Both the position numbers and the translations under genes were made by a program. Source: Candidatus Sungiibacteriota bacterium (GTDB taxonomy: Bacteria > Patescibacteriota > Minisyncoccia > Sungbacterales > JACQCQ01). Taken from it: DNA of 64,000 bases. The notes under the pieces were generated by a model. It was not told the DNA's origin. It made no database searches and was given only the letters and a program-made list of their open reading frames with translations. Positions within the stretch are counted from its first letter, which is position 1, and every line of letters starts with the position of its first letter. The DNA is taken from assembly GCA_016201505.1 (NCBI GenBank), contig JACQCQ010000002.1, positions 144,903 through 208,902 of the forward strand. The letters run 5' to 3'. Below are positions 1 through 64,000 of the stretch, one piece after another.

Positions 1-251
1 CGCAGCAATTTGAAAAGCAGATAGAGGCCCTTTTGAAAATACTTGCGCTGACGTGTCCCTCGGAAAAATCAACCATAACCGCTCTCGAGCAGCAGATTAC
101 TCAATTTAACACTGATATAGCCGCGCTCGATACCGCGATCAAAACAAAAAATTACTCGGCCATGAAGCAGGACACAAAAGACCTGCAGGTGCTCATGGCC
201 AGTATGCTGAAAAACGCAAAGGAAATTCAGGCGGTTTGCCTTTCCTCATAG
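1..251 (+). CDS. hypothetical protein, C-terminal part (reading frame open to window start)
   Basis: The 33..251 ORF is in a frame that stays open back to base 3, so the gene probably begins upstream of the window. No recognisable motif. Confidence 0.3.
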   Translation, partial: QQFEKQIEALLKILALTCPSEKSTITALEQQITQFNTDIAALDTAIKTKNYSAMKQDTKDLQVLMASMLKNAKEIQAVCLSS

Positions 252-331
252 GGATGGCTTTTTGGTAAAACGTATGCTGTGAACAATGCGCCTCTCTTCA
301 AGAGGCGCATTGCGTTACAATACCTAGAGCT

Positions 332-1321
332 ATGGAAAACTTTGATTTTATGGCGATCGGCGATACGGTGACGGATGCCTTTATCCGGTTAAAGGACGCC
401 TCGGTCAACTGCGACATCAATCGTGAAAACTGCATGATCTGTATGCGCTTTGCCGATAAGATTCCCTACGAGGCAGTCTACATCGTGCCCGCGGTGGGGA
501 ACTCGGCCAATGCCGCGGCCTCGGCCGCGCGGCTTGGTTTAAAAACTGCTTTTGTCTCAAACATCGGCGACGATTATTTTGGTACCGAGTGCCTCAAGGC
601 TTTAAAAGCCGAACAGGTTGATACGCGTTTTGTCGCCGTCCATAAAGGCCAGAAAACAAATTATCACTACGTGCTTTGGTATGAAGATGACCGGACGATT
701 TTAATTAAACATGAAGGCTACGACTATCAATTGCCGGATATTAATTCCCCCAAGTGGATTTATCTTTCGTCACTCGGTGAAAACTCAAGAGACTTTCATG
801 CAGACTTTAGCAGTTATTTAGCGGCGCACCCGGATATTAAATTGGCTTTCCAGCCGGGCACGTATCAAATTAAACTTGGCAAAGAATCGATCGTGAAAAT
901 CTACCAGCGAACGGAAGTATTTTTCTGCAATAAAGAAGAGTATCAGCGCATTTTAGAAACCAGGGAGGAAGATGTGAAAAAGTTAATGGCCATGATGCGC
1001 GAGTTGGGACCAAAGGTTGCCGTCTTAACGGACGGGCCGCGAGGGTCGTATGCTTTTGACGGGGTTAATGGCTGGTATATGCCGGTCTATCCCGATCCTA
1101 AGCCGCCCTATGAGCGGACAGGCGCCGGGGACGCTTTTTCTTCAACATTTACGGCGGCGCTTGTCCTTGGGTTTGATATTCCAACGGCGCTTCGCTGGGG
1201 GCCGATTAACTCCATGTCGGTTGTGCAATATGTCGGAGCGCGGGAAGGTCTCTTAACACGTGAAAAATTGGAAGAGTATCTTAAAAAAGCTCCAGCTGAT
1301 TACCAGCCAAAGAAGATATAA
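332..1321 (+). CDS. pfkB-family carbohydrate kinase (ribokinase/fructokinase-like)
   Basis: 329 aa. C-terminal GAGDAFSSTF motif and N-terminal di-Gly region typical of the pfkB sugar kinase fold. Confidence 0.7.
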   Translation: MENFDFMAIGDTVTDAFIRLKDASVNCDINRENCMICMRFADKIPYEAVYIVPAVGNSANAAASAARLGLKTAFVSNIGDDYFGTECLKALKAEQVDTRFVAVHKGQKTNYHYVLWYEDDRTILIKHEGYDYQLPDINSPKWIYLSSLGENSRDFHADFSSYLAAHPDIKLAFQPGTYQIKLGKESIVKIYQRTEVFFCNKEEYQRILETREEDVKKLMAMMRELGPKVAVLTDGPRGSYAFDGVNGWYMPVYPDPKPPYERTGAGDAFSSTFTAALVLGFDIPTALRWGPINSMSVVQYVGAREGLLTREKLEEYLKKAPADYQPKKI

Positions 1322-1323
1322 TT

Positions 1324-1734
1324 ATGCAAAGCACGAAATCCGAAGCTCGAAATACGAAACAAAGCGAAAAGAATAATATTAGAAATCCCAAACAATACGA
1401 CTTAGAAGAAAGAACTTTAAATTTTGCCAAAAGAGTCCGAAATTTTGTAAAAAAGTTACCACGTAATATCTCGAATATTGAGGATTCAAAACAGATTATT
1501 CGATCATCGGGCTCTATTGGCGCAAACTATATCGAAGCAAACGAGGCCCTAAGCAAAAAAGACTTTGTCATACGAATTAAAATCTCAGGCAAAGAGTCGA
1601 AGGAAACTAGATACTGGCTACGACTTCTTGACAACGGAAATAATTTAGATTTAGAAAATGAATCTGATCAATTAATTCAAGAAGCTACTGAATTAATGAT
1701 GATTTTAAGCTCGATAATGAGAAATTCTTTATAA
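1324..1734 (+). CDS. four-helix-bundle protein (23S rRNA intervening-sequence protein family)
   Basis: 136 aa. RSSGSIGANYIEA...KKDF...SKETRYWL pattern characteristic of the four-helix-bundle protein usually encoded inside rRNA IVSs. The gene is bracketed by perfect inverted repeats (see the cassette feature at 1329..1783). Confidence 0.65.
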   Translation: MQSTKSEARNTKQSEKNNIRNPKQYDLEERTLNFAKRVRNFVKKLPRNISNIEDSKQIIRSSGSIGANYIEANEALSKKDFVIRIKISGKESKETRYWLRLLDNGNNLDLENESDQLIQEATELMMILSSIMRNSL

Positions 1735-1783
1735 TTTATAAATTTTAATTTTGATATTGCTTCGGATTTCGGATTTCGTGCTT
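1329..1783 (+). mobile_element. IVS-like cassette: four-helix-bundle gene bracketed by 16-bp perfect inverted repeats (AAGCACGAAATCCGAA at 1329-1344, reverse complement at 1768-1783)
   Basis: Inverted repeats read directly from the sequence. The right end also carries a tandem CGGATTT duplication. Confidence 0.4.
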
Positions 1784-1790
1784 CGAATTT

Positions 1791-2657
1791 ATGGATAATC
1801 TTAAAACTATATTAGGCAGGGCAAGAGCAGAAGGTTGGTCGATGGGCCATTTTAACGCCTCCGAGTCCGATCAGTTTCGCGCTATTGTGGAGGCGGCAAA
1901 AGAAGTTGGCTCGCCAGCAATTATCGGGACATCCGAAGGCGAGGCGAAGCACGTAGGCAGACTTGAGGCGGTAGCGCTACGCGAGGCCTTTCGCCGCGAA
2001 TTTAATATTCCGGTCTTTTTAAATTGCGATCATCATAAAAGCGTTGCGGCGGCAAAAGAAGCCATTGATGCCGGATATGATTCAATCCATATTGATTTAT
2101 CGGCCGAGCCGTATGAAGCGAATGTTATGGGAACAATGGAGGTTGTGGCCTATGCCAGAGCCAAAGACACGCTGATTAACGTTGAAGGTGAACTCGGCTA
2201 TTTGCGGGGCGAGTCAAAAATTCAAAATGAGAAAATAAAAGTCTCAAAAAAAGACTACACGGATCCGGAGCAAGCCAAAGATTTCGCAGCGCATACCGGC
2301 ATTGACCGGCTGGCCATTGCCGCGGGGAATATTCATGGCATCTCACTGGACGAACCGGATTTGGATATTGACCGAATCAAGGCGATTCGAGCGCTTGTCC
2401 CTCAAAATGTCGCGCTCGTCTTGCATGCCGCATCCGGTATTCACGATAATCAGATACGGGCGGCGATTGAAGCCGGGATTGCAAATATTCACATTAATAC
2501 GGATATCCGAGTTGCGTATACCGAGGCTTTGCGCAATGAGCTAAAAATTGATCCTGCTGAGACGACGCCCTATAAGTTTGATGCCAAAGCCCGTGAGGTT
2601 CTGAAAGATTTAATTAAGCAGAAATTACGATTATTCGGATCGGTAAATAGGATCTAA
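1791..2657 (+). CDS. fba: class II fructose/ketose-bisphosphate aldolase
   Basis: 288 aa. HFNASE, His-rich metal-ligand pattern (HxDH, IHG, HAASG) and overall class II aldolase architecture. Confidence 0.7.
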   Translation: MDNLKTILGRARAEGWSMGHFNASESDQFRAIVEAAKEVGSPAIIGTSEGEAKHVGRLEAVALREAFRREFNIPVFLNCDHHKSVAAAKEAIDAGYDSIHIDLSAEPYEANVMGTMEVVAYARAKDTLINVEGELGYLRGESKIQNEKIKVSKKDYTDPEQAKDFAAHTGIDRLAIAAGNIHGISLDEPDLDIDRIKAIRALVPQNVALVLHAASGIHDNQIRAAIEAGIANIHINTDIRVAYTEALRNELKIDPAETTPYKFDAKAREVLKDLIKQKLRLFGSVNRI

Positions 2658-2662
2658 AATAT

Positions 2663-3628
2663 ATGAGAGTAGTAATCACCAGAAAAATTCCGGACCGCGG
2701 AATCAAGATGTTAAAAGCCGCGGGATATGATGTTGTCATCAGTCCGCATGATCGGGTCTTAACGCCGGAAGAATTAACTGAAATGGGGAAGGGGGCCGAT
2801 GCGGTTCTCGCCCAGCTTACCGACAAAATAACGCAGGACGTTTTAGAATCTTGGCGAGGAACGGTAAAGATCGTGGCGAATTATGCCGTTGGTTACGACA
2901 ACATTGATATGGCTGCAGCGCGAGGGCTAGGGATCATAATCTCAAATACGCCCGACGTCTTGACCGAGACGGTAGCCGAACATGCTTTTGCCTTACTGCT
3001 TGGGATTGCGCACCGCGTCGTCGAGTCGGACGCTTTTATGCGCGCCGGCAAATATGTCGGCTGGGCGCCGGAACTGCTTTTGGGTACTGATGTCGCGCAC
3101 AAAGTCTTAGGCGTTGTCGGGCTTGGCCGAATCGGCTCTCGCGTTGTGCATCAGGGCGTAAAAGGTTTTGATATGCAAGCCGTCTATTATGATGTGCGTC
3201 GCAACGAGGAGTTTGAAAAAGATACGGGGGCAAAATTCTGTGAGACTCCGGAAGAAGTTTTTAAAACGGCTGATTTTATCTCGATTCACGTGCCGCTGCT
3301 TCCGACAACACGTCACTTGGTCAACGCCGAACGTCTTTCCTTGATGAAGCCAACGGCATATCTCATTAATACGTCGCGAGGTCCGATAGTTGATGAGCAT
3401 GCGCTCGCTGAAGCCCTGCGCGATAAGGTTATTGCCGGTGCGGCCCTTGATGTCTTTGAACATGAGCCGGATATGGATCCTTTGTTGAAAGACTTGCCGA
3501 ATGTCATCGTAACTCCGCATACCGCTTCCGCCACGTTGGAATCCCGCCAGAAAATGGGTGAAGTGGCAGCCAGCAATATCGTTGAAGTACTGGCTGGCCG
3601 TGAGGCGCCCAATGCAGTTAAAACATAG
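2663..3628 (+). CDS. D-isomer-specific 2-hydroxyacid dehydrogenase (glycerate/hydroxypyruvate reductase-like)
   Basis: 321 aa. GLGRIGSRV NAD-binding motif and catalytic R/E/H pattern near the C-terminus. Confidence 0.75.
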   Translation: MRVVITRKIPDRGIKMLKAAGYDVVISPHDRVLTPEELTEMGKGADAVLAQLTDKITQDVLESWRGTVKIVANYAVGYDNIDMAAARGLGIIISNTPDVLTETVAEHAFALLLGIAHRVVESDAFMRAGKYVGWAPELLLGTDVAHKVLGVVGLGRIGSRVVHQGVKGFDMQAVYYDVRRNEEFEKDTGAKFCETPEEVFKTADFISIHVPLLPTTRHLVNAERLSLMKPTAYLINTSRGPIVDEHALAEALRDKVIAGAALDVFEHEPDMDPLLKDLPNVIVTPHTASATLESRQKMGEVAASNIVEVLAGREAPNAVKT

Positions 3629-3647
3629 TGTACTCGCTGGCTCACTC

Positions 3648-3686
3648 GAGCCCCCGCCCGCGGGCGGGGGCTCTTTCATTTTTTTT
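3648..3686 (+). terminator. rho-independent terminator (GAGCCCCCGCCCGCGGGCGGGGGCTC followed by a T-run)
   Basis: GC-rich perfect hairpin followed by TTTCATTTTTTTT, directly after the dehydrogenase stop codon. Confidence 0.8.
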
Positions 3687-3714
3687 AAATTCCTGGTACT
3701 ATTTTTTCGTCATT

Positions 3715-4395
3715 ATGATCACTCTTGAAGCTGAACCACGCAGACTGACGGGGAAAGCCGTGAAGCAATTACGCAAGCAGGATCTCCTGCCGGCCGTTTT
3801 ATATGGCGCCAAAACGGCATCCGAACCCATCATGGTGCCGCTTAAGTCTTTTAAAAAGGTTCTTGCCGAAGCCGGTGAATCAACCCTGATTGCTCTTTTG
3901 ATGAAAGGTAAAGAGGTTAATGTCTTGATTCATGATGTCCTGCGTGATCCATTAACCGAGGCGCCGTTGCATGCTGATTTTTTGGCAGTCCAGATGGATA
4001 AAGAAGTTCGCACCAATGTTCCGCTTGAGTTTATGGGCGAGGCGCCCGCTATTCGGGTGGAGCAAGGAGTCTTGGTAAAAGTCATGCATGATATTGAAAT
4101 TTCCGCTCTGCCCGTGGATCTCCCTTCGCACATCAAAGTTAATTTGGCAGTCCTTCTGCATATTCATGATCGGCTGGTCGTAGAGAATTTAAATATTCCC
4201 CAAGGTGTAAAAGTTATTACGCCCGGTGACGAGGTGGTAGTTTTGATCGAGGCGCCGCGATCCGAGGAAGAACTAAAAGCGCTTGAGACCGCCGAGCCAG
4301 CCGCAACCGTTGAAGTTATGACGGAGGCTGAAATCAAAAAGAAGGTTGAAGATGAAGCAGCCGCGGCTACAGGAGAGATTAAGGAGGTTAAGTAA
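3715..4395 (+). CDS. rplY: 50S ribosomal protein L25 / general stress protein Ctc
   Basis: The start at MITLEAEPRRLTGKAVKQLRK... lies downstream of the terminator. L25 N-terminal beta-barrel signature and an acidic C-terminal extension. Confidence 0.75.
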   Translation: MITLEAEPRRLTGKAVKQLRKQDLLPAVLYGAKTASEPIMVPLKSFKKVLAEAGESTLIALLMKGKEVNVLIHDVLRDPLTEAPLHADFLAVQMDKEVRTNVPLEFMGEAPAIRVEQGVLVKVMHDIEISALPVDLPSHIKVNLAVLLHIHDRLVVENLNIPQGVKVITPGDEVVVLIEAPRSEEELKALETAEPAATVEVMTEAEIKKKVEDEAAAATGEIKEVK

Positions 4396-4399
4396 GCAA

Positions 4400-4436
4400 A
4401 AAACGCCCCGACATCATCACGTCGAGGGCGTTTTTG
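4400..4436 (+). terminator. rho-independent terminator after rplY
   Basis: AAAACGCCCCGAC...GTCGAGGGCGTTTTT hairpin followed by a T-run. Confidence 0.7.
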
Positions 4437-4480
4437 GGTGTGATATAATAACTTGGTAAGGACATCAGTCCGCTTTTTTC

Positions 4481-5878
4481 TTGTATATAAGTCTAAATCA
4501 TCTGGCTGTGTTTAGTAGAATACAAAAGGTAAGTCTATTATTGGTGCTGGTCATTGGGGCTTCGGTTTTTTCTGCGCCGCAGCTGATTTTCGGCGCAAGT
4601 GGGACCCTGACTCTCGCCGAGCGCGATCAGCTGACCCAGCAGTTAAATCAGCTTGAACAACAGTCTCAAGCCATCGGTCAGCAGATCCAGCAGGCCGCGC
4701 AGCAAGCCCGGTCCTTAAAAAACGAGCTTTCAATTTTAGATAACCAAATCAAGCAGGCGCAAATTGAGATTCGGAGGCTCGACTTGGTAATTCGCCAGGC
4801 TGACGCTGATATTTCCGCCAAGGTTGTATCGATTGAACGAACGAGTTTAAAAATCGGCGATGCCGAAAAACAATTAGCGGCTTCGCTCCGTGAGATTAGT
4901 CAGCTGGATAATGGGAATTTGCTTGAAATATTTTTGAAAAATAAAAATCTGTCCGACTTTTTTACCGCTTTGAATAGTCACGAAAAATTGCAGGCTGCGA
5001 TTAAGGGCAGTCTCGATAATTTAAAAGATTATCGGACTTCACTTGAAAATGAAAAAGCAGAACTCCAGGACTTTCGCGAGGGTCAGCAAGAAGCAAAATC
5101 TATTCAGGAAATCAACAAACGAAATCTTTCTGAAAAACGAAAGGAACGAGATGATTTATTAAAGCAAACGCAAGGTAAGGAGTCGCTCTATCAGCAGCTC
5201 CTAAGGAAAAATAATTCCGCTATCGCGGCTATCAAAAACAAATTGTATTACCTCGAGGAAATCGGCATCACGCCGGAAGAAGCCTTGGCTGCGGCAAAAC
5301 TGGCCTCACGGCGGACAAACATCCGCACGGCATTTCTCCTGGCTCTGCTTGAAGTTGAGACCGGCCGCCAGTTTGAAGACGGTCAATTGACCGTCGGTTC
5401 AAATCTTGGCCGAGGCAATTGGAAAACTGATATGTATGACTGTTATGTGAACTTAGGCAGAGTAAGCACCGCCGAGACGCAAAAGGCGGCCTTCTTTCAA
5501 ATTACGGGCGAGTTGGGTCTCGACCCTGATAAAATGCCTGTCTCACGAAAACCAAATTACGGCTGCGGCGGCGCGATGGGCCCCGCACAATTTATTCCAA
5601 CCACCTGGCTCAAATTTTCCGACCGGGTTGCCAGTCTAACGGGAAAAGGTGTGGCCAGCCCCTGGAATACGGAAGACGCATTCACGGCTGCTGCGCTCTT
5701 TTTGGGCGACGCGGGCGCGACTTCTCAAACGAAAGCCGGGGAGTTTGCTGCAGCGCACATCTATATTAGCGGCCGAGCCAATTGCCCTTCGACCGGCAGC
5801 GCCAGGGTCGCTTGTATTTCCTATGCCAACCGCATCTATTCGCTTTCGCAAGATATCGAACGCGCCTTAGAAACTTAA
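4481..5878 (+). CDS. secreted or membrane-anchored coiled-coil protein with a C-terminal lytic transglycosylase (MltB/SLT_2-like) domain
   Basis: N-terminal hydrophobic segment, a long Q/L-rich heptad region, and a C-terminal YGCGGAMGPAQFIPTTW plus DAFTAAALFL region resembling lytic murein transglycosylase B. Confidence 0.5.
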   Translation: MYISLNHLAVFSRIQKVSLLLVLVIGASVFSAPQLIFGASGTLTLAERDQLTQQLNQLEQQSQAIGQQIQQAAQQARSLKNELSILDNQIKQAQIEIRRLDLVIRQADADISAKVVSIERTSLKIGDAEKQLAASLREISQLDNGNLLEIFLKNKNLSDFFTALNSHEKLQAAIKGSLDNLKDYRTSLENEKAELQDFREGQQEAKSIQEINKRNLSEKRKERDDLLKQTQGKESLYQQLLRKNNSAIAAIKNKLYYLEEIGITPEEALAAAKLASRRTNIRTAFLLALLEVETGRQFEDGQLTVGSNLGRGNWKTDMYDCYVNLGRVSTAETQKAAFFQITGELGLDPDKMPVSRKPNYGCGGAMGPAQFIPTTWLKFSDRVASLTGKGVASPWNTEDAFTAAALFLGDAGATSQTKAGEFAAAHIYISGRANCPSTGSARVACISYANRIYSLSQDIERALET

Positions 5879-5951
5879 AATTTTTTCTCTAAAGCCTCAA
5901 CCATATCCTCGGGGTGCCCTGCCCTGATGGATTAAATCTTGTGCCCCGCCA

Positions 5952-7001
5952 TCAGGCGAGGCTCGCCGCGCCGGGCGGCATAGATTGGCAGGCTTCGATG
6001 ATGGGACCTAAATCACCTTCCATGATTTGCTCTATATTGTGAAAATTCTGATTGATACGGTGATCGGTGATGCGATCTTGGGAAAAATTGTAGGTCCGGA
6101 TTTTCTCTGAACGATCGGCGGTGCCGATTTGGGATCTCCGCTCGGCAGCCTGCTTTTTCTCTTCGGCCTCACGCTGGATGTCGTAAATTCGGGCACGCAG
6201 AATTGACATGGCCCGTTCCCGATTTTTTAACTGCGACCTGCCCTCTTGCGAAGTCACGACAAAGCCGGTCGGCAGATGCGTAATACGAACAGCCGTTTCT
6301 ACTTTGTTCACGTTTTGTCCACCGGGGCCAGACGAACGATAAAACTCAACCTTGATGTCTGGGGGCTTAATTTCCACATCAATATCTTTGACTTTGGGGA
6401 GAACTGCAACCGAAGCCGTAGAAGTGTGTATCCGTTCCTGTTTTTCAGTTGCCGGAATCCGCTGAATGCGATGGACCCCCGACTCATAGCGCAGCAACTT
6501 ATACGCATCTTCGCCGTCAACTTCAAAGACTACTTCTTTAAATCCGCCGAGCTCTGACTCTGAAGATGAAATTAATTCAACCTGCCATTTTTTTGATTCT
6601 GCAAATCTGGTGTACATGCTAAAAAGCTCTCTCGCAAAAAGTGAGGCTTCTGTCCCGCCGGCTCCGGCGCGAATTTCAATAATAACGTCAGTCGGCAGAA
6701 TCTCTACCACTTTTTCATTTTCTAGATTGTTGAGCTCCTTTTTTAATTTCTCTGCTTCTGCCGTAAGTCGCGCTATATCTTCTGTCGCCATGTCGGCGAA
6801 TATAGGGTCGGCAGCTAATTTTTTTGACTCGGCTAACTCATGGCTGACTTTTTCAAGTTTTTCGAGAACGGCCTGAATTTTTCGTAATTTTTGCAGCCTC
6901 GCGCCGGCTATTTTGGCATCCGTGCGACTTGAAAGAAACCCGGGATCACTAAGTTTATCAGTCAGCTCGTTTATTTCTTTTTCTATTTCTTGTGAGGTCA
7001 T
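5952..7001 (-). CDS. prfA: peptide chain release factor 1
   Basis: 349 aa. GGQ motif (SGPGGQNVNK) and PAT tripeptide (RIQRIPATE), i.e. RF1 not RF2. Single uninterrupted frame. Confidence 0.85.
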   Translation of the reverse strand: MTSQEIEKEINELTDKLSDPGFLSSRTDAKIAGARLQKLRKIQAVLEKLEKVSHELAESKKLAADPIFADMATEDIARLTAEAEKLKKELNNLENEKVVEILPTDVIIEIRAGAGGTEASLFARELFSMYTRFAESKKWQVELISSSESELGGFKEVVFEVDGEDAYKLLRYESGVHRIQRIPATEKQERIHTSTASVAVLPKVKDIDVEIKPPDIKVEFYRSSGPGGQNVNKVETAVRITHLPTGFVVTSQEGRSQLKNRERAMSILRARIYDIQREAEEKKQAAERRSQIGTADRSEKIRTYNFSQDRITDHRINQNFHNIEQIMEGDLGPIIEACQSMPPGAASLA

Positions 7002-7079
7002 TTGGTTGCTGAATACTAATAGCCTAAATTTTAACCAAACTTAAAAACAATCTTAAACTTAGAATTTAGGGTTTCGTAT

Positions 7080-7328
7080 TTAGGATTTTGTTTTCCGGGC
7101 CCGAGGAGCTTTTGTTTGGGTCGCTACGCGCTTTAAGAGCCGTGTCTTATACTTTTCGACGCGGCCGGCGGCGTCAATTAGTTTTGATTTACCAGTATAA
7201 AAAGGGTGACAATTTGAGCAAATTTCAATTTCCAGGTGCTCTTTGATTGACCCGGTCTTAATCGCGTTCCCGCAGGCGCATTTGATCGTCGCCTTATCAA
7301 AATATGTCGGATGAATGACTTCTTTCAT
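7080..7328 (-). CDS. rpmE: 50S ribosomal protein L31 (Zn-ribbon type)
   Basis: 82 aa. MKEVIHPTY..., CxC...CxxCH zinc ligands. Confidence 0.85.
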
Positions 7329-7464
7329 AGTTTGGTAACCCGGCTATTTTACTTAAAAGAAGTGCTAATGTAAAGGCTTGTTCCTAAGCCAATCGAGGCG
7401 CAAAGCTTGCCTAAACGGCTCTTTTTGGCTACCATATGCCAGTGCCTCAAAGAGGCAATTTTCT

Positions 7465-8259
7465 ATGACCTTAGCCGAAATGGATCTGAAAAGCGAATTG
7501 AGTCCGGACGAAGAAATCCAAACCCTTATGAAGGCCGGGGTGCATATTGGGCATGTAAAATCCAAAACTCATCCGGCTATGCGACCTTTTATCTTTACGA
7601 CCAGAAATAACGTCCAGATCATTGATGTTTTAAAAACGAAGGAGTTTTTGGTAAAAGCCGAGGCCTTTTTAGAGAGCGTCCGGGCTCGCGGGGGACTTAT
7701 CCTTTGGGTCGGCACTCGGCCATCGGCGCGGGTTGCGGTTGAACAAGCCGCCAAGAAAACCAGTATGCCCTACGTTACCACGCGCTGGACGGGAGGACTC
7801 TTAACAAATTTCCGCGTGATCTCGAAGCGAGTGCAAGACATGGAGGAGATTGAACGCCAGACGCGTGACGGCGAACTGGAGAAGTACACCAAACAAGAAC
7901 GCGCTCGCATCAATGATGAATATCAATCGCTCGTAAAAGTCCATGACGGTCTCCGCCTCTTAAAAAAGATGCCGGATGCGGTGATTATTATTGACACCCT
8001 GCAGGACAACCTGGCAGTCAATGAAGCGCGAAAAGTCAGAATTCCGATTGTCGCTCTTTCTGACACCAATACCGATCCGAATCTGGTTACCTATTCTATC
8101 CCATCCAATGATGATGCCAGACTCGCCGTCGGCTATATGACTGAACGCTTGGCCGAAGCAATTTTGGAAGGTGCTGAAGAGGCCAAGCGAGTCGAAGCGC
8201 TCGCAAAAGCCAAAGCGGAAGAAGCCAAAGCCAAAGTACAGGAGGAATTGAAAGCATGA
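7465..8259 (+). CDS. rpsB: 30S ribosomal protein S2
   Basis: GVHIGH motif. The start is chosen at MTLAEMD rather than the upstream in-frame ATG. Acidic/Lys-rich C-terminal tail. Confidence 0.85.
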   Translation: MTLAEMDLKSELSPDEEIQTLMKAGVHIGHVKSKTHPAMRPFIFTTRNNVQIIDVLKTKEFLVKAEAFLESVRARGGLILWVGTRPSARVAVEQAAKKTSMPYVTTRWTGGLLTNFRVISKRVQDMEEIERQTRDGELEKYTKQERARINDEYQSLVKVHDGLRLLKKMPDAVIIIDTLQDNLAVNEARKVRIPIVALSDTNTDPNLVTYSIPSNDDARLAVGYMTERLAEAILEGAEEAKRVEALAKAKAEEAKAKVQEELKA

Positions 8260-8372
8260 TCCCGTTAGAAACCGCGACGCGATCGTCAAACGATGAAGAA
8301 AATATGATGAAATGTAAAATCAATAGCCTAATGCAGACACCGCGTAGGGTCGCGATCTGCTTCTAACGGGAT
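8259..8372 (+). repeat. CCCGTTAGA-bracketed element (a): ATCCCGTTAGAAACCGCGACGCGATCG ... GGTCGCGATCTGCTTCTAACGGGAT, exactly filling the rpsB-tsf spacer
   Basis: Terminal inverted repeats read from the sequence. The ends are near-identical to element b1 at 45601-45694 but the interior differs. Confidence 0.6.
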
Positions 8373-8955
8373 GACACTAGGAGAGACAATTAAGGAGCTT
8401 CGGGTAAGAACCGGAGTTTCGGTTATGGAATGTAAAAAGGCGCTTGAGGAGGCGGGCGGCGATTTAGCGGCTGCCGAGAAGATTCTCGCGGGTAAGTTCG
8501 GCGGGATGGCGGCGCGTAAAGCCGCGCGAGAGGCGCGTGACGGCGTGATTGATGTCTATTTACATCCCAATGCAAAGATAGGGGTAATTCTTGAACTTAA
8601 TTCCGAGACTGACTTTGTGGCCCGAAACCCGGCGTTCAAGGACCTGGCGCATGACATCGCGCTTCACATCGCAGCCATGAATCCCAGGTATCGGGCGACA
8701 GAAGACATTACGGCTGATGTTAAGGCCAGAGAACGAAAAGACATCGAGGCCGAAGTGGCCAAAATGGGGGAATCGGGAGTTCTGGCAAAAAATAATGTAG
8801 CCGAGAAACTGTCTTTGCGGCTTCAAGAAATCTCGCTGATGTCACAGCCTTTCATCAAGGATCAAAATAAAAAAATTTCAGATCTGATTGAAGAGGCAAT
8901 CGGCAAGTTCGGGGAAAACATTAAAATCGGCCGGTTCACGCGCTACTCAATTTAA
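8371..8955 (+). CDS. tsf: translation elongation factor Ts (short form)
   Basis: 194 aa. N-terminal UBA-like ELRxxTGxxxMxCKKAL signature. Confidence 0.85.
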   Translation: MTLGETIKELRVRTGVSVMECKKALEEAGGDLAAAEKILAGKFGGMAARKAAREARDGVIDVYLHPNAKIGVILELNSETDFVARNPAFKDLAHDIALHIAAMNPRYRATEDITADVKARERKDIEAEVAKMGESGVLAKNNVAEKLSLRLQEISLMSQPFIKDQNKKISDLIEEAIGKFGENIKIGRFTRYSI

Positions 8956-8960
8956 TCTTC

Positions 8961-9377
8961 ATGCTGATAATCTTTACCATTCTCTTTTTTGTCGGAGTGA
9001 TTGGGGCCTCGGTTCTTATCGTCCGCAAAGTCCCGTTGGTTCTGGCCACACCGCGGCAGATCATCGATGATTATTTTCTGCAAAGTTCGCAGCGATTTCA
9101 CGTTCGCGCACTGCGCGCTAAGGGCTGGTTTCAAAAAGGGGAGTACCGGGATCCGCTGCTCGGTTTTTTACTGCGGGTTCTGCGTTGGACGCGAATTCTG
9201 CTTATGCGGCTTGAGAGAAAATCTTCAAACTTAATTGAGGCAGTCAACGGAAAATATGAAGCGAAACGAGCCAACGGAAACGTGTTTCAGCCGAAAGACA
9301 GACCCTCGATGCCAAGTCCTCAATACTGGAATGAGCTAAAAACTGGCAAGGAGAAAGCGGAAGACAAACCGAGTTAA
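8961..9377 (+). CDS. hypothetical membrane-anchored protein
   Basis: N-terminal TM helix, then a basic region. No family recognised. Confidence 0.3.
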   Translation: MLIIFTILFFVGVIGASVLIVRKVPLVLATPRQIIDDYFLQSSQRFHVRALRAKGWFQKGEYRDPLLGFLLRVLRWTRILLMRLERKSSNLIEAVNGKYEAKRANGNVFQPKDRPSMPSPQYWNELKTGKEKAEDKPS

Positions 9378-9480
9378 GTTTTAGAGTGTAGCCTCCCGCC
9401 GGGTAATCGGAGCTTTGCTCCTCATCTCCGGCGTCGAGCTTCGGAAATGAAAATCTAAATTTTCATTTCACGCATCTTTT

Positions 9481-9552
9481 GCCGGAGTAGCTCAATGGTA
9501 GAGCAGCACTTTTGTAAAGTGTTTGTTGGGGGTTCGATTCCTCTCTCCGGCT
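9481..9552 (+). tRNA. tRNA-Thr (anticodon TGT)
   Basis: Cloverleaf folded by eye: acceptor GCCGGAG/CTCCGGC, anticodon loop TTTGTAA, T-arm GGTTCGATTCC. No encoded CCA. Confidence 0.75.
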
Positions 9553-9653
9553 CTCACAAAGGAAGGTAAAAAAATGTATACAGAAAAAATTCTTCGGAGA
9601 AATAAGTCTTCTCTGGGCTCGTATTTTTTGTTATAGTTACTCGGGTTTAAAAA

Positions 9654-9740
9654 GGGCAGTTGGCAGAGTGGACAATTGCACCAGACTGTAAATCTGGCGG
9701 CCTTGCGCCTACGTAGGTTCGAATCCTACACTGCCCACCA
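9654..9740 (+). tRNA. tRNA-Tyr (anticodon GTA), long variable arm, encoded CCA
   Basis: Acceptor GGGCAGT/ACTGCCC, anticodon loop CTGTAAA, T-arm GGTTCGAATCC, 3' ACCA. Confidence 0.8.
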
Positions 9741-9847
9741 AAATCTGACTTTCAGAAAATTGACCGACTTTTTCATTGGCGGCGCAAAGCGCCGCCCAAG
9801 CGTTTTGCTGATTTTAGTATGTGAAATGTTTCGTTCGGTGCTTATAT

Positions 9848-10028
9848 CGTGGATAACCTGTGAATTAGTCAAGTGAATTTGATAAAAAATTGGCTCATAT
9901 GAGCCAATTTTTTATTTTATATGGAGTCGCGTGAAATATGTTTGACAATGGTACATTGTGGCTACTATGATTATTCCAGTGGTGATTTGTGGATAAAAGT
10001 GGGGATAAGTCAGCTCTTTTGTGGATAA
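9848..10028 (+). promoter_or_regulatory. cluster of DnaA-box-like sites (TGTGGATAA, the reverse complement of TTATCCACA) at 9848-9856 (one mismatch), 9988-9996 and 10020-10028, plus a degenerate copy near 9999-10010
   Basis: Same-orientation 9-mers matching the DnaA box consensus, flanking the tRNA terminator and an AT-rich tract, about 250 bp upstream of mraZ. Confidence 0.4.
9888..9920 (+). terminator. rho-independent terminator (AATTGGCTCATATGAGCCAATT followed by a T-run) after tRNA-Tyr
   Basis: Perfect 9-bp stem with a T-run. An A-run upstream makes it potentially bidirectional. Confidence 0.75.
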
Positions 10029-10276
10029 CTAAGGGCTTTGGCTGAACTTTTGATCCGCCGGCTGGCGGAGATAAAAGTTTAGTTGCCAGACCTTATCTCG
10101 CTCCAATCTAAACACCCGATTACCTTTTTCATCAGCCTGAGCCGATAGGCGGCTTCGCCTTCCATCCAGTTTTATTCGCAACTATCGCGATGAGATTGGG
10201 GCGGGATGCTCGGTGTGATAGCTAAATCTATTTCACTTAGGTCCCCTCCCTGCTCATAGATTTAGATAACAACGAC

Positions 10277-10705
10277 ATGTTCATAGGCGAATACCGACAT
10301 GCAATGGACGAAAAGGGGCGGGTGGCGATCCCGGCTAAATTTCGCAAACTCCTGCAACAGGGGGTCGTGGTAACAAGAGGCATTGAGCATCATCTGTATC
10401 TCTACCCGAGTGAGGTCTGGTCGCATTTAGCGGAAAAGCTCTCGAGGCTGCCTATCAATCAATCAAACTCGCGCGCTCTTTCGCGCCACATGTTGGGCGG
10501 AGCGATTGAAGCCGAGATCGATTCGCAAGGTAGGATTTTGATCCCCGAGTATTTACGCCAGCATGCCGGCATAGGGAATCAAGCCGTGATGGTCGGGCTC
10601 TACGATCGGGTTGAAATCTGGGCGTACGAGAGATGGCAGGAATATCGTTCCCGCACCGAGGCAAATACGGAAAGTATCGCCGAGGAGCTTAGCGGACTTG
10701 CTTAG
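10277..10705 (+). CDS. mraZ: transcriptional regulator MraZ
   Basis: 142 aa. MFIGEYRHAMDEKGRVAIPAKFR... duplicated MraZ fold. Confidence 0.85.
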   Translation: MFIGEYRHAMDEKGRVAIPAKFRKLLQQGVVVTRGIEHHLYLYPSEVWSHLAEKLSRLPINQSNSRALSRHMLGGAIEAEIDSQGRILIPEYLRQHAGIGNQAVMVGLYDRVEIWAYERWQEYRSRTEANTESIAEELSGLA

Positions 10706-10709
10706 CGCC

Positions 10710-11579
10710 ATGGAGCATAGTCCCGTTCTTTTACAAGCAGTGTTGGAATTTCTCGACCCTCAAAAAAATGATGAGGTGATTGACGCAACGGTCGACGGCG
10801 GCGGGCATGCTGAAGCGCTCATCCCTCGCATACTGCCAAATGGCAGACTCCTCGGCATTGATCGAGATCCAACCATACTCGTCAGCACCCGAGAACGTCT
10901 CGCGCGTTTTGGGGACCGGGTGATACTGGCTGAAGGCAATTTTGAGAATATTCGAAATCTCTCTTTGGGTGCAGGTGTGCTCCATCCACGTCGCATCCTT
11001 TTCGACCTCGGCTTCAGCTCGTATCACCTGGCTTCCAGCGGCCGCGGGTTTTCATTCCAAAAAAATGATCGGCTCGACATGCGCTACAATCCGCACGATA
11101 CGGATTTGACCGCGAAAGCCATCGTCAATCATTCGACTCGGGAAGCGCTTGAGAAAATTTTCACCGAGTACGGCCAAGAGCGCTATGCAAAAAAAATTGC
11201 CTCGGCGATCACGAGTGAACGAAAGCACAGACAATTTGAGACGACAAACGATCTTTCAAATTTAATCAAGGCGCTGGTGCCACGGTCATCGATTCATCCT
11301 GCAACTCGCGTATTCCAGGCTTTGCGTATCGCGGTCAATGACGAACTGGGCCACGCCGAGCGAGGCATCCGCGAAGCACTCGGCATTCTTGAATCTGGCG
11401 GTCGAGTAGCGGTTATCAGCTTTCACTCACTCGAAGATCGAATCGTTAAAAATATTTTTAAAGAATCTAAAACCGAGGGAACGATTATAACGCCAAAGCC
11501 CGTCAACGCCTCGCGCGAAGAAATAAAATTAAACCCTCGCGCCCGATCGGCAAAATTAAGAGTCTTCCAAAAAATATAA
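10710..11579 (+). CDS. rsmH: 16S rRNA (cytosine1402-N4)-methyltransferase RsmH
   Basis: The start at MEHSPVLLQAVLEFL sits immediately after the mraZ stop. SAM-binding DxTxGGGGH motif. Confidence 0.85.
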   Translation: MEHSPVLLQAVLEFLDPQKNDEVIDATVDGGGHAEALIPRILPNGRLLGIDRDPTILVSTRERLARFGDRVILAEGNFENIRNLSLGAGVLHPRRILFDLGFSSYHLASSGRGFSFQKNDRLDMRYNPHDTDLTAKAIVNHSTREALEKIFTEYGQERYAKKIASAITSERKHRQFETTNDLSNLIKALVPRSSIHPATRVFQALRIAVNDELGHAERGIREALGILESGGRVAVISFHSLEDRIVKNIFKESKTEGTIITPKPVNASREEIKLNPRARSAKLRVFQKI

Positions 11580-11583
11580 TTCT

Positions 11584-11907
11584 ATGCGGATCTTTTTACA
11601 ACATATTGAAGATATCGAAAAAAATCTTACGGTTCGAGTATTTTTGATGCTGGCGTTTGTTAGTTCGCTTATTCTCTACGGGGCTTTGATTAATTTGGTT
11701 GCCGCACGCCAGTTTACGCTCGATGCATTTAGTAAGGAGCTCGTAAAAGCCAAAGCCGATAACGCGAAAATGACGACACGTTTGCTGCAAGGCATGGCTA
11801 TTCTCGATGAAAACCCAAACCCAGATGCGCTTCAGATGCAAAGTGTCGGGTCCGATCTCACGTATATATATACCAACGCCGTGTTTGTAGACGCTCGGCT
11901 GAAATGA
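11584..11907 (+). CDS. ftsL: FtsL-like cell-division protein (single TM plus coiled coil)
   Basis: 107 aa. One TM helix followed by a short helical region. Position between rsmH and ftsI as in dcw clusters. Confidence 0.45.
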   Translation: MRIFLQHIEDIEKNLTVRVFLMLAFVSSLILYGALINLVAARQFTLDAFSKELVKAKADNAKMTTRLLQGMAILDENPNPDALQMQSVGSDLTYIYTNAVFVDARLK

Positions 11908-12158
11908 AGCCCCACAGCCGCGTCAGACGCGGCCGTGGCATCTCGCATTTCGCCCTCGGGCGAACTCTTGCGAGATCGGCAGAATCCCCCAGCGCATACG
12001 CATTGAAGCTCACATGGAAATACTTACTTATTTTTGCATTCAGCCATAGGCTGACGCCTGTGGTCTTCTGCGGCGGGGGATAAGGTAAAACGAGGAATCT
12101 GAATCCGCAGTGCCGAGGCTTTTTGAGTTATAATTCACTTAGGATTTAGATTTCTTTT

Positions 12159-13886
12159 GTGTCACGAGGTGTTTCAACAAAAACCATCCATTGGAGATTG
12201 TTTTTTATATTGATTTTTTTAGTCGCGGGCGGGGCGGCCATCCTGGCTCGCCTTTTTTTATTGCAGATTATTGAATACCGCACGTATGTTACGCTGGCCG
12301 CGCGCCAACACGGCGGGGGCGCAGTTTTACTGCCGCGCCGCGGCACCATCCTGGCGCAAGATAAAAACGGTAATCGCCAGGCTTTAGCGCTCGATAAGAG
12401 TTTATTCTTGGTTTCAGCCAATCCGAAGCAAGTTGCGGATCAAGTAAAAACAGCTTCGCTTCTTGCGCCTATTCTCGGTGTTTCTTACGACACGCTGTTT
12501 CTTCAGCTCTCACAAAAGGACACCTATGAAGTTTTAGCCAAAAAAATAGACGACGATGCTGCCGCAAAAATTCGAGCCCTCGACTTGCCTGGGATTTCAC
12601 TTGAAGATCAGTCACGCCGTATCTATCCCGGCGGTTCGATGGCTGCTGCGATCCTGGGGTTTGCGAAGTTCGACCAGAACCACGAAGTCGGTGAGTACGG
12701 CATCGAAAAACAATTTGATGCCGCGCTAACCGGTAACACAAGCCTCTTTGAAGGAGTTTCAAACAGCAGCCCAGAGTCTCTTCTCACCCTGGGACGTCGC
12801 ATCATCCACCCGCCCATCGACGGAAAAGATATTGTTTTAACTATTGACTACAACATCCAGCAGCAAGCTGAAGCCGCGGCGGATGAGTTAATGAAAAAAT
12901 GGACACCGGAAGCCGCCTACATTTTAGTGATTGATCCCTCCAGCGGCAAAATATTGGCGGCAGTGATCCGGCCGACTTTCGACCCGAACAATTACGGCTC
13001 GGTAAAAAGTTTGTCAGTCTTCAAGAACGCTTTATTTGATTCAATTTACGAACTCGGATCGGTCATGAAGCCAGTGACTATGGCGGCTGCGATCAATGAA
13101 GGGGTTATTACGCCCGACACCAGCTATACCGATCCCGGCATTATTCATTTCGGCCGGTATTATGTAGAGAACTATGACCAGCAGTCACACGGCGTTCTAA
13201 CTATGACACAGGTCTTGGAAAAATCATTGAATACGGGAGCCGTCTTTGTGGAAGAAAAGTTGGCTCACGCAAAGTTTCTTGAATATTTAAAAGCTTTCGG
13301 TTTTGGTGAAAAAACAGGTGTCGATATACCCGGCGAAGTGCGGGGGAACATTTCAAATCTCGTCAAAAACCGTGATATTGATTATGCCACCGCTTCATTT
13401 GGCCAAGGCATTGCTGTGACGCCGATCCAGATGGCTATAGCCATGTCAGCCATTGCCAACGGCGGAAACTTAGTGCGACCCTATATAGTTGATAGCATCA
13501 TTGATGACTCAGGTGCCGTCGTAAACACCAGCCAGGAATCGAAGCGTCGCGTCATCAGCCGAAAAACTTCAGAGACGGTTACTAAAATGCTGGTCTCGGT
13601 AACGGAGCATGGGTTTGATAATCACGCGGCGGTAAAAGGATTTTTTGTTGCCGGAAAGACCGGCACCGCGCAAGTCGCCAACGTCGGCACCCGCGGATAT
13701 TCAAGCGGTGACTTTATTCATTCGTTTGCGGGCTATGCTCCGGCGTTTACTCCCAAATTTTTGATCTATATGCAGATGGTAAAACCGAAAGGCGTGCATT
13801 ATGCCTCAACTAGTCTTACGCCGACATTTCATAATTTGGCCAGCTATATTTTAAACTACTATAATATTCCGCCGGATCATCAATGA
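12159..13886 (+). CDS. ftsI: penicillin-binding protein 2 / FtsI transpeptidase
   Basis: GTG start. N-terminal TM. SVMKP (SxxK), SxN-type and KTGTA motifs. Confidence 0.85.
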   Translation: MSRGVSTKTIHWRLFFILIFLVAGGAAILARLFLLQIIEYRTYVTLAARQHGGGAVLLPRRGTILAQDKNGNRQALALDKSLFLVSANPKQVADQVKTASLLAPILGVSYDTLFLQLSQKDTYEVLAKKIDDDAAAKIRALDLPGISLEDQSRRIYPGGSMAAAILGFAKFDQNHEVGEYGIEKQFDAALTGNTSLFEGVSNSSPESLLTLGRRIIHPPIDGKDIVLTIDYNIQQQAEAAADELMKKWTPEAAYILVIDPSSGKILAAVIRPTFDPNNYGSVKSLSVFKNALFDSIYELGSVMKPVTMAAAINEGVITPDTSYTDPGIIHFGRYYVENYDQQSHGVLTMTQVLEKSLNTGAVFVEEKLAHAKFLEYLKAFGFGEKTGVDIPGEVRGNISNLVKNRDIDYATASFGQGIAVTPIQMAIAMSAIANGGNLVRPYIVDSIIDDSGAVVNTSQESKRRVISRKTSETVTKMLVSVTEHGFDNHAAVKGFFVAGKTGTAQVANVGTRGYSSGDFIHSFAGYAPAFTPKFLIYMQMVKPKGVHYASTSLTPTFHNLASYILNYYNIPPDHQ

Positions 13887-15148
13887 ATCTATTGATAAAA
13901 ATTCTTGCGGTTCTGTCCCGGATATATTGTTGGCGCTATGACCCCAAAATTATTGCTATCACCGGAAACATAGGGAAGACTTCGACTAAAGACGCCATCG
14001 TTACGGTTTTATCTTCTCGATTTCGGGTGCGCGGACCGGAGAAAAATTATAATAATGAAATTGGGGTGCCGCTTACAATTCTCGGCTGGCATAATTCCGC
14101 TAAAAATATTTTCGGCTGGTTTATCCAGTTGCTTCGGCTCCCGCTTTCCTTAATGCTTGATTCCGGCGTCGATATTCTGGTTTTAGAAATGGGCGCCGAT
14201 CACCCCGGCGATATTGATTATTTAACTAAACTTGCCAGACCCGATATCGGGGTCTTAACTGCTATCGGAGATTTGCCCGTGCATGCGGAGTTTTTCGCGA
14301 GTACCGATGAACTGGTGCGTGAGAAGTCTCTGCTCGTTCAAAGAACAGACCCGCTGGGCCACGTTTTTTTAAATGCCGACGACCCGAAGGTCTGCTCTAT
14401 GTCGGCACTCGCGAAAGCCGCTGTTCACTTGGTTGGAGAAGCGGCTGGGGCCGAATTTAAAGTTGAAAATATCGAACTTCGCGCACACAATAATTTTCCC
14501 GAAGGTCTCTCATATAAAATAAGATACCGAGGTTTGCAGATCCCGATTCGTTTATATGGCTCGCTGTCGCGACCCCAAGTCTTGGCCTCGGCCTTCGCCT
14601 TCGCAATTGGCGTTATCTTTCGCCTGAACCCAATTGAAATTGTTGAGCGATTAAAAAAGTATCAACTCCCGCCGGGCAGGCTTAAAATTATTAAAGGTCA
14701 AAACGATTCAGTCATTCTGGATGATTCCTATAACGCGGCACCCCAAGCGGTTCTCTCGGCTCTTGAGACGCTGTTATCTCTTCCCGGACGGCATATCGCG
14801 GTGCTGGGAGACATGAAGGAGCTCGGTGCGATGAGTGATATGGCTCATCGAAGGGTGGGGGAGAAAGCCAAGGACTGCGACCTGCTTTTTTGTGTGGGGG
14901 CCAATGCCCGGATCATTGCCGCCGCGGCGGTCAAAAATGGCCTGGCCGAAGACAGAGTTTTTTACTTTAATGCATCATCTGAAGTCTCGCCTGCCCTGCT
15001 TTCTTTACTAGAGGCGCAGGATGTCGTTTTGGTAAAAGGCGCGCAATCCATGCGTATGGAGCGAGTGGTAAAAGCCATTATGGCCGAGCCTGAAAGAGCG
15101 AGTGAGCTTCTGCCGCGTCAAAATCCAGAGTGGCTTCGGATCCCTTAG
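13883..15148 (+). CDS. murF: UDP-N-acetylmuramoyl-tripeptide--D-alanyl-D-alanine ligase
   Basis: 421 aa. ITGNIGKTSTK P-loop and DDSYNAAP motif typical of MurF. dcw position. Confidence 0.7.
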   Translation: MNLLIKILAVLSRIYCWRYDPKIIAITGNIGKTSTKDAIVTVLSSRFRVRGPEKNYNNEIGVPLTILGWHNSAKNIFGWFIQLLRLPLSLMLDSGVDILVLEMGADHPGDIDYLTKLARPDIGVLTAIGDLPVHAEFFASTDELVREKSLLVQRTDPLGHVFLNADDPKVCSMSALAKAAVHLVGEAAGAEFKVENIELRAHNNFPEGLSYKIRYRGLQIPIRLYGSLSRPQVLASAFAFAIGVIFRLNPIEIVERLKKYQLPPGRLKIIKGQNDSVILDDSYNAAPQAVLSALETLLSLPGRHIAVLGDMKELGAMSDMAHRRVGEKAKDCDLLFCVGANARIIAAAAVKNGLAEDRVFYFNASSEVSPALLSLLEAQDVVLVKGAQSMRMERVVKAIMAEPERASELLPRQNPEWLRIP

Positions 15149-15443
15149 GTTTAACCCCAGCACCCGGGGCGCGACCGTACTCGACGCGCGTGCTACGCGG
15201 TGATGCACCATTTATCCATGGGCTCATGCCCATGGCTTGTTGGGTGTGTGGGTTTACGAATGACTATGAATGAGATATAGTTTTTCAGATAGGCAGGGCT
15301 CCCATCGTCCCTCATCCGCACAAAAGCTATTTGAGCTTCCCTCCTTCAGTAAACTTTCGGAGGGCAAAGCGGACAATATTCCGCCTGCCCGCTGGAGCTT
15401 TAGCGAAAGAGGAAAGCTCCGAAGTCATCCGGAGCGTAGGAGA

Positions 15444-15490
15444 GGCTCCCATCGTCTAGTGGCCTAGGATACTTGGTTCTTTCACCCGCC
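15444..15490 (+). pseudogene. 5'-half fragment of a tRNA-Glu(TTC)-like gene (acceptor, D-arm and CTTTCAC anticodon loop; no T-arm), abutting the intact tRNA-Glu
   Basis: GCTCCCATCGTCTAGTGGCCTAGGATA... closely matches the 5' half of the adjacent tRNA-Glu but cannot fold into a cloverleaf. A further 12-nt copy, GCTCCCATCGTC, lies at 15298-15309. Confidence 0.4.
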
Positions 15491-15509
15491 TAAATTTTGT
15501 CTGCAATCT

Positions 15510-15584
15510 GCTCCTATCGTCTAGCCTGGTCTAGGACGCCAGGTTCTCATCCTGGTAACCCGGGTTCGAATCCCGGTAGGAGCG
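15510..15584 (+). tRNA. tRNA-Glu (anticodon CTC)
   Basis: Acceptor GCTCCTA/TAGGAGC, anticodon loop TTCTCAT, T-arm GGTTCGAATCC. No encoded CCA. Confidence 0.8.
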
Positions 15585-15694
15585 CAGACAAAATTTGAGC
15601 GGGCAAGTCCAAGAAATTAAGGGTTCGCTTGTCCGTCCGTAGTTTTTATCGCAGGCGGGAATCCCACTTGGAGCGCAAGAGTTTTCGCGTGTCT

Positions 15695-15732
15695 CCTATA
15701 AATACGATAGACTAGTCTATCGTACTTATAGG
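15695..15732. repeat. 38-bp palindrome copy 1 (CCTATAAATACGATAGACTAGTCTATCGTACTTATAGG), 51 bp upstream of the peptidase gene
   Basis: Near-perfect dyad (one mismatch). The CGATAGACTAGTCTATCG core is identical to the copies at 24962 and 54090. Confidence 0.7.
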
Positions 15733-15782
15733 AATGACGCCTTTGTGCTGGGCGATTTTGCCTCGTTCGATATACTGAATCT

Positions 15783-16871
15783 ATGAAAACTTTTCTGGTT
15801 CTTTCTTTGGCGGTGTCTTTTCTGGTGGCTGCACCGGTAAAAGCGGCCTATCACTTTTCTGACTTTCGCGGCCGGCCGCCGATTCATGTAAACGGCAGCT
15901 CATCAAAAACACCAAAAGGCATAACGCCGGATCAAATAAAAAAGATTTATAGGTTACCTGCTGGCGGGGGGAGCGGAACGATTGCAATTATCGGCGCCTA
16001 TGATGACCCGTCAATCGAGGCGGACGTAAACGATTTCAGCCGCCAATTTAATCTGCCTGTCTGCACGACGGCCAACGACTGCTTTGAGAAACACAAAATG
16101 AGCCCGTCAATGAAATCGGATAGCGGCTGGGCAATGGAGATAACGCTTGACGCAGAATGGGCGCATGCCGTTGCCCCGCGAGCTAAAATTCTCTTAGTTG
16201 AGGCGACAACGCCGAGCGGCGCGAATTTATTAAAAGCCGTGGACTATGCGGCGAGCCGCAAAGATGCTGTGTCTATTTCCATGAGCTGGGGTGGCGCGGA
16301 ATTTCCGGAAGAGACAACACTTGATTCGCATTTTATCTCTAAATCGGGCGCGGTGTTTTTTGCTTCCTCGGGCGATAATGGCGCCGGTGCTTCATGGCCA
16401 GCCGCGTCCCCAAATGTCATCGGCGTTGGCGGAACATCGCTTCAATTAAAATCAGATGGGACTCTGTCAAAAGAAACCGCCTGGAGCGGGTCGGGCGGCG
16501 GGGTGAGCGCCTACGAGAAACAACCCGACTATCAAACGAACTACTCAATCCCGCGAGCCAAGGGCCTGCGCGCCATCCCCGACGTCGCCTATGACGCTGA
16601 TCCCATCTCGGGCTTTCCGATTATTCGGCTGGGCACTTGGCGAGAAGTCGGCGGGACGTCAGCCGGTGCGCCGCAATGGGCCGCCATCGCCGCACTCTCC
16701 AATGGATTTTCAATTCAAGATCTCTACAAAGATAAAGCCGCCTCGAACTCTGCAAAGTTTTTCCGCGACATCACCAGCGGCTCCAATGGTTCATGCGCGT
16801 ATTACTGCGACGCCCGGAGGCATTATGACTACGTTACAGGGCTCGGAACGCCGCTAACCACGAATTTTTGA
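15783..16871 (+). CDS. secreted serine peptidase, S53 (sedolisin/kumamolisin)-like within the S8/S53 clan
   Basis: Signal peptide MKTFLVLSLAVSFLVAAPVKA. GGTSAGAPQWAAIAAL catalytic-Ser motif of the S53 type, and a conserved Asp region (AIIGAYDD). Confidence 0.55.
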   Translation: MKTFLVLSLAVSFLVAAPVKAAYHFSDFRGRPPIHVNGSSSKTPKGITPDQIKKIYRLPAGGGSGTIAIIGAYDDPSIEADVNDFSRQFNLPVCTTANDCFEKHKMSPSMKSDSGWAMEITLDAEWAHAVAPRAKILLVEATTPSGANLLKAVDYAASRKDAVSISMSWGGAEFPEETTLDSHFISKSGAVFFASSGDNGAGASWPAASPNVIGVGGTSLQLKSDGTLSKETAWSGSGGGVSAYEKQPDYQTNYSIPRAKGLRAIPDVAYDADPISGFPIIRLGTWREVGGTSAGAPQWAAIAALSNGFSIQDLYKDKAASNSAKFFRDITSGSNGSCAYYCDARRHYDYVTGLGTPLTTNF

Positions 16872-16920
16872 ATGATCCAGTTAACGCCTAGGCACTCAAT
16901 CGTGCGGGTGATGATGAGAT

Positions 16921-16968
16921 GAACTAGTACATTTTATCCGATCGGATAAAATGTACTAGTTCTTTTTC
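16921..16968 (+). terminator. 42-bp perfect palindrome (GAACTAGTACATTTTATCCGATCGGATAAAATGTACTAGTTC) followed by a T-run. Likely an intrinsic terminator
   Basis: 21-bp perfect stem followed by TTTTTC, 50 bp after the peptidase stop. Confidence 0.6.
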
Positions 16969-17123
16969 ATATTCTCTTTCCCCCGTATTCTTTTCCATGC
17001 AGACAAATGCCGGAGCGAGCGTTGTCGAGCGTCCTGTAGTCCGCAAAGGGTAGGAAGGACGTCACTTTTAAAAGAAGGCATGGTGAAGCGAACATCGAGT
17101 GGTATAGTTATTCCGTAACCTTA

Positions 17124-17711
17124 ATGTTTGACCTACGGCACATCATAGAAATTTCCGGCTATCTCGGCATTTTTATCATTGTCTTTGCCGAGTCGGGCCT
17201 GCTCATCGGATTTTTCCTGCCGGGCGACAGTCTTCTCTTTACCGCGGGCTTACTCGCCTCACAAGGCTATTTAAGCTTCGGTCTCTTGGCGTTCGTTGCG
17301 GTCACTGGTGCAATTCTTGGCGACAGTACGGGATATTGGTTTGGCGAGAAAGTTGGGCCAAGAATATTTAAACGTGAGGATTCATTATTTTTTAAAAAGA
17401 AAAATCTGGCACGGGCGCACGCCTTCTATCAGCAACACGGCGGCAAGGCGCTCGTTTATGCCCGCTTCATGCCAGTGATTCGAACCTTAGCACCGATTGT
17501 CGCCGGGGTTGGCGATATGGAGTATCGCAAATTTATATTGTTTAACGCCATTGGTGGAATTCTTTGGGGGCTTGGTCTTTCGTTCCTCGGCTATTACGTT
17601 GGAGCAACGATCCCGAATGCGGATAATTATCTCTTGTTAATTATTGGCGCTATTGTCGTAATTTCTGTTGCGCCGCCGCTTGTTCAGTTCCTGCGATCGC
17701 AGAGAAACTAG
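17124..17711 (+). CDS. DedA/VTT-family membrane protein
   Basis: 195 aa. FLPGDSLLFTAG and YARFMPVIRTLAPIVAG motifs. Confidence 0.75.
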   Translation: MFDLRHIIEISGYLGIFIIVFAESGLLIGFFLPGDSLLFTAGLLASQGYLSFGLLAFVAVTGAILGDSTGYWFGEKVGPRIFKREDSLFFKKKNLARAHAFYQQHGGKALVYARFMPVIRTLAPIVAGVGDMEYRKFILFNAIGGILWGLGLSFLGYYVGATIPNADNYLLLIIGAIVVISVAPPLVQFLRSQRN

Positions 17712-17715
17712 TGCT

Positions 17716-18255
17716 ATGCCGCACAGGATTTTAACTGCAGACTTTTTTAATCGTGCCTCGCCAGTTGTAGCCCAAGACTTAATCGGGAAATTTTTAGTTG
17801 GCGGGGTGGGGGAACGTCAGATCGCGCACCTGATTACTGAAGTTGAAGCCTATGGCGGGGAGCACGATATGTCTTCGCATGCGCGCGTGGGCTTAACGAA
17901 GCGCAATCAAGTTATGTTCGGCCCGCCCGGCCACTGGTATGTCTATTTTATTTACGGCAGGCATCATTGCCTGAATATTGTTACTGAAAAAGAAGGGACT
18001 GCGTCCGCGGTTTTAATTCGCGCGGTAGATGGTATCTGTGGGCCAGGTAAAATCGGCCGAGCGTATACGATCAACATGAGTCTTTACGGGAAGAAGGCTG
18101 TCCCCAAAAATAAACTCTGGATTGAAGATCGCGGATTGAGACTACGGAATGGCCGACTAAGAATTAAAAAAACTCCGCGAGTTAATGTCGGCGGAGACGA
18201 AACAGCTAAGAAAAAAAGGTGGAGATTTGTGCTTACAAAATTGACCCCCCGCTAG
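17716..18255 (+). CDS. DNA-3-methyladenine glycosylase (MPG/AAG family)
   Basis: MPHRIL... EVEAYGGEHDMSSHA...GPPGHWYVYFIYGRHHCLN conserved core. Confidence 0.75.
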   Translation: MPHRILTADFFNRASPVVAQDLIGKFLVGGVGERQIAHLITEVEAYGGEHDMSSHARVGLTKRNQVMFGPPGHWYVYFIYGRHHCLNIVTEKEGTASAVLIRAVDGICGPGKIGRAYTINMSLYGKKAVPKNKLWIEDRGLRLRNGRLRIKKTPRVNVGGDETAKKKRWRFVLTKLTPR

Positions 18256-18557
18256 GTTAGCGAGGGGTGGAGGGCAGGATTGATCTCGCAGAATCTCACG
18301 TAGAGTTCCTGGTACTCACTAGGCGTGAGCTCGGCGGCATCATCGAGGTTAGAGCAGATTTCAGGGTCAGGCGAAAGACCTGCAGCTTCGAGCTTCGCGC
18401 ACGTGATCTGCTGCAACTCGCCGAGAAACTCGGCTATCTCGTCCGAGACCGCGTTACCATCTCCCCTTTCACGAAAGATGCGCCGCAGAAGATCTGCAAC
18501 AGTAGGCATAGGGCCTCCTTTATTTCCATGTGTATGGCGAAAAATGAATAAAGTCAA
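18252..18557 (-). CDS. hypothetical protein
   Basis: Co-oriented with trpS and rnj. An overlapping plus-strand ORF of similar size exists, so the strand assignment is uncertain. Confidence 0.25.
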   Translation of the reverse strand: MTLFIFRHTHGNKGGPMPTVADLLRRIFRERGDGNAVSDEIAEFLGELQQITCAKLEAAGLSPDPEICSNLDDAAELTPSEYQELYVRFCEINPALHPSLT

Positions 18558-18565
18558 GATTTAGC

Positions 18566-19540
18566 CTAGAGAACGAAGCCGATTTTTTTCTTTACGTCTT
18601 TAAGAGTGCTCGAGGCAAGCTCTGCAGCTTTTTGGGCTCCAGCCTGCAAAACGGAAAGCACGTCTTTTTCTTTCAAGTCATTGAATCGTTGCTGGAATGG
18701 AATAAGTTCTTGAACGACCGCATCGGCTAAATTATTTTTAAATTCAGAGTACGTCAGTTCCTTTGATTCTCTAGTAATCCATTCAACGGGCTTTCCCATT
18801 ACTCCTGCAAATATATTTATAAGGTTGGAAATCGCGGGTTTTGCAGTTGGGCCGTAAACGATCTCGTTACCTGAATCCGTCACGGCTGATTTGATTTTGG
18901 CTCGGATGACGTCTTCTGGATCGAGCAGGTTGATGCGCGTCTTGTCATTCGGATCGCTTTTTGACATTTTATCACCGGGATGAGCCAGCGACATTATTCG
19001 TGCCGTAGTTTTGTTCACCCGGGCCTGCGGAATTATGAATGTCTTTCCAAATCGATTGTTGAATCGCTCCGCGAGAGATCTAGTTAATTCAATGTGCTGG
19101 AGCTGGTCGTCTCCGACTGGCACAAGTTCGGTTTGGTAAAGGAGTATGTCGGCCGCCATCAGCGTGGGATAGTTTAAGAGTCCGGCGTAGACTGCGTCGC
19201 GTTTTGATCTTTTTTCTTTAAACTGTGTCATGCGTTCCAGCTCACCCAGCGGAGTCAATGTACTTAGAATCCAGCCAAGCTCTGCGTGTGCGGGGACATG
19301 CGATTGAATAAAGATGGTAGATTTTTGGGGATCTACTCCTGCGGCCAGATAGGTCTTGGCTGTTTCAAGTGTTGCGCGGCGCAGTTCTTTAGGGTCCTGG
19401 GGAATGGTAATGGCATGCACATCCACGATGCAATACAGGGCATCATTTCCACGCTGAAGCCCAACCCATTGCTTAATGGCACCGAGATAATTTCCAATAT
19501 GAACATTTCCCGATGGCTGAAGACCAGAAAAAACTCTCAT
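18566..19540 (-). CDS. trpS: tryptophanyl-tRNA synthetase
   Basis: 324 aa. HIGN (HIGH-class) motif and KMSKS. Confidence 0.9.
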   Translation of the reverse strand: MRVFSGLQPSGNVHIGNYLGAIKQWVGLQRGNDALYCIVDVHAITIPQDPKELRRATLETAKTYLAAGVDPQKSTIFIQSHVPAHAELGWILSTLTPLGELERMTQFKEKRSKRDAVYAGLLNYPTLMAADILLYQTELVPVGDDQLQHIELTRSLAERFNNRFGKTFIIPQARVNKTTARIMSLAHPGDKMSKSDPNDKTRINLLDPEDVIRAKIKSAVTDSGNEIVYGPTAKPAISNLINIFAGVMGKPVEWITRESKELTYSEFKNNLADAVVQELIPFQQRFNDLKEKDVLSVLQAGAQKAAELASSTLKDVKKKIGFVL

Positions 19541-19547
19541 AAATTAA

Positions 19548-21353
19548 TTATATCTCGGTAACGACTGGCAGCACCATCGGCCGGCGATGTGTCTTTTGAT
19601 AGAGAAATTGGCCGATGTCATCTCGGATTTGGTATCGAATATAGGACCAGTTAACCGGGTGCTGGCCGGCGGTTGTCGTATGCTCAACAATCTCTTTTAC
19701 TTTGTGCCGCACCATTTTTAAGAGTTCTTGGTTTTCACGAAGATAAATGAAGCCGCGAGAGATAATATCAGGCGAGGTATACACCTTGCCGGTTTTGGAG
19801 TCGACGATAGCGATGATGACAAAGATCCCGTCTTCGGCCAGCATCTGGCGGTCTCTTAACACGACCTCACCGACATCACCAACGCCCAGTCCGTCCACAA
19901 AGACGTAATTGGCTGAAACTTCTTCCTTGGCAATACGCGCCGAATCGGCCGTTAATTCCACAATCTTGCCGTTTCCGGCGATCATAATATTTTCTTTGGG
20001 AATGCCGACTGATTCAGCCAGATTCGCATGAAGTTTTAGCATAAAGTAATTGCCGTGGATCGGCATAAAAAACTTCGGTCGCATCAGATTGATCATCAAT
20101 TTCAGGTCTTCCTGCTGGGCGTGACCTCCGGCGTGAATATCCATCATGCCGTAGTGGAATACATTCGCTCCTTGGCGGTAGATGATGTCTTTTAACGATT
20201 GAATCGTGCGTTCGTTACCGACAATGACGGAAGAAGAGAATATCACTGTGTCGCCCTCCTCAAAGCGAATAAATTTATGCTCGCGTTGGGCAATGCGCAT
20301 TAACATCGCGCCCGATTCGCCCTGGGCGCCGGTGCCGATGACTAAAATGCGGTTTGGCGCAAAATTATCGGCGTCCCGCACATCAATAATCGTTCCCTTT
20401 TTGGCTTTAATGTAACCCAGCTCTTGGGCGAGAGCTACGTTTGATTTCATGGAGTAGCCTTCGACGATGACCTTGCGGTCATATTTTTCAGCCAGCGTAA
20501 TTAATTGCTGAATGCGCGAGATCAGCGAAGCAAACGTCGCCGTAATGATTCGGCCCTTGCAGGCGGCAAATATTTCGTCGAGGTTTTGGAAGATGGTGCT
20601 TTCTGAAATCGAGTGCCCGGGACGTTCAGCACCGGTTGAATCCGACATGAGCATGAGCACGCCTTCTTGCGAAAGACGGGCGATGCGCGCGTAATCGGCA
20701 GGCTTATCACCATGCGGATTATTGTCGAACTTAAAGTCGGCAGTATGGCAGATAATGCCGACTGGTGTGTGAATGGCCACACCAACCGTATCCGGGATAT
20801 TGTGATTTACATGGAAGAATTCAATCTTGAAAACTCCAAGCTCGAGTGTCGTATCCTCCTTTATCTCCTGGATATCGATCTCGCCCATGTGCTTAAAGTC
20901 TTCTTGTCGCTTTAAGATGATGGCGCGGGTTAGCGGCATCGCATAGACTGTCGGATTTCCAATTTGGGGAATGACATACGGAATGCCGCCGATGTGGTCA
21001 TAATGCGCGTGCGTGATAATCACACCGCGGATTTTGTCTTTGTTTTGTTTTAAGTAGGTTGCGTCGGGGATGATATAGTCAACGCCGGGCATATTTTCTT
21101 CGGGAAACTGAAGTCCTAAGTCGATGACGATGATGTCGCCGCCATATTCAAGCAGCATCGAATTTCGTCCAACCTCCTCGAGTCCCCCGAGCGGGATGAC
21201 GCGGAGCACTCCCAGTTTTATATTTACCGCAGATTTTTCGCGCGGCTCGGGACGCGCCCGGAAGGGCAGCGGGCCTCGGCCGCGTCCCCGCGAACTGTTG
21301 CGCCGGTCGCGAAAATCGCGCCTCGGTTTTTGTACTGATGGTCTCATTGGCAT
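19548..21353 (-). CDS. rnj: ribonuclease J (beta-CASP metallo-beta-lactamase) with an Arg-rich N-terminal extension
   Basis: HAHYDHIGG motif, beta-CASP and C-terminal domain. About 45 N-terminal residues are R/P-rich and low-complexity. Confidence 0.85.
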   Translation of the reverse strand: MPMRPSVQKPRRDFRDRRNSSRGRGRGPLPFRARPEPREKSAVNIKLGVLRVIPLGGLEEVGRNSMLLEYGGDIIVIDLGLQFPEENMPGVDYIIPDATYLKQNKDKIRGVIITHAHYDHIGGIPYVIPQIGNPTVYAMPLTRAIILKRQEDFKHMGEIDIQEIKEDTTLELGVFKIEFFHVNHNIPDTVGVAIHTPVGIICHTADFKFDNNPHGDKPADYARIARLSQEGVLMLMSDSTGAERPGHSISESTIFQNLDEIFAACKGRIITATFASLISRIQQLITLAEKYDRKVIVEGYSMKSNVALAQELGYIKAKKGTIIDVRDADNFAPNRILVIGTGAQGESGAMLMRIAQREHKFIRFEEGDTVIFSSSVIVGNERTIQSLKDIIYRQGANVFHYGMMDIHAGGHAQQEDLKLMINLMRPKFFMPIHGNYFMLKLHANLAESVGIPKENIMIAGNGKIVELTADSARIAKEEVSANYVFVDGLGVGDVGEVVLRDRQMLAEDGIFVIIAIVDSKTGKVYTSPDIISRGFIYLRENQELLKMVRHKVKEIVEHTTTAGQHPVNWSYIRYQIRDDIGQFLYQKTHRRPMVLPVVTEI

Positions 21354-21561
21354 GTCGCCTTCTTTTTAGGCATGGTACGAGACTCAAGAGATGCTTGAAT
21401 CTCGATCATGTAGATTAGGAATAATGAGTTGTATGAAGAATGACTCTCCCTACACGAATGCCTGGGTGAAAATAGTGGGCGAGAGATGAGTCGCCTAGCC
21501 CGCTGACTGCGTTAGCAGTCGGCCGGGGAACCTCCACGGGGTTACCCTCACTAGCTCCCTT

Positions 21562-21670
21562 ATCCCGTTAGAATGCCGCGGGTGGGAGTTGAACCCACAC
21601 ATCCTTTCAGATACACGGTCCTGAACCGTGCGCGTCTGCCAATTCCGCCACCGCGGCATTCTAACGGGAT
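21562..21670 (-). repeat. ATCCCGTTAGAATG ... CATTCTAACGGGAT inverted repeat that extends the tRNA-Leu acceptor stem by 14 bp on each side
   Basis: Read from the sequence. Same terminal words as the CCCGTTAGA elements at 8259 and 45601. Confidence 0.6.
21574..21657 (-). tRNA. tRNA-Leu (anticodon CAG), long variable arm
   Basis: Minus-strand read: GCCGCGGTGGCGGAATTGGCAGACGCGCACGGTTCAGGACCGTG...GGGTTCAACTCCCACCCGCGGCA. No encoded CCA. Confidence 0.8.
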
Positions 21671-21717
21671 AAACGAGCGTGGTCTCACGAGTCACCCGAG
21701 CATTCGTCTAAAGACAG

Positions 21718-22530
21718 TTATCTAATTTCTTTATATATATTTGAAATTGCAAAAAATTGAGGCCGGTATGTTTCAGGAGTGACCAAAAATTGTAAGTCGG
21801 TGGGATGCCCCACAAATACGTTCCATAACGGCTCAAAGTATCCGTGGAACCAGTCTTTGCGCGGGACAAGTTTTTTTAACTCGGGTATCGAGGAGTAGTT
21901 CGGATTTCGTTCAATTTCTATCATAGCCGGATTTTGACCCGCTAGGAAGCGATAACACCCGCCATGTAATTTCTTGTACTTTGAATAATCAGATTGAAAA
22001 AGATCAGCGACACAGTTGGCTTCGATTAAGGGCTCTGATTCGGTATTGATTGTAATGTGGCCGAACCCCGGGGGTACTAAAATCTTCTCACCTGGTCCCG
22101 CCTCCACCAAATACGCTTCTTCAATCTCGTCATGATTTCCCCCAGCCTTTTGAATCAGCCAATGGCCGCGGCCGGAAAGGACCTCGTATATTTCCGGATA
22201 CCCTATACCATTTTTATCAACTTGATGATAGTGCCCGGCGGTACGGAAGAATTCGCGCTCGTCATTTGGCAGACGATATGATCCCGACTCAATCAGCGTG
22301 ATGTCATACCGCATAGTCTGTGAAAACGATAATTCTTTATCCATCGGTTCGATGTCGCGCCAGACGCGATATACGGGATCTATATCCGAGCTGATCGCAT
22401 CGACAAAGAAGGGAGCCAGATCAACAACTTTTTTTTCAGTCATCTCGCCGACTCTTAATTCGTGGGGTATAACGAGCGTCCCAGCCTCAAAGCCAAGAGG
22501 CAGTCCGCTGATAGTTTTTAAGTCAGGCAT
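21718..22530 (-). CDS. cupin-type (archaeal-like) glucose-6-phosphate isomerase
   Basis: 270 aa. TAGHYH...PEIYEVLSGRGHWLIQ...VPPGFGH metal-ligand and cupin pattern as in the Pyrococcus-type PGI. Confidence 0.5.
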   Translation of the reverse strand: MPDLKTISGLPLGFEAGTLVIPHELRVGEMTEKKVVDLAPFFVDAISSDIDPVYRVWRDIEPMDKELSFSQTMRYDITLIESGSYRLPNDEREFFRTAGHYHQVDKNGIGYPEIYEVLSGRGHWLIQKAGGNHDEIEEAYLVEAGPGEKILVPPGFGHITINTESEPLIEANCVADLFQSDYSKYKKLHGGCYRFLAGQNPAMIEIERNPNYSSIPELKKLVPRKDWFHGYFEPLWNVFVGHPTDLQFLVTPETYRPQFFAISNIYKEIR

Positions 22531-24295
22531 GAAATACTCTTTTTGTTTTTATATACCAGGAGTTAAATGTATCAAAACGCTCCGCCGGAATAATAAAAGT
22601 TTGAATGTCGAGGCCCTTTACGTTTGATCGGTAGATATAGGTATAGGTTGGCGAATAGAGGAATATCGTAGGGAAGTCTCTATGAATGGCTTCTTGAAAT
22701 TTTTGATAATCAGCCTCAATTCTTGATTGATCGGTCGATCGGCGGGCGTCTTCAAGCAGATTGTCTACTAGGGCCGAATGATAAAGCGCAATGTTAAGTC
22801 CCGGATCTTTGATTTGAGAAGAATGCCAGAAGGCAAACGGATCAGGATCGTGCCCCAGGATCTCCCCGAAGAGGAGCGCATCGTAATGCCGAGGCCGGAT
22901 GACGTTTGACTCTAGGTCGTCAATGGGCATGGCATTAATTTCCGCGTCAACACCGATGGCTTTCCAGTATTCCTTGATGGCATTGGCCGAGTTTTTGAGG
23001 TCACTCCAATCCGATGTGGCGAGCGTAATTTTTAGCGGAATGGGTTTGTCCTTCTTTTTGGCAGCCTTCTTTTCTAAGAGACCGTCACCGTTTAGATCTT
23101 TCCAGCCGGCTTTAGCCAGGATGGCTCGCGCCGCATTCGGATCGTAGGCGGTCTTATTAATTTGACCATTGTATCCGAACGTTCCCGGCGGAATGGGAGA
23201 CTCGATCGGCAATGCCCCGCCGCCCAATACTTTTTTTATCAACTCATCCTTTGGAATGGCTAAGGCCAGCGCTTGGCGAATCAATTTATCTTTTAGGACG
23301 GGGTTTGAATCGTTTAAAAATATGGCAAATATGCGCGGCATTTTTACGGCTGGAGCGTTTCCTCCGAGCGACTTAAAGAAATCAACCTTCTTTTGCGAGA
23401 CGACGCTGACGCCGTCAATATTTTTTGCCTCAAAAGCCTGAACTAACTGATCAGGAGAATCGTAGAAAGTAAACTCAACAGTCTCGATGTAAGGGCCCGC
23501 GCGATAATAATCCCGATTGCGCTCGAGCACATACTTGGTGACAGCGCCCGCCGCATTTCGACTCATGCTTTTAAATGTATATGGTCCGCTGCCAGTCGGT
23601 TTTAAATTAGCTTCCGAGAGTGACGCCGCTTCTGCCGAGACATTGTCCCAAATATGCCGGGGAATAATGGCCAGCGCCAGGTTTTGTAAAAATGGCGAGT
23701 AGGGTTGTTTTAAAACAAATCTGACGGAATAATCTCCCAGTCTCTCGATCGTAACACCTTGCCAGTTCGGGCGCAGAGAACTTTTATAGCTTGGGTCTTG
23801 AATTGTTTTTACCGTAAACACGACATCATCGGCAGTCAGCGGAGTTCCGTCATGCCATTTAGCATTCTTTTTTAAAGCGATGGTATAGGATTTGCCATCA
23901 GCCGAAATTGAATAATTTTCCGCTAAATCGGGCGTTAAGTTTCCCTTGCCGTCATAGACAAAAAGTTTAGAAAATATCAGTTCAACTAAATCTCGGTCAG
24001 TATCATTTGAGGAAAGAAAGAGGGGGTTAACGCGTTCTGGCGGCCGAACTTCTCCTTCGCGAAATATGCCGCCGATGGCCGGAACAGGGTGCGTTAAATG
24101 CAAAAAGACGAGAGTCCCCGAAGTCACCCCGCTGATAACTGTTAAGGCAATACAGAAGAAAAATAAAGCGCGTTCGGTGCGGGAAAAAATATGCGGGACG
24201 TAGAGCCAGTCCCGAAACGATAAGGCTTTCCATGGATTTTGCGGGAACCCCGGCCTTGGACTCTGGTTTATTCCCGACGTACCTTTTTCTGTCAT
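22523..24295 (-). CDS. ABC-transporter family-5 (oligopeptide/nickel-type) substrate-binding protein, membrane-anchored, with no adjacent permease or ATPase
   Basis: Start chosen at MTEKG; the ORF track extends to 24346. N-terminal TM anchor, then a roughly 520-aa SBP_bac_5-like domain. Confidence 0.6.
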   Translation of the reverse strand: MTEKGTSGINQSPRPGFPQNPWKALSFRDWLYVPHIFSRTERALFFFCIALTVISGVTSGTLVFLHLTHPVPAIGGIFREGEVRPPERVNPLFLSSNDTDRDLVELIFSKLFVYDGKGNLTPDLAENYSISADGKSYTIALKKNAKWHDGTPLTADDVVFTVKTIQDPSYKSSLRPNWQGVTIERLGDYSVRFVLKQPYSPFLQNLALAIIPRHIWDNVSAEAASLSEANLKPTGSGPYTFKSMSRNAAGAVTKYVLERNRDYYRAGPYIETVEFTFYDSPDQLVQAFEAKNIDGVSVVSQKKVDFFKSLGGNAPAVKMPRIFAIFLNDSNPVLKDKLIRQALALAIPKDELIKKVLGGGALPIESPIPPGTFGYNGQINKTAYDPNAARAILAKAGWKDLNGDGLLEKKAAKKKDKPIPLKITLATSDWSDLKNSANAIKEYWKAIGVDAEINAMPIDDLESNVIRPRHYDALLFGEILGHDPDPFAFWHSSQIKDPGLNIALYHSALVDNLLEDARRSTDQSRIEADYQKFQEAIHRDFPTIFLYSPTYTYIYRSNVKGLDIQTFIIPAERFDTFNSWYIKTKRVFHA

Positions 24296-24302
24296 TCTAG
24301 AT

Positions 24303-24518
24303 CTAGAGAATGATTGAGGCGACCGCCGAGGCAAGCAGCAAGACAATCAAAACAATAGTCACGTAAAATATTACTTTTTCGACGCCGCGTTTCGTGCGGT
24401 AGACATTGCCTTCGCCGCCGAAGGTAGCGGATAATCCCGTTCCGCGCTGCTGCAGCAAAATAGAGGCGGCGAGGAGTACTGAAACAATGATCTGAAATAT
24501 AGAAATTATAGCCTTCAT
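24303..24518 (-). CDS. secG: preprotein translocase subunit SecG
   Basis: 71 aa, two TM helices, LLQQRGTGLSATFGG signature. Confidence 0.7.
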   Translation of the reverse strand: MKAIISIFQIIVSVLLAASILLQQRGTGLSATFGGEGNVYRTKRGVEKVIFYVTIVLIVLLLASAVASIIL

Positions 24519-24522
24519 GATT

Positions 24523-24936
24523 TTAGAGAACCGTATTAATTATGCCGACAATCAGTGTGCTTCCAACCCAGGCGGTAAGGCCATCGATTGAGATTTCCGG
24601 AATGAGCCAGGCGAGGACCCAAAGAATTATAGCGTTAATTATGATATTGAAAAGGCCGAAGCTGATGATAACGAGCGGGAAGCTGATGATTTTGAGAACC
24701 GGCCGCAGGATGGTGTTTAAGACGGCGAGCACGAAGCCGGCCACAACGAGCGTCTGGTAATAGAGGAGGATGTTAAGCCCGGCGCTAAAGGTATGGCTTA
24801 GGATATGAAATCCCGAGAGAAGATAGGCCGAAAACCAGAGGGCCCCGGCGTTTATGGCGACTTTTACGAGGAAGCGCAGGATAAACATGCAAAACAGATG
24901 ATACCGAAAAATAAGCCCTCCGTCAAAAGGTACCAC
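24523..24936 (-). CDS. small four-TM membrane protein (phage-holin-family-4/DUF360-like)
   Basis: Four predicted TM helices. Weak resemblance to the PF04020 family. Confidence 0.35.
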   Translation of the reverse strand: MVPFDGGLIFRYHLFCMFILRFLVKVAINAGALWFSAYLLSGFHILSHTFSAGLNILLYYQTLVVAGFVLAVLNTILRPVLKIISFPLVIISFGLFNIIINAIILWVLAWLIPEISIDGLTAWVGSTLIVGIINTVL

Positions 24937-24961
24937 TAGCCGGCGTTTTCCATGCGAGGTG

Positions 24962-24997
24962 CTATAAATCCGATAGACTAGTCTATCGGATTTATAG
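24962..24997. repeat. 36-bp palindrome copy 2 (CTATAAATCCGATAGACTAGTCTATCGGATTTATAG), perfect, 26 bp upstream of the minus-strand membrane-protein gene
   Basis: Perfect dyad, same core as copies 1 and 3. Confidence 0.7.
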
Positions 24998-25170
24998 AGA
25001 CTATGCCTAATAGTTACTTTTACCCCTTTCTTTAATAATTTTGGCTAGCAAGAAAACACCCCTGCCGCTTTGGCGGGTTACATGCTTTTTCTTTTTCTCT
25101 CTCCGCTCCGATTTAAATTTCCGTTTTTCCTTCACGTATTCAGTATATTCGAGACTGTCTGGACTTCATA

Positions 25171-25206
25171 CTTACCTATACCTCCCTATAGGTCGGTATA
25201 GGTAAG
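25171..25206 (-). terminator. hairpin CTTACCTATACC-N12-GGTATAGGTAAG immediately after the uvrC stop (no U-tract)
   Basis: 12-bp perfect stem abutting the stop codon. Confidence 0.4.
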
Positions 25207-26520
25207 TTAGTGCAAAGTCAGGAAAGACTTCCTGCGGAGTACCGAGTGATACGACTTGGCAAACCGGTGGGACTCATCGCGGATGCGCTGCAGGAGATGC
25301 ATGACGGACATAGGCAACGTTCGTAACGGAACCGATTCCCTGCGATTTGACAAGTACCAGAGGTCTTGATTCTGACCCGCGCCAGACGGGGCGCGTGAGA
25401 AAAATCGGCGCGGCGGTTTTGAGAGCGCGCTCACATGAATTTTTCTGAATTGCTTTTGGTTGAGCAGTGGGAGAATGGCATTTAATTGTCCCTTTCCGCC
25501 GTCAATGACGATTAAATCCGGCAACTCCCATTCATTATGATAGAGCCGACGTGAAATGACCTCGCGATGCGAGGCCACATCATTGGCCCCCGCAACTGTT
25601 TTGATCTTGAATTTACGGTATTGTGATTTGTCCGGCCGCCCGTCGTAGAAGACAACCATTGACCCTGCAGATGAAGCGCCCGAAATATTTGAAATGTCGT
25701 ATCCCTCGATGCGGCGTATGGGCTCCTTCGTATTTAAAAAAGTCTTCAAGACTCGCTCAATTTTAAAATATGGGGTTTCCGATCTCTTCTTTAAGGCAAT
25801 GCCGCGATGGCGATAAAATGATTCAAGCCCGAAAATTTGATTGCGCAGTTTAGCGGCCTTTTCGTACTCTTCATGTTTGGCTGCCGCCTTCATTTCTTTT
25901 TCAAGATCTCGCAATAAGTTATTTCGCTTGCCAGACAGAATGGAAAAAATGGAGTTAATATTTTTCTTGTATTCTTGTTTTTCCGTTTGAGTTGATTCCT
26001 GTTCTTTGATGCAACAGTATCCAGCGCATCGCCCAATCTGGGCGTTTACGCAAACTCCTCGATGCAGCTGTTTACAGGAACAGTAGGGGAAGGTGCCTCT
26101 AAGGAGACGCATGGCTTCGCGTAAGTAAGTTGCTTCAACAAATGGTCCAACCGCGGTTACGCCCGGCTCCGGCTGGTGCGTAAAGTAAAAGCGAGGGAAT
26201 TCGTCTTTCGTGACTGCTATGTATAAGTAGTTTTTATCATCCCGCATTAAGATGTTGAATTTAGGCAGATGCTTTTTAATGTTTTCAGATTCTAAAATCA
26301 ACGCCTCAATTTCAGATGCGGTTTTGATAAATTCAATCGAAGTTGCCTCCTGGATCAGTTGGCTAACTTTCCAGCCGCGTCCGCCGGCCGGTGGAATCTT
26401 AAAATAGGCAGAAACTCGCTTTTTTAAATTAGCGGCTTTCCCAACATACAGTGGCGTCTTCTTTCGCTTGAAAATATAGACGCCCGGATGAGTCGGTATC
26501 GTTTTCGGCTTTTTCAGCAT
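25207..26520 (-). CDS. uvrC: excinuclease ABC subunit C, short form lacking the C-terminal (HhH)2 domain
   Basis: 437 aa. N-terminal GIY-YIG (GVYIFKRKKTPLYVGKAANLKKR), a Cys cluster, and C-terminal IDGGKGQL. Confidence 0.7.
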   Translation of the reverse strand: MLKKPKTIPTHPGVYIFKRKKTPLYVGKAANLKKRVSAYFKIPPAGGRGWKVSQLIQEATSIEFIKTASEIEALILESENIKKHLPKFNILMRDDKNYLYIAVTKDEFPRFYFTHQPEPGVTAVGPFVEATYLREAMRLLRGTFPYCSCKQLHRGVCVNAQIGRCAGYCCIKEQESTQTEKQEYKKNINSIFSILSGKRNNLLRDLEKEMKAAAKHEEYEKAAKLRNQIFGLESFYRHRGIALKKRSETPYFKIERVLKTFLNTKEPIRRIEGYDISNISGASSAGSMVVFYDGRPDKSQYRKFKIKTVAGANDVASHREVISRRLYHNEWELPDLIVIDGGKGQLNAILPLLNQKQFRKIHVSALSKPPRRFFSRAPSGAGQNQDLWYLSNRRESVPLRTLPMSVMHLLQRIRDESHRFAKSYHSVLRRKSFLTLH

Positions 26521-26600
26521 CGTAGTCGTATCCTAGCGCCGATTAACAAAAAGATGTAATGGCGCAAGACGAGGGGTCAATCTCGTCCCCACTTATCTCT

Positions 26601-26625
26601 TGATCCCGTTAGAGAATTAATTATC
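26601..26625 (+). repeat. solo left arm of the CCCGTTAGAGAATTAA-type element (GATCCCGTTAGAGAATTAATTATCGG) in the uvrC/uvrA divergent spacer
   Basis: 17-nt identity to the left arm of element b2 at 45701. No right arm found nearby. Confidence 0.45.
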
Positions 26626-26744
26626 GGCTGTATTTTGGTTGCCAATAATTATTTTACCAAGGGCCGGTTCTGGCTTATAGATCGCGGTTAATTCCCCAAT
26701 GGGATTGAATTCTATTGACAAGGAGAGTAGAATGGAAACCTTTC

Positions 26745-29633
26745 ATGCCCGAATCTAGAATTAAGAATAAAGAATTAGGAATTAGGAATAGTGCGAGAGG
26801 TCAAGGCGATTTTATTCGCATCAGGGGGGCTCGCGTCCATAATTTAAAAAGTGTCGATGTCGACATCCCCAAAAACAAATTAGTGGTCATTACCGGCCTT
26901 TCGGGCTCCGGAAAATCGTCACTCGCCTTTGACACTATTTACGCCGAAGCTGAACGACGGTACGTAGAATCACTTTCAGCCTACGCGCGCCAATTTATCG
27001 GCATATCAGACAAGCCGGATGTTGATTCAATCGAAGGACTCTCGCCCGCCATCGCCATCGATCAAAAAAGTGTTCCGCGAAATCCGCGTTCTACCGTCGG
27101 GACTATTACCGAAATCTACGACTATCTCCGAATTATTTTTGCGCGGGTTGGAAAGGCACATTGCCCGTCATGCGCCAAACCGATTGGAAGACAGACGGTC
27201 GGCCAGATCGTGGATCATATATTAAAAGAGAAAAAGTGGTCGGAGGTCCAAGTCTTGGCTCCGCTGGTGCGCGGTAAAAAGGGCGAGCATCGCGGAATCC
27301 TAGAAGAAGTCAAGCGCGCCGGTTTTATTCGCGTCCGGATTGACGGCATTGTACATCGGCTGGAAGAGGCGATTGATTTGCCGATTGATAAACAAAAGAA
27401 GCATTCAATTGAGGTGGTGGTTGATCGGGTTGAAATTGGAAGAGGACTTGAGCGTTCGCGGCTCGCCGATTCTGTCGAGACGGCGTTAAAAATTGGCAAA
27501 GGCCTCGTTATCGTCGCCACGGTCAGCGACAAGCAATCAGTCACAAGCGACAAGGCAAAAGATGAGATTTTCTCCGAGCACTTTGCCTGCCCGGATTGCG
27601 GGATTAATTTATCTGAAATTGAGCCAAGAACGTTTTCATTTAACAGCCCCTATGGCGCCTGTTTCGCGTGCACCGGACTTGGCTCAACGCTTGAGGTTGA
27701 CACCAAATTAGTTTTCCCCAATCCGAAGTTAACGCTGGCGGAAGGTGCGATTGCGCCCTGGTCGCATGCTTCGCATCGCGTAGGCCGTCAATCCTGGTAC
27801 TGGTGGATGTTAGAAGACCTCGCCGATCGGCACAAATTTTCATTGAATAAATCCGTCCAGGATTTGCCGAAGGCCGTAGTGGATTTAGTTTTGCATGGCG
27901 AGAAAAAAAATGCGGCAGAGGGCGAGACAACATTTGAGGGCGTGGTGCCAAATTTAAAACGCAGATGGAAGGAAACGGATTCTGAATGGACACGGGCTGA
28001 GATTGAAAAATATATGCTGATTCAGACGTGTCCGTTATGCCAGGGGCGCCGGCTAAAACCAGAGACTCTAGCAATTACCGTGGCTTTCCGCAACATCGCC
28101 GACATTTCGGAAATGACTGTGCGCGAGTCGCTCGAGTTTTTTTTCGATCTGCCGAAAGAACTTTCAGCTAATGATGCCAAGATCGCCGGACCTTTGGCGA
28201 AAGAAATCCTGAAACGACTTCAGTTTTTGACGAATGTGGGACTGCATTATTTGACGCTCTCGCGTGAATCCACTACGCTCGCCGGCGGCGAGGCGCAGCG
28301 CATTCGACTTGCCACGCAAATCGGCTCGAGGCTCACCGGCGTCATTTATGTTTTAGATGAGCCTTCAATCGGACTTCACGCCGAAGATCATCATAGGCTG
28401 ATCGAGACCTTAAAAGAACTGCGCGATCTTGGGAATACCGTCATTGTGGTTGAACATGATGCCGAAACCATGAGACAGGCGGATTGGATTATTGATTTGG
28501 GTCCGGGTGCGGGCAAACACGGCGGCGAGGTAATTTTTACGGGAGATGCTAAGGCCTTGAGGAGAGCAAAAACTCTTACCGCGGACTATATTTCCGGCCG
28601 CAAAGAAGTTGAGATTAAACATGCGCATCGGAGTGGGAATGGATTGAAACTCGAAATTCTCGGCGCCAAAGAACACAACTTAAAAGATATTGATGTCAAA
28701 ATCCCGCTGGGCATGTTTGTCTCGGTTTCGGGTCCGTCCGGCTCGGGCAAATCAACGCTGATTAACGACATTTTGGCCAAGGCTTTGCTGAAGAGCCTGT
28801 ATCAGGCGCATACGATTCCCGGCCGGCATGATGCGATTGTCGGTCTTGAACATTTAGATAAAGTGGTCGTGGTGGATCAATCGCCGATTGGCAGAACGCC
28901 CAGATCCAATCCCGCGACCTATACCGGAGTTTTTGGTTTGATCCGCGATATTTTTTCCAAAACTGCCGAAGCACGCGCCCGAGGCTATGTTCCCGGCCGG
29001 TTTTCATTTAATGTCAAAGGCGGCCGGTGTGAAGTCTGCGAGGGGCAGGGTGTCAAAAAAATTGAGATGTATTTCTTGCCCGATGTTTATGTGGACTGCG
29101 AGGAGTGCCACGGGAAAAGATACAGCCGCGAGGCGCTTGAGATTTTATATAACGGTAAAAATATTGCTGATGTTTTAGATTTGACGGTTGAAGAGGCGCT
29201 TAGATTCTTTGAGGCTATTCCGGGGATTAAACAAAAGTTAAAGACGCTCTCCGATGTCGGCCTTTCGTATGTAAAGCTTGGCCAATCGGCCACGACGTTA
29301 TCCGGCGGGGAAGCCCAGCGCATTAAATTAGCCGCCGAACTTTCGCGTCGCGACACCGGTAAAACACTTTATATATTGGATGAGCCGACAACCGGACTTC
29401 ACTTTGAAGACATTCGAAAATTGCTCACCGTTTTGCACGCCCTCGCCGACAAAGGCAATACCGTGCTGGTGATTGAGCACAATTTAGACGTCATTCGTAA
29501 TTCAGACTATGTGATTGATTTGGGTCCGGAGGGCGGAGCGGCCGGAGGGGAAGTCGTGGCCGAAGGAACTCCGGCGGAAATTATGGAAATAAAAAACAGT
29601 TTAACCGGGAAGTGGCTGAAGAAAACAGGCTAA
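26745..29633 (+). CDS. uvrA: excinuclease ABC subunit A
   Basis: Two ABC ATPase modules (GLSGSGKSS and GPSGSGKST), zinc-finger Cys pairs, LSGGE signature twice. Start taken at MPESR; the track ORF starts at 26715. Confidence 0.9.
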
Positions 29634-29651
29634 ATCTGATATAGTAAAATT

Positions 29652-30065
29652 ATGAACTGTCCATTTTGTGATCTCGATAAAGAGAAAACTCGTATGCTGG
29701 AAGAAAAGAAACATGTGTTTACTGTTTTAAGCAATCCGCGGCTGATGCCGGGGCATACCCTAGTCATTCCCAAGCGGCATGTTGAAAGGCTATCCGACTT
29801 ATCAAAGGATGAACGCGGTGAGTTATTTGATACAGCTATTGAATATCAAAATAAAATATTAGAAAAAGTTGCTTCCGGCTGCGATATCAACCAGCACCAT
29901 CGACCCTTTCTTTCACAAAGCAAGTTAAAAGTGAACCACTTGCATATCCATCTGCGTCCGCGCGAGTTTAAGGATACGTTATATGAGACAAGCCAAAAGT
30001 TTGAGGTATTTGAGGATCTGACAAGAGAAGAGGGGGGTAAGTTTGTCGAAATACTAAGCCATTGA
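29652..30065 (+). CDS. HIT-family (histidine triad) protein
   Basis: HLHIHL histidine-triad motif. N-terminal CPFC. Confidence 0.7.
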   Translation: MNCPFCDLDKEKTRMLEEKKHVFTVLSNPRLMPGHTLVIPKRHVERLSDLSKDERGELFDTAIEYQNKILEKVASGCDINQHHRPFLSQSKLKVNHLHIHLRPREFKDTLYETSQKFEVFEDLTREEGGKFVEILSH

Positions 30066-30375
30066 TGCTCGTCCATTTACACCAACTCTCTATGTGTGCT
30101 TCTATACTCTAGGGAGGTAAGATAATGGCAATTGCAATGTGCCTGTTCTGCGAAAAACTGGTTACGACGGGCAGTGCACTAATCGTACTGAAAGGGAACT
30201 TGCTGAGTGACGGTAAGTTCGAGGCTCGCGATCAAGCCGGTTACCTTCATGAGAGATGTGCAGAGCGCGGGTCATCAGGCATCGATCTAGAATCATTTCC
30301 GATTACCTTTGCGCCCATTCGGTAGGGTCGGCAGTGGCTTTCAGCACTACGCTGGGGCCACTGCCATTTTGTATC

Positions 30376-30403
30376 TTGACGAATCAATTCGACTTGCGCT
30401 ATA
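30376..30403 (+). promoter_or_regulatory. sigma70-like promoter TTGACG-N18-TATATT for groES
   Basis: -35 at 30376-30381 and -10 at 30398-30403, immediately followed by CIRCE. Confidence 0.55.
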
Positions 30404-30430
30404 TTAGCAGTCGATAAAGTTGAGTGCTAA
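30404..30430 (+). promoter_or_regulatory. CIRCE operator (TTAGCAGTC-N9-GAGTGCTAA), the HrcA binding site
   Basis: One mismatch from the TTAGCACTC-N9-GAGTGCTAA consensus, in the classical position downstream of the groES promoter. Confidence 0.8.
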
Positions 30431-30443
30431 TCTTTTAATTAAA

Positions 30444-30521
30444 GCTGACAGTCTGCCGACTACCGTCTACAGCCCCGCCTGGTATGTGCTGTAGTCTATA
30501 GTCTGTCGTCTGTAGACAGAC
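30444..30521 (+). promoter_or_regulatory. GACTACAG/GTCTACAG-word structured leader element, groES copy
   Basis: GCTGACAGTCTGCCGACTACCGTCTACAGC...GCTGTAGTCTATAGTCTGTCGTCTGTAGACAGAC. Self-complementary words GTCTACAG/CTGTAGAC, ending 3 nt before the ATG. Confidence 0.5.
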
Positions 30522-30523
30522 AA

Positions 30524-30820
30524 ATGAACATCAAGCCGCTTGGCGACAGGGTGGTGATTCTGCCTTTGTCCGATACGAAAGAAGGAAAAACTAAGTCCGG
30601 CCTGTATCTGCCCGATACGGCCTCAAAAGAACGACCGGAAAAAGGCGAAATCATAGCGGTTGGCCCGGGCAAAATGGATGACGCGGGGAAACGGATGCCG
30701 ATTGGCTTGAAGCGGGGCGACGTCGTTTTGTTTACCAAATACGGACCGCAGGAAATAAAAATCGATGGAAAAGAGTACTTGATCGCGCGGGAAGACGATG
30801 TCATCGCGATTGTAGAGTAA
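30524..30820 (+). CDS. groES: co-chaperonin GroES
   Basis: 98 aa. MNIKPLGDRVV..., mobile-loop and beta-barrel pattern. Confidence 0.9.
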   Translation: MNIKPLGDRVVILPLSDTKEGKTKSGLYLPDTASKERPEKGEIIAVGPGKMDDAGKRMPIGLKRGDVVLFTKYGPQEIKIDGKEYLIAREDDVIAIVE

Positions 30821-30845
30821 TCGCTAATATACAAATTAAGACCGA

Positions 30846-32627
<1,782 letters not shown>

Positions 32628-32630
32628 ATC

Positions 32631-32656
32631 AAAAACGGCGCTTGGCGCCGTTTTTG
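32631..32656 (+). terminator. rho-independent terminator after groEL (AAAACGGCGCTTGGCGCCGTTTTT)
   Basis: Perfect 8-bp GC-rich stem followed by a T-run. Confidence 0.8.
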
Positions 32657-32696
32657 TTATTGCCGGGCTTGACGTAAGGTTTATACTTAAAGAGTT

Positions 32697-33245
32697 ATGT
32701 TGATGTATATTCTTTTAGCTATTATCGCAATCGTCGTTATCTGGCTTGTCGCGGCCTTTAACGGGCTCGTACGGACACGCAATCAATCGGATGAAGCCTG
32801 GTCGGACATTGAGGTGCAGTTAAAACGCCGGCATGATTTGATCCCGAATGTAGTCAATGCGGTGAAAGGCTATGCGGCGCATGAGAGCGGGGTCTTCCAA
32901 AAAGTAACGGAGGCCAGGACGAGAGCCATGGGTGCGCAAAATCCGGCAGAAAAAGAAGCGGCGGAAAATATGCTTTCTGGAACTTTGAAATCATTGTTTG
33001 CGGTTGCCGAAAACTACCCGGATTTAAAAGCCAATGCAAACTTTCTGGAACTGCAGCGCGAGTTGTCGGATACGGAAAATAAAATTCAGGCAGCGCGAAG
33101 ATTTTATAATACTAACGTGCTGGCGTTAAACACCAAGATTGACACCTTCCCGACTAACCTGATTGCGAGTGGATTCGGATTTTTGAAAAAGAACTTTTTC
33201 CAATCAGACGAGGGAGAAACGGCTCTGCCGGAGGTTAGGTTTTAG
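32697..33245 (+). CDS. LemA-family membrane protein
   Basis: N-terminal TM. LVRTRNQSDEAWSDIEVQLKRRHDLIPN core of the LemA family. Confidence 0.75.
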   Translation: MLMYILLAIIAIVVIWLVAAFNGLVRTRNQSDEAWSDIEVQLKRRHDLIPNVVNAVKGYAAHESGVFQKVTEARTRAMGAQNPAEKEAAENMLSGTLKSLFAVAENYPDLKANANFLELQRELSDTENKIQAARRFYNTNVLALNTKIDTFPTNLIASGFGFLKKNFFQSDEGETALPEVRF

Positions 33246-33280
33246 AAACTTTGATGTCGCCCAATACCATGTGCTGACGC

Positions 33281-33308
33281 TTGACAACACATCTGGCGGG
33301 ACTATAAT
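33281..33308 (+). promoter_or_regulatory. consensus sigma70 promoter TTGACA-N16-TATAAT, about 350 nt upstream of rpoB
   Basis: Perfect -35 and -10 hexamers read from the sequence. Confidence 0.55.
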
Positions 33309-33665
33309 TAGTCCAATATCAATTTTTGCCCAATGCGGGCCGAAAATGGTAGGAATAACTTTTAAGACGTACTTATTTTGCGAAGCCGGTAACTAATCGC
33401 AAAAAAATTGCAAAAACCCTAAAGACGGAGGGCGTTTTGTTTGGTGTTTTATTTTTGTGCCCCCGCACCAACTTGTTGAGGTTAAATACGACTGCAACGG
33501 TTAAAAATATATTTGGTGTGAAGGGACGTGCGTAGTCCGAATTCCTACGCTCATACTTTTCGAAGTCCATTCGTATTTTGGGTTACTAATCTAATCGTGT
33601 ATGCGTTGTGAGTGCCGTCCGGCGGAAATCGCAGGATGGCGGGATCGGGGCGCATGCAGACTCAT

Positions 33666-36600
33666 ATGGAAAAAATGACGAAAAAGTATTTCTCTCGTTT
33701 TCGTAAACCGATTCATGAACTCCCGCTACTTTCTGAAGTACAGCTCAACTCATACAACTGGTTTTTTAAAAAAGGCTTAAAAGAACTTTTCGATGAAATC
33801 TCGCCCATTCAGGACTACACCAATAAAGAGCTCTCGCTCGAGTTTCTGGACTACTATCTAGACGAACCAAAGTATAGCGAGGCCGAAGCTAAATCACGCA
33901 ACCTTTCATTTGAAGCGGCTCTTCGTGTGCGCGCGAAACTAACCAATAAAAGAACGGGCGAGGTGAAAGAGCAGGAAATTTATTTGGGGGACTTTCCCAT
34001 CATGACGCCCCGAGGCACGTTTGTGGTAAACGGCGTTGAGCGCGTGGTTGTTTCGCAACTCATCCGTTCTTCGGGGGTCTACTTCACCCTAAATCAGACA
34101 CGGGGCCGGAAATTTTATGGCGCCAAAATCATCCCGAACCGAGGCGCCTGGCTGGAGTTTGAGACCGAAAGCGACGGCACGATTGTGGCCAAAATCGACC
34201 GGCGCCGAAAGATTTCGGTCTCGGCCCTGCTGCGAGTATTCGGTATGGCCGAAAATGATAAAATCCTCGAGACATTCAAAAACTCGGAAAAAGGCGAAAT
34301 TAATTTCATTAAAAAGACGCTTGAGAAAGATTCAACCAAAAATCGCGACGAAGCCTATATCGAAGTCTACAAGCGTATTCGCCCCGGTGATTTGGCTACG
34401 GTTGATAACGCCAGGACTCTAATTGACTCGATGTTTTCATTCGAGCGCTATGACTTGGCTGAAGTCGGACGATATAAATTTAATCAGCGACTTAATCTTT
34501 CCGCCAAAGATTATAAGAATGAAGAGGCGCGGATTTTAACCTTAGAGGATTTAATTGCGGTCGTTTCCGAAATTGTCGACATGAATAATTCGCAGGAGGC
34601 GCCGGCCGATGATATTGATGCCCTGGGGAATCGGCGTGTTCGCGGTGTCGGTGAATTGATGCAGCAAAAACTGCGCATTGGCATGGCGCGCATGGCACGC
34701 ATTGTGCGAGACCGCATGTCGACTTTGGATATTTACACGCTGACTCCGGCGCAATTAATCAACGCTCGTCCGTTTATTGCATCTCTCAAAGAATTCTTCA
34801 CTTCGTCTCAACTCTCCCAATTCATGGATCAGATTAATCCATTGTCCGAATTGGAACATGAGCGCAGGCTTTCAGCTTTAGGTCCCGGAGGACTGGCCCG
34901 CGAGCGCGCCGGTTTTGAGGTGCGAGACGTGCACACCACTCACTACGGCCGCATCTGCCCGATCCAAACACCCGAAGGTCCAAACATTGGTCTGGTGGGC
35001 CATTTAGCCAGCTATGCTCGGATTAATGACCTGGGCTTAATTGAGACGCCGTATGTCAAAGTAGAGAAAGGAAAAATTGGGACAGAAGTTATTTATATGA
35101 ATGCTTCAGCCGAGGCCCAGCATGTTATTGCGCACGCCTCGACCCTGGTCGAGAACGGAGAGATTATTGAAGACAAGGTTGAAGCGCGTATGGCTGGGCA
35201 GCCCTCGCTGGTTGAAAAAGCCAGAGTTGACTTCATGGACGTCTCACATCAACAGGCAATCAGCATCGCCACAAGTTTGATTCCATTTGTTGAGCACGAT
35301 GACGCCAACCGCGCCATGATGGGATCGAATATGCAGCGACAAGCCGTTCCTTTAATTACACCCGAGCTTCCGCTGGTCTCAACAGGCATTGAAGCCCGTG
35401 CGGCGCGAGATTCGGGCCGCGTTTTGATGGCCGAGGAAGACGGAGAAATTACGGAAGTTGATGCACGGCACATTGTTTTAAAATCCGATAAAACCAGAAA
35501 ATCAAAAGAATATTTACTGAACACTTTTCTTCGCACCAATCAGTCAACGGCGGTTCGCCAGAAAGTTCGCGTGACACGAGGGTTAAAAGTGAAAAAGGGA
35601 GAGGTCTTGGCCGATAGCTCGTCCACTGACCACGGCGAATTGGCTCTGGGGAAAAATTTAGTTGTCGCCTTTCTTTCGTGGGAAGGAAATAATTATGAAG
35701 ACGCTATTATCATCAATGAAAAGTTGGTTCGCGAAGATTCATTTACCTCAATCCATATCGAAGACTATTCAATCGCCGTGCGCGACACAAAGCTTGGGGC
35801 GGAAGTCACTTCCGCCGACATTCCAAACGTCGGTGAAGCCGCGCTCCGTAACCTCGACGAGTCAGGTGTTGTTCGCATCGGCGCTGAAGTCAGATCGGGC
35901 GATATCCTGGTTGGAAAAATTACACCGAAAGGAGAAGCTGACCTAACTCCCGAAGAGAGATTGCTGCGCGCCATTTTTGGTGAGAAGGCCAAAGATGTCA
36001 AAGATACCTCACTCCGCCTGCCGCATGGTAAACGCGGCCGTGTGGTCGGTATTCGCGAGTTTTCTCGCGAGCTTGGCGACAAGCTAGAGTCTGGCGTTAT
36101 TAAGCAGGTTCAGGTTGAAGTGGCCCAACTGCGCAAAATTTCGGTTGGGGATAAATTAGCCGGGCGACATGGAAACAAAGGCGTGATCGCACGGATCCTG
36201 GCCGAAGAAGATATGCCGTATCTGGCCGACGGTACGCCGGTGGATATTATTTTAAATCCCTTAGGCGTCGTTTCGCGCATGAATATTGGGCAAATCCTTG
36301 AGACGCATTTAGGTTGGGCGGGGAAGGTTCTCGGGTATCAAGCCATTACGCCGGCTTTGGCGGGTGCCGAGGAGGGCGAGATTAAGGCGGAATTAAAGAA
36401 GGCGAATTTACCGGAAGACGGCAAAGTAATTTTGTATGACGGAAAAACCGGTGAGACTTTTAGCCAGAAAGTGACGGTCGGCTGCATCTACATGCTGAAG
36501 TTAAATCACTTAGTTGAGGATAAAATCCATATGCGTTCGATTGGCCCCTATTCGTTAATTACGCAGCAGCCATTGGGGGGCAAGGCCCAATTTGGTGGTC

Positions 36601-36905
36601 AGCGATTCGGCGAAATGGAAGTCTGGGCGTTGGAAGGTTATGGCGCCGCATATACCCTGCAGGAAATGCTGACGATTAAATCTGATGACGTACAGGGAAG
36701 ATCAGCTACCTACGAAGCCATTATTAATGGCGAGAAAATTCAGAGTCCCAATTTGCCGGCGTCATTTAATGTCTTAGTCAATGAATTAAAAGGGCTTTGT
36801 CTTGATGTTCACTTAATTGAAAAGAAAGAAGAGGTTGTTCCTGATGCTGAATTCATACGGTCGAAGGGTGAGATTCAAGCCAAAGAAAGGGTGTCAGCCA
36901 AATAA
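33666..36905 (+). CDS. rpoB: DNA-directed RNA polymerase beta subunit
   Basis: Start chosen at [12 protein letters not shown]; earlier in-frame ATGs exist from 33612. Full-length beta-subunit conserved regions. Confidence 0.9.
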
Positions 36906-36983
36906 TTATTTGCTAATTATACACGCTCGCTAAAGCTCGTGATGGCTTGCCATCCGAAGCTTGAAGCGAAGCGAAAGCGAAGG

Positions 36984-39900
36984 ATGGAAGCAAAAATTAA
37001 AGATTTTGAAGGCATCAGTCTGCGGCTGGCTTCACCCGATGTTATTCTCTCCTGGTCGCATGGAGAAGTGACAAAGCCCGAGACCGTAAACTATCGCACC
37101 AACCGTGCCGAACGCGACGGTTTGTTTGATGAGCGCATTTTCGGCCCGGCCAAAGACTGGGAATGCTATTGCGGAAAATACCGCCGTATTCGGTATAAGG
37201 GCATTGTTTGCGAAAAATGCGGTGTCGAAGTGACTCGCTCGATCGTGCGGCGTGAACGCATGGGGCATATTAAACTCGCTGCTCCCGTTTCGCATATTTG
37301 GTTCCTGCGCGGTGTGCCCTCAAAAATCGGATTGATCCTTGATATGTCGGTATCGGACTTGGAGAAAGTGATTTATTTTGCGGGCTATATTATTACCTTC
37401 GTTGATACGAGATCCCAAGCTGAAGCGCTCGAGAATATCGAGCGCGAATATAAGCTGAAGATCAAAAAAGCCGATAAGGCGGAACTTACAAGATTGAAAG
37501 AGGCCAAAGACCGGGCACGGGATGAATTACGGTCGCTTGACGTGCACCGCGTCATTTCCGAAGTTGAGTATCACCGCCTGTCTCTGAAATACGGTAACGT
37601 CTTTTCGGCTGAAATCGGCTCCGAGGCTCTGCGGAAAATTATGAACGGCGTGGATCTGGCAAAATTGGAGCGCGAATTAAATATAGAACTTGATACCGCC
37701 ACCCCGCTCGCGAAAAAGAAGATTTTGAAGCGGCTCAAAGTCATCCGCGGCATGATCCAGGCCGGTATTCGGCCGGAGTGGATGTTTTTGTCGGTCATTC
37801 CCGTGATTCCACCTGACCTTCGCCCTATGGTCCAACTCGATGGCGGTCGATTTGCGACCTCCGATCTCAATGATTTATACCGGCGCGTCATCAATCGCAA
37901 TAACCGCTTAAAGCGGCTGTTTGAATTAAAAGCGCCTGAAGTCATTACGCGAAATGAAAAACGTATGCTGCAGGAGGCGGTTGATGCCTTAATCGATAAC
38001 TCAATTCGGCGCGGCAATCAGCCCGTCGCTTCTCAAGTCCAGCGTCGTCCGCTGCGCTCACTGGCCGACATGCTAAAAGGCAAGCAGGGACGCTTCCGCC
38101 AGAATTTACTCGGCAAGCGTGTTGACTATTCGGGCCGCTCGGTGATTGTGGTTGGGCCGGATCTCAAATTGCATGAGTGCGGCCTGCCAAAAAAGATGGC
38201 GCTTGAGCTCTTTAAGCCATTTGTCATTCGCCGGCTACTTGAACTTGAAATCGCACACAATATTCGTGGTGCGGGGAAGCTGATTGAAGAGCGGCCGCCG
38301 GAGGTCTGGGCAATTTTGGAAGAAGTTATCCAGGGGAAGTATGTCTTATTAAACCGCGCGCCGACATTGCACCGCTTGGGCATTCAGGCCTTCCAGCCGG
38401 TTTTGATCGAAGGCGACGCCATTCAGATCCACCCGCTTGTCTGCCGGGCATTCAACGCGGACTTTGACGGCGATCAAATGGCAGTCCATGTGCCATTGAC
38501 CGAAGAGGCTCAAGCGGAGGCTCAGAGCATCATGCTTTCTTCGCACAACTTACTAAAACCCGCCACCGGTACACCGATCGTCCACCATGATAAAGACATG
38601 GTGCTGGGTTGCTACTGGGCAACACTGATTGTCCCAGGGGCGAAGGGCGAGGGAAAAATTTTCAGCTCCGAACCGGAAGCGGCCCTGGCCTATGATTTTG
38701 GCCATATTGAACTTGGTTCAAAAATTAAGGTTCGCCTGCCAAAAGAAAAAATCTATAGTGAGGCCATAAAAAAGGAGGACCAGGCTAAGGAGGAAATCAT
38801 CGAGACGTCAGTCGGCCGGCTGTTGTTTAATCGCACGCTTCCACCGGAACACGAGTTTGTAAATACAGAAATGACCTCGAAAAATTTGGAGAACGTTGTG
38901 TCCACGCTTATCAAGCAAAACGGGGCAGAAGAAGCTCCCGAAATTCTTGACCGAATTAAAAATTTTGGCTTTGCCTATGCCACGAAATCAGGCATCTCCT
39001 GGGGCATGGATGATTTGCAGGTTCCCAAAGAAAAACCCGCTTTAATTGAAAATGCGAAACATGAAGTTGAGGCCATTGATATCGAGTATCAAACCGGGTT
39101 ACTGACCGAGCGCGAACGCTATGAGCGCGTGGTTGGAGTCTGGAGAGACGCCATGGACAAAATTAAAGCTGCGACTCCCTTAAGCCTCGACCCTCGATCG
39201 GGCCCGGCCATGATGATGACTTCGAAAGCCCGCGGCACGATTGAAAACTTAACCCAGATTTCGGGTATGAAGGGCCTCGTCCGGAACCCATCCGGCCGCA
39301 TTATCGAGCTGCCCGTCATCTCTTCCTACAAAGAGGGACTGAACGTACTTGAATATTTCATCTCCACGCACGGTGCGCGAAAAGGAACGGCCGACACCGC
39401 CCTGCGAACCGCCAAAGCCGGCTATCTGACACGGCGGCTGGTTGACGTCTCACAGGATCTCGTGATTACCGAAGAAGACTGCAAAACAGAAAAAGGTCTG
39501 ATGATTCTGGCCAAAGACTCGGAAGATATTGGCCGGGCCTTATCGCTTAGAATCTTTTCTCGAGTCTTGGCCGCTGATGCCAAAGACGCAAAAAATAAAG
39601 TTATTGCCAAAGCCGGCAGCTATATCAGCGAGGAGCTCGCCAAAACGATTGAAGTCTCGGGGGCAGAGCGTGTCCACGTGAGATCCCCCATCACCTGCCG
39701 CAGTCTGCGTGGAATTTGTCAAAAGTGCTATGGCTATGATTTAGGTAAAAACGTCTCCATCGGTATTGGCGAGGCCATTGGCATCGTTGCCGCTCAAGCC
39801 ATCGGCGAGCCGGGAACGCAACTTACGATGCGCACCTTCCATGTTGGCGGCGTTGCGGGGGCATCTGACATAACTTTGGGCTTGCCCCGGGTTGATGAAG

Positions 39901-40676
39901 TCTTTGAGGTGCGCCCGCCGCGAGGCAAGGCTATCGTATCTGACGTTTCAGGTATCGTTGAAGACATTACTGAAATCAGCCGCGAACGGGTCATTCGGAT
40001 TGGCATCCTGCCCGACGCCCAAGTAACGATAAAAAAACGCGGCCAGAAAAAGGCGGCGGTCTTAGAGGACATAAAAGAATTCCGCGTCCCGTCTCACGTT
40101 ACGCTCTATGCCAAAAAGGGGGACGCAATTACCAAGGGGGATATTCTGACGGAAGGACATGCTGACCTGAAGGAATTGATGAAATATGCCGGGATCAGCC
40201 GCGTGCAGGACTATATCATTAAAGAAATTCAGAAAATTTATTCTCTCCAGGGGGCGCCCATTCACGATAAGCACATCGAGGTCATTGTCAGACAAATGTT
40301 TTCGCGCGTGCGCATCAAAGACGCGGGTGATACGGCATTCACGACAGGCGAGATCGTTGAAAAGATTCGCTTCCGCGAGGAAAAGCGCCGCATGGAACGT
40401 GCAAAAAAGAATCCTCCCGCCGCCGCGCAGCTTCTGCTTGGCATTACAAAAGTGGCTCTTACCACCGACAGTTTCTTGTCTGCCGCATCCTTTCAGGAAA
40501 CCGCGCGAGTATTGATCAATGCGGCCATTGAGGGGAAAAAAGATTCGCTCCGCGGGCTTAAAGAAAACGTCATTATCGGACGTTTGATTCCAGCCGGAAC
40601 TGGCTATAAAGTAAAACGCAAAGAGCATATGACGCCAATCCGCTCCCACGAAGAAAAAGAGGCGCTGAAAAAATAA
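36984..40676 (+). CDS. rpoC: DNA-directed RNA polymerase beta' subunit
   Basis: Start at [20 protein letters not shown]. Zn-binding CxxC...CxxC and NADFDGD catalytic motif. Confidence 0.9.
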
Positions 40677-40681
40677 ATAAA

Positions 40682-40714
40682 AAGAAGTCCCGACGTTGGC
40701 GGGACTTCTTTTTA
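40682..40714 (+). terminator. rho-independent terminator after rpoC (AGAAGTCCCG-ACGTTGG-CGGGACTTCT followed by a T-run)
   Basis: 10-bp stem followed by a T-run. Confidence 0.8.
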
Positions 40715-40799
40715 TGGACCGCTGCTGATTGACCGCGGAGGCTATTTTTGAGTCCTTTAAAAGATGATAGACTGGTAATTATCACGACCTGGCTGATCT

Positions 40800-42974
40800 A
40801 TGGCTAAAAAGAAAAAACGGACGAACGGAAGAGATGAAAAAGCTTCCCGCGCATACGCGACCAGCAGAAAATGGCACGACGACTTATCGTCTGAAACCAA
40901 AAAAAGTATCCTGGCAATTTTGTTTTTTGCAGCTGCCGCGGTAACACTTTTTGCTTATTTTGGGCGGGCCGGAGTTTTCGGAGAATATCTTTATGGTGCG
41001 CTTGATTTCCTCCTCGGTAAGGGTTATGTGCTTTCGACCGCAGCACTTATTTTGGGCGGGCTTTCTTTTTTGCTGTCACTACGTGAGCGGGTTTATATCT
41101 CAACACTGGTGGGCCTCGTACTCTTTCTTTTTGTATCGCTGGCCGTTATCGAGCTCATATTTACGGGGAGGACCGGCGGATATATCGGCTACATGATCAG
41201 TTACCCATTGGTTAAAATTCTTGATTTTTGGGCCAGTCTCGTCATCCTGGCTGCGCTTGATGTTGTAGCCCTGCTGATCGTATTCAATATTCCTTTGTTT
41301 GGCCGAGAAACCGATGAAGATTCAAGTGACGTTGATTTGCTGGATGTTGAAGAAGCGGGCGAGATGCGAGTCGGTGTTGCCGACGGAATTCGGGATAAAG
41401 CCCTCCAGTTAAAAGAGGCATTCAAAATGAAAGAGCCGATTATGCCGCAGGCCATGAGCCAAGAAACAAGCGGGGAGGCTGATTTTATCATTTCAAAACG
41501 CTCACAAAAATTTCCCTATAAGCGCCCGCCGCTTGATTTATTAAATGACGACAAGGGGACGCCTTCATCCGGCGATATTAAGGCCAATGCCAATATTATT
41601 CAGCGGACACTTCAAAATTTTGGCATTGACGTGGAGATGTCTACCGTTTCAGTCGGACCAACCATTACGCAATATAGCTTAAAACCAGCCGAGGGTGTTA
41701 AAATTTCAAGAATTCTCGGTTTACAGAATGATCTAGCCCTGGCTCTGGCAGCGCATCCCATACGGGTCGAAGCGCCGATACCCGGCAAGTCTCTGGTTGG
41801 TATTGAAGTGCCGAATAAGTCGATTGCTCTCGTTGGCCTGCGCAGTCTTCTCTCCGAGGCGCAATACAATGACTCACCGGCGCCTCTTCTATTTGCCCTG
41901 GGCCGAGACGTAACCGGGTCGGCGGTTTACGCTGATCTGGCTCGCATGCCGCACCTCTTAATTGCCGGAGCCACGGGTACCGGAAAATCGGTCAGCATGC
42001 ACTCCATCATCACCTCATATCTCTACCGCAATCCGCCGGAGGTGCTCCGATTTATCATGGTTGACCCAAAACGCGTTGAGCTTTCAAATTACAACGGCAT
42101 TCCGCATCTTTTAACCCCAGTTATTACCGACCCAAAGAAGACGATCCATGCGCTACGCTGGGCAGTTCGCGAAATGGAGCGGAGATATGAACTGCTGGCT
42201 GATAAGAGTGCGCGCGATCTTGCGAGCTATAACCTTAAAATTTCGGCCAGTAAAGATTCTGAAGATGAGCCCCTGCCCTATATCGTCATCGTCATTGATG
42301 AATTAGCGGATCTGATGATGGCTTTTCCGCGCGAAGTCGAAGGATCAGTGGTGCGACTTGCGCAGATGGCGCGTGCGGTAGGCCTGCATTTGATTTTAAC
42401 GACCCAAAGACCATCGGTTGAAATTATCACCGGATTGATTAAGGCCAACATCACCTCGCGCGTTGCTTTCCAGACCGGATCGCAGATTGATTCGCGCACA
42501 ATTCTCGATATGGCGGGAGCGGAAAAACTCTTAGGCAATGGCGATATGCTGTTTCTTGCCGGGGACACGGCCAAGCCACGGCGCATTCAGGGAGCTTTTG
42601 TTTCAGATGCTGAGGTGCGCCGCGTGGTGGATTTTCTAAGACGCGAGGAAGAAGCGCCAATTTATGAAACGGGCATTACCGAGCCAAGAAAAGATGCCGG
42701 AACCGGTGGATTATTCATGGGCGCCGATGATGAGACCGAAGATGAATTATATGAAGACGCAAAGCGCGTCGTTATTGAGTCCGGCAAAGCCTCGGCTTCG
42801 CTCCTGCAGCGGCGTCTCCGGGTGGGGTATGCCAGAGCCGCACGGCTGCTTGATATTCTGGAAGAAAATGGAATCATCGGGCCAGGGTCAGGAGCAAAAC
42901 CGCGCGATATTTTAGTTCCGCATCAGGGATCTGATCCCGAAGCCATGGATGAAATGGATGAAGTAGCTTTATGA
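40800..42974 (+). CDS. ftsK: DNA translocase FtsK/SpoIIIE
   Basis: N-terminal TM helices, a linker, Walker A GATGTGKS, and a C-terminal gamma (wHTH) domain. Confidence 0.85.
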   Translation: MAKKKKRTNGRDEKASRAYATSRKWHDDLSSETKKSILAILFFAAAAVTLFAYFGRAGVFGEYLYGALDFLLGKGYVLSTAALILGGLSFLLSLRERVYISTLVGLVLFLFVSLAVIELIFTGRTGGYIGYMISYPLVKILDFWASLVILAALDVVALLIVFNIPLFGRETDEDSSDVDLLDVEEAGEMRVGVADGIRDKALQLKEAFKMKEPIMPQAMSQETSGEADFIISKRSQKFPYKRPPLDLLNDDKGTPSSGDIKANANIIQRTLQNFGIDVEMSTVSVGPTITQYSLKPAEGVKISRILGLQNDLALALAAHPIRVEAPIPGKSLVGIEVPNKSIALVGLRSLLSEAQYNDSPAPLLFALGRDVTGSAVYADLARMPHLLIAGATGTGKSVSMHSIITSYLYRNPPEVLRFIMVDPKRVELSNYNGIPHLLTPVITDPKKTIHALRWAVREMERRYELLADKSARDLASYNLKISASKDSEDEPLPYIVIVIDELADLMMAFPREVEGSVVRLAQMARAVGLHLILTTQRPSVEIITGLIKANITSRVAFQTGSQIDSRTILDMAGAEKLLGNGDMLFLAGDTAKPRRIQGAFVSDAEVRRVVDFLRREEEAPIYETGITEPRKDAGTGGLFMGADDETEDELYEDAKRVVIESGKASASLLQRRLRVGYARAARLLDILEENGIIGPGSGAKPRDILVPHQGSDPEAMDEMDEVAL

Positions 42975-43109
42975 CCCAGTCGAGAACTTCAAACACTTTC
43001 GCAGCGGCGGAAGCCAAACACCGAGAACATTAAAGCTTGAGGCGAAGCCAACAGAACGAACATGAAAAACTATGCGTTATTATTAAATTTGGAGTTCTTC
43101 TAACCGGGT

Positions 43110-43748
43110 ATGATCGGCGAAGCTTTAAAAAATGCCAGGAGACAGAGGGGACTTTCGCTTGCTGAATCAGCGCGGCTTTCAAATCTACCATCACGTTTTC
43201 TTTTAGCGCTTGAGGCTGAAGATCTTTCGATTTTAGGCGGTTGGATCTACGCTGAACGCTACGGCAGAACCTATGCTGATTTTTTGGGCATCTGGTCACA
43301 AGAATTCCAGCACGAGTTGCTCTCGCTCTGGGAAACGGATCTTTTTAAAAAGGAGAAGAGACTAAAGAAACCATCTCTGTGGCGCCGCCTGCCAGTGCTT
43401 CTCACGCGCCAGCGTTTTTTAAAGATTTCCGGTGCCGCTCTCATAATCTTAATAGGATTTTATTTCTCATATCAGCTGTCGAATTTGTTGTTGGCTCCGC
43501 GGATCAGCCTTGTATCGCCCCAAGCCGAGTTCACTGCGGTACGCGATCAGAAATTCACCATACAGGGAAAATTAAAAGAAGCGGCAAGGCTCGCCATTAA
43601 CCGACGCCCCATCAATACGGCTAAAAACGGAGAATTTAAGGTAGACTTGTACCTCTCTCCCGGACTCAATAGAATAAATCTGGATGCGACTAATGTCAGC
43701 GGCAAAGAATTTCGGGAAATTCGATATATCGTCTACAGTCCCAAATAG
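43110..43748 (+). CDS. RodZ-like protein (XRE-type HTH, single TM, extracytoplasmic domain)
   Basis: MIGEALKNARRQRGLSLAESARLSNLPSRFLLALEAEDL HTH and one TM helix (ISGAALIILIGFYFSYQL). Confidence 0.5.
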   Translation: MIGEALKNARRQRGLSLAESARLSNLPSRFLLALEAEDLSILGGWIYAERYGRTYADFLGIWSQEFQHELLSLWETDLFKKEKRLKKPSLWRRLPVLLTRQRFLKISGAALIILIGFYFSYQLSNLLLAPRISLVSPQAEFTAVRDQKFTIQGKLKEAARLAINRRPINTAKNGEFKVDLYLSPGLNRINLDATNVSGKEFREIRYIVYSPK

Positions 43749-43752
43749 CAAA

Positions 43753-43844
43753 TAATATAAATCAAATCGTCTACCGACTACAGACTACTGCACCGAAATC
43801 CAAAGCGCAGTAGTCAGTGGACGGTAGACTGTAGTCCAATAAAA
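43753..43844 (+). promoter_or_regulatory. structured leader element, recA copy
   Basis: AATAATATAAATCAAATCGTCTACCGACTACAGACTACTGCACCGAAATCCAAAGCGCAGTAGTCAGTGGACGGTAGACTGTAGTCCAATAAAA immediately 5' of the ATG. Perfect 9-bp central hairpin GACTACTGC/GCAGTAGTC. Confidence 0.55.
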
Positions 43845-44882
43845 ATGGCTAAACAATCTGTTGATCTCAAAACTCAAAAAGCTAAAGCGCTTGAATACAC
43901 CGTAAAAGAAATCCAAGGAAAATATGGCGAAGGCTCGATAATGAAATTGGGTGAAGCCAGAAAAGTTGACGTGGATGTTATTCCGACGGGGTCGCTCGCG
44001 CTTGATTGGGCACTCGGCGTCGGCGGAATACCGCGAGGCAGAATCATCGAAGTCTACGGACCCGAGTCATCGGGTAAAACGACACTGGCGCTCCACATAG
44101 TTGCCGAGGTTCAGAAGAAGGGCGGGATAGCGGCATTTGTGGACGCGGAGCATGCGCTCGATCCTGAATATGCCAAGCGTATAGGGGTTAAAATTAATGA
44201 TCTTTTTATTTCACAGCCTGATACCGGCGAGCAAGCGCTTGAGATCGTGGAATCCCTCGTAAAGTCGGGTGCGGTTGATTTGATTGTGATTGATTCGGTT
44301 GCAGCCCTAACCCCCAGGGCCGAAATCGAAGGTGAAATGGGCCAGCAGCACATGGGGCTGCAAGCACGCTTGATGTCGCATGCCTTGCGAAAGCTGACGG
44401 GCATTGTATCAAAAGGCAATACCACGATTGTTTTCATTAATCAGATTCGCATGCAGATCGGCATTATGTTTGGCAATCCCGAGACAACGCCCGGCGGCAA
44501 AGCGCTTAAATTTTACTCATCAGTTCGTATCGAGGTGCGGCGGGCGGCGCAAATTAAAAAAGGCGACGAGGTCATTGGGAATCGCGTAAAGGCAAAAATT
44601 GTAAAAAATAAAGTTGCGCCACCCTTCAGAACGGCGGAATTCGATATCTTCTATAATCAGGGCATCGCGGCCGAAAGTGAGATTATTTCTTTGGGTATTA
44701 AATACGGGCTGGTCAAAAAATCCGGTGCTGCGCTTTCCTACGGGGCAATAAAGCTCGGCCAGGGGTTTGATGCTGGCCGGACATTTCTGAAGGAAAACCC
44801 TAAAATCAAAAATGAAATTGCGGATTTAGTGCGCCAAAAACTAAACTCGGGTGCTGCGGCCGAAGTAGAAAGCCAGGGATAA
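43845..44882 (+). CDS. recA: recombinase RecA
   Basis: 345 aa. GPESSGKTT Walker A and the L1/L2 loops. Confidence 0.95.
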
Positions 44883-44889
44883 TAAAACT

Positions 44890-45129
44890 TTAGCGAATGG
44901 TATAGGCGAGGAGTCCGAGAAATCGGGCTCTTTTGATGGCTTGAGAAAGAAGGCGCTGGTGCGTGGCACAAACACCCGTTCTCGTACGCTTGGCGATTTT
45001 ACCCTGCGGATTTACAAACTTGCGGAGAAACTCAGCCTCTTTATAGTCGATCACACTTGCGTTTGCCGTACAAAAAGAGCATTGAGTAGGTCGCTCTCGC
45101 TTCATAAATGGTTTTGTTTCAATCGGCAT
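44890..45129 (-). CDS. rpsR: 30S ribosomal protein S18
   Basis: GKIAKRTRTGVCATHQRLLSQAIKRARFLGLL signature. Confidence 0.8.
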   Translation of the reverse strand: MPIETKPFMKRERPTQCSFCTANASVIDYKEAEFLRKFVNPQGKIAKRTRTGVCATHQRLLSQAIKRARFLGLLAYTIR

Positions 45130-45136
45130 GGTTAAA

Positions 45137-45601
45137 TCAAAATGGTATATCTTTCACATCAATCTCATCCTCCGGGTACTGGACCGTGGGCGGCTCTTCG
45201 GCTGGAGCGCCTTGACCTTGACGCGAATCCGTTTCAGCCATCGTTGCCGCGCCCGTATTTTCTCTCTCCAAAGGCCGCGGGCCCATTTGCATTGACTCAG
45301 CGACGATCTCGGTGCGGTAACGCTTCGCGCCACTTTCTTTATCTTGCCAAGAACGGGTCTCAATTCTGCCTTCGACAAATACCAGCCTGCCGCGATTTAA
45401 ATACTGTCCGCAAATCTCCGCCAGCTTTCCCCAGGCTACAATGCGATGGAACTCGGCTTTCTGATTTTTTTCACCCGCTGGCGACATCCAGACTCGATTG
45501 GTGGCCACATCGAATGTACAAACCGATTGGCCAGTTGGGGTTTGTCTCAATTCCGGATCCCGGGTCAAGTTGCCGAGGATCATCGCTTTATTTACATTCA
45601 T
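45137..45601 (-). CDS. ssb: single-stranded DNA-binding protein
   Basis: GTG start. OB-fold (ILGNLTRDPELR), acidic DIPF C-terminal tail. Confidence 0.85.
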   Translation of the reverse strand: MNVNKAMILGNLTRDPELRQTPTGQSVCTFDVATNRVWMSPAGEKNQKAEFHRIVAWGKLAEICGQYLNRGRLVFVEGRIETRSWQDKESGAKRYRTEIVAESMQMGPRPLERENTGAATMAETDSRQGQGAPAEEPPTVQYPEDEIDVKDIPF

Positions 45602-45694
45602 CCCGTTAGAAGCAGATCGCGATCATCCGCGCTATCGCTCGAGTTAAGCTATTAATGTTGAGGAGCTTCATACCATTGTACCCCGTGTATGCGA
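45601..45694 (-). repeat. CCCGTTAGA-bracketed element b1 (CCCGTTAGAAGCAGATCGCGATC ... GCGATCGCGGCTTCTAACGGG) in the rpsF-ssb spacer
   Basis: The ends match element (a) at 8259-8372 in the same orientation relative to transcription. The interior is unrelated. Confidence 0.6.
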
Positions 45695-45700
45695 TCGCGG

Positions 45701-45799
45701 CTTCTAACGGGATTCATCCCGTTAGAGAATTAACTACTAACTCTGTTGCTGGTCTCATGTCTTTATGTGTCGTGAGTTTCATGTTCGAAATGTAGTCTC
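45701..45799 (-). repeat. CCCGTTAGA-bracketed element b2 (CCCGTTAGAGAATTAACT ... ATTCTCTAACGGG), tandem to b1 and separated from it by ATTCAT
   Basis: Terminal inverted repeats read from the sequence. Left arm shared with the solo copy at 26601. Confidence 0.6.
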
Positions 45800-45895
45800 T
45801 GATTCATTCTCTAACGGGATTCATGGTATTAACCGCAAACTTTTACAAACTTTCCCGCTAAGGTATACAAAATTTTTCATATTCCTTTTGTGGTC

Positions 45896-46348
45896 TTAAC
45901 TCCCTAGGATTTCATCCAGCCGCTTATCAATATTTTCGATATTGGTATCCGACTTCGCAAAAACCTCCGCCTCGCGCTTTGGAGCTTCAACCCTTGCCAT
46001 GCCTTCCGTCGATCGCCAATTGGGGCGGAAAGGGTGGGCTTTCTTTTCTTCGATCACTTCTTCGACGATCAAAGAACGCATAATCTCTTTTTCAAATTTC
46101 AGCTTCTTTTCAATCTCGTGAAGCGCCGCCGGATCAGCCGAGAATGTCGTGTAGCCAAAATAAGCCAGGCGGTCGTTTTCGATGTAGTAGGCGAGGCGCC
46201 GTTTCTCGGGTTCTTTGATATGCCGAATAGTACCTTCGAGTTCGCCGATGATTCGGGTAATAATGCCGGTCACGCGGGCAACATCATCTTCCGCCACCGC
46301 GGGAGAAACCAGATAGCCAATTTCGTATTTTTTAGGCTGATAGTCCAT
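45896..46348 (-). CDS. rpsF: 30S ribosomal protein S6 with a C-terminal extension
   Basis: MDYQPKKYEIGYLVSP... S6 fold. rpsF-ssb-rpsR synteny. Confidence 0.85.
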   Translation of the reverse strand: MDYQPKKYEIGYLVSPAVAEDDVARVTGIITRIIGELEGTIRHIKEPEKRRLAYYIENDRLAYFGYTTFSADPAALHEIEKKLKFEKEIMRSLIVEEVIEEKKAHPFRPNWRSTEGMARVEAPKREAEVFAKSDTNIENIDKRLDEILGS

Positions 46349-46434
46349 GAATTAGGCGACTTTGCTCCCAAAAGTCTATCAAAATCGGCCGGTTTCTGCA
46401 ACCCGGTGCGGGCTCAAACCGGGTGCAAGCGTCG

Positions 46435-47517
46435 CTAGATACGAAACTCAATGACGTCGCCATCTTTTACCGTATACTCCTTCCCTTCAATGCGAATTCG
46501 GCCATGCTCTTTCGCCCCTGCCCAGGAGCCTGAGCGGAGGAGTGCGTCCCATGGTATGACTTCGGCTCGGATAAATTTATCCTCGAAATCAGAATGAATG
46601 GCGCGTCCGGCTCGAGGGGCTTTGGCGTCTTTCTCAATTGTCCAGGCCCTGGTCTCATCCTCACCGGTCGTAAAAAAAGTTATAAGTCCGAGTCGACCAT
46701 ACGCCGCTCGGGTAACGAGATCGAGCGACGAAGAAGAGATTCCTACGAGGGAACGGAATTCATTGGCCTGGACCTCTTCCATCGTGGCCGCCTCGCTTTC
46801 GATACCGATGGGAATAGAGAGATAGGGAATGTCCCCAAGCCTTTTCATCAAATCTTCTCCCGGCTGCCATATTTCCGAAACCTCCTTATCAGAAATATTA
46901 AATATGACCAGCATTGGCTTTATCGTAAGCAAATTATAGGTTCCGGCTATTTTACCCTCGGCGTCTGAAAGGTTTGCTTGCGACAGCAGTCTGCCTGCTT
47001 CAAGTATGTGTTTAATCCGTTTAAGGTCCTCACTTTCCTCTATTTTCTTTTTATCGCCGGACCTGGCTTCAGATCCAATTTTCTCCTGCAGCTTCATGGT
47101 TGTCTCAAGATCCTTCAAAACAAGCTCCAGATTGATGATCTCAAAATCGCGCAAGGCGTCGGGCGTCTCGGCCACATGAATGATGTCTGAATTTTGGAAA
47201 ACGCGCACCACCTGGCACAAAGCGTCAACCTCGCGAATATGCGAAAGAAAAGCATTGCCGAGTCCCGCGCCCTCCGAGGCCCCACCCACCAGTCCTGCGA
47301 TATCCACAAATTCAATGGCAGCCGGAATGACTTTTTTTGAATGCGAGAAGCGAGCGAGCTTTAACAGCCGTTCATCTCGAACCGTCACCACGCCGACATT
47401 CGGATCAATCGTGGCAAAAGGGTAGTTGGCGATGAGAACCTCTTGCTTGGTGAGAGCGTGAAAAAGCGTCGATTTCCCGACGTTTGGCAGCCCGATGATA
47501 CCGATTTTAAGTCCCAT
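46435..47517 (-). CDS. ychF: ribosome-binding ATPase YchF (Obg-family GTPase)
   Basis: GIIGLPNVGKSTLF G1 motif and C-terminal TGS domain. Confidence 0.85.
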   Translation of the reverse strand: MGLKIGIIGLPNVGKSTLFHALTKQEVLIANYPFATIDPNVGVVTVRDERLLKLARFSHSKKVIPAAIEFVDIAGLVGGASEGAGLGNAFLSHIREVDALCQVVRVFQNSDIIHVAETPDALRDFEIINLELVLKDLETTMKLQEKIGSEARSGDKKKIEESEDLKRIKHILEAGRLLSQANLSDAEGKIAGTYNLLTIKPMLVIFNISDKEVSEIWQPGEDLMKRLGDIPYLSIPIGIESEAATMEEVQANEFRSLVGISSSSLDLVTRAAYGRLGLITFFTTGEDETRAWTIEKDAKAPRAGRAIHSDFEDKFIRAEVIPWDALLRSGSWAGAKEHGRIRIEGKEYTVKDGDVIEFRI

Positions 47518-47605
47518 ACTGATGAAGGATAACGTATCAAGGCCCGGGTATAAATGTCAAAACATCAAGGTTAAAACTTTAGCCTTCAGCCTTTATACTG
47601 AATGT

Positions 47606-48961
47606 ATGCAGGTAAATCCCGCCATATTCAGAAGTTACGACATTCGCGGCATATACCCCGATGAGCTTTCACCAGAAGCTGCAAAAATGATCGGAATAGG
47701 CTATGCGGAATTTTTACGGCGGGTGACTAAACATTCTCACCCGACAGTTCTCGTTGGACGAGATACGCGCTTTTCATCGGATACGCTCCATCAAAAATTA
47801 GTCGAAGGCCTGATTCGAAATGGCGCCGCAGTGGTTGATATCGGCATTGGCACAACTCCGGAGTTATATTTTTTAACTCTTACGAGACACGGTATTGAGG
47901 GCGGCATCATGATCACCGCTTCGCATAATCAGCCCGAGTATAATGGTTTTAAATTTCTACTTTCTCGCCTCGGCGATATTGGGCTTAAAAATGGTCTTCA
48001 GCGTATCCGAAAGTTCGGCGAGAAAAAATTGCGAGTTGGTATTCGAATCGGGAAAGTAAAGAGCATCGCCGAACAGGACAGATACTTAAGTAAGCTGCGT
48101 TCATTCGTACCTAAAATCCCGCAAATCCGGGTTTTAGTGAACGCCGCTGGAGGCGCAACTTCTTTTTTACTGCCATCGCTACTAGGGTCGTACCCGGTGG
48201 TTTATAAACCGATTTTTTTTGATCCTGATCCAACCTTCGAACATCATCCGCCCAACCCCTTACTCGAGGGAGTCGAAACGAACATGAAGCTTGAAATGAA
48301 ATCAACCAAGTTCCACTTAGGGGTTTGCTTTGACGGGGATGGCGATCGAGTTTCTTTTTTTGACGAAAAGGGAAATCGAATTCGGGCGGATATTGTGTTT
48401 GCCTTGCTCGCGCGAGAAAGCCTAGAGAAACATCGCGGCCGCCGATTTGCTTTTGAGCTGACGCATGCTAAATTTCTGCGCCCCTTTATTGAAACCTATG
48501 GCGGGGAGTTGATTGATACCAAAGTTGGCAGAATAGACATCCGGAGAGTCATGACGGAATCCCAGGCTGTGCTTGGGGGAGAAACTTCTGCCCACGTCTA
48601 TCACCAAGAACTGCAGAACATCGACTCGGCTCTGCTCACTATGCTTAAAATGTTCCGCGTGGTAGGCAAGCTTTCGCGGCCAATTTCAGAAGTGGTGAGC
48701 GGCATCTCGTCGAGTTCCTTCCTGCAAAAGGCGATTTTAGTGAATCACCAAAAGTCAGTAATTCAAAAATTCGCGAACACGTATAAAAATTCAACCCGCT
48801 CAATGCTTGATGGAGTAACGGTGCAATATCCTACCTGGTGGTTTAATATAAGAGCATCGAACACCGAGTCTCTCGTACGTCTTACGCTTGAGACTGGTTC
48901 AGGGGCTGAATCTGCCAGCCGCTTAAAAAGCCTTACCGCCGAGGTTATGTCATATGATTGA
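47606..48961 (+). CDS. phosphomannomutase/phosphoglucomutase (alpha-D-phosphohexomutase)
   Basis: Start at MQVNPAIF. TASHNQPEYNGFK phosphoserine loop and GDGDR metal-binding loop. Confidence 0.75.
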   Translation: MQVNPAIFRSYDIRGIYPDELSPEAAKMIGIGYAEFLRRVTKHSHPTVLVGRDTRFSSDTLHQKLVEGLIRNGAAVVDIGIGTTPELYFLTLTRHGIEGGIMITASHNQPEYNGFKFLLSRLGDIGLKNGLQRIRKFGEKKLRVGIRIGKVKSIAEQDRYLSKLRSFVPKIPQIRVLVNAAGGATSFLLPSLLGSYPVVYKPIFFDPDPTFEHHPPNPLLEGVETNMKLEMKSTKFHLGVCFDGDGDRVSFFDEKGNRIRADIVFALLARESLEKHRGRRFAFELTHAKFLRPFIETYGGELIDTKVGRIDIRRVMTESQAVLGGETSAHVYHQELQNIDSALLTMLKMFRVVGKLSRPISEVVSGISSSSFLQKAILVNHQKSVIQKFANTYKNSTRSMLDGVTVQYPTWWFNIRASNTESLVRLTLETGSGAESASRLKSLTAEVMSYD

Positions 48962-50009
48962 GGGAATTATTTTAGCCCTGATTATTGCGGGGTTTGGCAT
49001 CACGGCCTTCCTGCTTTGGCGTGCGCGCCGGGCGCCGGAAAGCCAGTCTTTGCTTCTCTTGCAAAATCAAATCGCCGAGATTACCCGTACGCTCGACTCT
49101 CGGCTCGGGGAATCATCGCGGGCCATGCAGTCTCAATTCGGCGAGTCGGCGAAAATTATCCGCGATGTGACCGAAAGACTGACCAAGCTCGACGAGACGA
49201 ACCGTCAGGTTGTCGGGTTTGCCGATCAATTGCAAAAATTGCAGGATATCTTGAAGAATCCGAAGCAGAGGGGCGTATTTGGGGAATATTATTTGGAGGC
49301 CTTACTCAAAAATGCTTTTCAGCCCCATCAATATCAGATGCAGTATCAGCTTGGACGAGACGATAAAACTGGGAAGGAATTGATCGCCGACGCCATCCTT
49401 CGTTTTGGTGATAAGCTGATCCCGATTGATTCGAAGTTTTCGCTTGAAAACTACAATCGCATTCTGGAAGAACACGACTCGAACATGCGCGAACAGCTTG
49501 AGAAAGCCTTTAAGCAAGATTTGCGAAATCGAATCGACGAGACTTCCAAGTATATACATCCCGAACTCGGCACGACGGAATTCGCTTTTATGTTCATCCC
49601 GGCTGAAGGAATTTACTACGACCTTCTGATAAACACTGTCGGAGCGATAAAGGTAAATACGCGAGATCTCATTGACTACGCGATTAACGAGAAACGGGTC
49701 CATATTGTTTCGCCGACGACATTCTATGTAACGCTTCAATCCATGTCTGTTGGCATGCGCGCTTTCCAGATTCAGGAATCAACTAAGGAAATCCTTAAAA
49801 ATATCGGACAACTGAGCAAGCATCTAAAATCGTATTCAGACTACCACCTGAAATTAGGTGCTCATCTAGGCACCGTGGTAAACACGTACAATAACTCGTC
49901 ACGCGAGTTTAAAAAGATCGATAAGGATGTTTTGCGGATAAGCGGGAAGTCAGCCGGGTTTGAAGCTGAGCTCATCGAGGCGCCACGGGCCCTAGAAGAA
50001 GTTGAATAA
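48954..50009 (+). CDS. rmuC: DNA recombination protein RmuC
   Basis: N-terminal TM, a coiled coil, and the conserved RmuC C-terminal region (FAFMFIPAEGIYY). Confidence 0.75.
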   Translation: MIEGIILALIIAGFGITAFLLWRARRAPESQSLLLLQNQIAEITRTLDSRLGESSRAMQSQFGESAKIIRDVTERLTKLDETNRQVVGFADQLQKLQDILKNPKQRGVFGEYYLEALLKNAFQPHQYQMQYQLGRDDKTGKELIADAILRFGDKLIPIDSKFSLENYNRILEEHDSNMREQLEKAFKQDLRNRIDETSKYIHPELGTTEFAFMFIPAEGIYYDLLINTVGAIKVNTRDLIDYAINEKRVHIVSPTTFYVTLQSMSVGMRAFQIQESTKEILKNIGQLSKHLKSYSDYHLKLGAHLGTVVNTYNNSSREFKKIDKDVLRISGKSAGFEAELIEAPRALEEVE

Positions 50010-50070
50010 ACTACCCACTCCTTGCAAGTTAAAACCACTTCTGCTAGATTCGTTGGGTAATTAAACATCT

Positions 50071-50385
50071 ATGTACGCAGTCATCGAAACTGGCGGGAAG
50101 CAGTATCTCGTCAAAGAAAACCAGAAAATTCGCGTAGAAAAACTAGCCAGTGACGCGGGCATGATTCGCTTTCCGAAAGTACTGCTGGTGTTCGACGACA
50201 AAAAAATGGACCTCGGCGCGCCGATTATTTCAGAAGCCGCAGTTGAGGCTGAGGTCCTCCGGCAGGGCAGAAATAAAAAAATAATTGTTTTTAAATATCA
50301 TGCCAAAACTCGCTACCGCAAAAAGAAGGGGCATCGCCAGCCATTCACCGAGGTTCTGATTAGAAAAATACTCCGAAAAAACTAA
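50071..50385 (+). CDS. rplU: 50S ribosomal protein L21
   Basis: MYAVIETGGKQY... signature. Confidence 0.85.
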   Translation: MYAVIETGGKQYLVKENQKIRVEKLASDAGMIRFPKVLLVFDDKKMDLGAPIISEAAVEAEVLRQGRNKKIIVFKYHAKTRYRKKKGHRQPFTEVLIRKILRKN

Positions 50386-50421
50386 AGACGAGGCTGTTCG
50401 AGCCTCGTCTTTAGTTTTTTA
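50384..50421. terminator. bidirectional terminator between the convergent rplU and recR genes (AAAGACGAGGC-TGTTCGA-GCCTCGTCTTT followed by a T-run)
   Basis: 11-bp perfect stem followed by a T-run. Confidence 0.8.
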
Positions 50422-51048
50422 GCTGTGTGTCCTGTGCTGAAGCGCGTTTTGCAGAGTAACCTCATCGGCATATTCGAGCTCCGTTCCCAGTGACAGGCCG
50501 CGACCCAGTCTCGAGACAGTCAGATTCTTATATTTTGCCTTTAGCGGATCAAGCATACGTTCAATGTAAAGCGAGGTGGAGACGCCTTCTGTCGTCTCGC
50601 TGGTGGCGATTATTATCTCGACCGGCTTTTTCGTTTTTAGTTTCTTTTCGATCCGGCTGTATAAATCGGCCAGATGCAGCTTCGTCGGCGAATCAGGATC
50701 AAGCGCGCGGAAGACACCGCCTAAAATATGATAGACGCCAGCATAAAGGCGGGTCTTTTCCAAATTGGCGAGGTCCACTTCTTTTTCGACAATCGCCAGT
50801 GTCTCTTGATTTCGTTTTTCACTTGAACAAAATTCGCAAATTGACGATACTGTTCTGTCAATTGACCGATAGCACTCGCCGCAAAATGAAGTATCTTCTT
50901 TCGCCTTTATGATGGCCTCTCCCAAAATTTTCGAATATCCCTTTGACTCGCGCAGGATAAAAAAGGTAATGCGGGCCGCTTGCCGCGGCCCAAGGCCGGG
51001 CAATTCAGACAATAATTCAATTAACCGTTTGATAGGCTGGGGGTACAT
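50419..51048 (-). CDS. recR: recombination protein RecR
   Basis: HhH (LPGLGPRQAARI), C4 zinc finger and Toprim domain. Confidence 0.85.
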   Translation of the reverse strand: MYPQPIKRLIELLSELPGLGPRQAARITFFILRESKGYSKILGEAIIKAKEDTSFCGECYRSIDRTVSSICEFCSSEKRNQETLAIVEKEVDLANLEKTRLYAGVYHILGGVFRALDPDSPTKLHLADLYSRIEKKLKTKKPVEIIIATSETTEGVSTSLYIERMLDPLKAKYKNLTVSRLGRGLSLGTELEYADEVTLQNALQHRTHS

Positions 51049-51060
51049 CGAGACGAGAAC

Positions 51061-52455
51061 TTAGTATTCGTAATGCTTGGTTACTGACCGAAATGAAGTT
51101 TGCTCGGCGTTAAAGTAGAGCTCAATTTTTCCCGTCGGGCCGTTCCTATGTTTTTCTACCATGATTTCGGCGATGTTTTTTCGTTCGGAGTTGACCTTAC
51201 TTTTATCTTCGCGATAAATAAACATCACCAGATCCGCGTCTTGCTCGAGCGATCCCGACTCCCGCAAATCAGACAACTTAGGTATGGCTGAAGTCCGCAT
51301 CTCGACAGCCCGGGAAAGCTGGGAGAGGGCGAGAACGGGAAGACTAAGCTCTTTTGCTAGAGCCTTCAGCGAACGGGAAATCTCGCTGACTTCCTGGACG
51401 CGATTATCAGTTTTTGACTCGCCTTTAATGAGCTGAAGATAATCAATAATGACGAGATCGAGGCCATGTTCGGCCTGCAAGCGCCGGGCCATAGCGCGAA
51501 TCTGCATGACTGACGGCATGGCAGCATCATCAATAAAAATCGGAGTTTGCGACAATTCTTCCATGGCATCTCGTATTTTTACAAAATCATTGTCCTCGCC
51601 TTCAGACGAAAGTCGGCCGGTGCGGAGCCGCCAGATGTCGATGTGCGCTTGTGCGGCGATAAAACGGTCAATTAACTGATCGCGTGACATTTCAAGCGAG
51701 AAGATACCGACCGTGGCTTTGGCTTTGAGCGCCGCATTTCTGGCAATATCGAGCGCCAGCGAGGTTTTACCGAGTGAGGGGCGAGAGGCAAGAATAATGA
51801 GATCAGATTTTTGCAGTCCGCCGATCAATTCATCCAGATCTTTAAATCCAGTCGGCACACCGCGTATAACGCTGCCGTCCTTGTGAATACGATCGAGTCG
51901 ATCCCAGGCTTCGTCGAGGTCGTCTTTGACGGCGTGAAATTCCTGCTGCAGCGAAGATTGTGAGATAGAAAAAATTCTCTGCTCCGCTTCGTCAAGCAGT
52001 TCTTCTACGCTGTCCTCCTCGCGGTAGCCAAGTTCTGAAATATGATACGAAGCGTCAATTAAGTCGCGCAGAACTCTTTTTTTATGCACAATCTTGGCGT
52101 AATGCTGAACATGTCCGGCGGTCGGTACCAGATTTACCAAATTGGCAAGATAGGCTGACCCGCCGATATCTTCCAGCGTGCCTTTCTCACGCAGCCGAGT
52201 TGAAACAGATACCACATCAATCGGCTCACGTGATTTGAAAAGATCAACCATCGCTTCATAAATCACCTGATGCGCCGGTTTATAAAAATCCCGCACCGAC
52301 AAAATATCCGAGACACGATAAATCGCTTCTTGATCTAACATTAAAGAACCGAGAACAGACATCTCGGCATCAATCGATTGCGGCGGCATGCGCCCCGCTT
52401 CTATATTTGAAGTGATGGGAGAGGGAACTGATGACCTTCGACTTTCGGTTGGCAT
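51061..52455 (-). CDS. dnaB: replicative DNA helicase DnaB
   Basis: Walker A (ASRPSLGKTS), RecA-like C-terminal domain and N-terminal DnaB domain. Confidence 0.85.
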   Translation of the reverse strand: MPTESRRSSVPSPITSNIEAGRMPPQSIDAEMSVLGSLMLDQEAIYRVSDILSVRDFYKPAHQVIYEAMVDLFKSREPIDVVSVSTRLREKGTLEDIGGSAYLANLVNLVPTAGHVQHYAKIVHKKRVLRDLIDASYHISELGYREEDSVEELLDEAEQRIFSISQSSLQQEFHAVKDDLDEAWDRLDRIHKDGSVIRGVPTGFKDLDELIGGLQKSDLIILASRPSLGKTSLALDIARNAALKAKATVGIFSLEMSRDQLIDRFIAAQAHIDIWRLRTGRLSSEGEDNDFVKIRDAMEELSQTPIFIDDAAMPSVMQIRAMARRLQAEHGLDLVIIDYLQLIKGESKTDNRVQEVSEISRSLKALAKELSLPVLALSQLSRAVEMRTSAIPKLSDLRESGSLEQDADLVMFIYREDKSKVNSERKNIAEIMVEKHRNGPTGKIELYFNAEQTSFRSVTKHYEY

Positions 52456-52538
52456 GCTGGCTCAATACTACCAGAGCGCGTTTCAAGACTGAAAGTGGAC
52501 AGGTACGCCTATAAGGTGTGAACAGTCGAGGTCGGCAG

Positions 52539-53975
52539 TCACTGGCTCATTTCCTGTCGTTTGGGAATAAGCACCGGCCCGTCTGGGGTGTCATCTACTT
52601 CCCAATTAAGACCTGACATCTGCCGGCGCAGAGCATCAGCCTGTTTCCAATTCTTAATCTGTCGCGCCTTTTCCCGTTTATTGGAAAGCAGCCTAACCAT
52701 ATGCGGGGGATTGGGTATTTTTGCGCTTTTTAGTTGCAGACCAAGCACTCGATCAAAGTCGATCAATAGTCGATATTTAGATTTTGGGTTAAGACGCTGG
52801 CTGGAGATGACAAACCATATGATTGAAATTGCAATTGGAGTATTTAAATCATTTTCAAGAGCCGCGATAAATTTATTTTTTAACTCTCGCGCTATAGATG
52901 CATCCCGCAACGTATTCAGTTTTTTATTTTTTGATTGGGCTTTCAAGCGAGCCGTGTGGCTTAATAACTTCCGATAGGCATTTTGAGCGGATTTGAGCCC
53001 TTCCCAACTAAAATCAAGGATTGAGCGATAATGCGCGAGCGATACAAAATAGCGATAGGCTAACGGATCGAACCCGCGATTTCGCAACGTCTCGATCGTT
53101 ACCATATCTCCGGCGGATTTTGCCATCTTTTGATTTGAAAGATTCAAAAACTCGCCATGCAGCCAGTAGCGCGCCAGAGGCCTGTCAAAGGCGGCTTCGG
53201 ATTGGGCGATTTCATTCGTGTGATGCGTGCCGATATGATCAACGCCCCCCGTATGAATATCGAAGGGCTGTCCCAGGTAGTGGGTCGAGATAGCCGAGCA
53301 CTCGATATGCCAGCCGGGAAATCCATCACCCCAGGGAGACGGCCAATGCAAGATATGATTTTTAAATCTGCCGACAATTTTAAACCACAGCGCAAAATCT
53401 TCCGGGTTTCGCTTACTTGAATCAACCGCAACTCCTTCTCGGGCGCCTGTTTGCTGGTCTTCCAGTTTTTTGCCGGAAAGCTTGGTATAATCTTTAAATT
53501 TCAAAACAGCGAAATAGACCGCCCCGGCGGTATCATAGGCATAGCCCTTTTTAACCAGCCGCTCGATCATCTTGATTTGGCCTTTAATATGCTTTGTCGC
53601 CGGCGAGAGAACGGATGGTTTTTTGATATTGAGTGCCTCAAGATCTCGAACAAAGGCTTTGGTATAAAACTTGGCTACGGAAAAGACGGATTTTGCCTCG
53701 CGTCGTGCGCCCCTCTCCAGCTTATCTTCGCCCGAGTCGTTATCATCCGTCAGGTGTCCGACATCCGTAATATTCATCACCTGCTTCACCCGGTAACCTA
53801 AATACTCGAGCGTCCGGCGCAGAATATCTTCAAATATATACGTGCGCATGTTGCCGATATGCGCGTAGTGGTAGACTGTCGGCCCGCAGGTGTATAAGCC
53901 CACGCGCCTTGGCTTGATGGACCGAAAAATCTCTTTTTTCTTCGTCAGCGTGTTATAGAGTTGCAGTGGCATCAA
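52539..53975 (-). CDS. cysS: cysteinyl-tRNA synthetase
   Basis: HIGN, KMAKS and zinc-ligand Cys motifs. Confidence 0.9.
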   Translation of the reverse strand: MMPLQLYNTLTKKKEIFRSIKPRRVGLYTCGPTVYHYAHIGNMRTYIFEDILRRTLEYLGYRVKQVMNITDVGHLTDDNDSGEDKLERGARREAKSVFSVAKFYTKAFVRDLEALNIKKPSVLSPATKHIKGQIKMIERLVKKGYAYDTAGAVYFAVLKFKDYTKLSGKKLEDQQTGAREGVAVDSSKRNPEDFALWFKIVGRFKNHILHWPSPWGDGFPGWHIECSAISTHYLGQPFDIHTGGVDHIGTHHTNEIAQSEAAFDRPLARYWLHGEFLNLSNQKMAKSAGDMVTIETLRNRGFDPLAYRYFVSLAHYRSILDFSWEGLKSAQNAYRKLLSHTARLKAQSKNKKLNTLRDASIARELKNKFIAALENDLNTPIAISIIWFVISSQRLNPKSKYRLLIDFDRVLGLQLKSAKIPNPPHMVRLLSNKREKARQIKNWKQADALRRQMSGLNWEVDDTPDGPVLIPKRQEMSQ

Positions 53976-54089
53976 AAATCAGACCGGGAATATTGGGAAG
54001 CACTTTATATTTCAATACTAGCACAAGCTGTTTATACCGTTAGATGCCCCATCTTGCTTTCCCCGCACCTCCTCAAATGTCGCTCTTTT

Positions 54090-54127
54090 CCTATAAGTTC
54101 GATAGACTAGTCTATCGGACTTATAGG
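54090..54127. repeat. 38-bp palindrome copy 3 (CCTATAAGTTCGATAGACTAGTCTATCGGACTTATAGG), 18 bp upstream of the hrcA CIRCE
   Basis: Dyad with one mismatch, same core as copies 1 and 2. Confidence 0.7.
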
Positions 54128-54144
54128 TTTTTCGGGCTCCACTC

Positions 54145-54171
54145 TTAGCGCTCTTGACGTGAGACTGCTAA
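54145..54171 (+). promoter_or_regulatory. CIRCE-like operator (TTAGCGCTC-N9-GACTGCTAA) with an embedded TTGACG -35 for hrcA
   Basis: One mismatch per arm versus the consensus. Positioned at the hrcA-grpE-dnaK operon promoter. Confidence 0.65.
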
Positions 54172-54193
54172 CAGTGATAATCTATTTCCTGTA

Positions 54194-54913
54194 ATGAATC
54201 CTGTCACAAAGCGCCAAGAAGATTTGCTGTTTGCCGCAGTTAGCGAGCACATCCGCACCGGTGAGGCCGTCTCTTCAGATGACCTGCGCACTCGGTATCG
54301 CCTGTCATACAGTCCAGCGACCATCAGAAATGAGCTTTTAGCCCTTTCCGAACTCGGCTTCTTAGATCAGCCGCATACTTCGGCTGGTCGTATTCCGACT
54401 GACAGAGGCTATCGCTGGTACGCAGACAAGATTTCAGCCGCGTCGCCTCTTAAAAAAGACGAGGTCACAGCCATCAGACAGATTTCCGAAGAATACACGG
54501 ATTTAAACGAGTTCTTCCGCCTTTCAACTGAAATGCTGGCTCGCATGGTGCAAGCCCTGGTTGTCGGCGGCGTGTCCGAAAATTCAATGGAACCTTTCTA
54601 TAAAAGCGGATTCGGCCAAATCCTTTCCGAGCCCGAGTTTACGGAATCAATATCGCGCAACAGCTTCGGCGAGCTGGTTGACTCAATTGATGCCGATGTT
54701 AGGTCGCTGATCGAAGCTCGTGATTTTAAAATTCCGCACATATTTATTGGCGGAGAAAATCCGATCGAAGAAGCCCGCCCCTACAGCATGATTATAAAAA
54801 CCATCGAGCATGGAGATGATCGGGGAGTCCTGGCTATCATTGGCGCTAAGCGGATGCGATATGATAAAGGTCTATCGTTACTTTCAGCGCTTGACTCAAT
54901 TTTTGATGAGTAA
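54194..54913 (+). CDS. hrcA: heat-inducible transcription repressor HrcA (short form)
   Basis: 239 aa. N-terminal wHTH (TIRNELLALSELGFLDQPHTSAGRIPT). Shorter than the canonical roughly 340-aa HrcA. Confidence 0.75.
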   Translation: MNPVTKRQEDLLFAAVSEHIRTGEAVSSDDLRTRYRLSYSPATIRNELLALSELGFLDQPHTSAGRIPTDRGYRWYADKISAASPLKKDEVTAIRQISEEYTDLNEFFRLSTEMLARMVQALVVGGVSENSMEPFYKSGFGQILSEPEFTESISRNSFGELVDSIDADVRSLIEARDFKIPHIFIGGENPIEEARPYSMIIKTIEHGDDRGVLAIIGAKRMRYDKGLSLLSALDSIFDE

Positions 54914-55036
54914 CATGCCCGCCTAAGTTTTTGTTATTCAAATTTTTAAATTATGAAAAGAATGTCTCACAAAAAAATAAAGAATGATATAAGCATCGAG
55001 TCGTTTAGGCATTACCTAACTAAAATTTAGGCGGGT

Positions 55037-55561
55037 ATGGACGAACCTGAAATAATTGAAGCGGAGTTGGAAAACGGCTCCCCGCCCGATCCAATTGAAA
55101 AGCTGAATACGCTAAAAGAAAAATTGAAAGCCATCGAAGAAGAAAAGAAACAGTACCTCGAGGGCTGGCAGAGGGCAAAGGCAGATCTCATAAACTCACG
55201 ACGCGACGAGGAACGGAAGATGTCGGATTGGCGGGGAATGATTGAAAACCAGGTGATCCTCGAATTCATGCCGGTACTTGATAGTTTTGAAATCGCGTTG
55301 AAACACCGGCACGAGCCGCCTATGCCGGAAGATTCAATGAGGGGCTTTCAACTCATATACGCGCAATTACTTGATACCTTACGCCGATTGGGCGTTCAGC
55401 CGATCAAAACTAAAAATGAAATGTTTGATCCAGCCTTCCATGAAGCCATCGAAGAAATAGAAACAGACGCCCCATCGGGCAGAATCATTGAGGAAATTCA
55501 GAAAGGATACAGGCGGGGAGAAGTACTGTTACGGCCGGCACGAGTTAAAGTTGCTAAATAA
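55037..55561 (+). CDS. grpE: nucleotide exchange factor GrpE
   Basis: 174 aa. Coiled-coil N-terminus and the conserved GrpE C-terminal beta domain. Confidence 0.85.
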   Translation: MDEPEIIEAELENGSPPDPIEKLNTLKEKLKAIEEEKKQYLEGWQRAKADLINSRRDEERKMSDWRGMIENQVILEFMPVLDSFEIALKHRHEPPMPEDSMRGFQLIYAQLLDTLRRLGVQPIKTKNEMFDPAFHEAIEEIETDAPSGRIIEEIQKGYRRGEVLLRPARVKVAK

Positions 55562-55570
55562 TTAAAACAG

Positions 55571-55637
55571 GCTACAGCTGACGGACTACAGACCACAGGA
55601 CGGTAGTCAGTAGACGGTAGACTGTAGTTGCAAAAAA
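55571..55637 (+). promoter_or_regulatory. structured leader element, dnaK copy
   Basis: GCTACAGCTGACGGACTACAGACCACAGGACGGTAGTCAGTAGACGGTAGACTGTAGTTGCAAAAAA immediately 5' of the ATG. Same word set as the groEL and recA copies. Confidence 0.5.
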
Positions 55638-57533
55638 ATGGCTAAAATAATCGGAATTGATTTAGGCACAACGAATTCAGCGGTCGCCTATGTTGAAGGA
55701 GGCGAACCAAAAATTATCGAAAACAAAGAAGGCAATCGGACCACGCCCTCGGTTGTCGCCTTGTCCAAGACCGGCGACCGCCTAGTTGGCCTCTTGGCAA
55801 AACGCCAGGCCGTGACCAATCCAAGAAACACTTTTTACTCGATTAAGCGTCTGATCGGGCGCAAATTTACGGATGCCGAAGTACAAAAAGATTTAAAACT
55901 CCTACCCTATGAGTTACGCGCATCCTCAAATGGCGGCGTTGAAGTGAAAATGGGAGAAAAGTGGGTCCGGCCGGAAGAAATCTCGGCCATGATTTTACAG
56001 AAATTAAAGCAGGACGCCGAAGAAAAGCTTGGAACGAGCATTACGGAGGCGGTCATTACGGTGCCGGCCTACTTTGATGACTCACAGCGAAAAGCGACAC
56101 AAGCCGCCGGCGAAATCGCGGGATTTACGGTGCGCCGCATCTTAAATGAACCGACAGCTGCCGCCCTCGCCTACGGACTCAATAAAAAGAAAGATGAGAA
56201 AATTGTGGTCTACGATTTTGGCGGAGGAACGTTTGACATATCGGTGCTCGAAATCGGAGACGACACGATTGAGGTAAAATCAACCGACGGGGATACGCAC
56301 TTGGGTGGTGACGACTTCGACCAGAAGATTATCAACTGGATCATTCACGAGTTTAAAAAAGATCAAGCCATTGATATCTCGAAAGACACCCTGGCCCTGC
56401 AGCGTTTGAAAGAGGCGGCGGAAAAAACGAAACACGAGCTCTCCTCAACCATCGAAACGGAAATTAATATCCCGTTCATTACGTCGGATGCGTCTGGACC
56501 AAAACATTTAGTTATGAAACTCTCGCGGGCTACGCTTGAGTCTCTAGTAAAAGATGACATCGATCGCTCGATCGAAATTACGAAACGCGCAGTTGAGGCC
56601 GCCGGATTTAAGCTCTCGGATGTTCATGAAATTATCCTGGTGGGCGGGCAAACCAGGATGCCTCTTATCCAGCAAGCAGTAAAAAATTTATTCGGCAAAG
56701 AACCGAATAAATCGATTAACCCGGACGAGGTGGTGGCGCTGGGGGCTGCCATCCAAGCCGGCATTATGCAGGGTGACGTAAAGGATATTTTGCTGCTCGA
56801 CGTCACTCCGCTCTCACTCGGCATCGAGACGCTCGGCGGCGTATTCACGAAGATCATCGAAAAAAATACGACGGTCCCAACCGCCAAGTCGCAAGTCTTT
56901 TCAACTGCGGCGGACAATCAGACGCAGGTTGAAATTCACGTGCTTCAAGGCGAACGCGAAATAGCCCACGATAATAAAACGCTGGCTCAATTTGTCCTTG
57001 ACGGCATCCCGCCCGCGCCTCGAGGCTTGCCGCAAGTTGAAGTTTCATTCGATATTGACGCCAACGGTATCCTGTCAGTAAAAGCCCGCGACAAATCAAG
57101 CGGCAAGGAGCAATCGGTCCGGGTTGAGGCCTCTTCTTCGCTTTCAAAAGACGAGATCGAACGCATGAAGAAGGATGCTGAAATACACGCCTCCGAAGAT
57201 AAGAAAAAGAAAGCGGAAATTGAGGCCAGAAACGCCGCTGATAGTCTTATTTATACGAGCGAGAAGTCCCTGCGTGATGCCGCGGATAAAGTCCCGCAAG
57301 ATCTAAAGACCGAGATCGAATCAAAGATTGCCGAATTAAAACGCGCGAAGGATACTGGAGGTACGTCCCAAATTGAAAAAGCCTCGCAAGACCTTTCGCA
57401 GTCGCTATCCAAGATCGGCGAAATTCTCCACCAGGCGAGCCAGTCTCAAGAGACCGGCAGTGCCGATAAAAAAGATGAGAATGTGCAAGATGCGGAGTAT
57501 AGCGAAAAACCAAGTGACGAACCGACGACGTAA
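55638..57533 (+). CDS. dnaK: molecular chaperone DnaK
   Basis: 631 aa, full Hsp70 architecture ([16 protein letters not shown]). Confidence 0.95.
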
Positions 57534-58459
57534 TGCAAATGAGTTCTAAAATTAAAGAGGGCGTTTTGGCCGGACTCACCATCGTAGCTAGTGTCGGCGC
57601 TCTTTTTTTCGGTGCCTCCCACGGGCTTATCTACGAAACCGGCGTATTGATCCTTATTTCTGTTCTTCTCTATAGTTGTTCTACGGTTTTAATTCCTTGG
57701 AGCGCCTTAGGATACGCTATCCCCGTTATTCCGGTTCTCGTAAGTTTAATCTGGCTACCCTCGCAGGTTGGCATTGCAGTCGCAATTTTGGCGGCATCAG
57801 TTTTCGCGGCTTTTTCCTGGCATTTTGCCAAACAAGAAATTTCGATTATGCTCGGCACCCATAGCGCACGCATTTTGCGGGCTGCCATCCCCAGCTTTCT
57901 TACTGCGGTCTCGTTGCTCGCGACAGTTTTCTATTATGTTGATCACGCCTCACCCGAACGCGTCACATTAATTCCCCGAACGGTATTCAACCTAATATTT
58001 CCTTACACCCAGAGCCTGATCCAAGGGGCTCTCGGCGTTCATTTTGAAGTAAAAGCCAATGAACGAGTCGACGACCTTCTGCGCCAGGTTATTGAAAATG
58101 AATCTGGTCGGGCGCTGGTACGCGCTCCCAGAATAAAAGAGCAGCTGATTGAACTGGGGGTAATAAAAGCGCGGGAGGATCTGTCTCGCCAATTTGGCAT
58201 AGCCATCGCCCCAAATGACAGTGTGGGAAGCCTCTTCTATACTATAGCCAATAAAAAGGCGGATGATTTGGTGAGGCCCTACTCTCGATACCTGCCGATC
58301 GCCCTATCACTCGGCGTGTTCTTGACCCTTAAAACGGCTTCACTCCTTATATACTGGTTCATGATTATTACGGTGCCCGGCATCCTGTGGCTTGCGAGAA
58401 AAGCGGGGGTCATTCGGGATATATCAACCACGGTCACGGTAACTCACTATTCACTCTAA
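57533..58459 (+). CDS. polytopic membrane protein of unknown function, inserted between dnaK and dnaJ
   Basis: 308 aa, about six predicted TM helices and a 100-aa soluble loop. Start overlaps the dnaK stop, and the 3' end overlaps the upstream in-frame ATG of dnaJ. Confidence 0.5.
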
Positions 58460-58464
58460 CTTTT

Positions 58465-59565
58465 ATGGCCGAGAAAGATTTCTATACCACCTTGGGCATT
58501 CCGAAAAATGCCACCCAAGATGAAATAAAAAAAGCCTATCGCAAGCTGGCGCATCAGTACCATCCGGACAAAGGCAATGGCAACGATGAGAAATTCAAGC
58601 AAATAAACGAGGCCTACCAGGTGCTCGGCGATGAAGCGAAGCGAAAACAATATGACCAATTCGGCCAAACATTCAATGCGGCCAGCGGGTTTAACCCGGG
58701 CGGATTTCAATGGTCTGATGTTTTTAGAAATCAGGGGAACAGCGCCGGGTTTAATTTCAGCGCTAACTTTGATTTTGGCGACATTCTGGAAAATGTATTC
58801 GGCTTTAATGCCGATTCCCGCCAGGGGAAGGGTGGGTCTCGAGGCAAGGACCTGGTACTGGAACTTGCGATTCCGTTTGAAGAAAGCATTTTAGGCGGCA
58901 AAGAGACAATCGAAATTAAACGTACGGCACTATGCCGAAAATGTAACGGGACTGGAGGCGAACCCGGCATAAAAATGAAAACCTGCACAACCTGTCAGGG
59001 GAAGGGGAATGTGCAAAAAACTGAAAGAACTATCCTCGGCACTGTTACTCGAGTTGAAACATGTCCGATATGTCGAGGGCGCGGAGAAATCCCGACGAAG
59101 CCCTGCGATGTGTGCGACGGGAAAGGCACCGAGAGGATATCTGAAACAATCGAACTAGTAATTCCAAGGGGGATCACCGCTGACGATACGATGAAGCTAT
59201 CCGGCAAGGGAGAAATCAGCGATCCCATGTCTCCGCCGGGGGATCTTTACGTGCGCATTAAAATCCTGCCGCATAAGACGTTTCGACGCCAAGCCGATAA
59301 CCTGATCATGCAGCTCCCAATCAAAGTTTCTCAAGCAATCTTAGGCGACAGCGTAACCGTCGAGACCCTTGAGGGAAAAATTAGTCTTAAGATCCCGGGG
59401 GGCACCCAGTCGGGAGATATTCTGCGGGTTCGCGGAAAAGGCGTGCCAGAGGCGAGGGCCTATGGGCATGGTGACCTTCTGATTGAGATAAGAGTTGAAA
59501 TCCCGCGCAAGGTTAGTAAAAGGGGGAAAGAAGCCATCGAGAGTCTAAAAGAAGAAGGCTTCTAG
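58465..59565 (+). CDS. dnaJ: molecular chaperone DnaJ
   Basis: Start at [13 protein letters not shown]-domain HPD, G/F region, four CxxCxGxG zinc-finger repeats. Confidence 0.9.
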
Positions 59566-59655
59566 ATAAATAAATCGAAATAATAGAGTATTTCGTTTTA
59601 TCGCGTTAGCGTCCTATTGTGTAAAACTTCATACGAAGTATAATCCACTCTAGAT

Positions 59656-60240
59656 ATGGCGCGAGTCATTGTGGAGAGAGAGGATCGAATGCGAAAGGGC
59701 CAGATTGCGGAGGAGATCCTGCGGGTTTTAAGCCATCGGCCTATTTTTTTGTCTTCACCAAAGGCGAGCGCCGCCAGCCAGATACTTCTATCTAAACTTG
59801 AAGCCAAGGGGATTGGCAGACGACGCAGAAATAACGTAAAAATTGCCATTGATAGGCTAAGGCGACAGCGCTGCATCGAGTATAGCCATGAAAGCGATAA
59901 GCACCTATTACGTTTAACAGATTCCGGTGAACGTCGACTCTTACGCTATCAGATCTTTCATTTGAAGCTGGCAGTTTCGCGCTGGGATAAAATCTGGAGA
60001 ATTATCCTGTTTGATATCCCGGAAGAAAAGAAAATGGCTCGAGATTCCATAACCAGGAAGTTAAAAAATATGGGATTTTATCAGTTTCAACGGAGCGTCT
60101 TCGTACACTACCTTGATTGCCAGCAGGAGGTTAATCTCATTACCGATTACTTTAACGTACGAGAATACTTCACACTCATAGAAGCTTTTGAGCTCGGAAA
60201 TCAAGAATATAAGGCCAAAAGCTTCTTCGAGTTAAGCTAA
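59656..60240 (+). CDS. PaaX-like putative transcriptional regulator (N-terminal wHTH-like region plus a Cas2-like fold domain)
   Basis: WDKIWRIILFDIPEEKKMARDSITRKLKNMGFYQFQRSVF matches the W-D-x-x-W-LLL...G(F/Y)...QxSVF pattern shared by PaaX-family regulators and Cas2. No CRISPR array nearby. Confidence 0.4.
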   Translation: MARVIVEREDRMRKGQIAEEILRVLSHRPIFLSSPKASAASQILLSKLEAKGIGRRRRNNVKIAIDRLRRQRCIEYSHESDKHLLRLTDSGERRLLRYQIFHLKLAVSRWDKIWRIILFDIPEEKKMARDSITRKLKNMGFYQFQRSVFVHYLDCQQEVNLITDYFNVREYFTLIEAFELGNQEYKAKSFFELS

Positions 60241-60641
60241 GATACGTATCAATTTAATCTAACAAGATTTAAAGCGTATCAATCTAGTAATACTAAAAAT
60301 TTATGTTAAACAGCAATTTCGTTATTCTGTTATAACGATAGAACGTATTACTTAATTAACCATAAGGAATTTTTAGTATAGTTATGAAAAATCTAATCAA
60401 TAATTTATAAAACAATATAAAATCCTGATTTTTGTCTGAACAAAGCCTGCCGAACTATCAGGGGTCAACTAAATGGGCAAAGCAGAGTTACCGGACCAGC
60501 CAGAGCCGGCATTTTTTTAAAATGGGGGATCGAAAAATTTGAAAAATTAAAATTTTTACTATTCTTTCGTAACTTATCCACATAAAAGAATTGACGCAGA
60601 AGCAGTATCATAAAGATACGCTGACGTATCAAGATGGAGCT
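60241..60641. repeat. AT-rich (about 30% GC) spacer carrying repeated palindromic GATACGTATC(AA) / CGTATCAA motifs at 60241, 60277 and 60617-60638; further copies lie inside the downstream gene at 61023 and 60985
   Basis: Four occurrences of the 8-mer CGTATCAA within about 800 bp. A GATACG-CTG-ACGTATC dyad overlaps the start codon of the giant gene. Confidence 0.5.
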
Positions 60642-63600
60642 TAAATTAATTCGACTTCGAGAAGCCGCAAAAATTTCTGGAATTCACCAGGACTATTTAC
60701 GAGTTCTCATTAATCGAAAAAACTTAAGAGCAAAAAAAATCGGCCGAGATTGGTTTATTACGGCCCAAGATTTAACCGATTACCTCAAACAATCAAAAAA
60801 ACGATCAAATGGTATTCAGCTGCAAAAGGCTGAAAAAGTTAGCGTCACCCTTAAGCCAAGCCATAACCTAAAAATAAGGCGAAAATTATACCAGCCAGAG
60901 GCTACGCTTGTTCGCACGATACACGAGAACATTTTTTCAAACTTCAATCAGGCAAGGAATTATGAAAAAATAACTTCAGCAGAAAAAAGATACGATCTTT
61001 ACTTAAATCAGCCTAAATCTCGATACGTATCAAACTACAAGCCAATTTTTATATCAATTTCCGCGATTGTATTGGCTTTGGGGGGCTATTTTGCGGCATT
61101 GAATTTTGGCAGTGAGCTGATGCGGGCGGCTAATGAGTCAGGTATCAGGATCCGCAATTTAGCGAACTACCTAACACCGGAGATTACGCCGGCTCCAATT
61201 GGCCAAACGCGCTCACATGCCTATACCTCAATTCAGGAAGGTTCAAATGCGGACCTCGGCCGCGTGTTGCGTGGATTTAGTGAGCTTGGTGCGGGACAGG
61301 CAACTTCCGGATTCTCTAATTTAATTCAAATCGCAAGCCGCACGCCGTATGAGATATACCGGGGTATTCAAAACGGGATTTCCGGCGTGTCGGTAAGCCC
61401 GCAAGCATCCAACCAGCTCTCCGGGATTTTTAAAAGCATCCAGCCCTTCTTCTCCAATCTGCTGATTGGCTCAAATCTCCGCGAGACGGTAACAATTCCG
61501 TCTGATCTCGGCCTGATTCTTCCGCCCCAAGTCGCTTCAACGCCGACAACAACAAAAGTGTCAGTTCCTACCGGCGCATCTTCCGGCACCCAGATTGTCG
61601 CAAAACAAACAATCATCCAAAAGATCGTACCGGCCGACACCGCAAAAATTAAAGCGGAACTTTTAGCCTATATCAGCTCGCAAACGGCTGACTTTAAGAA
61701 CCAGCTTTTTAATCTCTCAAATAAAATCATCAGCCTCCAGGGAAATCTTGACAATACCACTCACGTCGCCGGGTCAACCTATCAAATGGTGAACTTAACG
61801 CAGCGAATAAATCAGCTCGACAGTTTGACAGTTACTGGCGGACTTTCGGTAACTTCCGGAAACCTTTCTGTCGCGGGAGGAATTTCTGCAGCAACCGCAT
61901 CATTTTCAAATTTGAGCGTTTCAAATTTAACCGTAACAAACTGCACCGGCTGCGGCGGCGGTTCCGGATCGCAAACTCCCTGGATTTCCAGCATCGAGGG
62001 CGCGGGATTTAATTTGGCCGACGTTGGCACGTTAACTGTTACGGTAATTAACGCGACCTCAACCTCCGCAACTTCAACATTTTCTACCGGCGGACTTGCC
62101 ATTGGCACCAGTCAATTTGTCATTCAGCAAACTTCAGGCCGCGTGGGCATCGGCACAACCTCGCCAGTTCAATTATTTTCTGTTGTCGGATCAGGATACT
62201 TGACCGGCGGACTCGGGGTTGGTGTCGCTACATCATCAGCCGGCGTCATCGAAACGACCGGTCAAATTCTGGTTGGCGGCCAATTAATTGTGCAAGGTGC
62301 CGCGACGTCAACCTTCACCGGCAACGGCATTAACGTGACGACAGGATGCGTCGCCATAAGCGGGACCTGTCTCGGATCAGGATCTGGCACCATTAATGCG
62401 GGAACAACAAATCGACTGGCGTACTATTCGGGCGCCTCCACCATCAGCTCGGCTAATTTTTTGGCTGTCGACGCGACAAATAATCTCTTCGGCATCGGTA
62501 CCTCTTCTCCCGCATCAGTTTTTTCACTGGCGTCAAACGGCCGCGTGGCTTCATCCACCCTGCCCAATGCTTCTTCAACCTCAATTTTTCTTTCTGGCGT
62601 AAACCTCCAATACGGCTCCTCATCCACCACCACCATTCCGAATTCATTGGTCAATGGCTGGAGTATTGCAACGTCATCCGATGTGGGGAGTTCACCCTTC
62701 CTCTCAATTGACACTTCGAACAATAGGATTGGTGCTTTCACCGTGGCACCGCAGACAGCTCTCGATATCAACGGGGGACTGCAAGCTCGGGGAGCATCAT
62801 CTACGATAGTCAACCTCTCAATCTGGAACGCCACGACGACCCTCTTGCTGGGGACTGGGGCAACGTCTACAATCTCGAACCTCTCCATCTGGAATGCCAC
62901 GACGACCCAACTGATTATTCCCGCATACTATGCCAGTGGCGCGGGGGGGACATTCGGCCACGGCACCTCGACTCCCGGATTCTTTGAGTCTTTTGCCTTA
63001 AATGGCGCCGCATCCTCAACACTGCCGAACGCCTCGTCAAGCTCGTTTTTCTTTTCGGGAATTAATCTGACCTATGGCTCCTCGTCAACCACGACGATTC
63101 CGGCGAACGTAAACGGCTTCTCGATCGCGACATCCTCTCAACTCGGCAGTTCGCCCCTTCTTTCGCTTAATGGATCAAGCGGAAATATCGGTGTCGGCTC
63201 AAGCTCGCCGGCGCAAACTTTCTCGGTCGCCGGCAACGCTTATGTCACCGGCGGATTCGGTATCGGCGCGACCAGAACTTCAAACGGACTTACGATTTCA
63301 TCCATCGCGAGCTGTACCGGCGGTCAAGCCCTGCAAACCGACAGTTTAGGATCAGTTTCCTGCGGAGCAGTTTCAAGCGGAGGCGCCTCGACAGGCGGCG
63401 GTTGGAGTTCAAGTGTTCCCAACCAAGCCGTAACGCTTGCTACCACAACTTTCTCGGTCGGTATTGGCGCAACTACGACGCCGTACGGAAAACTGACTGT
63501 GCTTTCGGGTGATGCCGCAACGACGACCTTGGTGCTTTATCCGGCCGCGTCTCAAACCGCCAATATCATTGATATCTACGACACTTCCGGCGCTCTATCC

Positions 63601-64000
63601 TCGGTATTAAATTCAAGCGGCAATCTGGGCCTTGCGAGCACAAGTCCCGCAACTAAACTTTCCGTCAACGGCTCGGGTTATTTTACCGGCGGCCTGGGAG
63701 TCGGAACACTGAATACTACCGCGGGCACAATTTCAGTGACTGGTCTGGCTACACTTTCGGGCGGAGTTCTCTCCAATGCGGCGTCCTCTACTATTTCCAA
63801 TCTCTCGATCTGGAACGCCACGACCACAAACCTCTTCATCCCCGCATTTAAGAATGGGCTGTCGTATCTGGCACTCGGCACCTCGACCCCAGCGGCCTAT
63901 GTTGCCTTTGCCTTAAATGGCGCGGTCGCCTCAAGCACCTTCCCGCAAGCCTCATCCACATCCATTTATCTTTCCGGCATCAATCTGACCTATGGCTCGT
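60634..64000 (+). CDS. giant repetitive Ser/Thr/Gly-rich putative cell-surface protein with N-terminal excisionase-type HTH and a single TM (partial; runs off the window end; absent from the supplied ORF track)
   Basis: Frame verified codon by codon from ATG 60634 to 63999 with no stop. N-terminus IRLREAAKISGIHQDYLRVLINRKNLRAKKIGRDWFITAQDLTDYL (HTH_17-like). TM YKPIFISISAIVLALGGYFAALNF. Then long degenerate repeats with recurring blocks (GIGTTSP..LxV.G.GY.TGGLGVG; NLSIWNATTT; LPNASSTSIFLSGVNLxYGSSSTTTIP). Confidence 0.6.
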   Translation, partial: MELKLIRLREAAKISGIHQDYLRVLINRKNLRAKKIGRDWFITAQDLTDYLKQSKKRSNGIQLQKAEKVSVTLKPSHNLKIRRKLYQPEATLVRTIHENIFSNFNQARNYEKITSAEKRYDLYLNQPKSRYVSNYKPIFISISAIVLALGGYFAALNFGSELMRAANESGIRIRNLANYLTPEITPAPIGQTRSHAYTSIQEGSNADLGRVLRGFSELGAGQATSGFSNLIQIASRTPYEIYRGIQNGISGVSVSPQASNQLSGIFKSIQPFFSNLLIGSNLRETVTIPSDLGLILPPQVASTPTTTKVSVPTGASSGTQIVAKQTIIQKIVPADTAKIKAELLAYISSQTADFKNQLFNLSNKIISLQGNLDNTTHVAGSTYQMVNLTQRINQLDSLTVTGGLSVTSGNLSVAGGISAATASFSNLSVSNLTVTNCTGCGGGSGSQTPWISSIEGAGFNLADVGTLTVTVINATSTSATSTFSTGGLAIGTSQFVIQQTSGRVGIGTTSPVQLFSVVGSGYLTGGLGVGVATSSAGVIETTGQILVGGQLIVQGAATSTFTGNGINVTTGCVAISGTCLGSGSGTINAGTTNRLAYYSGASTISSANFLAVDATNNLFGIGTSSPASVFSLASNGRVASSTLPNASSTSIFLSGVNLQYGSSSTTTIPNSLVNGWSIATSSDVGSSPFLSIDTSNNRIGAFTVAPQTALDINGGLQARGASSTIVNLSIWNATTTLLLGTGATSTISNLSIWNATTTQLIIPAYYASGAGGTFGHGTSTPGFFESFALNGAASSTLPNASSSSFFFSGINLTYGSSSTTTIPANVNGFSIATSSQLGSSPLLSLNGSSGNIGVGSSSPAQTFSVAGNAYVTGGFGIGATRTSNGLTISSIASCTGGQALQTDSLGSVSCGAVSSGGASTGGGWSSSVPNQAVTLATTTFSVGIGATTTPYGKLTVLSGDAATTTLVLYPAASQTANIIDIYDTSGALSSVLNSSGNLGLASTSPATKLSVNGSGYFTGGLGVGTLNTTAGTISVTGLATLSGGVLSNAASSTISNLSIWNATTTNLFIPAFKNGLSYLALGTSTPAAYVAFALNGAVASSTFPQASSTSIYLSGINLTYGS

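Follow-up and report, generated by a model that had tools for sequence, protein, structure and literature searches.

Knowledge of intervening sequences (IVS) in rRNA genes and of their S23p open reading frames (ORFs) dates back to the early 1990s (PMC4990558). In 23S rRNA, S23p-bearing IVS are found in Leptospira, Coxiella burnetii and Haemophilus (PMC4990558 and work it cites). They occupy apical loops of 23S helices, and their excision by RNase III leaves the 23S rRNA in fragments. The Coxiella IVS combines an S23p ORF with a 28-bp terminal stem, cut in vitro by RNase III, and with tandem heptamers 5' of the ATG (PMC4990558). IVS have long been suspected of being mobile or selfish elements.

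Tandem heptamer arrays form another group of sequences, of which the cyanobacterial STRR repeats are one type. Others have repeatedly been reported as unexplained (PMC2700814, PMC4692102, PMC4679880), comprising GGGAATC arrays in Xanthomonas (PMC4692102), TAACTGA arrays in Beggiatoaceae, Cyanobacteria and Bacteroidetes (PMC4679880), and four tandem heptanucleotides in Geobacter metallireducens (PMC2700814). As described there, such arrays consist of about four 7-nt units, are intergenic, often end just 5' of a start codon and frequently occur as convergent inverted pairs, with a patchy phyletic distribution that suggests horizontal spread. Avd, the accessory protein of diversity-generating retroelements (DGRs), is a pentamer that binds nucleic acids and reverse transcriptase (RT). 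The protein family PF05635 is homologous to Avd (PMC10053308).

The locus described here lies in a 64-kb stretch of a Candidatus Sungiibacteriota genome, referred to as the window, and resembles each of these systems in part. With the 23S rRNA IVS it shares a PF05635 protein, a similar size (~430-760 nt), terminal inverted repeats arranged as a long stem around the ORF (here a predicted stem) and tandem heptamers 5' of the ORF start (GACAGAT in Coxiella). Unlike an IVS, it is situated between two protein-coding operon genes in a window without rRNA. Its arrays, which resemble the published ones in number of units and position, bracket a PF05635 gene, whereas the searchable text of those reports names no such gene or protein. 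The encoded protein has the homologous four-helix-bundle fold of Avd from Bordetella phage BPP-1 (bAvd), and the solved relatives 2RLD and 2GSC are five-chain entries; unlike the Avd of a DGR, it has no adjacent RT, template repeat or variable repeat. Terminal inverted repeats (TIRs), short ORF-less forms that keep both ends, and the coexistence of filled and empty sites recall MITEs and other non-autonomous TIR elements, from which the locus differs in having tandem heptamer arrays as ends, no consistent target-site duplication and no transposase partner. Similarly, REP/BIME sequences are intra-operon palindromes that lie between co-directional genes and are co-transcribed (read-through being inferred here), but they are unrelated in sequence, and lack heptamer periodicity and an enclosed protein gene; no RAYT-type transposase is linked to the present arms. 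The features of the locus are as follows.

332 to 1321, forward strand: pfkB-family sugar kinase gene (PF00294, E 1e-32), with its TAA stop at 1319-1321
1322 to 1328, forward strand: junction TTATGCA from the pfkB stop to the element, holding an ATG at 1324-1326; boundary placed by the anchored family alignment
1324 to 1734, forward strand: intact gene of a 136-aa four-helix-bundle protein, PF05635/TIGR02436 (S23p/Avd-like)
1329 to 1363, forward strand: 5' arm, four heptamers and an AAACAAA anchor (AAGCACG AAATCCG AAGCTCG AAATACG AAACAAA), translated in frame
1329 to 1344, forward strand: left copy of a perfect 16-nt inverted repeat, AAGCACGAAATCCGAA
1369 to 1371, forward strand: canonical start-codon position of the family, here AAG (Lys16), not ATG
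1735 to 1757, forward strand: AT-rich inner 3' segment from the stop codon to the 3' arm, corresponding in degenerate form to the inner palindrome of the family
1758 to 1790, forward strand: 3' arm (TGCTTCG GATTTCG GATTTCG TGCTTCG AATTT), complementary and inverted relative to the 5' arm
1768 to 1783, forward strand: right copy of the perfect 16-nt inverted repeat, TTCGGATTTCGTGCTT, the exact reverse complement of the left copy
1791 to 2657, forward strand: class II fructose-bisphosphate aldolase gene, fba (PF01116, E 2.5e-73)
7056 to 7083, reverse strand: solo arm of the heptamer family (CTAAAT/CGAAAT units), with no PF05635-type gene adjacent

The genes are packed stop to start as originally claimed, with pfkB ending at 1321, the ORF running from 1324 to its stop at 1734 and fba starting at 1791; the Pfam match of fba begins at residue 3, which identifies 1791 as the true fba start. 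An identical junction is carried by two independent Logan assemblies (SRR12113410 and SRR12113409), ruling out an assembly artefact. Within the cassette no promoter-like or terminator-like site was found, and covariance models of Rfam 15 gave no match on 1200-1900 at E up to 1. Searches of the 64-kb window returned neither a second copy of the gene (tblastn) nor rRNA (Rfam). The GC content of the cassette, 0.31-0.36, lies below the window mean of 0.484. A separate low-GC island at 60.0-61.0 kb, considered as a possible cassette-related sequence, was rejected as such: it is an AT-rich intergenic region 5' of an HTH-domain gene.

The 16-bp perfect inverted repeats on which the original prediction was built are present on either side of the gene. 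In the whole window the 16-mer has three matches with up to two mismatches, namely the two perfect arms and 1343-1358 (two mismatches), compared with 0.11 expected from shuffling, and none of 100 shuffles reaches three. A repeat search widens the pair to 28-nt arms at 1324-1351 and 1761-1788 that are 82% complementary, and returns alternative registers as well. Each arm is longer than this, at roughly 34 nt and four heptamers, and matches its partner best over the 16-bp repeat; the 3' arm stops directly before the fba ATG. The tandem CGGATTT duplication noted at the right end is real (TRF: 1761-1778, period 7, 2.6 copies, 100%) but not a special event, since both arms are arrays of 7-nt units and the duplication is part of one. 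In the minimum-free-energy fold of the plus strand, the 5' arm pairs with the 3' arm (z -4.4) and the ORF is closed in the loop; the local fold of the solo arm at 7056-7083 has no significance. The pentanucleotide TTATG at 1322-1326 recurs at 1789-1793, forming a candidate 5-bp target duplication that includes the fba start codon.

The 136-aa ORF matches PF05635 at 61.5 bits (cut-off 33.8; E 1.1e-16) and TIGR02436 at 80.2 bits (cut-off 24; E 1.2e-22). Among solved structures, 2RLD matches at E 1.8e-16, or E 4e-40 with a broader profile, which also recovers 2GSC (XCC0516) at E 0.009. All 42 invariant columns of alignment A1 are shared by the protein, and NCBI lists an identical sequence from a Candidatus Sungbacteria MAG under the name four helix bundle protein. 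The ORF in use begins at an ATG 2 nt past the pfkB stop and passes through the stop-free 5' arm. Overlap of the left repeat with codons 3-7 of the gene, as first described, arises because this copy has lost the canonical ATG, now AAG. In the protein alignment most homologues have Met in the Lys16 column, the 121-aa forms begin there, and nucleotide comparison of the 5' regions agrees with a canonical start at 1369-1371. Most homologues have the arm upstream of the true start, and third codon positions hold no excess of the variation in the apparent N-terminal extension.

The same architecture recurs at ~78 homologous loci in many phyla, both arms of a locus carrying the same 7-mer variant. The arm consensus is four tandem 7-mers (CGAAATY) followed by AAACAA. 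Cognate arms align better than any shuffle in 55 of the 78 loci, and arm types are strongly concordant (40 CGAAA/CGAAA, 11 CTAAA/CTAAA and only 2 discordant; Fisher p 2e-9), while the CTAAA type is scattered on the protein tree and needs at least five changes. Pairing in the anchored alignment amounts to 84.5% for the arm helix, compared with 43.2% for the flanks, and each of the four heptamer G positions shows double changes from G:C to U:A. The covariation score lies above 500 of 500 shuffles, and shifting the partner columns makes the pairing collapse. Across these loci the partner arm is both conserved and co-varying; the inverted repeat is not the coding-constrained coincidence that the original prediction had named as a possible refutation. 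Among arm mismatches G:U (156) is no more frequent than A:C (189), so nothing specifically favours constraint at the RNA level over the DNA level. In mixed-type elements the T-type units are not opposite one another, and the two observations together mean that strict RNA-level base-pair compensation is not demonstrated. An interpretation of the G/T position as protein specificity was dropped because arm type does not follow protein clade (identity 0.659 within types, 0.645 between types). The original statement that rRNA IVS are the normal location of genes for this protein family does not hold for the present subfamily: rRNA motifs were absent from each of the 80 closest genome loci, and a gathering-score Rfam scan of 40 of those 80 gave no match.

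The closest homologues, at 55-70% amino acid identity, come from Patescibacteria, Planctomycetota, Desulfobacterota, Omnitrophota, Nitrospirota, Bacteroidota, Gammaproteobacteria and others. Their genomic neighbours are diverse, with 60 clusters among 72 upstream proteins and 64 among 72 downstream proteins, and insertions are found at the stop/start junctions of unrelated operons such as ruvA|ruvB, livH|livM and accB|accC. Neighbouring genes are co-directional upstream in 70 of 74 loci and downstream in 61 of 73, with a median of 3 nt between the upstream stop and the arm. The flanks of homologous loci hold 12 ORF-less miniature elements (106-161 nt) and 31 solo arms. Cassette GC is lower than flank GC in 76 of 76 loci and correlates with host GC (r 0.85); the correlation indicates that many copies are long-term residents and that constraint, not recent arrival, may explain the low GC. 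When target duplication was tested family-wide, shared 5-mers were found in 6 of 27 cases (2.3 expected), and 3-, 4- and 6-mers were not enriched. No single genome was found to hold near-identical copies at separate sites; three Nostoc flagelliforme copies lie within larger duplicated plasmid segments and are therefore uninformative on the exact ends. No relatives were detected in the viral contigs of IMG/VR, and accordingly no vector was identified. No transposase adjoins the loci whose neighbours were examined, the 136-aa four-helix-bundle protein being the only ORF of the cassette; it has no known catalytic motif, and no recombinase is present.

Comparison of the pfkB-fba junction among relatives drew on 56 metagenomic sequences with pfkB-fba-2-Hacid_dh-L25 synteny. 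In at least 10 of them the junction is empty, the pfkB stop either overlapping the fba start (ATGA) or being separated from it by a 6-8-nt gap. The closest relatives (74% and 73% FBA identity) carry ORF-less hairpins of 115-176 nt at this junction, one of which keeps the family start region, CAAATTCCAATGACC, and the folds of these junction hairpins reach z -4.7 to -6.7. In one relative, a family member of 37% identity separates fba from the gene that follows it. Junctions were thus empty or occupied by an ORF-less hairpin, and none held the gene without the repeats; the proposal of an IVS-type cassette inserted between pfkB and fba is backed by these empty junctions and hairpin derivatives. 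Hairpin types differ at one and the same junction among close relatives, which may reflect ancient residence and concerted change rather than repeated insertion.

That the repeat arose by chance or coding constraint around an ordinary resident gene has in its favour the position of the left arm inside the annotated ORF of the pfkB-fba copy. The probability of this reading is practically nil, and we consider it ruled out by the shuffles, the covarying partner arm and the empty sites in relatives; the location of the arm 5' of the true start in most homologues and the absence of third-position bias point the same way. It is also very improbable that the gene is an Avd accessory gene of a DGR, as its homology to Avd might suggest: the genes within ~3 kb are pfkB, fba, 2-Hacid_dh (2-hydroxyacid dehydrogenase) and L25, no RT or template repeat/variable repeat (TR/VR) pair occurs over that distance, and the heptamer arms are the only repeats of the region. 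A DGR component was rejected on these grounds, as was an integron cassette, in view of repeats at both ends and no integrase among the neighbours looked at. A MITE-like TIR element mobilised in trans, by a conventional transposase from another locus, with the gene as passenger and the arms as ordinary TIRs, would explain the inverted termini, the ORF-less miniature elements, the filled and empty sites and the possible TTATG duplication around the pfkB-fba copy. We regard it as improbable, given the lack of both a consistent target-site duplication and, at the loci whose neighbours were examined, an adjoining transposase, and given that the supposed cargo is always one gene family although its subfamilies are very distant and differ in their heptamers (CGAAATC, AAAGCGN, TTAGCAA, TTCAAAA, AATCGTA and GGGAATC, with GACAGAT in Coxiella). 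Furthermore, we know of no IS terminus that resembles arms of four tandem heptamers.

A resident regulatory device, as opposed to a parasite, is rather unlikely in our estimation. The arrays would be operator or RNA sites of a pentameric protein, serving autoregulation, control of the translation or stability of genes whose start codons closely follow solo arrays or miniature elements and, at pfkB|fba, the tuning of a glycolytic operon; autoregulation through its own arms is suggested because the canonical AUG lies inside the stem. The fixed number of four units per arm, the invariant CGAAA core, arms that end a few nucleotides from neighbouring stop or start codons, solo arms and miniature elements at other gene starts, and the binding properties of the homologue Avd are all consistent with such a role. 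Published arrays (TAACTGA and those of Geobacter) were likewise proposed as regulator sites directly 5' of start codons (PMC4679880, PMC2700814). Against this, the neighbours share no functional theme, presence varies among close relatives at a single junction, insertions into rRNA helices are left unaccounted for, and spread across phyla at 55-70% identity together with systematically low GC suits a mobile element better. The regulatory and mobile-element readings are not mutually exclusive.

We consider it probable that the sequence at 1329-1790 represents one copy of a palindromic cassette of the IVS type that is widespread and spreads horizontally, is transcribed by read-through, folds into a stem and is propagated or maintained by its own protein. 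Read-through would start from pfkB, and in the transcript the long stem would draw the pfkB stop and the fba start together, an arrangement by which the polar cost of a 469-nt insertion would be limited. By analogy with rRNA IVS, the arm stem is probably a substrate of RNase III. The protein would be made from the ATG at 1324, coupled to termination of pfkB translation, because the canonical ATG is mutated to AAG. This pentamer-type protein probably recognises the heptamer arrays and acts as the element's own propagation or maintenance factor.

The cassette type appears to link rRNA intervening sequences to several 7-base repeat families. In Xanthomonas, the XCC0516-type gene between accB and accC has inverted GGGAATC arrays on both sides, which ties the heptamer repeats to the PF05635 gene family. 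We tentatively suggest, at somewhat less than even confidence, a single cross-phylum superfamily in which PF05635 genes would be the autonomous, ORF-bearing members with inverted ends of about four tandem heptamers. IVS, operon-junction cassettes, and ORF-less hairpins or solo arrays (GGGAATC, TAACTGA, Geobacter, STRR-like) would then be forms of one element, and each pentameric protein would recognise the heptamer of its subfamily and propagate or maintain the element by a mechanism unlike that of known transposases.

The locus and its relatives indicate that S23p IVS and heptamer arrays are facets of one family, with ORF-bearing and miniature forms and strikingly precise insertion at operon stop/start junctions in many phyla. 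If true, this would account for the "four helix bundle protein" annotations, which number in the thousands, and for the spurious N-terminal extensions of these entries, and the Xanthomonas accB-XCC0516-accC locus would provide a culturable test system for an old question. Mobile or regulatory elements that encode a relative of Avd, the DGR protein, would in that case constitute a new class.

The inverted repeat described in the original prediction was confirmed: AAGCACGAAATCCGAA lies at 1329-1344, and 1768-1783 holds its exact reverse complement. With up to two mismatches allowed, the 64-kb window contains three matches to the 16-mer, whereas dinucleotide-preserving shuffles give an expectation of 0.11. 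This 16-mer corresponds to the place where two heptamer units match perfectly, one register apart, within longer arrays that form the two arms of an element whose limits (1329-1790) were set by family consensus alignment. The CGGATTT repeat reported at the right end is present as well, as part of this heptamer array rather than as a separate duplication event. The locus was reproduced by two independent Logan assemblies, and its features are as follows.

332-1321: pfkB-family kinase gene, with its stop 2 nt ahead of the ATG of the four-helix-bundle ORF
1324-1734: four-helix-bundle ORF, 136 aa, with PF05635 and TIGR02436 matches
1329-1363: 5' arm, an array of 7-nt units, AAGCACG AAATCCG AAGCTCG AAATACG AAACAAA
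1758-1790: 3' arm, an array of 7-nt units, TGCTTCG GATTTCG GATTTCG TGCTTCG AATTT
1791-2657: class II aldolase gene (fba), with its ATG directly after the right repeat

The 136-aa product matches PF05635 (23S_rRNA_IVP; E 1.1e-16), TIGR02436 ("four helix bundle protein"; E 1.2e-22) and the solved five-chain structure 2RLD (E 1.8e-16; broader profile, E 4e-40), and NCBI lists the exact protein, from a Candidatus Sungbacteria MAG, under the name four helix bundle protein. Protein alignment places a Met at the column of window residue 16 in most homologues, and 121-aa forms begin there. This canonical ATG of the family is AAG in the window copy (1369-1371), and the sole in-frame ATG, at 1324, follows the pfkB stop by 2 nt and sits immediately outside the element, so the 5' arm falls inside the coding sequence. 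The longer forms in databases (136-170 aa) arise by reading through the heptamer arm, which has no stop codon, from any available upstream start. Additionally, TTATG occurs at 1322-1326 and again at 1789-1793, a pair that could be a 5-bp target duplication copying the fba start codon; in that event, the upstream copy would initiate the cassette ORF while the downstream copy would still start fba. Across the family, flanking 5-mer duplications were enriched (6 of 27, against 2.3 expected), but those of 3, 4 and 6 nt were not. Elsewhere in the window, the 5' end of uvrA (26757-26789) carries an (AGAATTA) x 4.7 tandem heptamer array that is readable in frame as an N-terminal extension, resembling the arm read-through of the cassette ORF.

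In a genome-collection scan, 80 loci were recovered whose products share 55-70% identity with the window protein; they span several Patescibacteria classes, Planctomycetota, Desulfobacterota, Omnitrophota, Nitrospirota, Bacteroidota, Gammaproteobacteria, Acidobacteriota and others. These loci share an upstream plan, (T)AAATYCG AARYWCG AAWWYCG AAATYCG AAACAAATTCAAATG, whose ATG is the canonical start of the 121-aa protein, and a downstream plan that mirrors the upstream arm and ends ...CGRATTT(A). Inverted-repeat alignment of cognate 5' and 3' flanks exceeded every shuffle in 55 of 78 non-redundant loci. More distant family members carry other heptamers, including AAAGCGN, TTAGCAA and GGCAAAA (relatives' loci L137, L056b and L079b, respectively), (TTCAAAA)4 in Nostoc, AATCCCC/AATCGTA in Planktothrix and TAACTGT-like units in Chondrinema; the published Coxiella IVS heptamer is GACAGAT (PMC4990558). 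A second hairpin family, built from GACTACA/CTGTAGT heptamers, lies in the window directly 5' of the groES, groEL and dnaK starts (30447-30520, 30862-30937 and 55571-55630; RNA fold z -2.9, -3.7 and -2.8, respectively), and may represent a heat-shock-related RNA element or minis, that is, ORF-less derivatives, of another heptamer family. Just ahead of the groES hairpin is a CIRCE-like operator, TTAGCAGTC-N9-GAGTGCTAA (30404-30430), with one mismatch to the consensus.

The two arms change together. When 27 elements were aligned without gaps, with the AAACAA motif as anchor, 84.5% of cells were paired over 34 arm positions versus 43.2% over 9 flanking positions; pairing dropped to 45-53% when the partner was slid by one column, and the arm covariation score exceeded all 500 shuffles. 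A CTAAA variant, in which all CGAAA units are changed, is present in both arms together (40 G/G, 11 T/T and 2 discordant; Fisher p 2e-9), so that each of the four heptamer G positions shows a G:C to U:A double change. The variant is scattered on the protein tree, with at least five changes, and within-type and between-type identities are equal, indicating that the arms change in concert independently of protein clade. This constraint may reflect an RNA or DNA hairpin requirement, or both arms may be arrays of one putative protein-binding site. Because arm mismatches show no G:U excess (156 G:U vs 189 A:C) and T-type units in mixed-type elements are not opposite one another, these data do not separate the two readings.

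Several signatures of a mobile or selfish element are seen across the family. Neighbours are unrelated (60 clusters among 72 upstream proteins, 64 among 72 downstream proteins), and cassettes occur inside classical operons (ruvA/ruvB, livH/livM, RND adaptor/permease and accB/accC); a published example sits between cmr3 and cmr2 (PMC3936711). At L139, a locus on Anabaena cylindrica PCC 7122 plasmid pANACY.01, a four-helix-bundle gene with AGTAAAA heptamer arrays (1192-1539) lies between cas2 and cas1 in the opposite orientation, echoing the published tie of the family to cas loci (PMC3936711). Most cassettes are co-directional with their neighbours (upstream gene, 70 of 74 cases; downstream gene, 61 of 73). 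The median distance between the upstream stop and the left arm is 3 nt, and that from the cassette stop codon to the downstream start, just outside the right arm, is 84 nt. Cassette GC is below flank GC in all 76 loci (means 0.37 vs 0.48; 0.32 vs 0.49 in the window) and tracks it (r 0.85), so low GC is a family trait and no proof of recent arrival. The only other low-GC island in the window, unrelated to the cassette, is a 400-nt AT-rich intergenic region (60241-60636; GC about 0.30-0.35) 5' of a gene with an excisionase-like helix-turn-helix at its product start. Flanks of homologous loci yielded 12 more minis (106-161 nt) that retain both arms and the start-codon region, together with 31 solo arms. 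Of these, one lies in the window (7056-7083, minus strand), with CTAAAT/CGAAAT heptamers, no adjoining four-helix-bundle gene and a local fold that is not significant (z -1.25). Satellite-like amplification of single arms adjoins the cassette at two relatives' loci, with four tandem copies at 132-nt spacing in L049 (3618-4041) and eight at alternating 55/109-nt spacing in L072 (3585-4267). No transposase, recombinase or reverse transcriptase was associated with the element.

Comparison of the pfkB-fba junction in relatives supports insertion. A metagenome scan with the aldolase protein returned 56 loci (58-74% identity), and the pfkB-fba-2-Hacid_dh-L25 order is kept in most of those long enough to show neighbours. 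The site is empty in at least ten loci, where the stop of pfkB and the start of fba overlap (..AAGAAAATATGAATTTA..) or are 6-8 nt apart. The closest relatives carry ORF-less heptamer palindromes at the junction: one has a 176-nt gap with a CTAAAT-type element retaining the family start region (CAAATTCCAATGACC) and its 3' counterpart, and two others have 115-134-nt palindromes made from other heptamers, all folding into long hairpins (z -4.7 to -6.7). In another relative, a family member of 37% identity sits between fba and the gene that follows it. Ordering relatives by aldolase identity interleaves filled, mini and empty states, a pattern that indicates repeated gain or loss at this operon. 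In one relative, L093, a 756-nt insert at the junction (1659-2415) contains two small ORFs that by eye resemble a toxin-antitoxin pair; others have 277-1552-nt inserts there, making it a general hotspot.

These comparisons uphold, with corrections, the main reading of a mobilised IVS-type cassette inserted at pfkB-fba. This subfamily contradicts the accompanying statement that rRNA IVSs are where such proteins are normally encoded, since rRNA motifs were absent from all homologous loci checked and neither 40 of these loci nor the window cassette gave any Rfam match. Other family members have been published within IVSs, including CPR 16S and 23S insertions, and RNase III cuts the terminal stems of the IVSs of Coxiella, Leptospira and Salmonella (PMC4990558).

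Promoter-like and terminator-like sites are both absent from the window cassette, which, together with the orientation bias, argues that it would be transcribed by read-through from the operon. In the predicted fold of the plus-strand RNA (minimum free energy -108 kcal/mol, z -4.4), the two arms pair with each other around the ORF; the minus-strand fold is less significant (z -2.6). The predicted stem would bring the pfkB stop beside the fba start, a plausible reason why overlapping stop/start junctions tolerate insertions, and, by analogy with the IVS stems above, would probably be cleaved by RNase III. As a working hypothesis, we propose that the heptamer arrays are bound by the encoded protein, based on the constant number of units in each arm (four), an invariant CGAAA core, heptamers that differ by subfamily, and the homology of PF05635 to Avd, a nucleic-acid-binding DGR protein (PMC10053308). 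Downstream, a strong terminator-like hairpin (3648-3673; 11-bp stem with 10 G-C pairs and a T-run), at which the pfkB-fba-dehydrogenase unit may terminate, falls inside the mechanically called L25 ORF (3628-4395), so the true L25 start is probably near 3715.

Using a 62-residue XCC0516 fragment recovered from a PDB alignment (2GSC) as a query, we located the corresponding gene in Xanthomonas campestris between accB and accC. Its upstream arm reads GGGAATC GGGAGTG GAGAATC GGGAATC and its downstream arm CCCATTC CCCATTC TCGACTC CCTATTC CC, with the ATG of accC immediately after it. No other GGGAATC-type arrays occur in 4.3 kb, and the flanks give an inverted-repeat score of 48 against a shuffle maximum of 22. 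Xanthomonas GGGAATC arrays have been published as G-quadruplex-forming repeats, with 70-75 convergent pairs per genome and no function assigned; the searchable text of that report does not mention the XCC0516-type gene (PMC4692102). Comparable arrays, likewise unexplained, with four or five heptamers and frequently paired or just 5' of start codons, have been reported in Geobacter metallireducens (PMC2700814) and in Beggiatoaceae, Cyanobacteria and Bacteroidetes (PMC4679880). No paper joining heptamer repeats to PF05635 genes was found in the searchable open-access literature. The protein family and its rRNA IVS form are already known; what appears to be new is the form at operon junctions, with arms of four heptamers, together with its miniature derivatives and the tie to the heptamer-repeat literature.

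Follow-up and report, generated by a model that had tools for sequence, protein, structure and literature searches.

A probable MITE/REPIN-like mobile hairpin homing to start codons in Patescibacteria and some other phyla

Introduction

The Patescibacteria, or CPR bacteria, have tiny, gene-dense genomes that are thought to be poor in repetitive or mobile DNA. The REPIN-associated RAYT groups described so far are proteobacterial. Starts that are bridged by a hairpin, and the related phenomena of bypassing and shunting, are known from phage T4 genes 38 and 60, from the shunt of CaMV and from the mitochondrial 'byps'. Among the described systems that come closest to the elements presented here are the bacterial MITEs, for example Correia/NEMIS of Neisseria and ERIC of enterobacteria (reviewed in PMC3184786). 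REPINs are extragenic, typically lie at the 3' ends of genes, generate no target duplication and flank their RAYT (PMC3116915). A GA core dinucleotide has a precedent in Tn5397 (PMC4430133); Tn5397 and Tn4451 are autonomous elements of 6-21 kb that encode TndX/TnpX.

A first-pass annotation of the DNA analyzed here had read short spacers bracketed by inverted repeats as RNA-processing signals and had named a miniature inverted-repeat mobile family as the alternative. It is this alternative that is supported by 11-bp terminal inverted repeats, a 2-bp direct repeat, tandem copies, occurrence in more than 119 species and unrelated gene contexts.

Results

The 64-kb window, that is, the whole stretch of DNA that was analyzed, contains nine perfect copies of the 11-mer ATCCCGTTAGA. 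The excess of the 8-mer CCGTTAGA noted by the first-pass annotation is real: it occurs 11 times against 1.26 expected, a count reached by none of 100 shuffles. An arm-word match at 5635 falls within a coding region. The inventory comprises three complete elements (a, b1 and b2; 105-114 nt), one decayed copy before uvrA and one bracketed tRNA-Leu, and a further decayed copy is uncertain:

8256-8259, plus strand: old junction ATGA, in which the ancestral tsf ATG (8256-8258) overlaps the rpsB stop TGA (8257-8259)
8259-8372, plus strand: element a (S1 subfamily), 114 nt, exactly filling the spacer between the rpsB stop and the tsf start
8259-8269 and 8362-8372, plus strand: arms of element a, ATCCCGTTAGA and TCTAACGGGAT
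8371-8373, plus strand: regenerated tsf start codon, in which AT is the element tip and G the flanking repeat
21562-21670, minus strand: bracketed tRNA-Leu(CAG), with the tRNA (21574-21657) flush between arms at 21562-21574 and 21658-21670
26603-26707, plus strand: decayed b2-like copy with perfect left arm, right arm CCCAATGGGAT and TG/TG flanks, in the divergent uvrC-uvrA spacer
45600-45713, minus strand: element b1 (S1 subfamily), 114 nt, adjoining the ssb ATG (45599-45601) and oriented to transcription as element a
45714-45715, minus strand: 2-nt spacer between b2 and b1, GA on the coding strand, the direct repeat shared by both
45716-45820, minus strand: element b2 (another subfamily, AGAGAAT arms), 105 nt, the upstream member of the tandem with b1
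45821-45824, minus strand: ancestral start of ssb, ATGA, which reads ACC-ATGA on the coding strand and lies 225 nt upstream of the ATG now in use
54034-54121, plus strand: ATACCGTTAGA ... TCTATCGGACT, uncertain and perhaps a heavily decayed copy, upstream of hrcA

Family-wide, copies are about 92-133 nt long, non-coding and bounded by the invariant arms ATCCCGTTAGA and TCTAACGGGAT, and their AT-rich interior is variable and not conserved between subfamilies. The perfect 11-bp terminal inverted repeats are extended to 14 bp in 94-97% of copies, and a C-T mismatch or bulge follows 3' of the 14-bp arm stem. Positions 12-14 of the stem are paired in 94-97% of copies with 35-40 double changes each, and the covariation score of 0.229 (0.087 after shuffling) was reached by none of 500 shuffles. 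The tips co-vary in relatives as well (ACCCC...GGGGT). All copies of the window are predicted to fold as RNA far better than shuffled sequences (z = -3.8 to -9.2), with -39.7 kcal/mol for element a (z = -3.8), -47.1 kcal/mol for b1 (z = -4.1) and -31 kcal/mol for b2 (z = -4.2). No ORF was found between the arms in the window and the 119 loci with elements, and leader ORFs are short and not conserved. Only tRNAs reached the Rfam gathering score in the window and the elements gave nothing meaningful at E values up to 10; with no covariance-model match on the elements, any Rfam RNA family (riboswitch, ribozyme, sRNA, leader) was rejected.

The same bracket is present in the genomes of more than 119 species, nearly all of them Patescibacteria/CPR with a few Omnitrophota, Planctomycetota and WOR-3. 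More than 119 loci carry the exact pattern, against about one chance match expected by calculation in 596 Gb. Only one viral contig was matched and a phage vector was rejected for this reason. A literature search on the sequence and on start-codon MITEs in CPR found no description. Exact retention of an 11-mer in several phyla would be uncommon in a selfish MITE and counts against such an element.

The flanks define a target. Of 137 copies, 119 (87%) have at their right end (...TCTAACGGG-ATG) a junction ATG that begins an ORF of 60 codons or more. The left flank keeps the old start ATGR (A in 110, T in 109, G in 108 and R in 121 of 130 copies), and the right flank reads G, R, A, with A in 118 of 130; the base after the insertion point is A in 91%. 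Flank base -1 equals base +2 in 108 of 130 copies. As the first-pass annotation had proposed looking for, a direct repeat flanks the 11-bp arms: its 2 bp, mostly GA and then GG, are identical in 107 of the 138 copies with full flanks, at ATG and non-ATG sites alike (TG, CC, CA, TT and AA at the latter), and a minority of copies has repeats of 1-3 nt. The variable base of the repeat tracks the subfamily (p = 0.0015), which is not predicted for a DDE transposase with a fixed stagger. Orientation relative to the gene is 57:4 among the 61 classifiable copies. Start-codon occupancy by the copies is 91% compared to 55% allowed by a crude null, so target preference together with survivorship may not explain everything.

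The genes downstream belong to 118 Pfam families, which makes ribosomal operons incidental; the target is not the spacer of ribosomal-protein operons, as first assumed, but the start codon (ATG-R-A) of any gene. Housekeeping genes with an element at the first codon include tsf, ssb, adk, pheT and frr. Among 116 upstream ORFs, 29 terminate within ATGA or on the internal TAG of the left arm. No Shine-Dalgarno sequence adjoins the regenerated ATG, which sits half buried in the 14-bp stem, and gene callers skip it (P0001, P0241), giving Tsf 176 instead of 194 aa and SSB 148 instead of 154 aa. A designed coupling through leader peptides was rejected as a general rule: ORFs from the old ATG stop at the arm TAA in 22 of 92 cases, at ATGA in 9 of 92 and otherwise anywhere, and their length modulo 3 is unconstrained.

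Comparison of orthologous spacers, another check proposed at the outset, revealed presence/absence differences between syntenic relatives at three loci (rpsB-tsf, ssb and uvrC-uvrA). Element a indeed fills the rpsB-tsf spacer from the rpsB TGA (8257-8259) to the tsf ATG (8371-8373); the last A of the old ATGA junction (8259) doubles as its first base. Syntenic relatives (L121-123) have a plain overlap without an element, GC-ATGA-TCTC, and the N-terminus MTLGETIKELR read from the regenerated tsf ATG aligns with MISSETVKELR of relatives. The one independent assembly of the same species that was compared (SRR12113410) contains an identical element a, which is thus not an assembly artefact.

At ssb, several details of the first-pass annotation had to be revised. 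The coordinates given for b1 and b2 (45601-45694 and 45701-45799) become 45600-45713 and 45716-45820, and ssb starts with ATG on the minus strand (45599-45601) and not with GTG. ATTCAT, described as a separator, is the reverse complement of ATGAAT, i.e. of a start codon plus element tip, and the actual gap between the two elements is the 2 nt that read GA on the coding strand. The pair does not fill the rpsF-ssb spacer: rpsF ends 70 nt upstream of b2 and the elements therefore abut ssb, not rpsF. Elements a and b1 do share their orientation relative to transcription, but their interiors, said to be unrelated, are partly homologous in the 3' halves. The tandem junction GGGAT-GA-ATCCC recurs at three other loci (L051, L074, L010). 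Empty ssb sites in syntenic relatives read CACC-ATGAA-TCTC (L132) and CACAT-ATGAA-TCTC (L130), and the ssb start was struck independently by three different subfamilies. A contig of the same species (L129) breaks within b1.

What had been taken for a solo arm at 26601-26625 turned out to be part of a full, decayed element (26603-26707). It lies 25 nt upstream of the uvrA ATG, not on a start codon; in a relative (L127) the uvrC-uvrA spacer has only 100 nt and no element. The isolated word reported at 54037 may belong to the copy at 54034-54121, at a mismatch level compatible with chance, since with 3 mismatches per arm some 10 such pairs also turn up in a shuffled window.

The tRNA-Leu bracket is a special case. 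Its arms lie essentially where the first-pass annotation had placed them (21562-21574 and 21658-21670 around the minus-strand tRNA at 21574-21657). Arms and acceptor stem form a continuous helix of about 22 bp (predicted RNA fold -75.6 kcal/mol, z = -9.2), and the bracket has no flanking direct repeat. Among 57 tRNAs in the examined loci, it is the only one bracketed, and none of the 136 other elements contains a tRNA; with 0/136 elements and 0/56 other tRNAs, tRNA cargo as a general feature was rejected. The orthologous tRNA-Leu is unbracketed in relatives (L126-128). The bracket would have arisen secondarily, probably when an S1 copy recombined with the tRNA gene through the GCCGCGG that both contain. 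Wrapping an existing tRNA is beyond the reach of simple insertion and counts against a mobile element.

Discussion

The analysis showed that the copies belong to one family and how they are distributed, their target and its duplication, the bias in orientation, the covariation and the empty sites. We interpret the bracketed spacers as copies of a non-autonomous mobile DNA element, small and non-coding, that forms a hairpin and has MITE-like anatomy with a REPIN-like, long covarying stem, at a probability of roughly 0.78. The element would insert into the pentamer A-T-G-R-A, overwhelmingly a start codon with the first bases of codon 2, and two bases (GA, then GG) would be duplicated. As both tips are 'AT', the old ATG would be kept on the left with its old upstream context and a new in-frame ATG would appear on the right from the tip AT and the duplicated G. 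Because the start codon is rebuilt at the far end, insertion could be tolerated even in essential genes. The arms also bring stop codons, TGA and TAG on entry and TAA and TGA on exit, so that an overlapping upstream gene still terminates. Every insertion would make two new ATGRA sites, which would explain the tandem pair b2-b1.

Mobility is presumably provided in trans by an enzyme that recognizes the DNA hairpin or the abutted ends, for example an IS200/RAYT-type Y1 HUH transposase or, as in Tn5397, a recombinase with a 2-bp core as candidates. No autonomous partner, i.e. no pair of the same arms 200-4000 nt apart enclosing an ORF, was found in the window and 119 loci, and the search for a mobilizing enzyme at these loci did not find one. 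A phmmer search of the window and about 1 Mb of element loci with approximate resolvase/Hin queries yielded no serine recombinase, which is a weak negative. Of the 119 element loci, 5 contain Y1_Tnp genes, three of which lie within 800 nt of an element. Conversely, 80 RAYT-like loci (442 kb) contained only three elements, all at most 1.2 kb from the gene, and in no case is the gene enclosed by elements on its two sides. A link between the element and IS200-like Y1 or RAYT genes is therefore only suggestive.

The preference for start codons would reflect target preference combined with survivorship in gene-dense CPR operons, where the start codon may be almost the sole place in which such an insert is harmless. 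In the mRNA, the stem could block the old ATG and keep the new ATG near the old upstream context. Alternatively, the stem might be opened by upstream translation, and translation would continue in both versions. That the element is directed to start codons and that the hairpin is a device keeping the interrupted gene translatable, by loop-out or by a relay resembling termination-reinitiation or shunting, appears rather unlikely to us. If true, it would define a new class of 'translation-transparent' mobile DNA across CPR and neighboring phyla, and the arms could also be co-opted as a tRNA precursor stem.

In regard to the role in RNA processing that was proposed initially, the stem would be a substrate of RNase III or another double-strand RNase, used by the host to excise an sRNA or the tRNA. 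All copies in the window are in transcribed positions and fold strongly, the stem covaries and the tRNA-Leu bracket extends the acceptor stem exactly. Cutting of MITE hairpins in mRNAs by RNase III has a precedent in the Correia elements of Neisseria. However, interiors are unconserved between subfamilies and lack an Rfam match, relatives express these genes and this tRNA with no bracket around them, and bracketing concerns a single tRNA. Direct repeats, tandem copies and diverse contexts are signatures of insertion, and cleavage of the stem would part a gene from its upstream context and not help it. Processing for the benefit of the host appears improbable. A double-strand RNase could possibly cut the hairpin in the transcript, as a consequence and not as a purpose.

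The fixed orientation, the position exactly at ATG in 87% of copies, a start-codon occupancy above the null, the stem covariation and an 11-mer invariant across phyla could also be expected of a host cis-regulatory module, a translational operator or thermosensor that is bound by a conserved CPR protein, sequesters the AU of AUG and spread because it is useful. This proposal is hard to reconcile with the 118 gene families without functional coherence, with orthologues in close relatives that lack the element, and with decayed copies that persist at non-start sites. Regulation offers no reason for tandem doublets and 2-bp repeats, no candidate binding protein was found, and we regard such a module as quite improbable. 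A DNA switch that an invertase turns over, or an intrinsic terminator separating the cistrons, is already largely refuted and hardly conceivable. Segments of about 90 bp directly upstream of genes are indeed enclosed by inverted repeats of 11-14 bp, and abutted arms resemble 11-2-11 recombinase sites, but 57 of 61 classifiable copies have the same orientation, the orientation is identical in two independent assemblies and no invertase gene is nearby. An internal promoter was rejected, as -10-like hexamers are equally frequent on both strands (75 vs 73 of 116) and neither sigma-70-like nor other promoter-like sites were seen. The stem is followed by ATG and coding sequence, with no T-run and no terminator-like sites, so that the initial caveat of a simply conserved terminator does not apply.

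For CPR genomes, the mobile-element interpretation means that one recognizable hairpin element with an invariant 11-bp signature occurs in well over a hundred species from many CPR classes and some other phyla. It offers a way for selfish DNA to persist in a near-spaceless genome, with the start codon duplicated and its own stop codons carried along. On the practical side, gene callers misplace the starts of affected genes and assemblies break at copies. Annotation pipelines can use the signature as a simple search key, and so can the tracking of CPR strains at the population level.

Compared with known systems, integron attC sites were rejected for their polarity: GTTAGA comes first and TCTAAC second on both strands, whereas RYYYAAC ... 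GTTRRRY is required on the folded strand, and there is no cassette array. As in bypassing and shunting, a stable hairpin separates an upstream initiation context from the codon at which the real protein goes on to be translated, and identical codons (AUG-R-A) stand at the foot of each stem side. The latter are explained by the duplication upon insertion, and nothing here shows bypassing or loop-out initiation.

With Tn5397 and Tn4451, the element shares a central GA at both ends and in the target, and the target resembles the joint of the ends (AT-GA-A compared to GGGAT-GA-ATCCC; PMC4430133); hairpin covariation is not a feature of these transposons. IS200/IS605 derivatives (PATEs) and TnpA are similar in their orientation-specific insertion at a short fixed motif, their dependence on DNA hairpins and the lack of a classical fixed-length duplication, with one base of the flank behaving as though it belonged to the element. 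However, IS200/IS605 ends form separate subterminal hairpins without a long terminal inverted repeat and their left-flank and right-end motifs usually differ, whereas here the base after the insertion point is constrained as well (A, 91%).

The likeness to REPINs extends to two conserved inverted repeats around a variable spacer, a hairpin of about 100 nt with compensatory changes, and non-autonomy, the expected partner being a single-copy Y1 HUH transposase encoded elsewhere (PMC3116915). IS200/RAYT-like genes are present in element-bearing genomes. The differences are the location on start codons with a 2-bp repeat and RAYT-like genes that, in the loci examined, are not flanked by the element.

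Of the features that characterize MITEs, terminal inverted repeats, a target-site duplication, small non-coding multi-copy units and insertion polymorphism between related genomes were all found, and a cognate autonomous IS with the same terminal repeats was absent from the window and the 119 loci. The size of about 100-150 nt, the terminal inverted repeats of a non-coding sequence, the short target duplication, the many copies and the transcribed intergenic location that puts a long RNA hairpin into mRNA are all MITE-like (PMC3184786). Unlike Correia/NEMIS and ERIC, the element has no known parent IS, its arms are unrelated in sequence, the duplication is GA/GG within ATGRA instead of TA, and its 11-mer is common to many CPR classes and other phyla instead of one genus. 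It further differs from them by covarying arms, a fixed orientation to the gene and a position at the start codon with regeneration of the ATG. Overall, the family is probably a MITE/REPIN-like mobile hairpin homing to start codons.

Results

The window contains the word CCGTTAGA or its complement 11 times (expected: 1.26), a count reached by none of 100 shuffles, and the excess reported in the first-pass annotation is thereby borne out. The 11-mer ATCCCGTTAGA is present in nine perfect copies, and at four places arms are paired as ATCCCGTTAGA...TCTAACGGGAT, namely in the elements a, b1 and b2 and around tRNA-Leu(CAG).

Copies of the element in the window
8259-8372: element a, rpsB-tsf junction, paired arms
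45600-45713: element b1, adjoining ssb, paired arms
45716-45820: element b2, in tandem with b1, paired arms
21562-21670: tRNA-Leu(CAG) bracket, arms around the tRNA
26603-26707: decayed copy of the complete element, uvrC-uvrA spacer

The coordinates first assigned to b1 and b2 were wrong: the two copies lie 2 nt apart, with no ATTCAT separator, and do not fill the rpsF-ssb spacer, as 70 nt separate b2 from the end of rpsF upstream. The start codon of ssb is ATG and not GTG. The interiors of a and b1 (subfamily S1) had been described as unrelated and are partly alignable, and the supposed solo arm at 26603 belongs to the complete but decayed copy. RNA of the copies folds far better than shuffled sequence (z = -3.8 to -9.2), the decayed copy being the exception (z = -1.6). 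A second, independent assembly of this species has element a in identical form.

The inner arms of the S1 copies (8275-8285, 8350-8358, 45616-45624 and 45691-45699) are centred on the palindromes GCGATCGC / CGCGATCG, the octamer of the cyanobacterial HIP1 repeat, though the host is a CPR bacterium. Upstream of hrcA (54020-54050), the CCGTTAGA word adjoins CTAGCAC and could be a degenerate CIRCE-like operator, instead of or besides an element remnant. ARAGORN calls a 94-nt tRNA-Lys(CTT) at 16505-16598 on the minus strand, where the Rfam tRNA model has no match; because it lies inside ORF 15783-16871, this call is probably a false positive.

Comparison of orthologous spacers, proposed in the first-pass annotation, revealed relatives without the element at rpsB-tsf, ssb and uvrC-uvrA. 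In a relative with 60% identical Tsf, rpsB and tsf share a classical 4-nt stop/start overlap (GTAGC-ATGA-TCTCA), and another relative has an 18-nt spacer, both without bracket. At ssb, relatives with 74-75% identical SSB read CACC-ATGAA-TCTC and CACAT-ATGAA-TCTC, whereas the window reads TACC-ATGA-[b2]-GA-[b1]-GAATGTA; the original start codon is thus the first ATG, and every insertion contributed the copy itself and a GA. The uvrC-uvrA spacer measures 212 nt with the decayed copy and 100 nt without element in the close relative's contig L127. Insertion recreates ATGRA at both junctions, which accounts for the tandem copies in the window and at three other loci (L051, L074 and L010). In another sample, the assembly of this species broke at the tandem repeat: the contig (L129:1-30) ends within b1 (TGATCGCGATCTGCTTCTAACGGGATGAATG...).

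For the family comparison we extracted 137 copies and counted flanks on 130. In 119 of the 137 copies, an ORF of 60 or more codons begins with an ATG made of the right-tip AT and the following G. Read in gene orientation, the left flank is A (110/130), T (109/130), G (108/130) and R (121/130), the right flank is G, R and A (A in 118/130), and the base preceding the element equals the second base following it in 108/130. The layout is therefore ...ATG-R / ATCCC...GGGAT / G-R-A..., with one old and one rebuilt ATG. Copies away from an ATG still have a 2-bp direct repeat (TG, CC, CA, TT, AA); position -3 is T and position +3 mostly A. A minority of copies has a 1-nt repeat, such as element a (ATG/ATCCC...GGGAT/GA), or a 3-nt repeat (GCA, GGA, GAA). 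Element polarity relative to the gene is fixed: the 3'-side motif CT-R-Y-Y before TCTAACGGGAT marks the gene-proximal arm in 57 copies, compared to 4 that have the mirror motif alone, and 31 copies versus 5 carry the internal word YGGGDW in their 5' half.

Past the invariant 11 bp, stem positions 12-14 are paired in 94-97% of copies, each position showing four pair types, followed by a recurrent C-T mismatch at position 15. Covariation across 97 distinct arm pairs scores 0.229 versus 0.087 for shuffled pairs (0/500 shuffles attain 0.229), and the signal collapses once the partner column is shifted. Three copies of close relatives (L126:30-127, L127:6387-6508 and L127:21544-21685) have tips altered on both arms, ACCCCGTTAGA...TCTAACGGGGT, and 2-bp repeats (TG, CC) at non-start sites. 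In the spc-operon tail secY-adk-map of a Campbellbacteria contig (L046:1977-2830), two start codons in a row carry an element; that at 2713-2830, the second of them, is decayed, yet both its arms carry matching changes (TCCCGTTAGTGTC / GACACTAGCTGGA). A distinct long hairpin at L155:93-219, ATAGGACCTACGCAAATAG...CTATTTGCGTAGGTCCTAT, whose tips are likewise AT...AT and whose flanks both carry GAA, may represent a second family sharing the insertion habit.

Downstream genes fall into 118 different Pfam families (pheT, ssb, frr, adk, clpP, secG and glycosyltransferases are among them), and the ssb start was reached independently by three different subfamilies. The upstream gene stops at the TGA of ATGA or at the left-arm TAG (GT-TAG-A) in 29/116 copies, so that exact spacer filling is a common outcome at overlapping operon junctions. 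As judged from its sequence, the element supplies the rebuilt ATG along with TGA and TAG where it is entered and TAA and TGA where it is left.

Translation must start at the rebuilt ATG, given the conserved N-termini: MTLGETIKELR for Tsf (MISSETVKELR in relatives) and MNVNKAMILGN for SSB (MNLNKVMILGN). No Shine-Dalgarno motif lies beside it. Public calls for the same species (P0001, P0241) start Tsf (8371-8955) at an internal Met, with 176 instead of 194 aa, and SSB (45137-45601) at Met-7, with 148 instead of 154 aa; gene callers apparently skip the true ATG because it sits at the foot of the element without a ribosome-binding motif. In the mRNA, the 14-bp stem would begin 1 nt past the old AUG-R, which should hinder use of the old AUG, and would end in the AU of the new one. 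Looping out of the stem could place the new AUG beside the old upstream context; the stem could also be opened by upstream translation or trimmed by a double-strand RNase. The old ATG at element a opens an ORF of 36 codons that ends at the arm's TAA, 4 nt ahead of the tsf ATG.

That tRNA-Leu is enclosed by the same arms was confirmed, and this arrangement is unique (1/57 tRNAs across all loci examined, 1/137 brackets). A perfect palindrome, TTATCCCGTTAGAAT-GCCGCGG...CCGCGGC-ATTCTAACGGGATAA, the bracket would form a 20-bp precursor helix, and no direct repeat flanks it. Three syntenic relatives (RNase J 79-86% identical) likewise carry tRNA-Leu(CAG) between the GPI and RNase J genes, with different acceptor stems and no bracket. 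Plain insertion was rejected as its origin, since it cannot wrap an existing gene. The acceptor stem GCCGCGG matches the inner 5' arm of S1 copies (AGAA-GCCGCGG-TCGC), and our guess is that an S1 copy recombined, or underwent conversion, with the tRNA gene via this microhomology. Downstream of the unbracketed tRNA-Leu of a Sungbacteria relative (L128:9850-9950) lie fragments resembling tRNA 3' halves (...GGGGAGTTCAAATCTCCCC..., ...GGAGGTTTGAGTCCTCTTGCCCACCA) that may be partial tRNA duplications.

The proteins of the window place it in Parcubacteria, near Candidatus Sungbacteria. Scanning 596 Gb, one genome per species, for ATCCCGTTAGA-N70-100-TCTAACGGGAT yielded at least 119 loci, compared to about one match expected by chance according to our own calculation. 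Among the matches listed, almost all titles are Patescibacteria/CPR (Paceibacteria, Saccharibacteria, Kaiser-, Nomura-, Campbell-, Zambryski-, Moran-, Kerfeld-, Levybacteria and others), a few belong to Omnitrophota, Sedimentisphaerales/Planctomycetes or WOR-3, and two MAGs carry a Gammaproteobacteria label. Only one viral contig has the pattern. The elements match no Rfam family even at E up to 10, and we found no description in Rfam or the searchable literature, which is no proof of novelty.

Discussion

The bracketed spacers are essentially what the first-pass annotation offered as its alternative, a family of miniature mobile inverted-repeat elements, with a more sharply defined target. 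Its preferred reading, an RNase III processing signal, is unsupported, although RNase III action may occur as a side effect of the element. A conserved terminator containing the shared words, which it had also considered, gains nothing from our analysis: neither internal terminators nor internal promoters found support in the elements. Survivorship plausibly accounts for part of the start-codon excess, because dense genomes often leave the start codon as the only non-disruptive site; active targeting may act as well. Under a crude null that combines an ATGRA target with loss of intragenic insertions, the 594 start-like and 490 non-start noncoding sites counted in 1 Mb of the element loci would place about 55% of copies at start-like sites, compared to about 91% observed.

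No ORF lies between the arm pairs in the window or the listed loci. A serine recombinase could be considered as mover: the abutted tips GGGAT-GA-ATCCC resemble the target AT-GA-A, and the predominance of GA recalls Tn5397, whose targets always contain a central GA (PMC4430133). However, stem covariation, strict polarity, variable repeat length and the fourth base of ATGN, which follows the subfamily (odds ratio 8, p = 0.0015), point to an enzyme working on a folded single strand rather than to a serine recombinase; searches with approximate query sequences found none of the latter encoded in the window or the examined loci. IS200/RAYT-like Y1 transposase genes (Pfam Y1_Tnp; GEYYHIYNRG...HFHLL) occur at 5 of the 119 listed loci, in three cases no more than 800 nt from an element.

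Y1 transposase genes (~220-240 aa; motifs GEYYHIYNRG, HFHLL and YIHLNP)
L029:3586-4245
L072:1746-2474
L102:6902-7615
L118:2-634
L005:7038-8000

Such genes are common in CPR (at least 567 confirmed relatives in a metagenome scan). Eighty metagenomic RAYT-like loci (442 kb) contained only three elements, all within 1.2 kb of the gene; in none of the 80 was the gene flanked by elements on both sides or by another shared hairpin. The link to these transposases is suggestive only.

Overall, the element is a MITE in anatomy and resembles REPINs (PMC3116915) in its covarying hairpin and likely trans-acting partner. It differs from both in having the start codon as its target and regenerating ATG, and also in its fixed polarity, its 2-bp, GA-type repeat and an 11-bp signature that is invariant across phyla.

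Follow-up and report, generated by a model that had tools for sequence, protein, structure and literature searches.

Genes and palindromes in the window

The window (the whole 64-kb stretch of DNA analysed here) contains three copies of a 36-38 bp palindrome, one ahead of a gene for an S53 family peptidase, one ahead of a minus-strand PF04020-secG-SBP_bac_5 gene string, and one ahead of a gene string that begins with hrcA. Re-reading of the window bears out the positions and sequences of the three copies as given in a preliminary description of this DNA, together with the identities that it assigned to the neighbouring gene products (S53 family peptidase, PF04020 four-TM protein, UvrC, CysS and HrcA). 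The palindromes and the genes downstream of them are as follows.

15695-15732, no strand: palindrome copy 1, CCTATAAATACGATAGACTAGTCTATCGTACTTATAGG
15783-16871, plus strand: S53 family peptidase gene with a signal peptide (NCBI name; homologues are listed with PF00082)
22523-24346, minus strand: gene for an SBP_bac_5 protein, after secG
24303-24518, minus strand: gene for SecG, following the PF04020 gene
24523-24888, minus strand: gene for a four-TM membrane protein of PF04020 (DUF360 / 'holin 4_2')
24962-24997, no strand: palindrome copy 2, CTATAAATCCGATAGACTAGTCTATCGGATTTATAG, a perfect 36-mer
54090-54127, no strand: palindrome copy 3, CCTATAAGTTCGATAGACTAGTCTATCGGACTTATAGG, with a T5 run after it
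54194-54913, plus strand: hrcA, first gene of a hrcA-grpE-dnaK-orf308-dnaJ-(PaaX-like) string

Copy 1 lies between a tRNA-Glu(CTC) gene, which ends 110 nt before it, and the ATG of the S53 peptidase gene, 50 nt after it. Copy 2 lies past the end of uvrC (minus strand) and before the PF04020 gene, with a gap of 25 bp to the GTG of the longest open reading frame and 73 bp to the likelier ATG at 24888. Copy 3 is in the gap from which cysS (minus) and hrcA (plus) diverge, 66 bp from the hrcA start codon, and a CIRCE element begins 17 nt past it. All three copies are thus intergenic in a window that is ~90% coding, an arrangement with a chance of ~0.001 under random placement. Both the S53 peptidase and HrcA match proteins of a Candidatus Sungbacteria (Parcubacteria, CPR) MAG at 100% identity.

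Independent assemblies show that the palindrome is not an assembly artefact, and they confirm sites 1 and 3. Copy 3 is spanned by an independent Logan contig (L003, run SRR12113409), and two contigs from two different runs (L023 and L024; window 15703/15705-16950) start inside copy 1 and end inside a 42-bp palindrome past the S53 peptidase gene. Since these de Bruijn contigs break inside two of the palindromes, short-read assemblies of this organism are fragmented by them.

Several other features lie close to sites 1 and 2. Upstream of the intact tRNA-Glu(CTC) gene (15510-15585) are tRNA-Glu-like 5' fragments (e.g. GGCTCCCATCGTCTAGTGGCCTAGGATACTTGGTTCTTTCACC) at 15290-15312 and 15443-15485, which may be remnants of integration or recombination at the tRNA gene; a convincing open reading frame is absent from 15149-15509. 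ARAGORN calls a 94-nt tRNA-Lys at 16505-16598 (minus) inside the S53 peptidase coding sequence, probably a false positive, since Rfam gives the call no support. The 42-bp palindrome just past the same gene (16921-16962; GAACTAGTACATTTTATCCGA/TCGGATAAAATGTACTAGTTC) is perfect, followed by T5 and terminator-like, with a weak sub-threshold Rfam match to SpF43 (31 bits; threshold 70). Its ends are GAACTAGTAC motifs, which we take to be like the half-sites of the E. coli trp operator, and its centre presumably resembles two inverted DnaA-box-like TTATCCGAT motifs. Immediately next to the uvrC stop codon (25170-25207) is an imperfect palindrome of 38 bp, ACTTACCTATACCTCCCTATAGGTCGGTATAGGTAAGT, which carries CCTATA/TATAGG motifs resembling the outer ends of the three-copy palindrome.

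Elsewhere in the window, groEL, recA and dnaK have in common a leader of ~75-85 nt immediately 5' of the ATG (30860-30944, 43765-43844 and 55565-55637). It consists of repeated GACTACAG / CTGTAGTC units, able to fold into a long, imperfect hairpin, with an A-rich stretch after them; it belongs to no Rfam family, and may be a common 5'-UTR element of highly expressed or stress genes. A single gene, PaaX-like wHTH plus Cas2-like (59656-60240), follows dnaJ and is conserved likewise in related contigs L012 and L018. A giant open reading frame with an N-terminal HTH_17 domain runs from 60634 past the window end (60634-64000); it has orthologues of 2355 aa (L018) and 4341 aa (L012).

Sequence, symmetry and copy number

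The 18-bp core CGATAGACTAGTCTATCG has exactly three matches in the window (at 15705, 24971 and 54100), and an exact-match search confirms that it is identical in all copies, as first described. The count stays at three with up to three mismatches allowed; chance expectation is 0.02 matches, and none of 100 shuffles reaches three. A 14-bp version of the core with three mismatches tolerated finds the same three sites only. The 18-nt arm CTATAARTNCGATAGACT has six matches against 0.16 expected, corresponding to both arms of the three copies, so that solo arms are absent. Degenerate additional copies are absent from the window as well.

The copies are dyads of 36-38 bp that have no spacer and no more than one arm mismatch apiece, located at position 8 in site 1, at the terminal base in site 2 and at position 10 in site 3. 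The dyad centre, ACTAGT, is itself palindromic and a free loop is absent. Between copies all 18 core positions are identical, and over 36 bp only two positions per arm vary. At these variable positions four of the six pairs are Watson-Crick despite differing bases (A-T, C-G, G-C; p ~0.04), and the remaining two are one G-T and one mismatch. The tetranucleotides CTAT/ATAG recur at 10-11 bp intervals over the 36 bp. When 200-bp stretches are aligned in both orientations the copies are alike only within CTATAA...TTATAG, and no larger repeat unit is found around the palindrome. Rfam 15 has no match at or near the three sites, either at the gathering threshold or at E<=1.

The tetranucleotide CTAG is strongly depleted throughout the window (59 occurrences, compared with 82-495 for other 4-bp palindromes), and one third of its sites fall in the ~10% of the DNA that is intergenic. 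Five of the eight ACTAGT sites in the window are located in intergenic palindromes.

Predicted promoters

A -10-like box stands 6-12 nt ahead of the ATG in many genes of the window that lack a Shine-Dalgarno sequence, and these genes therefore look leaderless. The predicted promoter elements of the three downstream units are organized in this manner.

15771-15776, plus strand: predicted -10 TATACT of the S53 peptidase gene, read from the sequence, 6 nt before the ATG at 15783
24898-24926, minus strand: predicted promoter TTGACG-17-TATCAT of the PF04020 gene, then 9 nt to the ATG
54154-54181, plus strand: predicted hrcA promoter TTGACG-16-GATAAT, then 12 nt to the ATG

The S53 peptidase promoter lacks a good -35, and its TATACT is not called by a consensus scan. 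For the PF04020 gene, the ATG at 24888 is likely to be the start rather than the GTG at 24936, because the TTGACG-17-TATCAT sequence sits 9 nt before this ATG; the Pfam match of the protein begins at residue 21 of the long open reading frame. The hrcA promoter is embedded in CIRCE (54145-54171), with the -35 in the 9-nt spacer and the -10 past the right arm, and the same layout is found in three relatives (L009, L011 and L012).

The distance from the dyad centre to the predicted -10 is 57.5 bp for copy 1, 76.5 bp for copy 2 and 67.5 bp for copy 3. These distances are in one helical phase within 2 bp, which we count as weak support for an operator since the estimated p is ~0.1; with the ATG as the reference point they are 69.5, 85.5 and 91.5 bp and are not in phase.

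The preliminary description had likened the TATAAAT/ATTTATA flanks of the palindrome to -10 hexamers on both strands and raised the possibility of a bidirectional promoter element. Neither suggestion stands up well: the flanks face inwards from both sides, have no -35 partner and are not called by the promoter scan, and better promoters are predicted 15-35 bp downstream of the palindrome, which makes a bidirectional promoter unlikely. A pairing of TAGACT as -35 with a flank as -10 was also considered and rejected, as the spacer is only 13 nt. The palindrome overlaps none of the predicted core promoters, and simple repression by occlusion is consequently not an obvious mechanism.

Distribution in other genomes

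The exact core was searched for in 185,579 species genomes (among which the source MAG is not included), JGI metagenomes and IMG/VR. It occurs in seven stretches elsewhere, two in species genomes and five in metagenomes, which does not exceed the expectation for a random 18-mer. It is absent from the viral contigs of IMG/VR and from other Sungbacteria among the species genomes. Three of the seven matches (L005-L007) look like terminators, one (L001) is before a TetR gene in a high-GC actinobacterium, and the others (L002/L004 and L008) have in common a 39-bp palindrome with the same core in unrelated gene surroundings. As only 4^9 different 18-bp palindromes are possible, we judge all seven to be coincidences among palindromes rather than homologues, and the apparent flank covariation with L004/L008 is discounted for this reason. 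Searches of the literature with the palindrome sequence return cloning primers only, and BLAST of the 38-mer against plasmids and phages returns nothing useful.

The palindrome is absent upstream of hrcA in all three distinct relatives retrieved (five loci, L009/L010, L011 and L012/L013, with two locus pairs identical; 54-64% HrcA identity), all of which keep CIRCE. It is likewise absent upstream of the S53 peptidase gene in all three relatives retrieved (L014-L017), where the gene order differs. Two of the hrcA relatives have corA between cysS and hrcA (L009 3836-4747 and L012 8908-9819); the gene is missing here, and copy 3 occupies the cysS-hrcA gap (53975-54194) where these relatives hold corA. 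By these comparisons the three-copy palindrome is lineage-specific. Absence from close relatives had been named at the outset as an outcome that would count against an operator; its absence from every hrcA and S53 locus fetched weakens that reading and stops short of refuting it, because the relatives are distant (54-76% protein identity) and the collections contain no close one.

Long palindromes in related Sungbacteria and candidate binding proteins

Perfect intergenic palindromes without a spacer abound in contigs of related Sungbacteria. Four groups of related loci have a YerC/YecD TrpR-like gene (PF01371) with palindromes of ~24-34 bp on its flanks, most of them perfect and all sharing the core ATACT-N4-AGTAT; L011, L018/L019 and L020-L022 show this arrangement.

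L011 6035-6070 and 6540-6580: palindromes associated with the TrpR-like gene
L018 9741-9774, 9963-9996 and 10414-10445: palindromes associated with the TrpR-like gene
L020 ~5940-5965 and 6390-6419: palindromes associated with the TrpR-like gene
L012 13348-13379: ATACT-N4-AGTAT palindrome after dnaK

One of the TrpR-associated palindromes ends 4 nt before the start codon. Their cores are identical within a genome and their flanks vary yet stay symmetric, both arms changing together, with a second TACT-like half-site 8 bp further out. They probably constitute the autoregulatory operator of the TrpR-like gene. A second type, TTTCA-N8-GCTATAGC-N8-TGAAA, is centred on GCTATAGC; in L012 and L018 such palindromes stand on both sides of the PaaX-like gene and ahead of the giant open reading frame.

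L012 7247, 16684 and 18021: GCTATAGC-centred palindromes
L018 1639 and 2361: GCTATAGC-centred palindromes
L020 3021-3066: GCTATAGC-centred palindrome

The copy in L020 has outer TCCTATAA...TTATAGGA ends like those of the window element, with an inner segment of 14 bp compared with 24 bp in the window element.

These palindromes accompany regulator genes, so long near-identical palindromic operators seem normal in the lineage, and this precedent weakens the argument that an operator would not be as well conserved as the window element. They name no binder here, since the TrpR-type and PaaX-type motifs are absent from the window. The TrpR-like regulator was rejected as the binder because the palindromes of the relatives have a different core and the window has no ATACT-N4-AGTAT sites beyond chance; a search for homologues of the TrpR-like protein brought up none in the source MAG, and by synteny its gene would lie past the 3' end of the window. 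The PaaX-like regulator was rejected because the places in the window that correspond to those of the relatives' palindromes carry neither the GCTATAGC motif nor the three-copy palindrome. Regulator genes in the neighbourhood of the copies are limited to hrcA, which has its own CIRCE, and the PaaX-like gene 5.5 kb downstream. MraZ, an HTH_25 protein, the PaaX-like protein and the giant HTH_17 protein are all encoded in the window, and none of their genes adjoins a site.

Comparison with known operators

One known system for comparison is CIRCE, the HrcA operator, likewise a long inverted repeat, of which several almost identical copies precede stress genes. However, its sequence is unrelated, and it has a 9-bp non-palindromic spacer where the palindrome has none. 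The pattern TTAGCACTC-N9-GAGTGCTAA matches the window only at 30404-30430 (before groES) and 54145-54171 (hrcA) and does not match the palindromes, and the three-copy palindrome is absent from the groES CIRCE promoter at 30404. CIRCE also overlaps the promoter and is kept in all relatives, whereas the palindrome is upstream of the promoter and unconserved.

The TrpR-associated palindromes of the same clade are similar in being 24-34 bp long, intergenic and promoter-proximal, with identical cores between copies and symmetric variable flanks. They differ in core (ATACT-N4-AGTAT, compared with GACTAGTC in the window element) and in hugging the regulator gene itself, whose likely promoter they overlap; they are themselves putative operators.

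Ribbon-helix-helix and controller proteins use operators built from short boxes, such as the TAGA subsites of Arc, the AGACGTCT boxes of MetJ and the GACT-N3-AGTC of the C-box. The window core contains TAGA...TCTA, AGAC..GTCT and GACT/AGTC, a resemblance that we treat as a lead only, and the overall length of ~35 bp would suit two dimers, but the half-site spacing of the core matches none of these operators, and a protein of this type was not identified here.

Proposed operators of a symmetric regulator

The best single explanation of the three palindromes is that they are operators of one symmetric DNA-binding regulator encoded elsewhere in the genome, to which we give a rough probability of 0.4. 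The preliminary description had proposed the operator of a dimeric regulator, and its grounds (the dyad and the intergenic, promoter-proximal positions) hold, with the regulator itself remaining putative. From the existence, symmetry, copy number and intergenic location of the palindromes and their placement with respect to predicted promoters, all read directly from the window, we infer the binding of a protein, the regulon and the direction of effect.

Each of the three intergenic copies precedes a unit for which a promoter of its own is predicted, and the perfect dyad with its palindromic centre ACTAGT fits symmetric protein recognition. Copy 3 is between divergent genes, where a terminator or 3' UTR element makes no sense. 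Solo arms, degenerate copies, copies within genes and a transposase are all unseen in the window, and the four groups of clade loci with palindromes at a regulator gene provide a precedent. Several observations point the other way. A cognate regulator was not found in the window; a sequence shared in full over 18 bp and almost in full over 36 bp carries far more information than a regulator needs in a ~1 Mb genome; none of the orthologous hrcA and S53 loci retrieved has the element, and its core is missing from other Sungbacteria among the species genomes; and it does not overlap a predicted core promoter. The promoters and start sites used here are predictions, and the view is limited to 64 kb.

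As operators, the palindromes would be bound at the central CGATAGACTAGTCTATCG dyad by a dimer or a dimer of dimers, whose contacts would fall on one face of the helix because CTAT/ATAG recur every 10-11 bp. The target units would be the S53 peptidase gene, the string encoding the PF04020 protein, SecG and a peptide-binding protein, and hrcA-grpE-dnaK-dnaJ, i.e. three separately promoted and apparently leaderless units with sites ~57-77 bp upstream of the predicted -10 boxes. An upstream activator or co-regulator touching RNA polymerase, or a roadblock to read-in transcription, would be more plausible at this distance than an occluding repressor.

A broader form of this proposal, in which an as yet unrecognised, lineage-specific CPR global regulator joins the chaperone operon, the SecG/membrane/peptide-uptake operon and the S53 peptidase (described as highly conserved and secreted) in an envelope/proteostasis regulon, is unlikely. 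The upstream position of the sites would be of the activator type, and control of the chaperone operon would be added to that by HrcA/CIRCE.

Alternative explanations

The most serious rival is that the palindromes are copies of a small lineage-specific REP/MITE-like repeat with no dedicated regulatory role, which would spread through recombination or through the action of a hairpin-recognising transposase or recombinase and land in tolerated intergenic DNA. We regard this as somewhat doubtful. It had been offered from the start as an alternative, and it retains force from the near-identity of the copies and from their absence at orthologous loci, and loses force from the lack of a GTAG motif and the low density. 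The 18/18 identity of the core stands against the degeneracy of true operators in the same window, where the two CIRCE elements differ from each other at several positions, and is more typical of recent copying. Pairing at four of the six variable arm positions is as expected if a hairpin matters. The restriction of the element to this lineage, with no copy at the orthologous loci of relatives or in other species genomes, fits a repeat as well, as do signs of local rearrangement at two of the sites (the missing corA, and the degenerate tRNA-Glu fragments upstream of site 1) and the presence in related genomes of other multi-copy perfect palindromes with covarying flanks (e.g. L021 65-104 and 4665-4708).

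REP elements associated with RAYT are imperfect palindromes of 20-40 bp with a conserved 5' GTAG, present in tens to hundreds of extragenic copies that are often clustered, and they usually accumulate between convergent genes; MITEs have terminal inverted repeats around an internal segment and target-site duplications at their flanks. The window element resembles both classes in being ~35-40 bp, palindromic, extragenic, species-specific, multi-copy and near-identical. Unlike REPs it is a perfect palindrome with a palindromic centre instead of a free loop, has no GTAG in or beside it, occurs only three times per 64 kb without clustering and never between convergent genes, and no RAYT/IS200-like or other transposase gene was noticed in the window. 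Unlike MITEs it has no internal segment framed by terminal inverted repeats, and the flank alignments reveal neither direct flank repeats (target-site duplications) nor a longer element around it.

Action at the RNA level, with the hairpin terminating or insulating transcription that enters from the upstream gene or serving as a processing or stability site, is improbable. Each copy folds into a hairpin of 16-18 bp on either strand (-20 to -25 kcal/mol; z = -6 to -9), copies 1 and 2 come after genes that run in the same direction (tRNA-Glu and uvrC), copy 3 has TTTTT behind it and is called terminator-like, and the perfect palindromes at 16921-16962, 40677-40715 and 50376-50420 are clear cases of terminators in the window. 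However, an intrinsic terminator comes after a gene and consists of a G+C-rich stem with a U-tract behind it, and the three copies depart from this pattern, with a T-run at copy 3 only and no U-tract on either strand at copies 1 and 2. The upstream genes already have terminator-like hairpins of their own, with T-runs, before the palindrome, and at copy 3 there is no co-directional upstream gene to terminate. The predicted promoters are downstream of the palindromes, which would therefore not be in 5' UTRs. The single arm mismatch becomes a G-U pair on the minus strand for site 1 but on the plus strand for site 3, so the two favour opposite strands; Rfam has no match, and a terminator does not need base-exact conservation over 18 bp.

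A role as chromosome-organisation or recombination sites (a parS-like centromere or targets of a site-specific recombinase), to which a few identical and perfectly symmetric palindromes across tens of kb might point, is very improbable, as the element has no likeness to dif or to the parS consensus TGTTNCACGTGAAACA, the window has no parB or recombinase gene, and the element is intergenic and not conserved in relatives, whereas parS sites mostly lie inside genes and are conserved.

Significance

To our knowledge almost nothing is known of how CPR/Patescibacteria control gene expression, with genomes of ~1 Mb and very few regulators. Operators and palindromic repeats are both well-known kinds of element, and either result would be incremental and not very surprising. 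If the palindromes belong to a REP-like repeat, they would exemplify small, mobile palindromic DNA from a CPR genome and would in practice cause assembly breaks. If they are operators, three target promoters are named (those of the chaperones, of secretion and peptide uptake, and of a secreted protease), and a 36-bp bait is available for pull-down of the regulator from a metagenome-derived protein set; were the global-regulator proposal true, the regulon would be among the first defined in Parcubacteria. The main value of the three palindromes would be as a concrete handle on regulation in a CPR bacterium.

Follow-up and report, generated by a model that had tools for sequence, protein, structure and literature searches.

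A heptad-repeat hairpin before recA and three chaperone cistrons in a Sungbacteria genome, and its possible role as an mRNA stem-loop

When recA shares a leader with chaperone genes and has no recognizable SOS box, does this place it under heat-shock control? The question is raised by a 64-kb stretch of DNA (64,000 nucleotides, hereafter referred to as the window, to which coordinates refer unless another contig is named) from a Candidatus Sungiibacteriota bacterium. A preliminary description of this locus had proposed that recA expression is coupled to a heat-shock leader mechanism instead of a classical SOS response, based upon a groEL-like structured leader at recA and the lack of a LexA-type box upstream of recA or in the uvrA/uvrC spacer. 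LexA operators would be expected upstream of recA, yet none of the tested motifs (CTGT-N8-ACAG, GAAC-N4-GTTC, and other phylum-specific LexA motifs) was found near recA, uvrA, uvrC, or ssb, either in the window or in the relatives L122-L128. The sole CTGT-N8-ACAG in the window lies within the uvrC coding sequence and GAAC-N4-GTTC is absent from the window, which agrees with the preliminary description on this point. Likewise, tblastn searches with approximate sequences of the E. coli and B. subtilis LexA proteins yielded no match to a lexA gene in the window or in the loci of CPR relatives.

The recA gene (43845-44882, +; Pfam RecA, 2.2e-138) follows rpoB, rpoC, ftsK, and a RodZ-like HTH_25 gene (43110-43748, +), from which it is separated by a 96-nt spacer containing a long imperfect hairpin at 43769-43836, within the coordinates that had been described previously. 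As read from the sequence and the predicted RNA fold, the stem-loop itself occupies 43769-43829 (+) and consists of a 5' arm at 43769-43791 (GTCTACC GACTACA GACTACT GC), a loop at 43792-43806, and a 3' arm at 43807-43829 (GCA GTAGTCA GTGGACG GTAGAC), all on the plus strand. The stem is composed of helices of 8, 4, and 9 bp with 1x1 mismatches between them, and both arms are built from tandem 7-nt units, which are of the CTAC type on the 5' side (CNGWCTAC-type) and of the GTAGWCN type on the 3' side. Immediately 3' of the stem there is an extra unpaired heptad (TGTAGTC, 43830-43836, +), so that the heptads of the 3' side including this one read GTAGTCA GTGGACG GTAGACT GTAGTCC, followed by an A-rich single-stranded tail (CAATAAAA, 43837-43844, +) adjoining the recA ATG at 43845. 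The AUG and the preceding 8-9 nt are therefore outside of the stem, and no Shine-Dalgarno motif was found before recA. The minimum free energy of the hairpin as RNA is -34.6 kcal/mol, compared to -15.5 +/- 3.1 in dinucleotide shuffles (z = -6.15), and none of 200 shuffles folded as well. When the 100 nt preceding the starts of 48 genes were ranked by their folding, recA was the most anomalous (z = -6.0), and groEL was among the next strongest (z = -4.1) alongside two sites of an unrelated 38-nt palindrome family, with the remaining outliers being terminators or members of that same family. The groEL-like, structured character of the recA leader was thus confirmed. As DNA, the hairpin is of approximately equal stability on both strands. 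Since 7128 nt including the hairpin are reproduced without a difference in an independent Logan assembly, it is not an assembly artefact. A scan found no sigma-70-type promoter upstream of recA; a -10-like TATAAAT at 43756-43762 (+), just 5' of the hairpin, is a candidate promoter, for which the scan found no -35, and the groEL copy of the element has TATACAAAT in its place. It should be noted that the HTH_25 gene is found at this place in every relative, and that in the majority it adjoins recA directly. We consider it unlikely to be a regulator of recA, as it is RodZ-like and its position is kept with or without the hairpin.

A word-density scan of the window identified exactly four such elements: one in the 5' UTR of groES downstream of the promoter (30447-30521), one in the groES-groEL spacer (30860-30939), the recA element (43769-43836), and one in the grpE-dnaK spacer (55570-55629). 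All four are on the plus strand, as are groES (30524-30820), groEL (30945-32627), hrcA (54194-54913), grpE (55037-55561), and dnaK (55638-57533), and each copy stops 3-9 nt 5' of the respective ATG, so that these few A-rich nucleotides and the AUG stay outside of the fold. The same scan found no heptad hairpin at uvrA, uvrC, ssb, recR, hrcA, grpE, or dnaJ. The preliminary description was accordingly correct that recA shares its leader element with chaperone genes, which in the window are groES, groEL, and dnaK. Tandem Repeats Finder reported arrays of period 7 at 30489-30515 (groES), 30864-30890 and 30920-34 (groEL), and 55599-55627 (dnaK); it lists no array at recA, where the heptads were read straight from the sequence. 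The closest paralogue of the recA copy is that of groEL, with ~88% identity over ~100 nt in an alignment that spans TATA(C)AAATCAAAT, the hairpin, and the sequence up to the ATG, and the groEL copy differs by one additional heptad in its 5' arm. The recA copy is a recent paralogue of the groEL copy, and is not ancestral at recA. None of the four copies contains a Shine-Dalgarno-like motif and none is followed by a terminator-like T-run. That all are located in transcribed positions is read from the groES copy, which lies between the promoter/CIRCE and the ATG, and from the groEL and dnaK copies, which are intercistronic. The chance of four random picks among 48 genes all falling within seven chaperone/recA genes is P = 35/194580 (~2e-4), or P ~0.003 when the picks are restricted to spacers (at least 20 spacers of at least 60 nt). 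The element at recA is real and non-random. We also considered whether its heptads supply TAG stops in all three frames before the AUG, and rejected this as a general rule because recA and groES have no frame-0 stop within 60 nt.

The heptad hairpin is also distinct from the operator of the heat-shock repressor HrcA. A CIRCE element (TTAGCAGTC-N9-GAGTGCTAA, 30404-30430) follows the groES promoter (TTGACG-18-TATATT, 30376-30405), and another (54145-54171) overlaps the hrcA promoter (TTGACG-16-GATAAT, 54154-54181), all on the plus strand. A search for TTAGCACTC-N9-GAGTGCTAA with up to 3 mismatches located only these two sites in the window and none at recA. CIRCE does resemble the hairpin in being an inverted repeat upstream of groES and the dnaK operon genes, and both elements are present in those operons; however, they differ in sequence, size, and position, CIRCE being a 9-N9-9 repeat at the promoter, while the hairpin copies are either at least 40 nt downstream of CIRCE or between cistrons. 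Only groES and hrcA have a CIRCE, and recA, groEL, and dnaK lack one, which rules out the hairpin as CIRCE or a CIRCE variant. We infer that groESL and hrcA-grpE-dnaK are CIRCE/HrcA operons in which the heptad hairpin is an additional element. At recA, there is the hairpin without CIRCE.

With respect to the broader genome context, only 4 of the 48 genes have a Shine-Dalgarno-like motif, and in ~13 a TATAAT-like -10 hexamer is found 1-17 nt before the start codon, from which it follows that many mRNAs are probably leaderless or nearly so. The four cistrons that bear the hairpin have a real leader or an intercistronic spacer. The window also contains other repeats. A second family, TTCTAACGGGAT, occurs 9 times versus 0.33 expected by chance and is arranged as inverted pairs (ATCCCGTTAGAA, then 80-90 nt, then TTCTAACGGGAT), with sites at 8259-8372, 21562-21670, 45600-45713, 45716-45820, and 26603-26614. 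One such pair fills the rpsB-tsf junction with an ATGA on either side, of which the left includes the stop codon of rpsB and the right the start codon of tsf; the rpsF-ssb spacer (294 nt vs 17-36 nt in relatives) is taken up by two copies in tandem; one pair brackets a tRNA-Leu; and a solo copy is present in the uvrC/uvrA spacer. This family looks like either a MITE that targets ATGA stop/start overlaps or an RNA processing stalk. The third family is the 38-nt near-perfect palindrome CCTATAAGTTCGATAGACTAGTCTATCGGACTTATAGG, with three copies at 15695-15732, 24961-24998, and 54090-54127. The copy that precedes the hrcA promoter has a T-run behind it and a terminator-like score, even though there is no plus-strand gene before it. 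Additional period-7 arrays consist of TTCGGAT (x2.6, 1761-1778) directly before an ATG at 1791, TTAGGAT (x4.3, 7059-7088) ~60-90 nt upstream of a minus-strand gene starting at 7001, and AGAATTA (x4.7, 26757-26789) in frame in an N-terminal coding extension of uvrA that precedes a conserved segment, the unit of the latter differing from GTAGWCN. The direct repeat families D2-D4 (62424-64000), with spacings of ~460 and ~920 nt, probably stem from domains repeated in tandem in a large gene that continues past the end of the window.

The corresponding loci of related genomes indicate how old the recA element might be. Of seven related recA loci that share this gene order, five (L122, L123/L124, L125, and L129; four distinct relatives, as L123 and L124 are two copies of one) have neither a hairpin nor room for one. 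In these, with RecA identities of 77-85%, recA starts 11-42 nt after the HTH_25 gene or overlaps the preceding gene (a small GIY-YIG ORF in L125), and is therefore probably co-transcribed with it. The closest relative (L130/L131, RecA 86%) has a 97-nt spacer containing a different and weaker hairpin (z = -1.8) composed of CCCGAAT/ATTCGAG words. In the same relative, another repeat-built hairpin (GCACAAA..CCAAAT.. / ATTTGG..TTTGTGC) occupies the spacer between ftsK and the HTH_25 gene (L130 4152-4273), indicating that repeat-built hairpins occur at further operon junctions in this clade. L127, L128, and L147 have significant hairpins in the groES leader, the groES-groEL spacer, or both (z = -3.0 to -8.1, with a weaker -1.16 at the L127 groES leader), and L126 has a weak hairpin in the groES-groEL spacer only and none at the groES leader. 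The hairpins of the relatives are all built of short repeated words that recur within each genome but vary from one genome to the next: CACGAAT/ATTCGTG in L127, TACGAAT in L128, and both GGTCAAA/TTTTGNC and CTAATTT/ATTTAGN heptads in L147. Upstream of dnaK, L132 has five direct AATTAGN heptads that do not form a hairpin, and L134 has a 25-nt spacer without one. Among these relatives, the position is conserved at the chaperone cistrons, with a complete turnover of the sequence and a sporadic copy at recA. One of the hairpins bears more directly upon the level at which selection might act. The groES-leader hairpin of L147 (3527-3582; Sungbacteria RIFCSPLOWO2_02_FULL_48_13b) has a continuous 20-bp helix with 6 G-U pairs, out of 23 pairs in the whole hairpin, and its predicted stability is -30.0 kcal/mol as sense RNA, but only -13.3 as antisense RNA and -9.2 as DNA. 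This strand asymmetry is the one direct indication of selection on mRNA structure. It comes from a relative, because sense and antisense folds are equally stable in all four copies of the window, where we found no G-U bias. The strain variants L147-L150 have too little variation for compensatory changes. The 3' arm of this hairpin is made of TTTTGNC units, including GTCTTTT, which we take to be a high-affinity heptamer of cold-shock proteins.

Beyond the Sungbacteria, a loose version of the heptad pattern matched at least 120 loci in contigs representing one genome per species, compared to a chance estimate of ~9 for random sequence. The matches listed include Acidobacteriota (many of them Pyrinomonadaceae), Gemmatimonadota, Chloroflexota, Bacteroidota, Cyanobacteria, Planctomycetota, and two CPR genomes, and among them are many inverted arrays between genes, several of which stop just before a start codon. 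Outside of the Sungbacteria, tblastn with GroES, GroEL, DnaK, GrpE, HrcA, and RecA revealed no linkage to chaperones or recA among the matches listed. A strict two-arm pattern was found in 11 metagenome contigs. In the groundwater metagenomes, the sites are L138 3086-3266, L137 10790-10956 and 9337-9489, and L146 5942-6094. In L146, a hairpin 8 nt before the ATG separates a histidine kinase from a response regulator, and direct GACTACC heptads are found in a pseudopilin leader peptide. L137 has a hairpin immediately upstream of the probable start of an S1 gene. Other members reside within coding sequence: an in-frame hairpin adds ~24 residues (TDYSLQTTAKNKEAVVSSRKSVSS) after the Walker A motif of the L137 radA product, and another adds ~18 residues (YRLQSTDYSQKEAVVSSQK) between ITIK and LNLIDTPGH of the L138 lepA product. 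Such a distribution is that of a dispersed, possibly mobile, palindromic repeat. The lepA and radA hairpins resemble the in-frame insertions of Rickettsia palindromic elements. Pyrinomonadaceae MAGs (L013, L030, L034, L105, L110, L116, L118, and others) have several copies per genome in which GTAGNCA arrays follow one gene and CTACTGN arrays precede the next, bracketing a GC-rich terminator-like hairpin with a polarity opposite to that of the Sungbacteria elements. The rejected TAG stop rule fails here as well, since the start-proximal arm is in the stop-free CTAC orientation.

What, then, might the hairpin do at recA? The reading that we favor, and to which we give roughly even credence, is that the recA leader is a genome-specific heptad palindromic element acting as a cistron-proximal mRNA stem-loop, without making recA HrcA-dependent or heat-inducible. 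The element would act at the RNA level, directly before the downstream cistron, where the stem-loop could set the 5' end of the downstream mRNA or shield it from enzymes such as RNase J, or else be a site of processing. The window does encode an RNase J (19548-21353, -), which belongs to the 5'-to-3' exonucleases that 5' stem-loops block. The stem-loop may also insulate an A-rich initiation region that has no Shine-Dalgarno motif. In this way, the output of groES, groEL, dnaK, and recA would be raised or uncoupled relative to upstream genes such as grpE, hrcA, ftsK, and rodZ, and recA would have been given the same post-transcriptional property as the chaperone cistrons. If the hairpin is functional, recA shares its function with those cistrons. 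Several observations argue against this mRNA stem-loop: the equal sense and antisense stabilities of the four window copies; the fact that most relatives do without the hairpin at recA, as L134 does at dnaK and L126 at the groES leader; the in-frame insertions in lepA and radA, as they are a selfish behavior that needs no function; and the lack of a detectable σ70-type promoter for recA.

The strongest competitor is that the element is a selfish or neutral dispersed palindrome (REP-, RPE-, or MITE-like) with no regulatory role, which grows by slippage, spreads by insertion or gene conversion, and is kept wherever spacers tolerate it. We regard this as possible but doubtful. It would readily accommodate the GTAGWCN arrays and hairpins at 120 or more loci in many phyla, their presence in frame in lepA and radA and in a pseudopilin leader peptide, the two further palindromic families and other period-7 arrays of the window (one of them inside uvrA), the lineage-specific recA copy, and the similarity of copies within genomes together with their dissimilarity between genomes. 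It would not predict that all four copies precede chaperone or recA starts despite the numerous other spacers of sufficient length, nor that hairpins recur at the groES and groEL sites of relatives with unrelated sequences. Furthermore, the G-U-rich, sense-specific hairpin of L147 argues for selection on RNA structure, and no transposase, target-site duplication, or in-frame copy of the heptad family was found in the window. The mRNA stem-loop can also be extended into a broader and rather unlikely proposal, in which, given that most genes of these Sungbacteria have no Shine-Dalgarno motif and many appear leaderless, the hairpins are post-transcriptional "punctuation" just ahead of the AUG that singles out certain cistrons (groES, groEL, dnaK, and recA in this lineage) to be processed or protected at the 5' end. 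A trans-acting factor that binds or cleaves RNA would co-evolve with their genome-specific words, recA would have been recruited into a chaperone post-transcriptional regulon, and the TTCTAACGGGAT-flanked inserts at rpsB-tsf, rpsF-ssb, and tRNA-Leu would form a second class. Were this true, internal cistrons would behave like near-leaderless, stable mRNAs.

The heat-shock portion of the preliminary description fares less well than its observations. It corresponds to a leader that responds to stress, whether as a thermosensor or through a stress regulator that targets it, and that places recA in the heat-shock regulon instead of under LexA control. The shared structured leader, confined within the window to groES, groEL, dnaK, and recA, and the lack of a visible LexA box or lexA gene in the window or near recA, uvrA, and uvrC of close relatives are all consistent with such a leader; nonetheless, we judge it quite unlikely, as the heat-shock step is unsupported. 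The actual heat-shock operator is separate, being located at the two operon promoters and missing at recA. The start codon is not sequestered, and its predicted accessibility (mean P(unpaired) over -12..+12) is flat from 15-55 C, matching control genes. Searches of Rfam yielded no thermometer or leader family, with no match at the gathering score and, at E <= 10, generic hairpin (miRNA precursor) models only, which were far under threshold. An RNA thermometer of the ROSE or fourU type was rejected on these same grounds. In addition, the recA copy is not ancestral and the hairpin is missing in five of the seven related loci; uvrA, uvrC, ssb, recR, hrcA, grpE, and dnaJ are all without the element; and in many phyla these heptad repeats are found in unrelated settings, among them in-frame positions within lepA and radA. 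The recA case is therefore a warning against taking a shared leader for heat-shock regulation, and what it says of SOS control covers the 64-kb window and the loci of the relatives. Lastly, a DNA operator, in which a repressor or nucleoid protein binds the heptads of both arms in double-stranded DNA to control transcription, would suit symmetric palindromes that are equally stable on both strands and as DNA, and heptad direct-repeat arrays are the known operators of some regulators such as CtsR and SARP (PMC5930380), but this is very improbable given that three of the four copies keep a fixed, short distance to a start codon and lie either well beyond a promoter or in an intercistronic spacer, that the repeated words are wholly different between close genomes, that the L147 positional homologue folds well as sense RNA only, and that the element has no linked gene for a candidate regulator.

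Several known systems share features with the mRNA stem-loop that we favor. Stabilizing or processing stem-loops include those of the B. subtilis dnaK operon, the processed groESL mRNA of Agrobacterium, and the 5' stem-loops of ompA and aprE. As in those cases, there is a stable stem-loop just upstream of the more needed cistron (dnaK over grpE; groEL) and an RNase J-type decay enzyme is encoded in the genome, whereas the repeat-built architecture has no counterpart in the B. subtilis, Agrobacterium, ompA, or aprE examples. RPE, MITEs, and REP with a GTAG head are short dispersed palindromes, and the heptad element is similar to them in being dispersed, short, palindromic, and alike within a genome, with a recurring GTAG tetranucleotide and, as for RPE, members in frame in conserved genes (lepA and radA) of other organisms. 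However, GTAG recurs every 7 nt here versus once at the head of REP, there is no in-frame copy in the window, and we identified no transposase or RAYT gene, terminal inverted repeats, or target duplication, the search for transposases having covered ~38 window proteins. The closest resemblance is to start-codon-proximal heptanucleotide repeats. TAACTGA repeats are found near start codons in Beggiatoaceae, Cyanobacteria, and Bacteroidetes, where a post-transcriptional role is suspected (MacGregor 2015, PMC4679880) and S1, Csp, and CsrA have been proposed as binders (PMC4679880), and Nostoc heptamers have been noted near recF/recO (bioRxiv 10.1101/2022.06.06.494920). Similar to the TAACTGA repeats, the cyanobacterial STRR heptamers, and the Nostoc heptamers, the window element consists of tandem 7-nt intergenic units located a few nt from start codons that have no Shine-Dalgarno motif, its distribution is patchy across phyla, and the units are similar (CTACTGA vs TAACTGA). 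The element does have three or more tandem 7-nt units and is intergenic, start-proximal, and without a ribosome binding site, but its arrangement is not direct. Instead, two inverted arrays pair into a hairpin, for which reason we file it as a variant of this class and not as a member. It also differs in its unit, which is GTAGWCN, and in that the window copies are limited to the chaperone cistrons and recA. The element thus stands beside the start-codon-adjacent heptanucleotide repeats, a class that is known but unexplained, as a variant that forms a hairpin and is tied to chaperone cistrons and, in this lineage only, to recA. To this class, our results add a hairpin-forming heptad variant associated with a coherent gene set (chaperones and recA) in a CPR bacterium, a position that is conserved among relatives despite complete sequence turnover, and one G-U-rich homologue that points to a role at the RNA level. 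If these hairpins are functional, they would illustrate how a reduced, Shine-Dalgarno-poor genome tunes individual cistrons within operons.
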